Of a stretch of 64,000 nucleotides of DNA, positions 1-64,000 are shown one piece after another. The notes under the pieces were generated by a model. It saw nothing but the letters and a program-made list of their open reading frames with translations. It was not told the DNA's origin and did no database searches. Made by a program: the position numbers and the translations under genes. How positions within the stretch are numbered: the first letter of the stretch is position 1; every line of letters begins with the position of its first letter. Source of the DNA: Guillardia theta CCMP2712. Its lineage: Eukaryota; Protista; Cryptophyta. The stretch lies in assembly GCF_000315625.1 (NCBI RefSeq), contig NW_005434581.1, positions 90,016-154,015 on the forward strand, in the 5' to 3' direction.

Positions 1-1666
1 AGGGAGGGAGGGAGGGGAGGAGAGGCGGGGGAAGGGGTGGGGTGGGGAGGTTACTCACGGGTGAGGGCGAGGACGTGGTCATTGCCGGAGGCGATCTCGA
101 TGCATTTCTCTCCGAGGCCTGCGGAAAGTGAGGCAGGCCCGCACGTGTTGTCATGCTCACCGAGTGCAACTTGCTGGGGAGTTGTCTGCGTCTGAACTGT
201 CGGGCTGAAGCCAAACTTGCCCGACGAGTCGCTGGCGACGGAAGTGAGAGACAGCGGGGAGGAGGGGAGGAGAGAAGAGGAAGAAAGAAGAGTCACCGGA
301 AGATTCCCCAAGCGAAGATCGTCCCGTTGGAGGAGAGGGCGACACTAGAAGGACTTGAGACCTGAGCTCAACGAGAGGAGACAGTCGACCTGTGCGAGTC
401 TCCCGCACTCACTGCCGTCATCTTCTCCCGGTTGGGAAACTCCACCATCTCTGGGATGGACTCGCTTCCCTGCGGCAACTGAGAGGAGAGGAGAAAAGAG
501 AGGGGAAGGGAAGAGAGGAGGAGATGGGGGAGGAGAGGGAGGAGGGGAGAGAAGAGAGGAGGAGATGGGGGAGGGGAGGGAGGACAAGGATTGTTGAGTG
601 TTGAGGGCTGTCACCTGCGTTTCTCCTTCTGTGAGCGCAAGTTGACCTCCTCTAGCTTCCCTTCCAAGGGCGCCTGAGCTGCGTCAGTCCCCAGCTCCTG
701 TCCTGCTCCTTCACCTTCGTCGTTCACTCCCCAGCTGTACACTGCGCCTCCTTCGCACAGCGCGAGCGTGTGCATCCCACCGCAGGCGATCTGAGGCGAG
801 CAGGGGAGAGGACATGAGCTCCGGTAGCCCTCGCCAGCTCCATACCTGCGTCACCCGCACCCCCGCCATCGGCAGAAGCGTCGCGGTCGGAGCTTCGATC
901 ACGTCCTCACCTAGTCCCAGCTGCAGCAGGGCCGGCACGCGGGTCAGGGGGAGGAGCGCGCGACAACTCAGCAGCTACTCACCTGCGCGTTGTCGCCCTG
1001 ACCGAAGACGAAGATGTTCCCTCCTGCCAGCCTGGTCACCTCTGGCCCCTCCCCGCGCTTGCTCACCTTCGAGCACTGAGTCGTTCTGCCCAGCTCCTGC
1101 CAGAACGTCGGAAAAGTCGCTCCTGAGCTTGTCAGCGTATCTCAGGTAGTCACTGCGAGCAGAGCATGAGGAAGAGGAGGAGGCAAGTGATGAGCTCAGA
1201 CCGTAGACCAGCGTCCCACAGCTTGTCACTGCTGCTGCTGTGCTGTCGTGAAGCCCATTTGAAGAATTGGTCGTTGAGGCCTCGAACCTCCTGCGCCAGC
1301 ACATTCAACGTCCTTCACTTCGATCTTTGAACATTGAGTCACGGCTGACTCCCTCCTACCCTGAGACCGCACACCATCCGCAACTTTTCTGCTTCTTTTC
1401 TGCTTTCCAATTGATTTCAAAGCCTTTTCAGCCATGCGTACCCGCCTTTCTTCTTCTCCTTCTCCTTATGTCTTTCTGCTTCTGTTTTGAATCATCATCA
1501 TCCTTTTCCTACCACTCACCCCGCTTCTTCCTTTCTTCTCTTCTCTTCTCTTTCCCTCTCCTCTCTTGTTCTCTTCTTTTTCTCCCTCTCTCTCTTCTCT
1601 CCCCTCCTTTGCTCTTCTTACCGCCATGAACGCATCGCTTCTTTCCTCGCCCGGTCGCTTCGGCAT
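1..1666 (-). CDS. RCC1: Regulator of chromosome condensation RCC1 (Ran GEF) with an N-terminal Nup50/Nup2-like module; multi-exon, 3' end outside the window
   Basis: Spliced translation: MPKRPGEERSDAFMA|EVRGLNDQFFKW...GLR|DYLRYADKL...|GGNIFVFGQGDNAQ|LGLGEDVIE...ACGGMHTLAL..GAVYSWGVNDEG...AVSAGDSHS|VALSSNGTIFAWGIFR|DSSGKFGF...IASGNDHVLALT. These are typical RCC1 repeats, including the RCC1-specific WGxFRD and WGVNDEG motifs. Exon 1 is 1666-1622 with a GTAAGA donor. Confidence 0.88.
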
Positions 1667-1874
1667 GGTTATCGCCTCGTGCGCCTCATCCCCTCCTTGA
1701 CCCTGACGTCGGCGGGCCCGTCCGGCTTCGTTGCCGGGCCCGGGCAGTTACTGAACTTCTCTCGGAGACTCGGCAGCTTGCAACGTCTACACACAACATC
1801 TGAGGCGGACTCGTCACCCTTGTTTGTCGCGGCCCCCGTGTGGCATGTCGGTGAGGCATGGAGGCCGGGAAGCC

Positions 1875-3385
1875 ATGGCGAGATGCGTGAGGTGAGAGAG
1901 GGAGGAAGAGAGAGAGAAGAGGGAGGAGAGGGAGAGAGAAGAGGAGAGAGGGGAAGAAGAGAGGGAGGAGAGGAGGGAGAGGGAGGGAGAGGAGGGAGGG
2001 AGGAGAGGAGGGAGAGGGAGGGAGAGGGAGTGGTCCTATATAGAAGACAGTGCTCACGGAGATTTTTTTAAGTCTCTTGATCGTTGAGTTGTCAGGTTTG
2101 GGATCTTATGCTTGACCTGGTTGATCTTCTTGCTGCCGATCAACCAAGCTCTCCCTCACAGCTTCGAAGCTGCCGGATCGACCAAGAAGAAGATCCCCGT
2201 CCATTTGCGATCGCAGATGAAGCATGCGGTAGTGACTAAGCGAGCTCACAGCTTTGGGCTGGTAGAGTACAGCAGTCTGGCTCTTGTCGGGGCGATCTCG
2301 GGGGGTCTGGCGGGTGCCGTCACGGACATGGTCATGTACCCGATTGAGATGATCAAGACGAGGATGCAGACGGTGGGGCTCGACGGCCTCACCCTGGACA
2401 AGCCCAGCGAGAGTCTTCAGGTGCTGTCGCTCCTCCTCGTCAGCGGTTGAGACCCCTCAGGTGCTCTTTGCCGGCTCGTCGCTCGCGTTGCTCTGCAGCC
2501 CAATCTACTATGGGTTGTACTTCGCCGTGTATGAACCTTGCAAGGAGTTTGTGGAGCAACGGTATGTGCCCCTTCTTGTGCTGCCTCCCCCTCCTCGTCT
2601 AGTGCTGACTCTCTGGCTTTAGGGCGGGGAAGGAGAACGAGTCTCTTGCGACGCTGATCGCTTGTCTGGTGACCTCTCCTTCTCTCTTGTCCTTCCCTCA
2701 CGCCCCGGCTCTCAGCTCGGCACCTTCAGCATGTTCTTCGTGCGCGTGCCTTGCGAAGTCGTCAAGACGCGCTGCATGACGGGGTTTGACGAGTCGCCGC
2801 GGGCAGCAGTGAGCCGGCTGTATGGCAAGGAGGGAGTGCGGGGCTTCTTCACGGGCTACTGGGGGCTGGCGCTGGTGGAGTTTCCCTTCAACGTGGTGGA
2901 GATGATGCTGTACGAGCGACTTCGCTCCTTGTGGACACGGCGCGTGTCGCGGGGGAAGGAGCTGCACGTGTGGGAGACCTGCATCGTTGCTGCTGTCGCC
3001 GACGGGATCGCGAGCGCCATCACCAACCCCTTCGACGTGATCAAGGTGACGCAATGCAGGCGAGACGAGCCGGAGCTGACGGTCTCGTGACAGGCGAGGC
3101 TGATGAGCCAGGCGGGAGAGGAGCAGAGGAAGTACGGAGGAGGAGCGGTGGGAGCGCTGCTGCAGCTCATCTCGGAGGAGGGATACCACGGCCTCATGGC
3201 TGGCTGCCTCGCTCGCGTTCTGTGGATGACTGTCGGAGGTGTGACTGGGCCGTGAGGTGAGGGGCAGCTGGAGTGGAGCTGACGGGTGTGCAGGTGTCAT
3301 CTTCTGGCTCGTGCTCGAGGAGAGTCAGAAGGTCATGAGGCGCTTGGGGCCTAGAGATCCTTCTTCCTCCCCCCTCAGCTTCTGA
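1875..3385 (+). CDS. Mitochondrial carrier family (SLC25) protein, SAM-carrier-like, with a predicted N-terminal signal peptide; multi-exon
   Basis: Three carrier signatures PX[DE]XX[KR]: YPIEMIKTRMQ, VPCEVVKTR and NPFDVIK. Also GVRGFFTGY and GYHGLMAG, and a stop TGA at 3383-3385. The start was inferred from ATG1875 plus intron 1892-2095, giving MARCVRFGILCLTWLIFLLPINQA. Confidence 0.85.
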
Positions 3386-3627
3386 TCACAACCAGAATTA
3401 CCCCGGCACCTCACCAGCCGACGAGCTTCTTCACTTGTTGATATTCTTTATTCAAGCTAATATGATTCAGTGTATGCCGCTAGCACGACACTGTCCCCCC
3501 TGCGTTGCTCTTCCTTCCTGGTTTCGTGATGATCCACATCTCGAGCTCGACGCAAGGGCAGTCAGAGAGCAGCCCCTGCATGTCGTCCGCCACTTCCTCC
3601 ACTTCCCCTGTCTCACGAGTCAGGCGG

Positions 3628-5382
3628 TCAACCAACAGCTTCTCCTTCACCTGCGACGGGCTGGTGCTGCTTCATCGGCACGACCACGTTTCCCGCGTGA
3701 CCTGAGGCGTCAAAGTTGATGCTCCGCATCGGGATGTGGCCCTGGAAGCGCACGTGCGGCGAGGCGACGTCAGGGATGACCCACAGCCTGACCGCCTCGT
3801 CTGCCGGGCCGGGAGGGAAGGCGATCTTCTGGTTCCAGTGCATCAGCTGGGCTCCGGGTTGAGCCTTGGTGGCCGCCTGGCACTGGTTGAGCCGCACGAG
3901 GACCTGGACCGGGAGCCCCTCGAGCTCGCGGAAGCCTCGGCCCTGCTTCACCATCACCTTGATCCCCTGCGCCTCCTGCAGCAGATCCCTCACGTTCCCC
4001 GGTCCCTCTTCCTTGTTCGGCCCCGCGAGAGGGAGAGGGGGAGGAGGAGGAGGTCCAAGAGCTGCGTCAGGTGCGCTTGCCGCTGGCTTCTTGGAGCGGA
4101 AGCGAAGGATTTTCAGCTTCAACCAGCCGACCTGAGCACCTCCAGCTGCTCTCAAGGGCCACTGTCTCTCGTCGAAGCCCGCTTGATCCTCGAGCTTGTC
4201 GAACTCGATCCGAGCGAAGCCAACCATCGTCGGGTCCTCCTCCTCGCGGATGAAGAGGACGGCCTCTAGCGTGTTGACGCTGCCGTCGGCCGGCAGGTCC
4301 AGCTGGAACTTTTCATTCCACACGGGCTCTCGGTTGTCGTAGATGACTTTGGTCTCGCAGACTCGATGTCCGCAGAGGATGGTGACGCTGCAGTCGGGGG
4401 AAGTCTCCGACACGTTCAGCCCTCCTGCTCCCAACACGATGATTGCTATCCTGTCGTGGTCAGTCCTGGCCCCTTCCTCCTTGGGTTTCTTGAGCTCCGC
4501 CTGCACCATCTTCGCCTTGAACTGAGTGTTGGTCAGCCCCGACTGCATCCCAGCCTTCATCGGCGGCATCACGGTCCCGTCGTTGTTCTGCTTCGGCGCT
4601 TTGCCGACCATGGGGAGCTTGAGGGCCATGCATATCGCGTTGCAGCGATGGTTGTTGAGGAAGGCGGCGATGCCTCGCATGCCCATGTTGCCCTTCCCGT
4701 ATCCCTTCCCGTCCCTCGAGTGAATCTGCGGGTCAGTCCACAGGTCCCCCACCCCCTGCAGGTCGCAGACGAGGATGGACTTGCCGGACTCTTCCCAGGT
4801 GAAGTGACTGAAGGCTTGAGGCGTGTTCCTCCTGTCGTCGTTCCAGTCCCAGTTGTTGTTGTACTTGACGTAGTTCCCCATCACAAGCTTCTCCACCCCT
4901 ATCAGCGGCCTCCCAGTCCTCTCCACCAGCTCAGCTACATAAGCGACCAGGAAGTCCACATGCAGACCAGTCTTGCTGTTGAACCGCTCAGCCCACATCT
5001 TCGCCTCCATCTGCATCGCCACATCGTCGAAGTAGGTCTGGCGATTCTCTTGCGGGTTGATGGACATCTTGGCGACAAACTCGTTGTCCGTCTCTCCGAG
5101 CGTGAGGTCTCGCATCTTGTATGCTCTCCTCAACGACCCCTGCGCGAAAGCAACCGGATCAATCTTGAGCACCACGGCGCTTCGTTTCCATCTCTTTGCC
5201 ACCGGGTCATAGTCCTTTCTCACGGCTTTTTCTGTTCCCGCCATGAAGTCATCTTGGTTCTTGGCAGCAACGGGCATGCAAGGCATGTTAGCAGGCAGGT
5301 TGTTCGGTTGATGATAGACTGCGGAAGAAGTCAGTGCATGCTTGATGAGAGGATCACTTTGCCGCACCTGCAGCACCTCCAT
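3628..5382 (-). CDS. Alpha-kinase (eEF2K/MHCK-type catalytic domain) followed by two C2-like domains
   Basis: 584-aa ORF. Kinase motifs: FAQGSLRRAY, FVAK, YFDDVAMQMEAKMWAERFN, YVKYNNN, PQAFSHFTWE, VCDLQGVG, TDPQIH, GKGNMGMRG, HRCNAIC (Zn site). C2 hallmarks: ETKVIYDNREPVWNEKF and ATKAQPGAQLMHWNQKIAF. The extreme C-terminus may be spliced. Confidence 0.9.
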   Translation of the reverse strand: MEVLQVRQSDPLIKHALTSSAVYHQPNNLPANMPCMPVAAKNQDDFMAGTEKAVRKDYDPVAKRWKRSAVVLKIDPVAFAQGSLRRAYKMRDLTLGETDNEFVAKMSINPQENRQTYFDDVAMQMEAKMWAERFNSKTGLHVDFLVAYVAELVERTGRPLIGVEKLVMGNYVKYNNNWDWNDDRRNTPQAFSHFTWEESGKSILVCDLQGVGDLWTDPQIHSRDGKGYGKGNMGMRGIAAFLNNHRCNAICMALKLPMVGKAPKQNNDGTVMPPMKAGMQSGLTNTQFKAKMVQAELKKPKEEGARTDHDRIAIIVLGAGGLNVSETSPDCSVTILCGHRVCETKVIYDNREPVWNEKFQLDLPADGSVNTLEAVLFIREEEDPTMVGFARIEFDKLEDQAGFDERQWPLRAAGGAQVGWLKLKILRFRSKKPAASAPDAALGPPPPPPLPLAGPNKEEGPGNVRDLLQEAQGIKVMVKQGRGFRELEGLPVQVLVRLNQCQAATKAQPGAQLMHWNQKIAFPPGPADEAVRLWVIPDVASPHVRFQGHIPMRSINFDASGHAGNVVVPMKQHQPVAGEGEAVG

Positions 5383-6639
5383 AGGCCAACATGGGCGATT
5401 GAAGAGGCTGCTGGTAGTACACGTGGCCTCCGTAGGGAATCATCGGGTTTCAGCTTGTGTTCTCAAGGATTGAATTAGTTCATGGATGCCGTTCACACCT
5501 CTAACTTGTTGCAAGACCTGCCCATCAACATCAGCAAGTATACATAACAGCAAGTATACATGTTAGTAAGTGTACAAGTTAGTCATAATACATGTTAGCT
5601 AGAGGAGGAAAGCATACAGGGAAAGAAGCAAGTGCAAGACCAGGAACAGGATGAGGTGTGACACGAATGCGGTAGGACAGGAGAGGAAGAGAAGTGAGAA
5701 GGAAAGAAAACGAGCAACTGAAGGGTGCAGGAGAGCAGGAATTCTGATGGTGGTGGTGATGATGATGAAGGAGAAGAAGATAATGAAGAGGAAGAGGAAG
5801 AGGGAGGGAAGTTGGGCAAGAGGAGGAGGAGGAGCAGGAGGAGCAGGAGGAGGACGAGGACGAGGAGGAGGAGGAGATATCGCACTCGCTCCACAGGAAG
5901 AGCATGGTCAAAGATGTGGCTGGAAAACTCTTCGGATACCAGGGGGTAGAAACTTATATGATGGGGGTAGGGGGAACAAGCTAGCGTAGCAAGTATCATA
6001 GGAGGGGTGGTAAAGCAGAGATAAAAGGGGGAGAAGAGAGGGGGTGAGGAAAAAGGAGGGGTGTAGAAGAATGGGTGGGGGTGGGGGTGGCTGTAGCAAT
6101 CGAATCTAAAACCGACTTGTTGCTGTAGTTGAGGGTCAGAAGAGAAGCGAAAGGAGAAGGGAGGGAGAGAGGAGAGCGGGAAGATGGGAGAGAAGGAGAA
6201 GAGAAGTAGGGAGAGGAGAGAAGAAGGAGAAGAGAAGTAGGGAGAGGAGAGAAGAAGGAGGAGAAGGAGAAGGACGAGGAAGAAGTGTTCTATCTCGCAA
6301 GAACGCTGCGTATGGTGGTTTTGATTATAATAGCAAACTTCCAGTCTTCTTGTGCTAGTTGTCTGACCTCTGCGACGTCCTGGCTCGCTTTCATCGACTT
6401 GCTCACATCCTTCTACTGTAGTTCTCCCCTCCTCATGCCGCATCCTGCGCCTCCGCACCCTCATGACCACCTTCACTCTACTGCTGCGAGCACATCCATT
6501 GCCGTCGTCTCATCCTCGCACTAGACCCCAGGACGAGAGCACAACGACTCTGATAGCTCTTGTTGATGTGGACATCTTGCGGCAGGTGATGCAGTTGAAG
6601 GAGGAGCGGCGGCTGGTCTCGTCTACCTCCCCCAGGCCT

Positions 6640-9292
6640 TCAGGAGCCTCTCGGAGAATCAAGGTCCTGCAGGACGAGAGGAGTGAGAGAGCGAGCTCGC
6701 CGCGAGCAAGTCCTCACCTCACGCTTCTCCATGATGTCTTTTAACCTCCGGTGCTGATTCGCATCGGCCAGTCAGACCCTTGTAAGGCATCGAACCTCGA
6801 GCACCTGCCGCAAGACCTCGCGTGCGTCCTCGAGGGAGACGCAGGAAGTCTTGAAACGCTCGTGAATGTTCAGGTCTTGCAGCATCTTCAACGCCTCCTG
6901 CAGTCACCGCACACCATCAGCTTCCTCCCCCTCCCCCTCCTCTTGAACCAGGTCCGTCAGCCGTTGGCCGGTGAAGTCAATATCCCACAGCCCAGGAATC
7001 CCCTGACGCTCAGGATCAACCCCGCGTCCTCTTCATCTCTCAGCCCACCTTCTGTAGGACTCTTACCATGTCCCAGCTGAATGTCACCCTGTAAAGCGGG
7101 ACCTGTCAATTCTGACACTGAGGGAGGATTGAACGACCGTCGGTGCCAGTCGTCGATCTTCTCCGCACTGCCTGGTGCATTCTGTTTCATCTTTCCCTGT
7201 GTACAAGAAGACATCAGAGACCATCGACGAGGAGACATTAGAAATTAGAAATATCAGAGAGAAGGGGACATCATGGAAGAGGTGGTCGTGAGCTCTCTCC
7301 AGCACCAGCGGATGTTGTTTGCCGTCCAAGTTCATCAGGAGCGGAAGCCAGGATCTCTTCGTGGAGAGGCCAAGTCTTAGAGATCAGCAACGCTGCACGT
7401 GGATATCGTACCTTGTCGAAGACCTCTGTAGCCAGCCACACCAGGTCGTTGAGAGATCGCCAGCTGTTGGACGGCAAGTCAGCGGGAGTGCCTGACGGGA
7501 GGGGCTCGAAACCTCTGCAGCTCCAGCGAGCCGATCTTCTTGTCCATGTCTGCTGAAAGAATGAGCCAGCAGCGCAGGAGGAGATCAACCACCCGAGTCC
7601 TCCATGACTTCGGGATCGCGAAGGATCTGAACGATAGCGATGGGGTATGGATTCCACTGACGTAGTTCGCTCAGCGAGCCACGGGATGGACAAAATCGTC
7701 ACCTGCACGATCTCCACGATGCGGAAGGGCCTCCTGCCTGTTGTGCAAATCAGCTCCAAGGCATAAGAGGCGACGCCAGCACCTTTGGTCTCGAGGATGT
7801 ACCTCCCATCGTCTGTCACCCACTTGTCCTGTTCTGCGAGTGACGCAACCGCGCAGCAGGAAGGAGAAGCAACGACACCTGTAGCACGGCTTCACAGCCC
7901 ACTCTTGAGATGCTCCCCCTCTTCCTGCGCCCTTGTCAGAGAGCTGAAGCGCTGTGGCGAGTGTGTACAAGGTTTCATTCTTGGTGACGACGCCAAAGAG
8001 TCCATTGCCAGCTGGAATCTGCATGCGGTCATCTAGCCATCAAGGTTGTGCTCTTCCCCTACCTGATCGAACATTCTCTTGCCATTGAGATTGTCAGAGT
8101 GAATCTGAAGCGGCAAATCCATGCCAGGAAGCAGAACCTGCAACAAGTCAGCGAAACAGATGGAGAGAGACTGTGCCTGGTCGCCCTTACCTTGCCAAAG
8201 GAGAACAGTGACAACTCAGCCAGCTGAATCACGTTGAGCGAGTTTGAACCAACACTCACGCGATCGTCCGGAGCTATCCCCGTGTACATGTTCAAGACTT
8301 GATGAACCCCAGAAGAATCCTGCGGACACAACACTACCGTCAACGAGGAACTCCTGTCCTCGCCTCTCTCACATGATCCACGTTCTTCTCAGTCGAGTCA
8401 GCTTGTTTGATAGCCTTTGAGGCGAATCTTTTAGTTCAACACCTCAGAGATCATCTTGGCGCTATTACCGCTACTTTCTCTCGATGCACCATCTCACACA
8501 TTCGCTTCCAGTAAATTCCCCGTGTTGTCCTTGAGAAATACAAATTAGTCTGATTGTCGGGCTTGCAGTTTCCTTTGCTCACCTTGGCTCCGCTCCAATC
8601 CATTCTGTCGTCTGCCCAGTCCTGGAGAGCTTGGTGGCCATCACATCTATCTGCAGCATATCGCCAACAGGCTGAGGTAGTGTCAGCACCTCATTCCCAC
8701 CAGCATCAGCATCGGCATCGATTTATGCATCAGCTCAGATATCTCTAATGCTACACGCATCATCAGGATCTTCCCCAGCTACTCACCGATGGGTTGGACG
8801 TGTCGATGAATTCAACCCCCTGCCACAGCCAGTGGTCAATACATTGTTTGGATGCCAGAAAGAAAGGATAGAGCCAGCCCCTGGAGCAGGAGAGAAAACG
8901 AGGGAGGAAGAGGCTGAGGGAGAGAGGGAAGGGAGGGCAGGCATGACATCGGCATGAAGATTGGTTGTGATGAAGCATCAAGACCTGATCCAAGAATGTG
9001 TCGAAGCTGCATCTGCAAGCACCGACAGGCTCTCGCCCTCGGGCTCGAAGGATGTAACGCGGTGAGATGGGCGATGCAAGGCTGCCGCTCTTGGACTTGT
9101 ACAAGACGAACGGCGTCCTAGAGATCAAGTCAAATGGACGTAAAAGGAGCACGAAGGGTAGTGGGAGGAGGGTAAGAAGCAGAGAGAAGATGATATAAAG
9201 GTAGAGGGTGAGTCAGGACACCTCAAACTTTCACAAACAGATATGGCCAAGACGAAGACAAGGAGAATACGATTCGGTGATGATAAAACCAT
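6640..9292 (-). CDS. Multi-exon protein with a Lon N-terminal (LON_substr_bdg)-like domain, no protease or ATPase; possible signal peptide
   Basis: Exon pieces LSLFSFGK|VLLPGMDLPLQIH, GLFGVV, DDGRYILETKG, GRRPFRIVEIV, FSWDM and ALKMLQDLNIHERF resemble Lon-N motifs. The N-terminus MVLSSPNRILLVFVLAISVCES is hydrophobic. The 5' exon joins are uncertain. Confidence 0.55.
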
Positions 9293-9759
9293 TCTCGACG
9301 CCCCCCCTGCGCAGTTAGACGTCACTTTCACTCCTCATACTTGATAATGGTAATGTTCATACCTCTATATCGACTTTCCTATAAGGAACAAAAGTGACGG
9401 AGGCACTGCTGCATTTCATCACTCAAAAGACCATGGAAACTGCTTTGAAATGCTCTGCCTATATCCCTCTCTTCCCCCATGCATGCTATGAACATTTTTC
9501 TACATCTCGGTGCTGGTACCTTGTGCGGCCAAATTCTCACTCACCCCCTGCTCCTCTCCTCCCTCCCTCCCTCCCCCCTCTTCTTCCTCTCCTTCTTCTC
9601 CCGTCTCCTCTCGCTCTCCTTCTCCCTCTCCTCATCTTCTTTCTCTCCTTCTTCTCCCGTCTCCTCTCGCTCTCCTTCTCCCTCCCTCTCCTCATCTTCG
9701 CTTGCTGTCCCTCCTCGCCTTGCCTCCCACACTCCCCATGGGTCGCAAGATCATCCTGT

Positions 9760-10075
9760 TGCAAGGCATTGACCCACCCCTTTCTTCCTTTTACTACCCC
9801 CACCTCATCATAGACACATCAAATCATATCACCGGTCACTATGATTCAGTACCCCTACCCCCTCACTGCTACTCTGTAGCCCGACAAGCAAAACTTCAAA
9901 ACGGCACCCACGGTCGCCCCACTGATCCGATCCGATGAGATCGCTGGGCCCGGGCCGCTGCCACTCAGTGAGCTCCGAGTCACTGAGGATGCGCGATTGA
10001 GTCGCCGTCGCGCCACCCGGCGGGCCGTGACTACCGTGCTGTCGGACAGAGTGACCCAAGTCAGACTCGTGCAGC
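9760..10075. promoter_or_regulatory. Intergenic module: TACCCC-rich tract plus CCGG/GAGTC-rich island
   Basis: actaccccc and gtacccctacccc, then gggcccgggccg, ccgagtcactgag and gtgact motifs. Lies upstream of the Lon-N-like gene. Confidence 0.45.
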
Positions 10076-10099
10076 TTTCCACCGAACGTCTTTGGTGAT

Positions 10100-21703: not shown

Positions 21704-22110
21704 ACATCAAGGATAAGAAGGATATCCCGGTACCTCCCTTGCTCCTCCCGCTACACAGCGTCTGCTAGCACCTCTTGCCTCCTCTGCCTCTACTCTCTCA
21801 TGATATGACCTTCCTCCACTGCCCGTCGCACATAAAATCCATCAGGATCCATAAAGGGGCTGCATGGTGTCCGATCAGCGTGTACAAGTCCTGATATGCA
21901 CCTTGGCGCATGGACGCTTCGAAGTCTTTCATCGACATTTCATGCAGAGATCTCCTCCTCATCGCGTCCGCCTTGGCCTGCATCCCGCCTGACGATCTCA
22001 TGTTAGCGTGTCATGAAAACAACGGATTGCACGAGCAGGATTCGTGTGGACACGGAAGACAGCGAGGTAAAAGGACTGATGGCAGATGATTCGAAGTTGG
22101 AGCTTCGTTG
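21704..22110 (-). CDS. Hypothetical small spliced gene
   Basis: Two short GT-AG introns with CTAAC/CTGAT branch sites join an open frame (GMQAKADAMRRR...MRQAPLWILMDFMCDGQWRK). No homology recognised and both ends are uncertain. Confidence 0.25.
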
Positions 22111-22219
22111 ATAGAAAGGCAGCAGGACCACGAGCAGTGAAGCTAACGTTAGCGCGAGTACGAGTAGAGGCAATGGAGCAAGAGTTGAAGCACTGGAACG
22201 GTGGAACACTGGAGCAAGA

Positions 22220-22352
22220 GCAGGGGGCAGGGGGCAGGGAGCAGGGAGCAGGGAGCAGGGAGCAGGGATCAGGGAACAGGGAGCAGGGAGCAGGGAGAGG
22301 GAGAAGGAGCAGGAGCAGGGAGCATGAGCACGAGCACGAGCACGAGCAGGAG
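22220..22352. repeat. (GGAGCAG)n / (GAGCAC)n short tandem repeats
   Basis: Direct observation. Confidence 0.85.
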
Positions 22353-22759
22353 CAAGAAATTGAGCTCTACGTCAACGTCGCGCATCGCATTTTCGGAATC
22401 AACGTCGGGGCAGGGGGTACTGATACAAACTTGGGGGGGGTAGGAGGTGACGAGGGTGAGGGTCACGGTTGGGGTAATTTCAGTAAATGAAGGGGTGGTT
22501 GACTATTGTATTGGGGTAGGGTAGTTTGATATGTCTCAGAGTAGGGTGGGGTGGGTCCGGCCCCATTTGGTGGTCAGGAAAAAAGTGGACTGATCCAACA
22601 TGGCGGTTACGAAAATCGCTGCCGTTAAATGAATCCTGAAATCTTGACATGAATTTGGGAAATTTTAAATATAAAAGCAGATATTTGAAATACATTTGAG
22701 GTACTGAAAACTGCAAGAGAAACAAAAACATCAAACTTGACGTGCTGTCTATTTCCGTC

Positions 22760-23541
22760 ATGTTCGCCACTGTGCGCGAGGTAAGAACAATGGCGATCTT
22801 GCTCCCCGGAACGAGTTGATTGCTCTTCTCCTCCTCCTCCTTCTCCTCCTCCTGTTGGTACTGCTTCTGAGTCTACCGTTACTGCTTCCGCTGCTTCTCT
22901 TTTGCCAGTGCTGCTTCTGCTCCTGCCATTTGTCTTCAGGGCTGCCGAAGATCATAAATTGACTCAGAGTACTTGTTTTGCTCCTCGCCTTCTTTCTCAT
23001 GGTCCAATTTCGTCTACCTTTAGCCTCGGAGGCATCTGCTCCTTTTCCTCCTTTTCCTTGAGATCTGCTCTGTCTCCCGATTTCTGAGCTTTCAATCCCC
23101 TTCCCTTACTTCAAGGCTGCTGCTCTGGCGTGCTCCTCCCTCTTAATCTTGTCGCTTCCACTTGCCCTGCTTCTTAACACAAATCTGCTTCCTGTTCGGT
23201 GAAGGGGCTGCTCTTGCTCCTACCGTCCTTCTGCTTCAAGCAGATCCTCTGTTCTCAGTGACTCCTTGTTCCTCTACCCATTGAGCTGTTTGATTGCAGC
23301 AGTGCGTGAATTTTCTCCTTTGTTGACCTGCCTCAGTCCTTTGTCGTTACCGCATCAAGTTCATTTGGAAAATTACGCTGAGCAGTGTAAACAGGTGCAA
23401 CGTCTCGTCAGTTCCACAACTGGATGCGATCCCAATGGAAACTATCACGACAGCGACATCTTCTTCGGCAACAATGATCCAAACAACAAGATTGCACAGT
23501 ACATCCCTTCGCAAGAGTCCTGTGACTCAAGTGTTGGCTAA
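22760..23541 (+). CDS. Small (~57 aa) peptide gene, three exons including a 6-nt microexon
   Basis: Exons 22760-22780 (GTAAGA donor), 23337-23342 and 23395-23541 give MFATVRE-SF-VQRLVSSTTGCDPNGNYHDSDIFFGNNDPNNKIAQYIPSQESCDSSVG*. An AT-rich promoter with TGACGT lies just upstream. Confidence 0.6.
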
Positions 23542-23729
23542 CCTTTGATTCCAGAGCCGGCGTGAAGGTGGATGACTGGGGAGTGCTGAATGAGATGTTC
23601 GGAGGTCACTTTTCTGACTATCTTCGAAGCTGAGTGTTTTGAGAGTATCTTCCTTGTTTTCAGGTGTAGAGGATGATAGGTGCATCGCTTCCGATTCTTG
23701 AACTTAAGTCTGCACAAGCCCTGCAGCAA

Positions 23730-24160
23730 GTACCACCGTGAGTCCGACAAGCCTGCGCCGCCGCACGGCGTCACGCCGATCTCGAGTCATTAAAAAGTCC
23801 AACTTGACTCATCATGCCATCGACTGCAGAGTGACGGCCACCCATTCATACTGAGTACTGTGGCCGCCAGTGAGCCTTTGTCCGGAGTCCCGGTGGCACA
23901 GCGGCGGCCCTTGTCCAGCTCAGTGCCCGACCGTCGCCGGCGCGGCGTCGACTGGTCCGACCGTCTCGGATATCGGTTTACTCAAAGTTAAGTTAAGATC
24001 TCGGCCCCTCGGCGGATCATCGGACTCGGGACTCGATCGGCATATGAGTCTCGAGCCTAGTACTACTGACCCGGCGGGTCCGGCACGGCGGCGCAGCATG
24101 GCACTCGGCGCTGACTCGGCGGCGGGCTGGTATGGAAGGGGATGAGGCTCCCGGTCTCGG
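23730..24160. promoter_or_regulatory. CCGG/GAGTC-rich intergenic island
   Basis: Dense ccgg, gactc/gagtc, agtac and aagtt motifs between the peptide gene and the aquaporin. Confidence 0.45.
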
Positions 24161-24459
24161 AAAGATGCGGCGCTCCGCATGGGATGGGATGTGGTGGCGG
24201 GAAGTGCAGGAAGGCCAAGAAGAGAAGAGGGAGAAGAGAGGGAGAGAGACAGAGAGGAGGGGAGGGTAGGAAGGAGGGTAGGAAGAGAGACAGATAGACA
24301 GAGAGATGGCGAGCAAGGAAGACAAGAAGGAGGGGGGGGGGGGGGGCATTGACGAAGGGAGGGTTGGATCGAGGCACACAACGATAATGTGAAGCTTGTG
24401 GCTTACAAGTGTCGGGCATGTTTGACTCCAGCGATGAAAGCTCGTCTGATAATGCTCAG

Positions 24460-25897
24460 ATGTGGAGAAGCTGTGCTCTTGTCCTGCTCCTGCCCTGCCT
24501 CTCAACAGCTCTGGTAACTCGTTCCCTATCATACCTTCGCTCCTTGACATGGATGCAGATCCCACTCCCTTCGCTCTCAGTACGAGTCGATCGGGTTGCT
24601 CGGGCAGACTCTGGCAGCTTTACTACTTCGCATGCTCTGCATCGATTCTCGAATCGGTACAAGTTCGAAGGTGCAGCATGGCCAGTGAGAGCGAGGAGGA
24701 GATTTGATTGCATTGCAGACAAGGAGTCTATCCGAGCTTTGCGGGGTGGTTCATCCTATGCGCAAGATTTCTCTCCTCAGGTGCAAACTAGGACTCGAAT
24801 CCTCTGCGTGACAAGGCTTTACAGCTTCCCAAAGCGCTGATGGCTGAGATGCTCGGCACCTGGATGATCGTCTTCTTGGGGACGGCTGCTGTCGCTACAG
24901 CCAACTTTGCGGTCGCTTGTGCGAGATAGTTGGTGAGGTCGCTGAAGCTGCTCCAGAAAGCTGAGATCGCTGGCCTGCTCGGCATCGCATGCTGCTGGGG
25001 GATCGCGGTGGCGGGAGCCGTGTCAGCATTCGCCAAAGTCTCAGGGTCGCACTTTAATCCAGCCATCTCCATCGCCCTCGCGTGGTACAAGGGAAAGTTC
25101 GGCACCCCTCTCACCATCCGCAGTCGGTATCATCTCCACCCCTCCCCTGACCCCCCTCTTTACTGCCTCCCTCCCCTGGACACCTCTCACCCTCGTCGCC
25201 GCCAATCAGGACATGGCTGCCTCTCTACATCCTCGCCCAGCTTGTCGGAGCTCTCTGCGCGTCGGGCTGTGTAGCTCTTCTGTACAAGGTAGGGGGACGT
25301 GAAGTTGGAGCGTCCTAAGTTTCTCCAGAGCTCGTTTGCAGCTCTTCCTCTCAGTGCAGCCCCGGCTGCGATGGGGTGTTACCCTTCCAGAGCCTTTGGA
25401 TCTGCCGAGTGAGGGTGCGATGACAGCCTTGCTCGTCGTGACCAGCTCTCCTTCAGGACTTTTGCAGCTGAACTGCTCGGCACTGGCCTTCTCGCGTTCG
25501 GGGCAATCTCACTTCAGTCAGCATGGTGCTCCAGTCGTTGTGTTTGAACTCCCGTTGACTTGAACATCCTCAGGCAACTGGGAGCTTGGCTCGCCACCTT
25601 GATCGTCGTCTTCGCTCCTATCAGGTTCGAGGCCCCTCGCCCGACTCTCGGACCCTTCTTGACCTCTCTCCAGCGGCGCAAGTTTCAATCCTGCAAGAGA
25701 GCTTGGCCCTCGTATTGTGTCCATGCTCATGGGTTTCGACGCGAGCAAGGTCTGGATGATGGCTGCGAGTTTGACTGAGACCTGAATGCGAGCTCATCCA
25801 CCAGGTTCTCACACCTTTCCTTCCCGTCTACATCCTGGGGCCCATTTTGGGCGCTGTCATCGGCGTGTGGGTCGCAAGTTCTGTAGCTAAGAATTAG
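24460..25897 (+). CDS. Major intrinsic protein (aquaporin/aquaglyceroporin-like) with an N-terminal presequence; multi-exon
   Basis: Motifs AEMLGTWMIVFLG, VSGSHFNPAISIA, YILAQLVGA, SGASFNPARELGPRI and VYILGPILGAVIG; stop TAG at 25895-25897. N-terminus is MWRSCALVLLLPCLSTA...LRGG. Confidence 0.9.
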
Positions 25898-25939
25898 AAC
25901 CTCCGCCGCCCTTGTCAAGAAGTTCGGAAGTTCCATCGG

Positions 25940-26580
25940 CTCACCGTCAGTCTCAAGGTCGTGGCATAAAACTTAAATCAACTTTCATCAGCAGTGACAC
26001 TGAGTCACGTCACGTGTGACTCGCTGTGACCATTGGCCGAACTTTGAACTCGGAGTTCTACCCGGCCCTGAATCCAATCCGATCGAGTACCGGCCGTGAG
26101 TGCTGGTGCCACGTTGACTCCGACTCGACTCGCGGTGACGGAGGCTCTGCACGGTCAAGTGTCACGGATGCCGCAGTGCCGTGCCCCGCTCGGAGTGCGC
26201 AGGCCCCGGGCGGCCCGCCGCGGGTCCCGGCGCCGGCCCGCAGTCACTGAGTCACGGGGCCCCATTGCCTTTGAAGTGGTGGCGGCGGCCCGGGGCCCCG
26301 CGGGCCGACCATAGCGTTGTCGAGTCACTGAGTCAGACCGTCCCGGGCCACCGGGGCCCGCCGCCCCGGCGGAGCCGCTGAGGGCCGCCGGGTTGGTCGC
26401 CGCCGGACTCAGTTCACTGCTTCACAGTCATGACTTTGAATTGAATTTTTCGGAGTTCCGAGCGCGGGGGTCGCCAGTTCAGAGTCGGGCCCTGGCCGAC
26501 CGTTTGGCAGGCCCGGGCCGGGCTCCAGTCAGTGATGGCCGTACGCCACGTCACCTTCCGAGGCGGACTACTTCTTAAAA
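25940..26580. promoter_or_regulatory. CCGG/TGAGTCA-rich intergenic island
   Basis: Very GC-rich, with repeated tgagtca, gtcac and ccgg, between the aquaporin and the SES1-like gene. Confidence 0.5.
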
Positions 26581-27091
26581 TATAGTTGGTCCTCTATAGT
26601 ACAAGTATTATAATATATTGGTTTTACTAGGTACAGATTAAAACTCCATCCACCCCTCCTTCGGTAGAATTCCACGATACTCAAGTATCTAAAATCTTTT
26701 ATAAAGCTACCAAGGAGTTTTACATTTTAAAACTGTCTCCACCTGCCCACCCGATGCGTGCAAGTCCTCCTCGACCCCCTCCCTCTCTCCCCCTTCTACT
26801 CTCTGTCTCTCCCCTCCTCTTTCCTTCGCTCCTTCCCCCCAACATACGGGAGATCTGGTCACAGTTTCCCCTGCCTCGCTCTGATGCTTTGTTCTCAGCA
26901 TTCTGCTCTCCTCCGCGCTCTTCCCAACATCAATGGTTCTTTCCTCCCCTGCGTTTGATCGCCACTCCCCTCCTCACATGAAAACAATCAGCAAGATCAC
27001 TTCTATGAGATCTCCCTCACCATATTCTGCTTCACACGCTGGCCTGCACAGTGACAATGGGGTCTACCAGGTGGCTACCAACATTCTTGTC

Positions 27092-29293
27092 ATGCGCGGG
27101 AAACATCTGCTCGTTCTCTCACTCGTGGCCCTCGTCCTCTTCTTTCCGAGTGTCAACTGTAAGTCCCGTGGCGTGTGAACGTCCGTTGAGCAGTCATATC
27201 AGGCAAGAAGAAGGAGAAGAAGGCCAAGGCTGCCGTGAGCTTGAGTCCGGCGAAGCTTTCCAAGTGAGACGGTTCCTGTGAGGAGGAGGGGAGGGTGAGG
27301 TGGTCGTGTCGTCAGATACATCAAATGCGATGGGTGCAAGATCATGGCAGACAACCTGTACAGACACGCTATGGATCTGCTCAAGGTCATGAAGGAGCGA
27401 GGTCGCAAGTAGCTTCCGCTCACAGTGGTTGCAGGAGAAGGGAGGCCGGGAGAAGATGGGAGAGGAGCCGATCCTGGAACTGCTGGAACAGATCTGCGAT
27501 CAGGTCTGTTGTCGACGAGGGACGGAAGAGGGAAGGAGCAAAGGAGGGAGGGCGAGGGAGAGAGGGTAGGGAATGGGGAAAGGGAGGGAGCAGAGGAGCG
27601 AGGGAGGGGAGAATTTAAACTTCTGGCTTATATTCACTCGTGGCAGGGGGAGGCGAAGGGCGAGTGGCTCAACGCTTACGATGTGGTTAGTCTCTCACTG
27701 CTTGCGTGCGGCCTCTTCTGATGCTGGTGGGGGGCAGGTTGGGAAGAAAGGAAAGATCTCTCTGCAGAAGCAGGACGGTTTCCAGTCCTGCGGCCCTGAG
27801 TGCCATGCGCTTGTGTCGGTCTGCGAGCAGGTAAAGGAGAGGAGGCAGCTGGCAGGATCATGGATGATTGAAGGAGAGGACGAGAAGAGGAGGGGAGGAG
27901 GAAGAGGGTGTATGGCTCATACAGGTGAAGGTGAGAAGCGAAGCGGGAGAGTCGGACATCGCGGAGAAGATCTACCGAGGACATCACATCGCGTCCGCTG
28001 AAGCTTTCTCGGAGGTGAGCATCAGCTGATGGTGCGTGAGGTGACCAGCTGGTGTAGGCGATCTGTAAGAAGATGACCACGTCCTGCAAGGAGCCGCTGC
28101 CGAAGCTCAAGGTAGAGATAACGGGGAGAGACCGAGGGAGACTGAGTGAGAAGAGAGGGAGCAAGCAAGGATAAGCAGAGATAGGTAGACGAAGGCGAGG
28201 CGAGGCGAGGCGAGGTGAGGCGAGGAGGGCAGGAAGGCGAGGACAAGGGAAAAGGGCGAGCGAGCAGGTTGAGATCGGCCAGTGGGTGATCATGACGAGT
28301 ATGAGGTAGGATCCGCGAATCGACGAGCCTTTCAATGCCATCGACTCCAAGAAGGTGAGGGAGGGAGCGGGTGCGTCTGTCCCATGGGTTGACCTCCTTG
28401 CAGTGGGAGGCGATGAAGATGCAGAAGATGATGAAGGTGAGGGAGGAGGAGGCAGAGTCTGAGCTCCTTCGTTCCTTACCTTGTCTCCTCACAGGGAATG
28501 GGCATGAAGGGAACCATGTACGACCGGGACTCACTCAAGGTCTGAGGAGGCGGAGCGTCCGACAGAGTTGCTGATCAGCAGCGGGCAGGACATGATGGAG
28601 GAGAATGGGATGGACATGCCTCCTCCTAAAGGTGAAACTGCCGCAACTGTCCACTGATTGGCCCCGCATGATCCCATGCGGCAGAAGCTGACGACGAGGA
28701 AGAGGATGAGGAGGAGGACGAGCAGCCCAAGAAAGAGAAGAAGAAGGCTCCAAAGAAGCAGCCGAACGGGTAATGGAGGAAGGGATTGGAAACTTTGACG
28801 TACCTGACTATCCTGGCAGAGTTGTCGAGCAGGTGTTGGACGGCGTCTACACCGTCCTTGACACCATGTCGGAGGTGGCATCCTCCTCCCCCTTCCCTCG
28901 CCATGCCCTGCCCTCCACCACCACACCACCACAACCTCCACCCCCTCCTGCTCTACGTTCCTCCTCCTCCTTGGACCCTCCATCCTTCACGCACTCTCTC
29001 GGCTTATGGCTTGTATGTATTGCTTGCACTTACTGTTCTACCTGCAGTGGGCTGACACCCTAACGGGCTACGCCATCGACTCCGTGAAGCAGGTGAGGGC
29101 GAGGCGAGAGGACGGAATACAGGAAGGCGCAGACAGACAGTGGAAGAGGGGGGATGGGAGGAGGTGGCGGCGGCGGTGGTTGTGGACGAGGAGGAGGAGG
29201 TAGTAGCATGTAATGAGACTTTCCTCTCAGGTGATGGGCGTTTCTTCATCACCGGACAAGCACGACATGGACATGGAGGATGCTGAGCTGTAA
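27092..29293 (+). CDS. ER-lumen saposin-like protein (plant SES1/Canopy-like); multi-exon
   Basis: Signal peptide MRGKHLLVLSLVALVLFFPSVNC. Conserved blocks YIKCDGCK, LEQICDQ|GEAKGEWLNAYDV, SCGPECHALVSVCEQ, ESDIAEKIY, ICKKMTTSCKEPLP, DEPF and MYDRDSL. An acidic tract and the C-terminal DAEL* resemble an ER-retention signal. Confidence 0.75.
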
Positions 29294-29659
29294 CCCCATG
29301 AATGATTTTGGTCTCCTTCGTGCCTTCTCCCGCCTCCTCCAACCCTTAGCTCGCATCAACCACCAATTGCTCCTCTTCCCTGCGCATTCCCAAGCTATCC
29401 CAGCCCCGACTGACCTTCATTTGAATTCCCCATCCTCCGTCCGCCGTTGTTCTCGACTTGCGAATCGTCACTCCTTTCTATTCGTTGAACGGGAAGGCGA
29501 GCAGTAGGGGTCGTCGTCGTTATCGTTGTCTTCATCTCCCTCTCCTCATCTTGCCTGTCATGTTAGTCGTTCCTCTCATATCATGCTCTACCTTCAGACC
29601 TCTTCATATACTTCGGTCGAGTCTCCCGTCCTCCGCCCCCCAAACTCCATCGTCAGTTT

Positions 29660-30240
29660 TGTCCCCCGAAGGAATGACCACCCCTACTTTAATGGTTCAA
29701 TATACCGGTAGTGGAATGCTTCCTACTTTACTCGGTTTCCGGACTACCCCCTACGCCTCCCTACGCTACTACCCCTTGAAAAGGTGTACAAGGGTGATTT
29801 TTATTTTTTTTTATTAGTTGGGGCACCAGAGGGGTGGGTGGGTCAAGGGGTACTGACAGTTGTGGTGGGGGGTGAGGAAATGGAAGAACTCGTAGGAGGG
29901 GGTGGGGAGGGATAGTCACGTCAAGGCTAGGCTTCAGACCGGGTACATTTTCCCTGAAAAATGGATACAAACCAGGGGTAGTACAAAATGCCTGGAATAG
30001 GGTAGGGTCATGTTTGCCTTGCGGGTGGTTTTTATCTACTAAAGACCCTTGTGTCTGGAGTCACCTCATAGGTGCAAAAAAATCCAGGGGGTAGGGGGTA
30101 GAACCCTACCCCTGAATTGCCATTAAAATTATCTTCTAGTGTGGGGTGATTTTCGTTTGAGTAAAGGGGTAGGCGGATGAATTTACTAGGTAGGGTTGCC
30201 ACGAGTGAGTGGGTGGGGGGTAGGGTGGGGGTTGCATTGC
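29660..30240. promoter_or_regulatory. TACCCC-to-GGGGTA polarity-switch intergenic tract with a G4 motif (30211-30231)
   Basis: C-rich motifs up to ~29780 and G-rich motifs afterwards; small hairpin aggggtaggg...ccctacccct near 30086-30114. Confidence 0.4.
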
Positions 30241-31085
30241 AAGGACATGGGAGGAAGCGAGGAAATGGAACAGGACAGGTCGGATGGGAGACGAGGACGA
30301 GGACGAGGATAAAGAGGAGGAAGCGGACGATGAAGAGCGGAGAAGAGGAAGGGAGAAGAGCGAAGAAAGAGCGAGAAGAGGAGAGGGAACGAGAAACTTG
30401 AGAGAATTAGGTTGGTGAAGCAGAGGAAGGGGAAAGTGAAAAAAACAGGAGAGAGCGCGAGGGAACGGAAGATAAGGATGATAGGAGGATACTTCACGTT
30501 GGAGGATGAAGAGGATAATGAGGACGAGGGAATGGAATCGCCGAGCACAGTAGATGCAGCGGGAGGATCCGACGAAAGGCAGGGGACGATTGCATCTACT
30601 GATCTGCTCAAAGGATCGGGATGAGGTAGGATGAGGAACGATGAATGGAAGCCGATGCTCAAAGCACACGATTGGTTGCTCGTTAGTTTCATGACGGACA
30701 AATGCATGCTATGCGACGCCTTCACCGAGTTTGAACTCCATCTCAACCTGTAGAATGATTGTGTAGCATAGTACAGCCAGGGACAGGGAAGGCAAAGAAA
30801 TTCGTCTCGTCTGACCCACTCCAATCCGCTCTATATGATTATCTTGACTGATATTTGTGGGCAAGGTGGAAAGGGCAACAATTCGATTCGAATAGACGAG
30901 GAGGGAGGAGGGCAAATGTCGGAGAAGGAAGGGAAGACATGACAGGAGTATGCCAGTGGATACAAGAAGAATGCTTGAATTCGCTGCTTGACTTGGTTGC
31001 GGGAAGTCGGCGACAAAGAATCTGATGATGGAGCTGGTGAGGATCCTCTCTTCCACAAGATAGATGTCAAGTGAGCTTGCTTCAG

Positions 31086-34000
31086 GTGCGAGATGCTATT
31101 CGCCGCCTGCGATTGGGCTTCCTCCAGACCCTCTTCATCAAGGTGACTTCGATTGCTCCCCCTTGCTCCTGCAGGCTTGTGAGCTCTTGCATGCAGTGGT
31201 TCGGTCTGGTAAGCTACTCGGGGGATGAGAACGGGAAGGAGGTGGGGAATTCGCCGGAAGAACCAACGGAGAACTCAATTCTCAAGGAGAATTTGGCTGT
31301 AAGTTTGTTTGAGAGGAAGCTTGCGATGCATGCTAAATGGCTGTTTCAGGATCTGCGAGCTGAGAATGCAAAGCTCAAACTCAAGGTGGACAAACTCGCG
31401 AGGATCGTGACGATGAGGAGGATGAGCGAGAACGATTCGCAAACTGTCAATCAGGATCAGCTTCTGGCCCTCGCCAGGAACGCCATGGTAGGACAAGCTT
31501 GCTATGGCTGAGACGTGCGCTGAGAGTCGAGCAGGCGCGGGAGCGGGAGGATGCGACTCTGCACAAGCTTGTCGATACGATCGTTCAGTCAGCGTATCAT
31601 CTCCTCATGGTCTGCTGCTTGACTGGTAGCCGCGGAGGATAACAGCTCTGCAGGCCCAGCGGATCTCTGTGTTTGTACAGGATGACGTGAACCAGGTGAG
31701 ACCGAGGCGATAGTTCACCCCCTGACCAGCTGCAGGAGCTCTGGCTGGCTGCCTCCGATGATGCGGTCGGGCTGCGGATCCCCAACAACAAGGGCGTGGC
31801 TGGCATGGTGAGCTTGTCCAGCCCTCGTCCGCACCTGATGAGTTCCCCTCAGGTCGCACGGACGATGCAACCCATCAACATCCCCGACTGCCAGGTGCAG
31901 CTCCTGCTGCGCTCCTCTCCTCCCTCCTCACGATCCGTCCAGCAATCTTCGCTCTTCGACCCTGCAGCTGACCAGATGACCGGGTAAGCCTCGTCCTCCT
32001 TCAAATCGCGCCGGTGACTTGGGAGGATTCGCTCCAGGTTTGTGACGAAGACGATGATCTGTGTTCCCATCACGTGGAACGGGTATTACCTCATCGGAGT
32101 TTTCCAAGCTTTGAACAAGCAAGACAATGTGAGGAGGAGGGGAAACAGGCAGAGGGCCAGGGAAGGCGAGGGAGGCAGAACGAGGGATGGGGGGCTGGGA
32201 GGGCCAGGGAGAGGACAGGAGGGCGTACAAGCTGGACTGGCAGCACTGAGAGTAGGCGAGCAGGAGGGAAACATTATCCCGTTCACCGAGTACGACATGG
32301 ATATGCTGAACATCCTCTCGAAGGTCGCTGCAACTCGCTCCTACCTCCTCCGGTGACATCCAGGTGGGCAGGAGCTGGCGGGTGGGCTGAGGAGGAAGGC
32401 AGTGGAGTTCACATTCGATCGTGTGCTGGGTGAGGCTCGTGGAGATGAGGAGGCGAGCGATCATCGCTGAGCAGGACGAGCGGCATCCTCCCTGTCGGAG
32501 GAAGACAAACGCCAGGCCTCCTTCTTGCAGAGTTTCTACCAGTCTCCTTCCCGTGTGTGAGTGACGTGGTGGTGGTGGAGGAGGAGGAGGAGGAGGAGAA
32601 GTGAGGACCCTGACTGGGCGCAGGGACATGCGCCGGGGATCCTCTACAGAGACGGAGAAGGTCAAGGAAAGCATCACGAGTAAGGCCGAGCATACATTCG
32701 ACCTCCACATCTCCTTTCCCTCCTCCTCCTCCTCCTCTCCCCCCCCCTCCTCCTCTCAGACAAGGAACGGGAAGAGGACGAGCAACACGCCAGAACCCCA
32801 GGATGGAACCGCTTCTCGCCGATGAGCAGGAGGCNNNNNNNNNNNNNNNNNNNNNNNNNNNNNNNNNNNNNNNNNNNNNNNNNNNNNNNNNNNNNNNNNN
32901 NNNNNNNNNNNNNNNNNNNNNNNNNNNNNNNNNNAAGTATGACCATTAAACTAGGTGCCATGGAGGGGGCAGACAGCCCCCCGGGCAGCCTAATAATCCA
33001 GATCGGGTCCGGTGCGCAAAATATTATGTCCCTCCTCCCTCCTCCCTCCTCCCCCCCCCCTCCCCCCCTTGCCTTCTTCCGCTCCCTTGCCCCTCCTCTG
33101 CGTGCTCGTCATGCTGTCCTTGCCTCGGGACAGCTCTCCTCTCTTGCCTCGTCTTGCATGAGTCTCGCCTGCAGAAAACCGTCGCAGATCAACCGTCTTC
33201 TGCGTGCCTGAGGGCTTTCAGGTGAAGCCCCTGACGCGTTGGTCGAGCATGTGAGAACGCCTGCAGTTGACGCAGACAGGAGCGTTGGCGTCGGAGCTCT
33301 CATGGGTGAGTTGGAGATGGAAGAGAGGGATGATAAGCAAGAGAGTCAGAGAGCAACAGTGGGAAGGACTGGACGGGAGGGGCAGGGGCAAGAACAGGAG
33401 TAGGATGAAGGGGGCGAGAGAGGCTGAGAGGGGAATGGATTGTTTGGTCTTATCATGGGAGCAGGACTTCAACGTTTGGGACAGGACCGAGGACCAGCTC
33501 GTCGTCTATGCGGTGGACATCTACAAGGTCTTACGAAGTTTCTCAGCTGCGCTCTCCTCCTCCCGTTCTCCATCTGCTTCCCTCCTCCCCGTCGTCCTCC
33601 AACTCAGCTCACCCACGTCCCCAGTCTTCGGGTCTTTCCGATCACTTCAACATCAAGGACGACGTGCTTCTCCATTTCATCCTCGATGTGAAAAGGTGAA
33701 GCTAATCTCTCAAGTAGACTCTCCTCTCGCTCCCTCCTCCTCCCCCCCCCTTTCCCTCATTTCCACTCGATCCTCCCCCCCCCTCCTTCCCAAGTTCCAT
33801 CCTGTGCCTTCTGATCCTCTTCCTACAGACAGTACAATCACTGCCCGTTCCACAACTTCCGACATGCATTCGCGGTCATGCAGGTATGCCGCCTGCTCCC
33901 GTCCTTCCTCCTTCCACCTGCTTCTCCTATTCATACGTTTCTCTCGATTCAATGGCAGACGCTCTACGTTGTGTTGCGGGACACAGCAGTGACAGACTAC

Positions 34001-36018
34001 TTGACGGTGAGGAAGAGACTAGGTGGAGGGGGAAGAGGAGGCCTTGAAGAGTGGAGAAGAGTGGGGAGAGGTGTCAGAGGAGGAGGGGGATTGAGGAGGA
34101 AGAGAGAAGATGAGGGAGGGGGTTGCAGAGAGCAGAGGAGGAAGAGGAGAGAGGAGGCTGACCGTCGTTTAGGATATTGACAAGCTCGCGCTTATCACCG
34201 CGTCACTCTGCCATGACGTCGACCACCCTGGGGTAAGCGAGACCTTCTGAGGAGGAGCTGTGAAAGGAAGGGAGGGGAGGACGATGAAAAAGAGGAGAAA
34301 TTATGTGCTTATCGGATGAGCAGGTAACCAACGACCTACTCGTCAAGACGGAGTCTGACCTCGCGCTCCTCTATAACGACTGCAGGTGAATTTACTTCCT
34401 CTTTCTCTGCCTCCTATCCCTCTTCCTGATTCTACCGGCTCCTCGTCGTTTTTACTCTTGATTGACTGCACGTCCTGCTGCGCTTCTCCCTCCTGTCTTA
34501 CTGTACTTCTTCCTTCCGCTTCACTTCGCCTCCTCCTCCTCCTCCTCCTCCTCCTCCTCCTCCTCCTCCTCCTCCTCCTCCTCCTCCTCCTCCTCCTCCT
34601 CCTCCTCCTCCTCCTCCTCTCGCTCTCCTGACCATTTTCTCCTCCTCGTTGCCATGCTAACTTACATACCTCTTTTCTTTCAGCGTGCTTGAGAATCACC
34701 ATTGTACCACCACCTTCAAGGTTCCCTATCGATGCCATCTCCATCCTTCCTTCCTCTCTGTCCTCTCCGTGTCCTGGTCCTCCCCGTCTTGCGATGCCCC
34801 CTCCTCCTCCTCCTCCTTCTCCTCCTCCTCCTCAGGTCTGCAAGTGATCTCAGTCTGGCAGATCCTTCGGCGACCTCAAAGTAACATCCTTGCCAGCCTC
34901 GACAAGGAAGACTTTGCGCAGGTGAAAAAGAGAATGAGGATGGAGGATGGGGCGCGGGATACGGTCAGGAACTAAAGAGAAGAACGAGAAAGCATTAGCG
35001 TAAGGATGAGGAGGAAGAGGAAAGGGAGAGAAAATGGATGAGGAGGAAGGTATGGTGGAGGGAAGGTGGTCTGATCGAATTTTCACAGGTGCGAAAGGCA
35101 ATCATCACAGCGATTCTAGCAACGGACATGAAAAAGTCTCCCTCCCCTCCCCTCCTCTTCTGCCTTTCCTCTCCATTCTCCCCCTCCCTTCCTCAGCTTT
35201 CAACAGCATTAATGACTCCTGCAGGCACGTCGAGCTCTGCGGGAGGATGAGGATGATAGTGGAAGGGAAGAATACCGATGGTGAGGAGACGGAGGCATGG
35301 AGGAGGGGAGAGAGGAGACGATTGTAAGTTAACAAGCTGCTGGTACTTAAGGACAACTCCCTTTGGACGTGGACAACGAAGATGATAGAATGGTAGCGTC
35401 CTGCAGCCTTCACTCCTCTTCTCCCCTCTCCCCTCCTCCCGCATCTCCTTCTCTTGATCGATCCTTTCTTACACTCCACAGAAACTGATGGAGATCGTTT
35501 TGCACGCCTGCGATTTGAGGTTTGCTAGCCCTACTCTTTCGTTCCCCTTCCTTCTCATCTACTACTTGTCCTCTCGTCCGTTCTTCTCCAATCCTCCTCT
35601 TTCCGCCATCGCCCTCCCTCCCCCCCCTCTCTTCTCCTCGCTGCTTCTGCCCCCAGTGCTCTTCGTCTGTGAGAGGAAACAGTGCTCAGGCGCAGAACCA
35701 TGGCTTGGCGGAAGCTTGGGGGAATCGTGTGCTGCAAGAATTTCAAGAACAGGCAAGAAAGAAATACAGAGAGGAGGAGCAAGGAGAGGAGAGAGTAGGA
35801 GGAGGAAGAAGTAGGGGAAGATAAGGAGAGGGAGAAGTGGGAGAAGTGGATATGGCTGAGTCTGACGGCATCTCAGGCGGCGAGCGAGGAGGCAGCAGGG
35901 GTGGCGGTCACGCCCTTTATGCAGGAGCTCGATGTGCCATTCAACCGAGCTAAGACACAGCAGAACTTCGTGGGATATGTGGTGAGGGAGAGGCGGATAA
36001 GATTTGAGGAGGAGCAGG

Positions 36019-36055
<37 letters not shown>

Positions 36056-36409
36056 AGTGGAGGTGGAGGTGGAGGAGGGTGAAGGGGGAGAAGGAAGGGA
36101 GAGGGAAGGGGAGAGGAGGGAGGAGACGAAGAGTATGAGACAACTTCAGGTGATGCCCCTCTGGGAGTCGTTTGCGGAGATGTTCCCTCAGATGGTGAGG
36201 AGGTGGTGGGGCAGAGGGAGACGCTGACGGCAAGAGCAGGAGGTCGCGTATAAAAACAGCAAGAAGAACTTCGATCGCTACAAGTACGCTCGTTTCCTGC
36301 TACACTCCCATCTGCTCTTTGAGACGCTTCCCTCCCTTTCTCTTCTCTCGCTTCTCTCATAACACTGGACAGGTCGGAAGTGCAGCGCTTGCAGGAGAAG
36401 GAAGCTTGA
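31086..36409 (+). CDS. GAF-domain class I 3',5'-cyclic nucleotide phosphodiesterase; >20 exons, 5' end uncertain
   Basis: GAF: LRIPNNKGVAGM|VART..INIPD..FDPAADQMTG|FVTKTMICVPI..IGVFQALNK..FTEYD. PDE: YNHCPFHNFRHAFAV, LCHDVDHPG|VTNDYL, LALLYND|SVLENHH, ILATDM, LHACDL|SA, EFQEQ, KTQQNF. Stop at 36407-36409. Confidence 0.93.
34529..34620. repeat. (CCT)n microsatellite in a PDE intron
   Basis: Direct observation. Confidence 0.95.
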
Positions 36410-36528
36410 GGACCGACACGGAGGAGACGGCGAGCGACACGGAAGGGAGAGCACTGGGATGGCCTCAGGCACAAGGGAGGATTAGCAGCGGAGGGAAGGG
36501 AGGAGGGAGGAGGGAGAATGCTGCTTTT

Positions 36529-37902
36529 CTAGTGTTCAGAAACTTCCTTGGCGAACGTCATCTTTTGCACGAGGTCCTCGAATATGTCGTATGTCATCAC
36601 CTGCTCAGGAGTGAGAGGCCCCACAGCTCCTCCTCCTCTCCTCTCCCCACAGCTCCTCCTCCCCTCCTCTCCCCACAGCTCCTCCTCTCCTCTCCCCATA
36701 GCTCCTCCTCTCCTCTCCCCATAGCTCCTTCCCTCCTCTTCCCACAGCTCCTCCTCTCCTCACATGATGTGAGCCCATCATCTTCTTCACTTCCTGCTTC
36801 GTCGTCTGCACCCCGATGCTCAACCTGCACCACGTGAGCTGACCAACGGGGGAGCCTCCTCCCCTCACAGCGCATGGTACAGCTCCTCCTCGTCGATGCT
36901 CCCGTTCTTGTCGTTGTCGAAGTTGTCGAACACTGACCGTACTCGCTCTGTGCGCTGGTCAGGAACAAGGAGCAGCGATCGTGAGGAGAGGAAGGGGAAG
37001 AGCTGGTACGAGACGGAGAGGGTGGGGATGGGACGGAGTACACACCTGCGAAGTTCTGGACTGTCAGACCGTCCCCGAGCTCACCCAGCAGCGCTCCTCT
37101 AGCTTTCTTCCAGTGCTGCAGCTCGTGCGTCATGTGCTCCATCTCTTTGCCTCTTTCCCATCCCAGCCAGGATCGGATCGCCACCACCAAGATCAGCTTC
37201 ACCATGTCCACCTCTCCGAACACCGTCTCGATCACGTCCGCTCCCACCATGAAGTCCATCCCAAGCATGATGCCCCGGCTGAGCTGCATGCGGCATGTCA
37301 AGATGCTCTCCTGCGCGGTGGCGCTGAGGGAGTGGAGGAAGAAGCCGGGGAGAATGTCGCGGATCACTGGGATGATGACGCCCATGGTCGAGAAGACCAT
37401 GATGGCGACGCCGATGATGTTCAGCAGGTCGACAACAACATGGAAGATGGGTATGCTGTAGGCTGAGAGGCTCATGTGATGGTGATGGTGATGTCCTCCG
37501 TGGTGAGCATGCGACGAGCTCATGACTCCGCCATTGTGCGAGGGAGCGCTACAGGAGTTGGAGCTTCGCTGCATCTCGTTACGCAGCTGCTCGACTTGGC
37601 TGAGGACATCTACCATCATCTGTTGAAGCTTGCCTGCCAGAAACGTGGTGAAAACATGTCAGCACTGGGTCGGCGTACAGAGAAATGGACCTGAACATGT
37701 CATGAACATGATGGAAAAGTGCGGTAGGTGAGTGGGAAGAGATGCCCTGTCAACCAGAGCAGTCAGACACTGTTGTGGTGTAAATGAGACATCGCCGGAG
37801 CAAGATGCTTCAGAGCACAAGCTCAAACCCTCCTCCCTGATTCGCACTGCTTCCTTTGCTGATCCGGCTGTTCACACCTCCCCTGTTCATCTCCTGCGCC
37901 AT
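36529..37902 (-). CDS. DUF1622-family membrane protein fused to EF-hand(s), with a His-rich N-terminal segment
   Basis: DUF1622-like RMQLSRGIMLGMDFMVGADVIETV...LILVVAIRSWLGWERGKEM. Canonical EF loop FDNDKNGSIDEEEL in the next exon, and HAHHGGHHHHHH upstream. Last exon QVMTYDIFEDLVQKM...EH*. 5' exons (upstream of 37640) are tentative. Confidence 0.75.
36619..36762. repeat. ~23-bp minisatellite (ccccacagctcctcctctcctct) in an intron of the DUF1622-EF gene
   Basis: About six imperfect tandem copies. Confidence 0.85.
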
Positions 37903-38541
37903 GTCGTCTAATCGCCTCTGCTACGAGCTGATGCTTCTTCCTCACCATCGACCCTCCTTGTCTTATGAAGTCTCGCCATCCCTTGCGCCTCCTCCCCCCT
38001 CCCTCCCTCCCTCCCTCCCCCGTCCCTCCCCCGTCGCATCTCTTATCCTGCATGAGCAGGTCCCTTTCTTGTGTGGACCTAGACCACCCCTCCACCCCCA
38101 GTATCTCGGTTGTTAACCTCACCCAAAATCTTTCTACTACCCTACCCCCTAAAAAAACAATAATCAAAAGAAGTCAGATGATCTTTCAAAAATATCCAAT
38201 TTTCCTCGAATCAAAAACCCCTATCCCCTTACCTTAGCCATGATAGACCATCCTCAACCCCCTTCTTCAAAATCACTACCCCTCCGGTAAAAAGTGGAAC
38301 ACAGATTGTCCACCCTCACCCCTCAATTTCGATACCCCACCATCAGAGTAACCACCACCCCCTTCGATCCACAATGTTGGTGGAAATCACTTTACTACCC
38401 CAAATTAATCAGCTGATATGGGGGGTACTGAAGTCAACATGAAACATACCACCCCTACCCCCGGGGGAGAAGAAGCGACCCCTTGATTGGATCCCGACAA
38501 AGTGAAGATGGGACATGGAGTAGGAACGAGACCGAAGAAAT

Positions 38542-38694
38542 GGAGGAGGAGGAGGAGGAGGAGGAGGAGGAGGAGGAGGAGGAGGAGGAGGAGGAGGAGG
38601 AGGAGGAGGAGGAGGAGGAGGAGGAGGAGGAGGAGGAGGAGGAGGAGGAGGAGGAGGAAGAGGAGGAGGAGGAGGAGGAGGAGGAGGAGGAGGA
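38542..38694. repeat. (GGA)n microsatellite, continuing after the N-gap to ~38854
   Basis: Direct observation. Confidence 0.95.
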
Positions 38695-39639
38695 NNNNNN
38701 NNNNNNNNNNNNNNNNNNNNNNNNNNNNNNNNNNNNNNNNNNNNNNNNNNNNNNNNNNNNNNNNNNNNNNNNNNNNNNNNNNNNNNNNNNNNNNCATTAC
38801 GCTTACTCTCTAGATGTTAGGAGGAGGAGGAGGAGGAGGAGGAGGAGGAGGAGGTGCGTGAGAAGAAGCAGTGAGAACTGAGCAGTTGCTAGGAGAAGAA
38901 GCTATCAAGGATTAAGAGCATGAGAAGGAGCTACGGCAGGATCTAGGCGAAAAGAAGTAGACACAATAGACATGATTCCTTCCATAAAGGCGATGGAGAT
39001 GGTACAGTAGTCGATCACAATGGGCAAGAGAAGTCGTGAGTGTCTTGAAGGCATCAATATTCCTCTTCAGCTCGTCCTAGTACATGGAAAGCCCTCCTCC
39101 CCCCCTCCCCTCTTCATTATCTGTGTCGGAACCATGATAGAAACGAGAAGGTCGGATTGCAGTACTTAGGTGGATCAGAACATGCTGATGGTAGTCGCTG
39201 TTTTCAACTTGATGAAATCGCCCCATGTCTGCAAGACCCGATGGGTCGAAGATGAGCATGCTGCGAAGGAGAGACAAGACGTCATAGTATGCGCACGTTG
39301 CGGGAGAAGTAGGCAGCTGGGCTCGGAAGGAAGGGCCGGGTTGAGGGCAGCAGCTGAATCAGCCACTCAGTCAGCTCAAAGGGATGAGGCTGGAGGAAGG
39401 AATGAGAAGAGCAGGCAGGGAGGGAGACGGATGTGAGGAGGAACAGGAAGGGCAGAGTTGGCGGACAGTGAGGGCAGTCCGACAGCAAGATCGAGCAAGG
39501 GGAGGGTCGCGGTTGCTCACAGTATGTAGCGCCGGCTGAAGTAGCGCCGGCGATGAGAGTAGGAAGGAGCCTGCCGCGTGCGATCGATGTGGGGGAAGGA
39601 GGAAGATGAAGTTTCAGTTCTCTTGAGAGCTACGTGTTA

Positions 39640-40160
39640 CACGTGCCCAAGTCCGATCCGATGATCCGCAGTACTAGAACTGCTCACTATGGTAATAAAG
39701 TAGGCTTCAGAGGACCTGATTCACATGACACGCGACTGATTCGGAATGTTTCCGATCATCGAGTGTTGTACGGTAAATCCTGCCAATCATTCGAACTCGG
39801 AACCAAATTTCCGACCGGCGGAATTCAACAGTTCTCACTCAGCCAGTGCACGCCGGCCCGGGCCGGCCCGCACCCCCGGCGCGGCAGGATAAGGGTTCAT
39901 TGTCCTCGTACTGATTTTTCACTTAACTTTGAGTAAGGGTTCACCGTCACGGTGCCACCTCTACTCTCCTGATTGATCGAAGGCCGCACATCGGGGACTT
40001 CTCAGTTTTGATCTCTTGAGGGGAACCGGCTCGGGCCGCCGCCGGGCCGGGCGGAGGGGGGAGGGGGGGCGGCAGGGCGGCGGTGGCCCGGCAGCACTAT
40101 AACTAGAGCCAGCCGGGCCCTAGTTACAGGGCGGTTATACGGTTACTAACAGTTAGCGGG
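39640..40160. promoter_or_regulatory. CCGG-rich island upstream of the dynein gene
   Basis: cgccggcccgggccggccc and gggccgccgccgggccggg runs immediately 5' of the dynein start. Confidence 0.45.
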
Positions 40161-40343
40161 TAGGGTTTGGGCGCTATGGAAGAGAGAAGATTGCGGGTCA
40201 TGGCGTCGGAGAGGAGGAGGGAGGAGGAGGCGAAGGATAGAGAGAAGAAAGCGAGAAGGAAGTAGCTGATAGGTAAGGATGGGAGATACTGAGCCTCGCG
40301 CTTGAGTCACACACAGCTGCTCAGGTAGGAGAAGAAATTAACG

Positions 40344-43300
40344 ATGCTCAACGGGATGGCTCCAAGAAGGCTTGAGTCGACGAGGAGTATCAGAAGCATA
40401 CGAAGCAAGGATGGGAAGGGGCGGCAGAAGGAAGCATACACCCTGGGAGCCATCCTCTCTCACCTGAGAACAAGGATCTTGTCACTGGTGGGGGAGGAAA
40501 GCGTGCATGAAGTGGACGAGATGCTAAACAAGGAGAAGGTGATGAAAGAAGTCGAAGAGTTTGCGAGGGAGGGAGGCAAGTCGAAGCTTGTGTTCTTCTT
40601 GCAAGCAGACAGTCAAGAGGCCGAGGATGGCGCTGCTGCCAAGCCAAGGATCTTCCTTGTAGACCCACAAGAGAGTGTTCTCGTGGACAGGTGTATTTTC
40701 TTCTTGAAGCGCAAGTCGGACAGCATCAACGCAGACACTTTCGAAGAAGATGTCATGGTCGGAGACTTCTGCACCCCATTGCTTGACAGCATCTCCCTCC
40801 TCCTCTCCGAGGTTCACAGCCCGATTCTGCACGAGAAGAGCTACGACTGGAAGGGGATCGGAAAGGAGACGGTGTACACGTGCCTGAGCTGCGTCGACCA
40901 GCTCATGAACCAGGTGAACGAGGAGATGAGCACCATGTACGGGGGGGTGAGCCTCGAGCCGGTGGAGGATTGGATCATGGAGGACCCCCGGGCCGCCGAG
41001 GGCTTGTACAACAAGATGGCGCTGGACGACGAGGTGTTGGGGTACATGGAGCTGGTTCTGGAGCAGTGGTGCATTCAGGTACACACGGTCTTGCACGAGA
41101 ACGAGATCAACCGAGTGATGTCGCTCGGCCCGCGATCAGAAACAACATGGTGGCGCAAAAGATCCACAAAGTTGTTCAAGATCATGGAGCAGCTCAAGGG
41201 TAGCCAGGCGAAGCTTGTGCTGGGGGTGTGCACGGCAGCCAAGTCCAAGGGTGTGAAGCGTTGGAGACAACTGGATGAACAGATGACAGATGCAATGAAT
41301 GATGCAAAAGACAACGTCCGGTTGCTCTCAGACATTGATCTCTTGCTGGAACCCTTCTACTCTGGCGATCTATCGCAGGTGAAGCTAGCTCTGCCGGATC
41401 TGTTTGCAAGGCTGAAGATGATATGCTCTGTGTCGAAGTACTACAACACTCGGAGACGAAGCACTCGTCTGTTGTTCAAGGTCGGACATCAACTGATACA
41501 GATATCTCGTAAAACTCTGCATGATGGAGGGAAGATTCTCGAGCTTGAACCTGACAAGGCGTTGGAGAGTGTGAGAACAGCCTTAGAGCTCTGCAGACGG
41601 TATGAAGAACATGTCGGCAACCTCCGGGAAAGACTGCTCTCGCAGAAAGGAAAGAGTTTGAACATCAAGAATGAAGATGTAATGGAAGAAGTAGCTCAGT
41701 TCATCACACGGCTCGAGGCGGTCGAGGTGATCCTGGAGACTATCCATCAGTTTTCAACGCTTAAACGAGCCCCGATAGACGGACTCGATGTGATCAAGCT
41801 GGCATTTGACGAAGTGCTAGCCCTGTTAAGATCCAAACCTTACGACATCCTTGATCACTCAGTGACCAAGTTTGAAGAAGACTTCCACGAATTTCAAGAA
41901 AGAATATCAGCCATCGAAGTCTCAATACGTGACTTCATAGAAGTTTCCTTCGATGAAATCCCCAGCATCGAATCTGCTCTGGACCTGCTCTCCAAGCTTG
42001 AATCGATCCTACAACGGGACTCATTCAAGGTGCACCTCGAAGACAAGTACAACCTGATCTTCTACCATTACGGTCAGAAGCTGGAGAGCATTCAAGAGAT
42101 GTACGACAAACTGAAATCGAATCCTCCCCACCTAAGGAATGTTCCGACTGTTCCCGGCAACGTCCTGTGGGTGCGACATCTGCTGTACATGGTGGAGGAT
42201 CCAATGAAAAGGTTCAAATGCAGTAAAGTCATCATGACGGCACCAGAGTCGAAGAAGATCATCCGCTTGTTCAACCGGGTCGCCAAGACTCTCATCGAGT
42301 ACGAGACTCTCTGGCTGCAAGCTTGGTTCAAGTCCATCGAGCAGTCCAAGATTGGTCTGCAAGCCACCTTGCTTGTTCAGCACCCTGTCGACTCTCGACT
42401 TTGCGTCAACTTCGACCCAGCAGTCACCCAGCTGATCCGAGAAGGTAAAATCTTACGTCGTCTCGGGATCAAGTTGCCCACCTCAGCTCTCAATATTCTC
42501 CAGCAGGAGTCCAAGTTCAAGAGCTACTACGACAGCCTTAACAACTTCCTCAGCGAATATTACAAGTTCCTCAACCGCATCCCCAAGAGCGTCCAGCCGC
42601 TGCTGGAGTCTCACCTGCAGGAGATGGAGCTGGTGATCCGACCGGGCCTCGTCTCTCTGACTTGGCAGTCGATGAACATCGACGGTTACCTCGTCCGCAT
42701 GCACAGCTTGCTGCTCAAGCTGAGTGTCCTCTTGCAAGGAGTTTCAGACGTGTTGGACCTCCGTGTCGCCAAGAACCTCAGTTTCATCCGAAACATGTCT
42801 CTCATTCGCTTTCCTGAAGAAGGCAAATTTTCTATCGACGAGTTCATAACGTTGCAGAAGCAAGAGCTGCAGAAGTATGCAAGCTTTCTACAGGGGAAAC
42901 GGTCAGAGGTGCTAGAGAGCCTGCATGAAGTCATAGACAAGATCAGACATTTCTCATCTGAGTTTGGCAACGAGTGGACCATTCTTCCGGATCGCATAGA
43001 AGATTTCATGCAGTTTCACTGTAACTCATTCTATCACTCAATCTTGTGTTCTGTTCGAAGATCTTTCAACGATATCAAGAGGCGACTGGGGTCGAGGGTG
43101 CATGCGTCATTCCTGTTTCTAGAGAGACCTTTCTTCAACCTCGATGTTGAGCTCTCCATTCCCAGCATCGTCGCTCAACCTTCACTCAGTATAGTTCAAG
43201 ATGCGATCAATGAAACCGGGAGGTTGGTTCTACGAGCTACCAAGTCGTTGAAAGTGATTGCGAGCTCCTCGAGCAACAACAAGAGTGAGACTTACTATGA

Positions 43301-46300
43301 TAGAATAGCAGCAGATCGCGTCATCGTGCAATCGGTATTGCTCCTTGCTGGCAGCGTGGAGGGATCGAGGAGGACTGTGTTGGAGTACCTGCAGGGCTTT
43401 CAACGATTTCAGTTCCTGTGGGTGGAGGACAAGCTCGCTGCCTACTCGAGTTTCGTCAAGTCGAAGCCAGACCTCTTCCACTATGAGGAACAGTTCATGA
43501 AGTTCTCGCGAATAGAAGCCGACATCAAGGCCATCGCTCCCATGCACAACATCGGCTGCATCAGCCTCCGCACCCAATCCCTCAAGTACTCTCTCATCGC
43601 CGAGACCTTGGCGTGGAAGTCCATGTTTGCCAGGAAGCTGCACGCCAAGGCCAAGGAGGAGATGGACTCGCTGGTATCCTTCATTAACACCAACGTGGAA
43701 TGGCTCAGCAAGGAAGTCTCGACCATCGAAGACGTCGGCATGTCCCTGCAGTGGCTCCGCGATCTTCAAAGCAAAGAGAGTGACATCGAACAACAGATCG
43801 TTCCAATCGAGAACATGTACAATATCTTAACCAAGCACGAAGTCAGGATACCCAAGGAAGAGGCAGAGACTTTGATGAATTTGAGAAAGATGTGGGATAG
43901 AGCCATTGAAATGGGCCATGAAAGAAGCTCCAGGTTGTCAAGCTTACAAGCAGGCTTCCGTCGAGAAATAGTCAAGTCTGTGAAATCGTTTTCTCTCGAA
44001 GTGATTCAGTTCTGCAATGATTACGATATGAACGGGCCGATGCTCGCAGGCCTAGCAAATGCAGAGGCCATGGAGCGTTTAAAGAAGTATCAGGTGTTGT
44101 ACAGCGAGAAGGAGGCGAGGATGAGGTCCTTGCAAGAGAGGGAGGAGATGTTTGGGTTGAACGTGACGTTCTACAAGGATCTTGACAGAGTGCGGCAAGA
44201 GATCGAGCTCTTCAACTCTCTTTACACCTTGAACGCGAGGGTCGAGGAGCACATCTCCCACTTCTCCGAGAGCCTCTGGAACGAGGTGCAGGGTCAGATC
44301 CCCTTTCTCGAGTCTTCGCTCGAGAGCTTCGCGCACGAGCTCGAGAGCCTCCCGGCCATCCTCCGCGACTGGTCCGCGTACAAGAGCCTCAGGTCGACCA
44401 TTCGTGACACCCTGGCGGCCGTTCCCGTCCTTTCCCTCCTTAGCCATCGGGCCATCCAGAGGCGGCATTGGGTACAGATCATGAACACAGGGGGACAGCA
44501 GGTGCTGCTTGCTCACTTGTGGGCTGACGACTCACTGACGGAGCCTCGCAGGTCAGCCTGTGGAACCTAGACCCGGGCTCGATGAAGCTGAAGCAGATAC
44601 TGAACCTAAACTTGACTTCCATCCAGGGAGACATCGACGACATTTGTGAGAGCGCGAAGAAGGAGCAGGAGATGGAGGACAAGGTCTCGTCGCTGAGCGA
44701 GCAGTGGAATGACAGGCAGCTCCTGTTCTCCGACTACAACGGGGGAAAGTCCTCGATCCTCGACCCTCACGGGATAACCGAGCTGATGGAGACTCTCGAC
44801 GTGTCCATCAACGACCTGCTGGCTATCTCCGGCTCCAAGACGGCTGAGGCGATCTCGGAAGACATCGAGACATGGCTAGCGAAGCTGTCGGAGGTATCGG
44901 AGGTGATGGAGATGTGGAACCACGCGCAGTCCATGTGGATTCATATGGAGCCCATCTTCTCCGACGGGAACATCTCCTTGGAGCTGCCCAATGATGCGAA
45001 ACGATTCGCTAAGATCGATCTCAACTACTCGCGGCTCATGTCTAGGGCCCTTCACAACAGGAACGTGGTCAACTCCTGCACATCAGACCATCAGATCAAG
45101 AGCTTGCTGCCGCACCTGACGGAACAGCTCGAACAGTGCCAGAAGTCTCTCGTCAACTTTCTCGAGAGAAAGCGCGACGCTTTCCCGCGCTTCTTCTTTG
45201 TTTCCGACAATATCCTCCTCACGCTCTTGAGCGAACAAGAAAGCTCCTCATCTCTCGAGCAAAACCTGTCGACGATGTTCTGCGGCATCAGAGGGTTTGT
45301 GAGCGAGGGATCGGAGAGCGGGGGGAGGGAGATAACGGGGGTGATCTCAAGGAATGTTTCGGACGAGGAGAGCGTGCTGTTGTCAAACCCCGTCAGTCAC
45401 AACTCAAAGTTCGAGCTGCTGCTCCGAGACGTCTTGTCCGAGACGCAGGTCAGTCTGAGGCAGGCCGTCCACTCAGCCATCAAGAAGGGAGTTGCGTACG
45501 TCCTGTCTGACCTCCTCGACAACTTCCAGGATCAGGTCTGCACTCTAGCACTGCACGTTCACTGGACTCAGGACACGATACATGCCTTGTCTCGGGCTAA
45601 GACCGAGAAGAACCTGATGAACGCGGCCAACAAGCGGAACGTGAACAACGTCGTTGAGCTCACGAAGTTGCTCAACTCAAGCTTGACAAGCCTGCTGAGG
45701 GTGAAGGTCCAGAACCTCCTGCTGCTGCAGTTGTACCTCAAGACCTGCTTCGAAGAGATGTTCAACCTCAAGGTCTCGAGCCCCGACGACTTCTTGTTCC
45801 TCCGGCATGTGAACGTCTTCTTCATGTCCAGCGATGAAGCCCTGGACGTGAGCATCGCTGGGATCAGATTGAGGTACGGGAACGAATACCTGGGACTCAA
45901 CAACCGGGTGGTCGTGACGCCGACGACTGATCGATGCTTCGTCTCCTTCTGCCTCTGCCTCTCATCCCTCAGCTGCAATCACTTTGTGGGGGCAGCAGGA
46001 TCGGGGAAGAAGACCACCATCAGGGAGTTTGCTCGCTTCTGCGGGAGGTTCTTCGTCTTCTTCAACTGCAGCGAGCTAGTGGACATCAGCTACATGGAAA
46101 GGTGCTTCAAGGGCGTGCTCAAGAGCGGCTCCTACGGCTGTCTCTTGCACATCGACAAGACCCTGGCCAGTGTGCTCTCAGTCAGCTCCCAGTATCTCTT
46201 CGACTTCCTCCAAACTTTCAGGGCCCGGCAAGCCTTGTCCCTAGAGGACAGCCTTGCGGGAGCCAAGAAGCAACCTGATGCCGCCATGTTCTTCACGTCG

Positions 46301-49300
46301 GCCGTGCTGCCGGGGGGGGCGAGCCTCCCGCACGTCTTGCCGTCCCTTCAGCATCACCTGCGGACATTCATGGCCGTCAGCCCCGACAAGCAGGGGATCC
46401 TCGACGTGAAGCTTGCCTCGCTGGGGGTCGAAGAGCATCTGAAGCTCGCAAGGAAGCTGAATGTGCTGTCTGACTTGTTCCCTTGCGTCATCAACAGAGT
46501 TGAGTATGTGCCGATCATCAGCATGCGCAACCTGATTGCAATCTGCAACAAGGTCGGCAAGTTCAAGCAGGAGGGTCTCCACAGGAGCGACACCATCTCG
46601 CTGCTGGTTGCGATCAAAGAGAATGTTCTGTCGTGTCTGCACACGTCAGACAAGATGCTGGTGATGGGCTTGCTGGCTGACTTGTTCCCCGGTCAAGAAG
46701 TGGACGTGCCGTACAGTCAAGACCTGCTGCAACTCAAGGACGGGATTGTGAACCATCTCACCAAGGAGAAGATGGACAAGCAGCCTCTCTGGATAGAGAA
46801 GATCCTCAACATCTACGACGGGATCTCAACTCGTCTCGGTGTGGTGGTGATCGGTCAGTCTGGCCTCGGAAAGACTTCCATGATATCAACTCTTGCGCAA
46901 GTCCTCTCAAACCAGGAGAACCCGCACAAGGTTGCCATCCAGCGAATGTTCAGCAAGAGCCAGGACGTGTCGCAAATGTTTGGACACTTCTGCCCCTCCA
47001 CCGGCAAGTGGCTGGACGGGACCTTCTCCTTCCTCTGGAAGAGATCGACCTACCAGAACGGCTTCAACACTTGGATCTGCCTTGACGGATCCATCGACGA
47101 CTCGTGGGTCGAGCAGCTGGGCTCTACCCTGAGCGGCTTCCAGGTGTTGAACCTGTCCAACGGAGATCGCATTCCTGCCAAGGTCGGGACCAACTTGATC
47201 TTCGAGACAGACAGCCTGCAGAACGCCTCTCCTTCCTTCCTCTCCTCGACCTGTGTCGCCTACGTGTCTTCGTCTGCCCTGCCTTGGCGCTCTGTCGTGA
47301 ACAAGTGGATAGAGGAAAGGAACACAGACGAGAGGACGCTGCTCCGATCACTCTTCGACAGGTCCTGCCCTTCCTCCCTCCCTCCTCCATCTCGCTCTTG
47401 CTCGCTCTCTCTTCCTCTTTTTCTCCTTCACTCAGAATCTCAGTCCATTCTCTCCTGCTCGCTTACCCGCACGTTCGCAGGTACTTGGATCAGGTCCTCC
47501 ACTTCTTCAAGATGCAGTGCTCCAGGACTATGGTCACGTTTGACAACTACGTTCCCCTCGCCATCACCCGCTACTTTGACTGCGCTTGCAAGTACCTTGA
47601 CTTCCGTTGGGACTCCAGCGGCGAGCCGTTCCTCGAGAAGGTCTTCATCTTCTGCTTGTGCTGGGCGTTCGGAGGTGTCATGGAGCCTGGGGATCGAGTC
47701 AAGTTCGGTCAGTTCCTGCACACCATGACTGACCTGCTCCCGACGGTTCCGTTCGGCGACACCCTCTTCGACTTCTTTCCTGATGACAACAGGATGGACT
47801 GGGAGCACTGGAAGACGAGGGTGAAGGAGTGGAACTATCAGAAGCTTGTCCTGCAGGAGCTCTTCGTGCCCTCGATCGAGACAGTCCGCAGCGACTACCT
47901 CCTCAAGTTCCTCAGCACCAAGAAGATGAACGTCCTGATCACGGGGACCCCAGGCTGTGGCAAGTCTACCCTGATGCAGCGATACCTGTCCAGCCACGAC
48001 AGCGACAAGTTCATATGGAGTTACATGTCGCTATGTCCGAGCTCGACGGTCGAGTCCTTGCTTGAATCTCTTCACTTCATCATCGAGAAGAAGCAGGGGC
48101 GCACCTACCTGCCTGAGAACGGCAAGGCCTGCACCGTCTTCGTCGACGACATCAGCTTGACTCCTGTCGACCCCTGGGGCGAGCAGAAGCTGTGCGAGCT
48201 GCTGCGGCAGCTGATGATAGACAACGGGTACTACAGCCATGAGCTGCCGAGCGAGTGGCGGACATTGATCGGGATCAACTACCTGGCAGCCATGAGCCAC
48301 CCAGCACACACTCAGAAAGACATCTCAGTGAGGATGAAAGCTCAATTCGTTGCGATGAGTCTGGGGTCGACGAGTGACACGTCAGTCAACCAGATCTACT
48401 CTAGAGTCTTGGAGCGAGTCTACAAGAAGCGCAAGGCCAGGGATGAGCTGCTGGCGATCGCCAAGAAACTCCCGGAGATGACAAGTAGCCTACTGCAGCA
48501 CGTGCGATCCAACCTGATAGTGAGGAACAAGAACCCCCTGCACACCTTCAACTTCCACGACATGATCGCCATCTTCACGGGAGTGCTCAGATGTCACCCT
48601 GAAGACATGGAGTCTTGCAACGTGCTCGTCAGGCTGTGGCAGCATGAGTGTGAGAGGACGTTGAAGGACAAGCTCGAGGATGAGCATGAGAGAGACATCG
48701 TTGCTGCGGGAGTCAAGTCCGTGCTTGACACCTTCAGCATGTCGAGTCACCTCAAAGACGGCTCGACCAGCGGCGAACACTGCTTGTTCGGGGTGTTGGG
48801 CAACGGGAAGCGCTCTTACTGTCACGTCTCTGACATGGAGAAGCTGACGGAGGACGTGGAGATGTGCATGGAGGCCAACGGGTTCAGTCGCGAGCTCTTC
48901 GATGACGTCATCAATCAGATGCTGAGGATCGCGCGAGCCATCGGAATACCCCGCAAGTCGATCATGCTCGTCAGTCTGCCTGGGTCAGGGAGGAAGTGGA
49001 TTTCTAGGCTGGCAGCTCGCATGTTGTCATCGGACGTGGTCGAGGTGGACTCGACTCACAACTTGGAGGAGACGATCTTGACCTGCTACAAGACAGCCGG
49101 CCTGGAGGCGAAGCCCGTGACAGTGATAGTTGAAGATGCTGTGTTCGGGGACACGATGTGTTCTGAGACGTTGAACCAGCTGTTGAGCCATGGGAGGTAT
49201 CCTTCACGGATCTCGAGGGTTGAACTTCAGAACTTCTCCGAGCTGATCCAGAAGGCGATAAAGAATGAGAGCCATACCCTCTTCTCCAACCGCCAGCTCC

Positions 49301-52300
49301 TTCGCATGCTCGAGTGCAGAGCCTGGGACAACTTGCACCTGGTCTTCTGCTTCGACCAGTACGAAAGGCTCCTGAAAGCTTGCAACGAGGTTCCTGCCAT
49401 CCCCAAGTCGTGCTACGTTGACGTCTTCCTTCCTTGGAAGCCCGAGACCGCCCGGCAGGTCGCCTTTTCTCAGCTCAGAGATCTCCAGCTTGACTTCCAG
49501 GCCGACCCGGAGGTGATCTCAGCCTACGTGGCTGGTGCCCACACGCTGGTGCTGAGGAAGTCGAAGGAGTACGAGAAGAAGGTGAGGAGGGAGCTGCACG
49601 TGGGGCCCGGGCTGTTCCTATCGTACCTCGACACCTTCAAGCGGATCTTCCGCAACCAGGTTCAGTTCATGTCCAAGAAGATGGAGAGGACGCACGGAAC
49701 CCTCAAGAAGCTCAGAGACGCGGGGTTTCACGTCGCCGAGCTCAAGAGCAGGCTCAAGGACCGCAGCATGGAGCTTGCGGACGCGCAGGCAGAGTCTGCG
49801 GGGATGCTGCAGGATATCAGCGACATAGTGAAGCAGGCGGAGAGGATGAAGGCGACGCTCATGACGGCCAAGAACCGTCTGGCCGAGCAGTCGCAGATGC
49901 TGCAGCAGGAGCGGGAGGGCCTCCAGAAGGACTTGGACTACGCCACCCCCTTCATCTCCGAGGCCTTCGAAGCCGCAAAGTCCATCCCCCCCGAGGAGGT
50001 GAAGTCGCTGGCGGGAAACAAGAACCCTCCTTTCACCACCCGCCTCATCTTCGATACCGTCCTCATCGCCCTCGCACGGCCTCTGAGGCCCGTGGAAGTG
50101 ATTGACGGGAAGCTCTATCGGGACTCGTACCTCTACGTCGCTGACCTGCTGGGCGACGAGCAGCTGCTGGAGAAGCTGGTCAAGACGTGCGAGTCAAAGA
50201 TCAACGGGGAGACGGCTGAGCTGCTGATGCCTTACCTTGAAAACAAGGAGTTCCGTAACGCCAGCGCCAAGGTCTCGTCAAACCTCCTCCTGCTCGTCTC
50301 CTCCTGGGTCCAGAACCTTGTGAGGTACTACCAGACCATCGACAGGAGCTCGGTGAAGAAGTCGAGGATCGCGTCCTTGGAAGAGTCCGTGGAGGTGCTG
50401 GGAATGCAAGTGAAGGAGATCCAGTCGGAGTTGGATGTGGTACAGGAGGAGCTCGACAAGTTTCAAGACAACTTCGACGACTCGCTCAAAAACAAGCAGG
50501 CGGTGGAGAAGGACGAGAGCACCTTACAACAGAAGCTATCCATCTCCACCTCCCTCCTCACGAACCTCCAGCGCGAGAGGATACAGTGGATGAATGACCT
50601 GGAGGAACGCAAGAACGAGATGAAGAAGCTCGCGGGGGACTGCGGCATCGCCTCTGCCATGATGGTGTACCTGGGGCCCTTCAGCAAGGACGCCAGGACC
50701 GAGATCATGCAGTCACTTTCTTCCTGGTGCCACGAGTGTGAGATCGAGTTCTCCCACGAGCTTCACGTCCCCAAGTTCTTCACCACCCAGAACGAAATCA
50801 GCTCCTGGTTCCTCCAGGGCCTCCCCTGCGATGAGTTCTCCATCCAGAACGGCATCTTGACCTGGTACTGCAGCAAGCCGCCTGTCCTCATTGACCCACA
50901 GGAGCAGTGCGTCACGTGGCTGAGAGGGAAGCTCGACCCTCTCGTCGTCCATGGGGCCGCGTACGAGCACTCCATGCATAAGATCGAGAGCTCCGTCGTG
51001 CTGGGACGGGAGCTGGTCATCGTCGGGATGGAGGTTGACTTTCCCCGGAGCCTCCTCTCCCTCGTTCAGAACTTGAACGCGTACAAGAGGACCTCGGAGA
51101 CCAAGTGCAGCCTGCTGGGCAAGGAGGTGGACATTCACAGCAACTTCCGGCTGTTCCTAGTCACGAACGCGAAGAGAGCAGGTTTCAAACCTCACATGTT
51201 TGACAAAGGAACAGTCATCGACTTCTCCATCACGTTCAGCGGCCTAGAGGATCAGATCCTCAACACGGTGCTGCGGGAGGAGAACGCGACCCTGTACCAG
51301 GAGAAGTTCCAGCTCATGCGCAGGATCAACGACTTGCGGGAGAAGGTCGACGAGATGGACGAGGTGCTTGTGGAGGAGATCTCAAGACTCGACGGCAACC
51401 TCCTCGACGACCAGCCCTTCATGCAGAGCCTGGAGCTCAAGATAGCGACTCTGCACGAGACGGAGGAGGAGCTCAGCGCGGCTGAGGAGCAGGAGGCGGA
51501 CGTGACCTCCAAGTGCGACGAGTATCGCTCGTTGGCGACCAGGGGAGCACACCTCTACACGGCAGTCTCTGACATGGCCGAGGTGAACCCCAGCTATGTC
51601 ACCAACTGCAGCATCTTCCACCAGGTCTTCACCTCCGCGTTCCCTGAGCGGGAGCGGATCATGTCGTTTGACAGCAGGCTCTCGTCCCTCCTGCAGCATT
51701 CGACGGACGCGGTGACGAGCTTCTTCTCGGGGGGGTACGACAGCAAGCACCGCATGATCTTCATGCTCCTAGTCGCCCTCAAGATCGCCCTAGGGGAGCA
51801 GGAGCATGCCGAGCCCGACTACCTCCTCTGCCTCGCTGGCTGCGGGTCGAGCCTGGAGATCTCGCTGGGACCCAAGAAGCACGCGGCCTGGATCTCCGAC
51901 GCCGCCTGGCTCAATTGCGTCTTCCTCTCCGAGCGGATCCCCAAGTTCCAGAACCTGCTGGAGTCGCTGCACAAGAGTAACAGCGCGTGGAAGGGCTGGT
52001 ACGAGAAGGAGAGCCCCGAGACCGACGCGTCTGTTGACCCCGAGCTGGACCTCCTGCACCGGCTGCTGCTCGTGCGAGCGATGCGGGAGGACAGGCTGTG
52101 GTTCGCTTGCGACCTCTTCGTCCGTCAGACCGTCGGAGCGTCGAGAAGCCGAGGGTTCACGGAGCTGAACCTGGAGGAGAGCGTGCGGTACACCTCCCCG
52201 CGCACTCCCATCCTCCTTTTCACCGCCAAGCACGAGGACAGCATCGACCTGGCGACGGAGTTTTCGCGATCCAAGGGGAGGAGCCTCAACGTCCACGCGT

Positions 52301-54039
52301 TCGGGGAGGAGGAGCTGGGGGAGGCTGAGGGGCAGATCAAGCAAGCTGCCTCCAGGAGCTCCTGGCTGCTGCTGCATCACTGCGACAGCAACCAGCCTCT
52401 CATGCGCTTAGTCGAGACCTTCCTCCTCTCCTCCGAGGGCTCCTGGGACCCTGACTTCCGCCTGTGGCTCACGGTTTCGGAGAGGTCGCGGGTACCCCAA
52501 GAGCTCGCCCGCATCTCCGTCAAGGTCTCTCGGGACAGGCCCAAGTCCATCAGGGACTCGATCTCCCTCTTCCGGCCCTCCTCCCTCCCCCTCGGCCCCT
52601 CATCGACGGAGGGAAGCAGGAGAGTCTGGGACACGTTCAAGACCCGCTGGCTGCTCTGCTTCGCGATTCTCCAGCAGAGAGGAAAGTTCTCCTCCTCCTC
52701 GTGGAACTCTCAGCTGGACCTGGAAGCGACCGACTGGAAGTACTCCAGCAGCGTGCTGGAGGACTTTTGCAGCTCCTTCCAGGACAGGTACGGGCTGAGG
52801 GAGATGGTGATGAGGATGAAGGAGCTGGTGGAGCAGCACCTGGTCGGGTCGAAGCAGCAGGACGAGGTCGATCGCAAGGTGCTGGCGACTTACCTGGACA
52901 GGTTCCTCGTGGAGAACTTGAGCAGCCAGCAGGTAGCCGAACTCCTCCAGGACCCCGCGAGCTCTGAGGTGCCCTTCGACCATATGCTCGACCTCCTCCC
53001 TCCCTCCGACGCTGCTGCTCAGTTCGGACTCTCCTCCTACCACGACCAGGCGTACAGGGTGAAGCTCGCAGACCAGCTCATGGAGGGGATGAAGCTGCTG
53101 ACAACGCCAGCGGAGGAGGAGCAGGACGTGGAGGAGGTGGAGGAGGTGGTCAGGGACATCGCAACCAACATGCTCGCCAAGGTTCCTTCCCCGTGGAACA
53201 CGGAGCAGGTGAAGCTCAGCACCAAGGGCAAGTTCAGCCGAGCTGCTATCACCATCTTCTTCAACCAAGAGATCGAGAGGATGCAGCGGGTGCTGAAGCT
53301 CGTCAGAAACACCCTCCAGGCCCTCCTGCTCTCTATGTCCGGCACTCAGCAGCGGAACGACCGGACCCGCGTCCTGCTCAACACGCTCTTCGAGGCCATG
53401 GTCCCTGCTGAGTGGCTGGACGTCTCCTGGAACGTGACGTCACTGGGCGAGTGGATAGCGAACCTGATGCAGCGTCACGATCACCTGGCCAAGTGGATGG
53501 CCAAGAAGTCCTCGAACCAGTACTGGCTGGGCGGCATGTTCAACCCCCACGGCTTCCTACTTGCCATCAAGCAGGAGGCGGTGAAGAAGAACTTGTCCGC
53601 CGGCTGGTCTCTCGAGGATCTCTCCTTCGACATCCAGCCTGCGAGCGCTGCGAGCAAGCGGGAGACGCACGGGCAGGAGCAGGAGTTGTCGCAGGGGAAC
53701 GCGGTCATCCTGTATGGCCTCTTCCTCGAAGGAGCCTCGTGGTCCCAGCGAGAGAGCGGCAGGCTCGTCGACCCTCCAGCTCGCACCCAGCTCAGCGACT
53801 TCCCTCGCCTCCTCCTCTCCGTCTTCCGCGAAGTCTCCACCAGCGATCCCAGCGCCGACCCCAGCTCGCACGCGGGGATCCGAGACACCCACGGTGTCAT
53901 CTACATGTGCCCCTGCTACACCGGGCTGAGAAGGAGCAGGGAAAGCCTCCTCTTCATGGTTCCCATCTACACCGAAGAGCCTGCCATGGTCGCCCGTTGG
54001 ACCCTCCGAAAGGTCGCGCTCGTGGCGAACAAGTTTTAA
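40344..54039 (+). CDS. Axonemal dynein heavy chain (outer-arm gamma/DNAH5-like), ~4508 aa, with a degenerate AAA1 site
   Basis: Three long ORFs joined by introns 44502-44551 and 47362-47480. Tail (GPRSETTWWRKR, PGNVLWVRHL), linker (FPRFFFVSD), AAA1-4 P-loops, stalk/MTBD (PPFTTRLIFDTVL...INGETAELLMPYL), AAA5-6 and C-terminal WLGGMFNPHGFL, GLFLEGASW, WTLRKVAL. Confidence 0.95.
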
Positions 54040-54254
54040 TCCGCCCGTTAGCCTTAAACTTCTACTGCTCGTACTTGAGAGCTTATGCTGGTCTTGAAAA
54101 TTTCCTTCTACTCCTCCTCTTCTGCTGCAGCTCCTCCTCCTCCTCCTCCTCCTCCTCCTCCTCTCATCTCCCGTAGCTATCCCTCCTCCTCCTCCTCCTC
54201 CTCCTCCTCCTCCGCCTCGTCCTGCTGCTGCTGATCTCTTGCTTCCACCTCCTC

Positions 54255-57200
54255 CTATCTCTGAATGCTCCAGTTCGACCCGACCTTCGACAATTTTCCG
54301 ATCACCCCCTGCAAGGACAGCTGACTTTTCAGCTGTGCGTCCCGAGCTGACGACAAGCTGGAGTCCAGCTGGGAGGAGTTGCCGGCGGTTGCAAGGGTAT
54401 TGATGTCCTCGATGCGGACGGCAGGCTGAAGGGAAGCAGCGCGCGCGAGGTCTCTGGCGACCACGGGGATGAGTCGATGCCCTACGTCGGAGGAGGGAGC
54501 CTGGTCGCTGTTTCCGCTGGAGGAGGGAGGATGAGTAGGCTGCTTCTGGTCCCCTCCTGCTCCTCCTGCTCCTCCTCCCTCAACAAACTTGAGCAGCTGC
54601 GCAAGGGAGACCCCGTGCTCTACCGTCGAAGGCTGGGAAGACGCCGCCTCGCTTCCTCCCTCTGCCTTGCCCCTGTCCTGCTGCAGCAGCTTCATGTTGT
54701 GGATCTTGCTCTTGTTCTCTGCTATCCATTGACCCACTGCATCCCAGCCATGCTCCCCCAGCGCCCCGTTAGAATCTTTGTACCCATCTAGCAGTACATC
54801 GTAGTGCCGTGCCCGAGCCGGGGCAGATGCTACGTGCGCAGCGGGAGCTCTAGAGCTCCTTGAGGCTCCGTTGCTCTTGTTCTTCTCCAGCGTCTTCTCT
54901 ATGGAGCCGAGGACGAAGGAGAGGTACTCCACCGCTTCCGCCAGCTCCCCCAGCTCAGACGAGTCGTGCTGCTTTCCCAGCTCAGACGAGTCGTGCTGCT
55001 CTCCCAGCTCCCCGAAGGATCTCGAGCTCCTTGTTGAGAACTCCAGCTGCGCCCCAGCTCGAAACCTGCTGGAAGTTTGCGAAGTCTCCCTCTTGTTCAT
55101 GTCCGGGGTCACCTCATGCTGGTCTGATGCTGGGCTGGTGCTGGGAAGTGTGAAGTCGGAGCTGATCCTTCCATCTCCCCCTCCTCCTCCCTGCGGCTTG
55201 CCGGGAGGCGTGATGGCGGAAGCGGATGGAGCTGTTCCTGCTATAGCTACTCCTGCAACGGAAGGAGAGGAGGGAGGGGAGAGAGACTTGGAGGAGAAGC
55301 CGGCGCGGTTGATCGCCTTGCGGAAGTCTCGGAGGACGCGGACAGAAGATTCCTGCTCTCTGAGCTTGATGTTATTCTGCCGCATCACCTGCTTCACAAT
55401 TTCCTTCCATCGGATAATCGCCACCGTCGCGTTGGGGTCACTGAAGTCGCGCTCCACGTCCAGACTTATCCTCCGTTGCTTATCCACCTCCATCTCCATG
55501 TCTCCCCCGAACTGCTTCAGGATACGGTCGAACTTGACGGTCGAGATGAACATGCATGTCACTGGAGCCACTGACCACAGCTCGATCTTGGGCTTCACTC
55601 CATCCTTGACAAGCAGCATGTCCTCGCCGAAGGAGTTCCCGGGGTGCAGCGTGGAGAGCGTGCGGCCGTTGGAGAGGACCATGATGGCGGTGCCGGTGAC
55701 GACGAGGTAGAGTCCTTCGTGGTACTTGTCATTGTTTGCCTTGAAGATCGGGACGAGCTCGGGGAACGTCAGCTGGCTCATCGCGTCCCAGATCTGGATG
55801 ACGAATCGCTCGATCGCCTCGCTCTGGAGGTTGGCGAAGAGAGGTATGCCCATGAGCAGCGACTCGTGCAGCTTGACCCGAAGCTCGAACGCCATGGAGC
55901 TCGGGAGGACCCGGACAAGGTCATGCTCGTTGCGGAAGGTCACCGAGGTCTCATGCTTGAACCTCACCCAGCTGAGAACTCTTTTCTGCAGATCAGCAGG
56001 CACGTCCTTCTCCCTCAGGTAGTCCGTCACGCGGTTGAGGAGCGAGGAGAGGTCCCGGGCCTGCTGATTCATCTGCATGACAGCATCCTGGATCTCTGCT
56101 AGAAGAGCGCCGAAGGCGAGGGCTGCTATGTACGCCAGGACGATACAAATGATCCGCTCCTCGGAGTTAGTGGCAGAGATGTCTCCGAAGCCGATGGTGC
56201 TGAAGATGGTGACCACGAAGTAGGTGGCTATGACGTACTTGTCGAGCAGGCACGGGCTCGAGAAGTAGTGGTCGCCGTTGCACGTGAAGACTCCGTTGTC
56301 CTCGAGGAAGAGAAGGACATCCTCGTAGCTGTTGGAGTGCTCCTTCACCAGCCAGAACATGGAGGCGGAAGCGTGCTCGATGAGGGCGATGACGAGTAGA
56401 ACTTTGAGGATGCGGGTGATGTTGGAAGGCAGGCGAAACGATCGAAGAATCTTGGAGATGATACCCGAAGTCGGGACATCGCTCTCGAGCATGGAGATCG
56501 CTCTGAAGGTCCTCAGAATCTTGAGCAGCCTGACGGGCTTCAGCATCCTAACAAGCCTGAACGACTGATCCCCTCCTGTCCCCCCTCGCTCACAGGCTTT
56601 AAGGGTGGCGAGCTGCATCCAAGTCAGACAGGCATGGAGGAGGCGGAGGAAGAGAGAAGAGATCACCTCCACGTAGGAGGCAGGGATCGAAGTGATGAGG
56701 TCGAAGAAGAGACTCCGCTGTACATACGACAGCAACACTCTGCCCAAGTCGTCGACATACTCGTTGTGGATGAAAGTGCCCGTTACAAAGTTCAGCAAGA
56801 TCTCCAACAGGAAGAACGAGTCCACAAACACGTCAAAGTACAAGGTCGGCGTCTTCACGCACGAGTCTGCCGTCCAGAAGAAGCCGGCGGCAAACGCGCT
56901 GCCAACCGCGGAGTAGAGCAGGAGGACAGAGGAAATAATAGATGTCCCCTTTGTAAAGGGAGAGAAAGGATGGATCAGCCGCGAGTGCGCATACGTCTCG
57001 CCCTCCTCCCCGATCCCAAACCATCTCGTTTGCCATTTCTGGTACTTGAAAGATTTCATCACCCGATGGAGAAGCGCATGGTGGAGTTGGTTCCCTTCCA
57101 CAAGGTGGATCCTTCAAAGGGCCAGGAGTCACTGAAAGAAGTACCCGAGGAAGGCAGGAGCTACGTACCCGATGCTTGTGCTCTCACCGCCATTCCCATG

Positions 57201-57269
57201 CTGACTGACATCCTTGTCTTTGTTTGCCGCCCGAATCCGAGGCTTTTTGATCGCACCTCCTCGTCCCAT
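54255..57269 (-). CDS. Voltage-gated K+ channel with C-linker and cyclic-nucleotide-binding(-homology) domain (EAG/CNG/HCN superfamily)
   Basis: LIHPFS S1 lead-in; S4 FRLVRMLKPVRLLKILR; pore TIFSTIGFGDI; C-linker YLREKDVPADLQKRV; CNBD GLYLVVTG...PGNSFGE. One in-frame intron near 56620-56666. The start (ATG57269) is tentative. Confidence 0.9.
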
Positions 57270-57519
57270 CTTCTCAGATGCGATCAGGCGGTGATAGCGC
57301 AACTACAGACAGAGCACCGCTTCTTTGCTATCTCGAGGGTACACACATACACACGAGTAATTTGGCCTGCAATGAACCAAGTTAATCCAAAAATCTTCGT
57401 GTTTTCTATCATGGTAAACAGTTCCCTCTCATCAGAACAGTCTCGTGTGTTTCTCATTTCGATCAGATGCTTCTGTTCTCTCGCACTCCTAAACCAGCAA
57501 TATCCTCATCTCCACCGTC

Positions 57520-57940
57520 TCTCTCTTCCTCTCGTCTTCTCTCTCCTGTCTCCTGTCTTCTCTCCTCTCCTCTCCTCTCCTCTCCTCTCCTCTCCTCTCC
57601 TCTCCTCTCCTCTCCTCTCTCACCTCCTCTCCTCTCCCCTCTCCTCTTTCCTCTCTCCTCTCCTTTCCTCTCTCGTCTCCTCTCCTCTCCTCTCTGTTCT
57701 CTGTTCTCTGTTCTCTGTTCTCTGCTCTCTGCTCTCTGCTCTCTGCTCTCTGCTCTCCTTTCCTCTCTCCTCTGCTCTCTCCTCTCTCCTCTCTTCTCTG
57801 CTCTCTCCTCTGCTCTCTGTTCTCTGCTCTCTGCTCTCCTCTCTCCTCTCTCCTCTCTTCTCTGCTCTCTCCTCTCTTCTCTCTTCTCTCTTCTCTCCTC
57901 TCTCTTCTCTCTCCTCTCCTCTCTCCTCTCTTCTCTTTCC
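57520..57940. repeat. Long polypyrimidine (CTCTC / CTCTG) simple-repeat tract
   Basis: Direct observation. Confidence 0.9.
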
Positions 57941-59158
57941 TCACTTGGCTTCCTGCAGTAGTCAAATCACATATCTAGTCCTCAACGAACCGTCTCACTA
58001 CCCCCCACCCCCCCTACCCCCATTCAGTACCCCTTTTATTTCTGTCTCGTTCCGTGGGTGAGCAAGGACAACCCCTACCCCTCAAAGTCAACTTTCTATT
58101 ATGCTATTCCTACAGGGGGTGGGGTAGTGGTGAAAAAGTACCCACATGTTTTACCGTCATGTTCCTATGAAAAACCACCACCCCCACCCCCTCCACCCCC
58201 ACCAACTTCTCAAGTTAATAAAGGACCCACCCCCCCTTTCCGACCGATAACAGGCCTGAATGGTCCCGACCTTACCACCCCCCCTTGTCCCCTCTAGTAC
58301 ATATCGAGGACCGGGTACCCAGCGGATCAACCGTGACCAGTCATTGTGGCAATGGCCCGGCAGTTTATCGCACAGGACTTGGCAGTGTAGTGTAGTTGCG
58401 GGTGCGACGATGGTGAACATGAACAAAGACTCGTCGAAACATGCCTACACTGTTGATGTGCGACTATGTTGCTCCCCGGGATGTGAGTCAAGCATGTCCA
58501 TGGCCTCGATCGGTAGTCTGTTTGCGTTTACGATGGAAGACTGAACCCATGTGTGGGGGTTCATGTTTTACATGACTAAATGTTGTTCGTGTCTTTACTG
58601 AATGTTGTTTATGTCTTGACTGAAGATCATACAGAGATCTCAAACTCTGAGTAATCCAAAGAGGATATGTCAGATATTCCCCAAGCTTCTAAGTTGCTCG
58701 AGAAATCTTTTATCATTTCATGTGTTAGATTCCCTTGCACTTTGCAATGTAGCGATTGTTCTGATAAATCTCTCTGCCTTTTCTTTTATAGCACTACTAT
58801 GAATAGGAGTAATATTCTATCGAATGCTTTGTTCCCTGACGATGTTGCATTTCGTAATCAGTGGAGAATTCAGTTCCTTCATGAACTCTCGATCCGCACA
58901 AGGAGGCGCCTTCCGATCTTTGGTCCTGTCTGATCATATTCTTCACCATCTCTGAGTTTATTGTGTTGTTGAGAGATAAACACGCCTTGTCCCTCACAGC
59001 TCCTGATCTGACTTCGACCTTTCCACCTTGACAAAGTACATCCATGCGTTGGCTGACAGGGTCTTGGTGAGTTAGTTCAGGTGCAGCAGCGTGCGATAGG
59101 ACATGGTTGAACCATGTTGTAGTGCTGCAGAGGTAGGAGGCGACTTGTGCTCGAGAGT

Positions 59159-60956
59159 TTACTTCTTGTTCTCTTCTTTGATGGGGTTGTAGAATTGTTC
59201 CACCTCTCCCTTCTCAATCCTCTCCAAAAATCCAGCCCAGTCCTCTTGCATCACTATGATCCGACCCTCCTCCTCATCTTCGTTTCCTCGCCTGCCGTTT
59301 GCTCCGTCAGGAACCTTTCCTCCTCCTCCATCACCAACTCCTCCCTCCTCCTCCCTCCCCTTCCTGCTACTCCACCAATGTTCTCCCTGCTGCTCTTCCT
59401 CCGTCTCACCCGTCAATGAACTTGTAGCGGATCCTCTTCGCATGCATCATCGTCTCCGTAGCCCTTCGGATCTGAAGCAGATGATGAGACAAAGATGCCC
59501 GAGGGCTGCAGGCGAGGAGGTAGGAAGGAGAGAGCAGAACAGACCTTGTTGCTCTTCAGCGCGTATGTGAGCGGCTTGCCAGTGATGATGATGAGGTCCC
59601 TGCTGCCGTCGTTGCGGGGATGCCTGAGGATCCACTCGACGGCCGTGATCGCGTCGGCGACCGCCATACCATGAAGGTCAAGGACGAACTGCAGCGGGTG
59701 AGGAGGGCAGGAGGAGCCTTGAGATCTAACCTCTCTCTTCTTGATCTCGAGGCAGTTTGCGTAGGGAGCAATCGCGTTGGAGTGCGCCATCTTCACTGCG
59801 TCGTGAGCTTCACGTGCTAGGGGACATCAGGGTTCACCTGGAAAACGTCGACAGCGTCCCTGAACGCGTGCACTCCCACCAGGCGGGTGATGAGGGTGGT
59901 GATGTAAATCTGAACGAGGAAAGCTTGAGGGGCGGGAGCGACAGAAGTGCGAGGGGGAAAGGGAAATTCAAGGATAGGAATGCGAGTATGATGGTGACGA
60001 TTATGATTATGATTATGATTATGATTATGATTATGATTATGATTATGATGATGATATGACTGATTACGATGAGAATGATTGTGACAATGATAATGATTGT
60101 GACAATGACGATGACAAGAATCATGACGAGGATAGGAGAAGCAGCATACCATGTCGGGGATGATAGCCTCTGCCCTCATCTGCTTATCAATCTCCTTGAG
60201 GACCTACAAGGGCAGTCAAGTACAACTGGTGCATCTTGACCTTCCCCCACCATCGGCGTGTTCGACCCCAAGTCAACTTGAGAGACGAGGATGGTGTATG
60301 TGATCCGATCAGGAGGCAGGCTAACTCCCTGCTCTTGCGCGGTCAGGAGATTTTCTTGTCTGCCCTGAACTCATCGCTCACCTCATCTGAGAGTGTCCTC
60401 AGCCTCTTCAGCAGGTCTGCCGCCTTCCCCTCCGTCGTGTAGCTGTATCATCACCGAGTCAGGGGAGGGGATGCATGGACACAGCAAGAGAGGTCAGGAA
60501 GGGAAGCACACAAGGAACGCGAGTGAGTCAGTGAGAGGAGAGAGGGAGAGGAGGGAGAGGAGGGAGGGATGGAGGAAGAGGAGGGAGGGAGGGAGGGAGA
60601 GGAGGGAGGAAGAGAGAGGATGGAGGAAGAGGAGGGAGGGAGGGAGGGAGGAAGAGAGAGGATGGAGGAAGAGGAGGGAGGGAGGGAGGGAGGGGAGAGA
60701 AGGAGGACGCTTCTCAGGCTCACAGGTAGCAGCCGTTGAGAGTTGCGTTGAAGGCATCCAGCACATTCTTCTTCGATATTGATATCTTTCTCTCACCCTC
60801 CTCGCCTTGATTCATGAACCACCTCCTCTGCTCGCACATCTTCTCTAGATATTTCTCGGCTTCTTCTACCTGCCCCGAGCGAGCAAACGCGTCGATTATG
60901 ACGGAGTAACACCTGCCGTCCAGCTGGAAAACATTCGATCACAATGATTGCTTTCT

Positions 60957-60988
<32 letters not shown>

Positions 60989-62222
60989 GACCATGACCAT
61001 CATCATCACCACCACCACCATCACCACCCATTTCACTTTCACCATCACAACCACCATCATAGACGTCATCATCGTGATCATCAACACATCATCTTCCATT
61101 TCCCCCTCCTCCGCTATTTTCTCTCCCATGGCTCACCCGCAGGTTGCTCGTTTTCAGTTCCTCGATGTAGGATACTGCCTCCTTGAGCATCCCTCTCTTG
61201 TTATACGCCTCGATCAAGATAGTGTACGTGGTGCAGTCCGTTACCTGCCATCAACACAGACACGTGAGCTGGAGAGAGTTCCCTGTTGAAATGCGCGAGG
61301 AGAGCAAACACAACAAACTTCTCACCCATTTGTTCTCCTGGATCTGTTTGTAGAGGGCGGCAAAATCTTCCAACGACGAGATCTTGTCCGTCACCGACAA
61401 CATCGCGTTCACCATCACGTGGTCCGGTTTGTGGCCCTCTTCCAAGAAGCTGTTCCACAGCTCCTTGACCTTCTCTACGTCTCCGCTCCTCCCGTACAGA
61501 TCCACCAGGTTGGTGAAGATGGGAGGCACGAAAAGGAACCCGTTAGCTGCTACCTCCTCTACCAGCTTCTCCGCTCTTGCCATGTCCATCCGCTTTGCGC
61601 AGGCATCGATGAGGCTCGAGTAGATCACCTCATTCGTCTTCAGCCCCTGCTCCTTCATCCTCCTCCATGCTGAGAACACGTCTTCTAGCCGACCATGCTT
61701 GTGGTACCCGTCGATCAAGATGCCATGCGTCACCTCGTTCGGCTCGACACCTTTGGCGCGCATGGCAGTGAAAAGCTTCTCTGCCGCGCTCATGTTGCCG
61801 GCCTTTACTTCGCTCTTGATCATGGAGGTGTAGGTCACGACGTCGGGCGTCAGCTCCATCTTGTTTAGGGTCTCCCAGAGCTCGCGGCTCTCCCTGATTA
61901 ACCTGCTGGAGGAGATCATGAGGTTGAAGTGAAAGATGTTGGCAGTCTTGTTGGCCAGCATGCCCCTGAAGAACTTCTTCTTCTCCTCCCCCTTCAGATC
62001 TCGGAGGGTCGCGAACAGTTTTCGTTCCTCCACCTCCTTGCTCCATTTCCGGTTCTTTGCTTCATTCGACGATGCCTCCTCTGCAGAAGGCAGGGACGCC
62101 ATCGAGCGCGTCCTTACCGCCTGCATTCTTCTTCCCTGCACTCCTGGCGCCGCTGCATGGACGGTCTTCCATGACCAGTAGAGCGCCTGACTGCTGCGAC
62201 GCAGCAGCATGGAGGACTGCAT
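59159..62222 (-). CDS. Pentatricopeptide-repeat protein with a C-terminal Smr domain (PPR-SMR); mitochondrial-type presequence
   Basis: PPRs: PDVVTYTSMIKSEVKAG, PNEVTHGILIDGYHKHG, NEVIYSSLIDACAK, IFTNLVDLYGRSG. Smr: FVLDLHGMAVADA...LIIITG...EGRIIV. Arg/Ser-rich N-terminus MQSSMLLRRSS...RTRSMASL. Confidence 0.85.
59999..60056. repeat. (ATTATG)n microsatellite in a PPR-Smr intron
   Basis: Direct observation. Confidence 0.9.
60959..61030. repeat. (CAT/CAC)n microsatellite in a PPR-Smr intron
   Basis: Direct observation. Confidence 0.9.
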
Positions 62223-62339
62223 GCTCGGAGGACGGGGCAGGCAGGGTCACATGCGGACGCTTTCGGGGGTACTAAAAGTTCCTTTATGTCGTTTTCCTAG
62301 TAACTGCTGCTGCCCTCTCAGTCTTGCTAATGGCCCTAA

Positions 62340-62710
62340 AAATAAAACTTGAATGCAGCCGCGCCGCGAGCGCCGGGCGCACTGGGCCGGCCCGCTGAGT
62401 GCCCGGGCCCGGCTCGCATGGGCCCCCAGGACCGTGACTGCAGGCTGATTACTTTGCCAAGTTGGCCTAATGCCGCAGTGCGGCGGAGTCGATCGATCAG
62501 ACAGACTCACTTCTTGGATCGGATGAGTCGATGACACGGTCAGTGATAGTCAGCCTGTGAGACTCACACTCGCCACTGGGCCGCATGACTCTGTGATAAC
62601 CGGGCGCTCAGCCGCTACCGTCGGAGACTCTGATCGGACCGTACGGCCCGCCGCCCGCCGCCGCTCGGCAGGTCCGGAGCCGCCCTGGCACGGTGGGACG
62701 CCGGGAAAGA
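62340..62710. promoter_or_regulatory. CCGG/GAGTC-rich island between the MSH2 3' end and the PPR-Smr start
   Basis: gccgggcgcactgggccggccc, gactc and gagtc motifs. Confidence 0.45.
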
Positions 62711-62755
62711 GGAGTGGAAGTCACTCAGTTTACAGCACAAGGAGTTGCTGCTGGC

Positions 62756-64000
62756 TCAGGCGGGCTGCAGCAGGAGACTCTCGACAAACTTGTTGCCTTT
62801 GCTCGCCATCTCGTCGCGCATCTGCCGGACCCTGAGGCAAGCCTGCAGCCGCGAGTCAGTCAGCAGCTGGGCAGCAGCTGGGGCCTCACCTCGGAGGGGG
62901 CGAGTGAGTCGAAGGGGAGAGCTGAGAAATCCTGCGAAGTGTCAGACGGGGAGGAGGATGAGGAGAGCTGAAGGAGAGCTGGAGGAACCTTGAGAAACTG
63001 CAGGATCAGCCTCGAACCCTCCTCGTGATCGCCCTGCTCGCCTACAGCAAGACTTACTGTGCTGTCTCCCCTTCCTCCACCTGCCGCTCACCTGCCGCCT
63101 CGTCCGTCTTGCGTTTCTTAGAGGCTGGTTCCCCAACAGCGTCCTCGTTCTGGGGTGCGTGCTCGTCAGCACTGGATGGAGTGAGGGAAGGTAAGGAGGA
63201 GAGTAGGAGGGGAGGGGAGAAGGGAGGAGAGAAGAGAAGATAGAAAGAGAGGAAAGTAGGATGAGAGGAGAAGGGGAGAGAAGAGGAGGGGAGGAAGCGA
63301 ATGACAAGGCGCTCACAGAGGACGAGGCGTTTCCAAACATCTCCAGCTGCTCTGCCTTCTGCCTCGCCATCTCCACCACGTGCTCGGGGAATTTAGCCAG
63401 CTCTGCAACGTGAATGCCAAAGCTCTGATCGCACGCGCCCTTCCGGACCTGGAGGGGACAGCAGATGGCAGAAGTAAGTAGGAGGGGAAGGGGGCGCGTA
63501 AAGAGAGTGATAGATGGGTGAAAAGAGCAAGAGGAGGGAAGGAGAGAGGAGCAGAGGAGAGGATCAGAGGAGAGGAGAAGCAAGAGGGAGGAGAAGGAGA
63601 GCAGAGGACTTGTCAGGGCTCCTGTGTTGATAATGAGGAGACAGCTTCACCTGGTAGAGCATGGTGAGCTTTCCGTCCGCCACGTGGGCAGTCACGTGGC
63701 GGTTGGTGACGGCCTCGGCCTTGCCCTCGAGCTCCGTCAGCTCGTGGAAGTGAGTGGCGAAGAGACAGGGAGCTCGAATTGAGCTGGCGATGTGCTCGGC
63801 TATGGCCCACGCCAGGCCGAAGCCGTCGTAGGTTGACGTTCCCCTTCCCAGCTCGTCGATGATGATGAGCGACTTGTCGGTGGCTGAGCTGAGGATGGAG
63901 GAGGTGTCGAGCATCTCCTGCATGAAGGTACTCACTCCCTTCAGCTGATTGTCTCCTGCTCCGATCCTCGCGTGGATCGAGTGGCAGATGGAGATCTCGG
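62756..64000 (-). CDS. MSH2: DNA mismatch repair protein MSH2, 3' part (MutS ATPase domain); 5' end outside the window
   Basis: [60 protein letters not shown]|[20 protein letters not shown]. Last exon [12 protein letters not shown]...QPA*. Confidence 0.95.

Follow-up and report, generated by a model that had tools for sequence, protein, structure and literature searches.

An outer-arm gamma-type dynein heavy chain with an apparently inactive AAA1 site in the cryptophyte Guillardia theta

Introduction

In every dynein studied, AAA1 is the site that drives the power stroke. Laboratory mutants of the AAA1 P-loop or Walker B motif of cytoplasmic dynein lose their motility, and the mutant head stays microtubule-bound whatever the ATP. 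The canonical tail serves heavy-chain pairing, the binding of intermediate and light chains and docking on the A-tubule. Non-motile heavy chains have recently been recognized as parts of cilia, namely DNHD1 (mammalian sperm and nodal cilia) and DNAHX (sea-urchin sperm); DNHD1 is needed for flagellar assembly in mammals.

DNAHX is a non-motile animal heavy chain derived from the outer-arm gamma chain (Chai et al. 2025, preprint; PMC11785096), and it probably corresponds to Kollmar's class-12 dyneins (PMC11785096, PMC5100056). It has been reported only from animals and is said to be absent from protists (PMC11785096). Both papers name the gamma/DNAH5-8 lineage OAD-alpha (PMC11785096, PMC5100056). 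Kollmar's 2016 survey describes unclassified ‘orphan’ heavy chains of Guillardia theta that group basal to classes 12 and 13, argues from tail homology that these orphans occupy the axonemal positions of their parent class, and states that ATP-hydrolysis sites were left unanalysed (PMC5100056).

Here we describe a heavy chain gene in a 64,000-nucleotide stretch of the G. theta CCMP2712 genome (the window, from whose first letter all coordinates below are counted). The gene is very probably one of the 2016 orphans (PMC5100056). We consider it likely that it encodes a selectively maintained cryptophyte paralogue of the outer-arm gamma (DNAH5/8-type) chain in which AAA1 is dead and the head is a passive element of an outer-arm-type complex.

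Gene model and domain layout

The gene lies at 40344-54039 (+) and consists of three exons and two GT-AG introns, with a product of 4,508 residues. The initial annotation had read an intact frame of about 4508 codons; the count stands (the exon lengths total 13,527 nt, or 4,508 codons plus a stop, with no stop or frameshift within), but the coding sequence is not a single open frame, being spread over three ORFs in three frames.

40344..44501 (+): exon 1, N-terminal tail, 1,386 codons; DHC_N1, DYH2-5-8 coiled coil and start of DHC_N2 (ORF, translation, Pfam); tail closest to outer-arm gamma chains
41046..42689 (+): DHC_N1 tail domain, the best-conserved part; Pfam score 473.8 bits, 42% identity to the genome's canonical gamma chain
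44502..44551 (+): intron 1, 50 nt, GT..AG, phase 0 (from the sequence; junction colinear with the Tara orthologue P0030 and canonical chains)
44552..47361 (+): exon 2, linker, AAA1, and AAA2 as far as the arginine finger
47362..47480 (+): intron 2, 119 nt, GT..AG, phase 2, splitting AG|G (Arg) (from the sequence; junction colinear with homologues)
47481..54039 (+): exon 3, AAA2 lid, AAA3, AAA4, stalk and microtubule-binding domain (MTBD), AAA5, AAA6, C-terminal domain and stop

For this spliced model the exons were searched and aligned separately, and no joined protein was used. The Tara orthologue runs uninterrupted across the intron 1 junction, and where intron 2 splits a codon, the canonical gamma chain of the same genome has precisely one residue. 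Across the three exons, Pfam finds DHC_N1, DHC_N2, six AAA+ modules, the stalk/MTBD between AAA4 and AAA5, and the C-terminal domain, all in order. The 4,508-residue protein is a member of the dynein heavy chain superfamily.

The AAA1 catalytic site

Motifs were compared using HMMER against mouse DNAH8 and human DNAH5, and using MAFFT against canonical chains; the canonical comparison sets were at least 16 heavy chains of the same genome, 150 representatives, and full-length gamma chains.

45989..46015 (+): AAA1 Walker A, GAAGSGKKT versus canonical GPAGTGKTE; Lys kept, Mg-binding Thr replaced by Lys (HMMER and MAFFT alignments)
46133..46159 (+): AAA1 Walker B, YGCLLHIDK versus canonical WGCFDEFNR; both acidic residues gone (HMMER and MAFFT alignments)
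46289..46312 (+): AAA1 sensor I loop, FFTSAVLP..GGAS versus canonical FITMNPGYAGR; Asn gone, two residues inserted (alignments)
46352..46369 (+): AAA1 sensor II region, HHLRTF; arginine kept (alignment to full-length gamma chains)
47228..47251 (+): AAA2 arginine-finger motif, SPSFLSST versus canonical SPATVSR; Arg gone (alignments)

With both programs, the altered motifs stand column for column opposite GPAGTGKTE, WGCFDEFNR, ITMNPGYAGR and SPATVSR, confirming the initial annotation's claim that four elements of the site (Walker A, Walker B, sensor I and the AAA2 arginine finger) are changed. Everything that defines a catalytic AAA1 by these alignments (GPAGTGKT, DE, the sensor I Asn and the AAA2 Arg finger) has been replaced; the two canonical gamma chains of the Guillardia genome, at C53 and C155, have GPAGTGKTE, FDEFNR, TMNPGYAGR and SPATVSR. 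Among 97 near-invariant AAA1 columns (identity of 90% or more across 44 canonical heavy chains), 46 are kept, versus a canonical median of 95. The fold of the module is predicted confidently (mean pLDDT 86.8) from an alignment dominated by canonical dyneins. The comparison supports the view that none of the residues needed for Mg-ATP hydrolysis is left in AAA1; hydrolysis at this site would be lost, and Mg-ATP is probably not bound properly either.

Other nucleotide sites, stalk and MTBD

46853..46879 (+): AAA2 P-loop, GQSGLGKTS, kept
47944..47970 (+): AAA3 P-loop, GTPGCGKST, kept
48133-48156 (+): AAA3 Walker B, FVDD
48976..48999 (+): AAA4 P-loop, LPGSGRKW versus canonical GGSGKQS; Lys replaced by Arg
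49684..50715 (+): stalk coiled coils and MTBD; no large insertion relative to canonical gamma chains, with which they are colinear (Pfam MT, alignment)

The P-loops of AAA2 and AAA3 thus remain and that of AAA4 reads GSGRKW, as first noticed. The AAA4 change says little, because the same Lys-to-Arg replacement is found in an otherwise canonical gamma chain, P0019. Stalk length and AAA4-AAA5 spacing are as in canonical chains. The Pfam MT score is 64.7 bits versus 150.9 in the canonical paralogue, and identity in stalk and MTBD is 28%; since these parts are themselves eroded, microtubule binding would not be assured.

Family placement and other degenerate chains

In the careful mixture-model motor tree, the node of the gamma/DNAH5-8 family (100/100) includes the small clade of the Guillardia gene, which also contains the Tara Oceans metagenome orthologue (P0030) and one protein fragment (P0086, from GCA_041443065.1). 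The tail aligns over its full length to gamma-type tails (tail-tree family node 100*; DYH2-5-8 coiled coil matched), scoring 853 bits against the genome's own gamma chain, 725 against P0016 and at most about 250 against non-gamma classes. The best PDB matches of exon 2 are DNAH8, DNAH5 and Chlamydomonas gamma (494-531 bits). The family node and the tail score bear out the suggestion that the gene is a gamma/DNAH5-derived paralogue. Judged by its motifs, the protein is a descendant of the gamma family but not a functional equivalent of its canonical members. A FastTree tree set all degenerate clades in a basal ladder, which we discounted as long-branch attraction because in the mixture-model trees every degenerate clade attaches to a canonical lineage of its own.

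The Guillardia genome contains at least six degenerate heavy chains, this gene included, with gamma-type and beta-type tails both represented; the tails of loci C1, C11, C21 and C69 were classified from match tables only. Beta-type tails at C69:414657 and C69:95989 adjoin degenerate AAA1 sites, and the gamma-type degenerate locus C1 has stops within its tail matches.

Conservation and orthologues

Identity to the canonical paralogue is 42% in DHC_N1, 27% in AAA1 and 17% in the AAA6 lid; the corresponding values between canonical pairs are 54-59%, 59-62% and 50%. Pfam scores follow the same course (AAA_6, 182 bits versus 448 in the canonical paralogue; DHC_N1, 474 versus 590). No region of canonical gamma chains is more conserved than AAA1. 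The Guillardia gene inverts this normal dynein pattern, with AAA1 among its most eroded parts and the tail the best preserved.

Orthologues are present on two Tara/ENA contigs and in GCA_041443065.1; those from two other organisms have 47-62% identity in tail and linker. A metagenome scan for further orthologues returned only canonical dyneins, at 25-36% identity. Comparison with the Tara orthologue gives a dN of 0.49-0.50 for tail and linker and of 0.74-0.80 for AAA1-AAA2; dS is saturated (>1.2), so dN/dS is only rough and the dN contrasts alone were used. With 4,508 intact codons, orthologues in two organisms and a tail and linker dN well below the saturated dS, the gene appears, as had been supposed, to be kept rather than decaying.

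The Walker B Phe-to-Leu change is common to all three clade members, and the Walker A changes of Pro to Ala and Glu to Thr are common to the Guillardia gene and the Tara orthologue; the latter, however, still has GKS and DE in AAA1. Because some substitutions are shared, erosion of AAA1 began in the ancestor of the clade, and because the Tara orthologue keeps GKS and DE, the complete loss is specific to the lineage of the Guillardia gene. Some activity may still have been present in the ancestor.

Origin, proposed function and alternatives

The tail tree favours an origin by duplication near the cryptophyte's own gamma chain, apart from the putative animal DNAHX/class-12 clade. The latter is represented in our trees by P0013/P0082/P0097, of which P0082 and P0097 were identified as DNAHX by features (length, Walker A Val, missing MT domain) and not by name; P0082 has no Pfam MT match and a 625-residue AAA4-AAA5 spacer. 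A comparison of the long degenerate clades P0061 and P0082 with the PDB gave matches that did not include the DNAHX structure. If the gene were instead an orthologue of animal DNAHX/class-12, it would belong to an ancient family of dead gamma chains going back to early eukaryotes. A quick motor-domain tree does join the Guillardia clade to the putative class-12/DNAHX group P0013/P0082/P0097 (SH-aLRT 80), AU tests reject neither placement (p = 0.43 for the motor, 0.16 for the tail), and the orphans are placed basal to classes 12 and 13 in Kollmar's survey (PMC5100056). The motor grouping is nevertheless of the kind expected from long-branch attraction, and under the careful mixture model it collapses to a polytomy. 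In the tail tree the clade groups with the gamma chains of the Guillardia genome (SH-aLRT 89), two starred branches separate it from P0013/P0082/P0097, and a constrained tree is 10.5 lnL worse; the tail's 853 bits to its own gamma chain compare with 624 to P0013 and 432 to P0082. The protein also lacks the extra ~700 residues, aberrant stalk and Walker A Thr-to-Val change of P0082 and published DNAHX (PMC11785096). Orthology with DNAHX is thus, in our judgement, improbable.

Loss of the AAA1 catalytic residues suggests that the protein is most likely a non-motile flagellar component with a structural or regulatory role. We infer non-motility, an axonemal location and a role as scaffold, brake or tether, as well as arm assembly and microtubule binding, from motifs and domain conservation. 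Alongside the tail, the linker, the AAA2 and AAA3 nucleotide pockets, the ring fold and a recognizable MTBD are kept. The protein would join an outer-arm-type complex via its tail, perhaps with a beta-type degenerate chain of the same genome, and its head would be a passive, nucleotide-insensitive element. That head could be a rigor-like cross-bridge or brake between doublets, a tether reading that follows from the AAA1 mutants of cytoplasmic dynein, or it could be a non-motile partner by which the complex is shaped or held. A more specific proposal, which we offer tentatively and would not expect to hold in full, is that dead gamma-type chains (this gene or C1) and a dead beta-type chain (C69) form heterodimers that, with ordinary outer-arm intermediate and light chains, make up ‘pseudo-outer-arms’ at particular axonemal sites (e.g. 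one of the two unequal flagella, or a proximal zone), where, as passive cross-bridges with strong binding, they would tune the beat; on this proposal the system would have arisen independently of animal dynein-X.

Other explanations would change where the protein acts, or whether it is dead at all. It could be non-motile and non-axonemal, an inhibitory pairing partner (‘phi template’) in the cytoplasm or on IFT trains; such a role has been proposed for the closest analogue, DNAHX/dynein-X (PMC11785096), and it would suit the conserved pairing tail and the presence in one genome of several degenerate chains, some with gamma-type and others with beta-type tails. DNAHX, however, is ATP-locked, with Walker B kept and the MTBD disrupted, whereas in the Guillardia protein the Mg-binding Thr and Walker B are gone and the stalk/MTBD is regular. 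From what is generally understood of dynein mechanochemistry, these features predict a head that is apo-like and binds strongly, as opposed to a head in the pre-power-stroke state; we regard this explanation as unlikely. That the protein is still a working motor, through non-canonical AAA1 chemistry or AAA3/AAA4, so that ‘dead’ is an over-reading, seems very unlikely: the AAA3 Walker A and B and the AAA2 P-loop are intact, AAA1 retains its Walker A Lys and its sensor II Arg, and the Tara orthologue has GKS and DE, but four independent catalytic elements are missing together, AAA1 at 27% identity is among the least conserved regions (59-62% in canonical gamma chains), and we know of no dynein that moves without AAA1 hydrolysis. 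Least probable of all, and hardly credible to us, is a decaying or unexpressed pseudogene, or assembly errors in the motifs. In its favour, the gamma-type degenerate locus C1 has stops in its tail matches, but here 4,508 codons contain neither stop nor frameshift, both introns are canonical with junctions colinear with homologues, and orthologues from two other organisms retain tail and linker; conservation is domain-specific and not a uniform decay, and the in-frame substitutions at four separate sites are partly shared with those orthologues.

Significance

A passive gamma-derived head, the reading that we prefer, would mean that protists, too, have gamma-derived chains that lost the motor function but retained the tail used for assembly, contrary to the statement of absence in the DNAHX preprint (PMC11785096). 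Proteins of this kind were already known from animals; the Guillardia gene adds a protist, one whose orphans have been catalogued since 2016 (PMC5100056). The Guillardia chain probably arose independently of DNAHX and in a different mechanical form, predicted to be apo-like and microtubule-binding versus ATP-locked and detached. If the pseudo-outer-arm proposal is true, non-motile dynein pairs would be a convergent, recurrent solution in eukaryotic flagella. A culturable alga with at least five further degenerate heavy chains, including ones with beta-type tails, offers a system for asking what dead dynein heads do in the axoneme.

Comparison with known systems

Canonical gamma chains (Chlamydomonas ODA-gamma, DNAH5/DNAH8, Kollmar's DHC3) have the same domain order and are homologous to the Guillardia protein over the full length of the tail; their four AAA1 motifs are intact, and all four are lost in the Guillardia protein. 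The laboratory AAA1 mutants are engineered single changes in an optimized motor, whereas in Guillardia the whole site has drifted, together with parts of AAA4, AAA6 and the stalk.

The initial annotation had drawn an analogy with DNHD1 (Kollmar's class 11), of probably independent origin. What the two have in common is full length and a degenerate AAA1 in which the Walker B acids are missing (PMC11785096). DNHD1 differs, by its published description, as a metazoan-restricted class with many disordered insertions (PMC5100056, PMC11785096). Judged by that description and by family placement, the Guillardia protein is not DNHD1, because it lies inside the gamma family and DNHD1 is a separate metazoan class (PMC5100056). 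DNHD1 is also not the best comparison.

The closest known analogue is DNAHX/class-12. The shared features are gamma/DNAH5-8 descent, a kept outer-arm-type tail and a degenerate AAA1; in DNAHX members the AAA1 motifs are poorly conserved and variable, and the protein is proposed to be non-motile and paired with a second heavy chain (PMC11785096). DNAHX, at about 5,270 residues, carries insertions in both AAA4 and the stalk-MTBD, and the class as a whole is marked by a length of about 5,200-5,300 residues and an aberrant stalk that lacks a typical MTBD, whereas the Guillardia protein has 4,508 residues, no large insertions and a regular stalk matched by Pfam MT. The two differ also at the site itself: DNAHX keeps Walker B and holds ATP in AAA1, and the Guillardia protein has neither the Walker B acids nor the Walker A Thr.

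Gene structure and domain layout

The axonemal dynein heavy chain gene at 40344-54039 encodes a whole dynein heavy chain architecture. An ORF scan finds three long ORFs, each in a different frame (40344-44570, 44582-47728 and 47104-54039), and reading these together with the introns gives the following gene model:

40344-44501, + strand, exon 1
44502-44551, + strand, intron 1, 50 nt, canonical (GT at 44502, AG ending at 44551)
44552-47361, + strand, exon 2
47362-47480, + strand, intron 2, 119 nt, canonical GT..AG, splitting an AGG codon
47481-54039, + strand, exon 3

The exons sum to 13,527 nt, or 4,508 codons plus the stop. The initial annotation had described an intact frame of about 4508 codons; the codon count stands, but the single frame is replaced by three ORFs and two GT-AG introns. 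The first junction is colinear with P0030, a Tara Oceans orthologue that is uninterrupted there, and at the second the canonical gamma chain (outer-arm gamma/DNAH5-8 family) of the same genome has exactly one residue at the split codon. Each exon was searched and aligned on its own rather than as part of a joined protein. Pfam matches run in the order DHC_N1, DYH2-5-8 coiled coil, DHC_N2, AAA_6 (AAA1), AAA2 lid, AAA_7, AAA_8, MT stalk, AAA_9, Dynein_heavy, AAA_lid_11 and Dynein_C. With HMMER, the best solved-structure matches of exon 2 are mouse DNAH8 (531 bits), human DNAH5 (502) and the Chlamydomonas outer-arm gamma chain (494), with outer-arm beta and inner-arm structures lower at 270-340 bits. 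A convergent neighbour, a 948-codon ORF at 54255-57101 (-), begins about 215 nt past the heavy chain stop.

Nucleotide sites of the motor

The altered motifs in the initial annotation lie exactly opposite the canonical ones, both in HMMER alignments to solved structures and in separate alignments.

Table. Motifs of the AAA1 site (canonical; window heavy chain)
AAA1 Walker A: GPAGTGKTE; GAAGSGKKT
AAA1 Walker B: WGCFDEFNR; YGCLLHIDK
AAA1 sensor I: ITMNPGYAGR; TSAVLPGGAS, with a two-residue insertion
AAA2 arginine finger: SPATVSR; SPSFLSS

In the alignment, AAA1 still has its lysine in Walker A and its arginine in sensor II, and the P-loops that had been described as remaining are indeed intact at AAA2 (GQSGLGKTS) and AAA3 (GTPGCGKST, with FVDD). 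The AAA4 P-loop has arginine for lysine, which is not diagnostic because P0019, an otherwise canonical gamma chain, has the same change. Across 44 canonical heavy chains from all classes, 97 AAA1 columns are >=90% identical; the window chain keeps 46 of them (canonical median, 95). An AlphaFold2 model of the AAA1 module has the expected strand order, with mean pLDDT 86.8 and pTM 0.77 from an input alignment made up mostly of canonical dyneins; with that caveat, the module probably still folds.

Conservation profile

AAA1 is the most conserved region in canonical gamma chains, and this order is reversed in the window chain.

Table. Percent identity by region (window chain vs the canonical gamma chain on contig C53; canonical gamma pairs)
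DHC_N1: 42; 54-59
Linker: 33; 44
AAA1: 27; 59-62
AAA4: 29; 48-49
Stalk/MTBD: 28; 40-42
AAA6: 20; 47-53
AAA6 lid: 17; 50-52

Pfam scores, again versus the C53 chain, agree with this profile: they are low for AAA_6 (182 vs 448 bits), AAA_lid_11 (35 vs 167), AAA_8 (124 vs 296) and MT (65 vs 151), in contrast to DHC_N1 (474 vs 590) and AAA_7 (151 vs 197). No large indels interrupt the alignment of the stalk and MTBD, where several invariant positions are retained. Between the window chain and its Tara orthologue, dN is lower in the tail and linker, at 0.49-0.50, than in AAA1-AAA2, at 0.74-0.80; dS is saturated (>1.2). The conservation profile, the dN contrast and the unbroken frame of 4,508 codons together point to purifying selection acting on tail and linker, with relaxed constraint on the catalytic module, and they counter a reading of the gene as a pseudogene.

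Relatives in other organisms

An exhaustive HMMER search of 1.84 billion protein representatives returned no match above 50% identity; canonical gamma chains there are 30-32% identical to the window chain. Two short proteins are closer: P0030 (48% identity), which spans the linker and occurs on the ENA/Tara Oceans contigs L036 and L037, and P0086 (40%), from GCA_041443065.1. The Tara contig bears the same gene. Its tail is 43-48% identical to that of the window chain, rising to 62% in one block, and its linker 47-48%, but in AAA1-AAA2 identity falls to 33%. Scanning metagenomes yielded no other close relatives.

At AAA1, the Tara orthologue reads GAADAGKST, FGCLDEMQR and LTMSGPLD plus an insertion, which leaves Walker A and B essentially in place but removes sensor I; in P0086 the motifs are GGCGTGKTE and WGCLDGLN, without the Walker B glutamate. 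The Walker B change from Phe to Leu is common to all three chains (hereafter the window clade), and the Walker A changes from Pro to Ala and Glu to Thr are common to the window chain and the Tara orthologue. Because substitutions are shared across the clade, we infer that AAA1 erosion started in its common ancestor and was completed in the lineage of the window chain.

Phylogenetic placement

Trees of the motor were computed with IQ-TREE (LG+C20+F+G4 by PMSF) from 47 rows and 895 columns covering the linker, AAA1 and AAA2. The gamma/DNAH5 family node (100/100) contains the window clade (99/100), whose placement within the family is a polytomy. Other degenerate clades each attach to a different canonical lineage, which suggests that gamma paralogues degenerated repeatedly and independently.

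Two positions for the window clade can be compared. Grouping it with the gamma chains of its own genome is not rejected by AU tests, either against a quick tree (p = 0.75) or against the careful tree (delta lnL 0.02, p = 0.49). Grouping it with P0013, P0082 and P0097, a putative class-12/DNAHX clade, is likewise not rejected on the motor (delta lnL 1.3, p = 0.43). In the tail tree, the window clade joins both canonical gamma chains of the genome (SH-aLRT 89) within a starred 13-row clade, with two starred branches between it and P0013/P0082/P0097; forcing these together is 10.5 lnL worse (p-AU 0.16). The tail result favours, without proving, an origin of its own near the cryptophyte gamma chain, as AU does not reject the DNAHX grouping. 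We take P0082 and P0097 to be DNAHX/class-12 chains by their features rather than by name: P0082 has 5,251 residues, no Pfam MT match and 625 residues between AAA4 and AAA5; the gene for P0097 spans 203 kb of a 304-Mb chromosome; and both have the Walker A GDHGVGKTE, with the Thr to Val change described for DNAHX.

Several other gamma-type chains have altered motifs. P0009, P0010 and P0028 (with P0151-P0156), from metagenome and NCBI/JGI contigs, have Walker B DN/DD and a lost sensor I; they join the canonical G. theta gamma chains (96/84, careful tree) and are apparently another independent degenerate gamma lineage of protists. A diplonemid-associated, gamma-derived clade of about 5,230-5,240 residues, comprising P0038 (EukProt Sulcionema specki), P0061 and P0101, has GxxxVGKTE with Walker B DD or altered, and joins P0016/P0014 in both motor and tail trees; thus DNAHX-like features (length, Thr to Val) occur outside animals too. 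The top representative match for exon 2, P0001 (XP_044147017.1, Bufo gargarizans 'dynein axonemal heavy chain 8', DNAH8 clade), reads GPAAAGKTE, with the sensor I loop TMSPKHADF for TMNPGYAGR. P0043/P0160 (4,499 residues, gamma family, one cluster member being Nyctotherus ovalis from EukProt) has an altered sensor I and the classic hydrolysis-blocking Walker B change from Glu to Gln (FDQFN).

Degenerate heavy chains in the same genome

The G. theta assembly (87.1 Mb, 669 contigs) was scanned with the Pfam AAA_6 profile. About two dozen canonical AAA1 sites score 440-523 bits, followed by a tail of weak ones.

Table. Weak AAA_6 matches in the genome scan (contig:position, bits)
Window chain (C93): 185.6
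C1:346981: 138.7
C11:65207: 129.5
C11:130715: 105.8
C21:288937: 99.1
C69:99739: 59.6
C69:420602: 51.4

Walker A, Walker B or sensor I is degenerate in the five alignable weak loci (C69:420602 failed to align); thus, judged by motifs, at least six heavy chains of this genome are degenerate. A search with the window tail picks out gamma-type tails in the canonical chains of C53 and C155 and in the degenerate one of C1. A search with P0034, a verified outer-arm beta tail, picks out beta-type tails in the canonical chains of C76 and C22 and in two others, at C69:414657 (522 bits) and C69:95989 (404 bits), each adjoining a degenerate AAA1.

The C1 locus (341834-347979; L030, 345481-349479) is a second gamma-type chain with a degenerate AAA1 (GLSGSGKSE, CYENFH for CFDEFN, sensor I lost) and DNAH5 as its best PDB match. 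Its tail is 34-36% identical to the window tail, with TGA/TAA stops within the matches that may be introns or decay. In the tree its very long branch lies within the gamma family but outside the window clade. The two C69 loci (414657-420982, L035; 95989-100677, L034) pair beta-type tails with weak AAA_6 matches (51 and 60 bits), and Walker A at C69:99739 reads GRCGNGKRS. As candidate partners of the dead gamma-type chains, they recall the class-12/class-13 pair of Kollmar. Three further dynein-like loci have a degenerate AAA1: C11:65207-66208 (L031; GPAGAGKKS with LLLEGF), C11:130715-131677 (L032; GDIETEKNQ) and C21:288937-289908 (L033; QRKGIGKKE with LIYENF).

Possible role and known non-motile dyneins

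In dynein, ATP binding and hydrolysis at AAA1 drive ring closure, microtubule release and the linker swing. Without Mg-ATP binding at AAA1, the head of the window chain should stay apo-like and strongly binding. Taken with a tail of conserved outer-arm type and with the regular stalk and MTBD, such a head is most simply read as a passive cross-bridge or brake within an outer-arm-type complex, possibly partnered by a beta-type degenerate chain. On the sequence evidence, we consider it likely that the chain is maintained, catalytically dead at AAA1 and in a non-motor role; that it acts specifically as a tether is more doubtful and merits roughly half that confidence.

Non-motile dyneins of this kind have been described. 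DNAHX is a 5,272-residue chain off the outer-arm DNAH5/8 lineage, with degenerate, variable AAA1 motifs, ATP locked in AAA1 and insertions that break up the stalk-MTBD and AAA4; it forms a pair with another heavy chain, and is reported from animals only, protists being said to lack it (Chai et al., bioRxiv 2025, PMC11785096). Kollmar (MBE 2016, PMC5100056) described class-12 chains with an outer-arm class-3-like tail and an aberrant stalk, and class-13 chains with a class-4-like tail; Guillardia and Thecamonas dyneins basal to these were treated as orphans and, from their tails, argued to occupy the positions of the parent classes. That survey states that hydrolysis sites were not analysed. 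Given this literature, the window chain is very probably already among Kollmar's catalogued dyneins, and its kind is known. The present analysis adds a residue-by-residue account of AAA1, the finding that the conservation profile is reversed, the orthologues and a contrast with DNAHX: whereas DNAHX is ATP-locked and has lost normal microtubule binding, the window chain reads as having an apo-like head with a regular stalk and MTBD.
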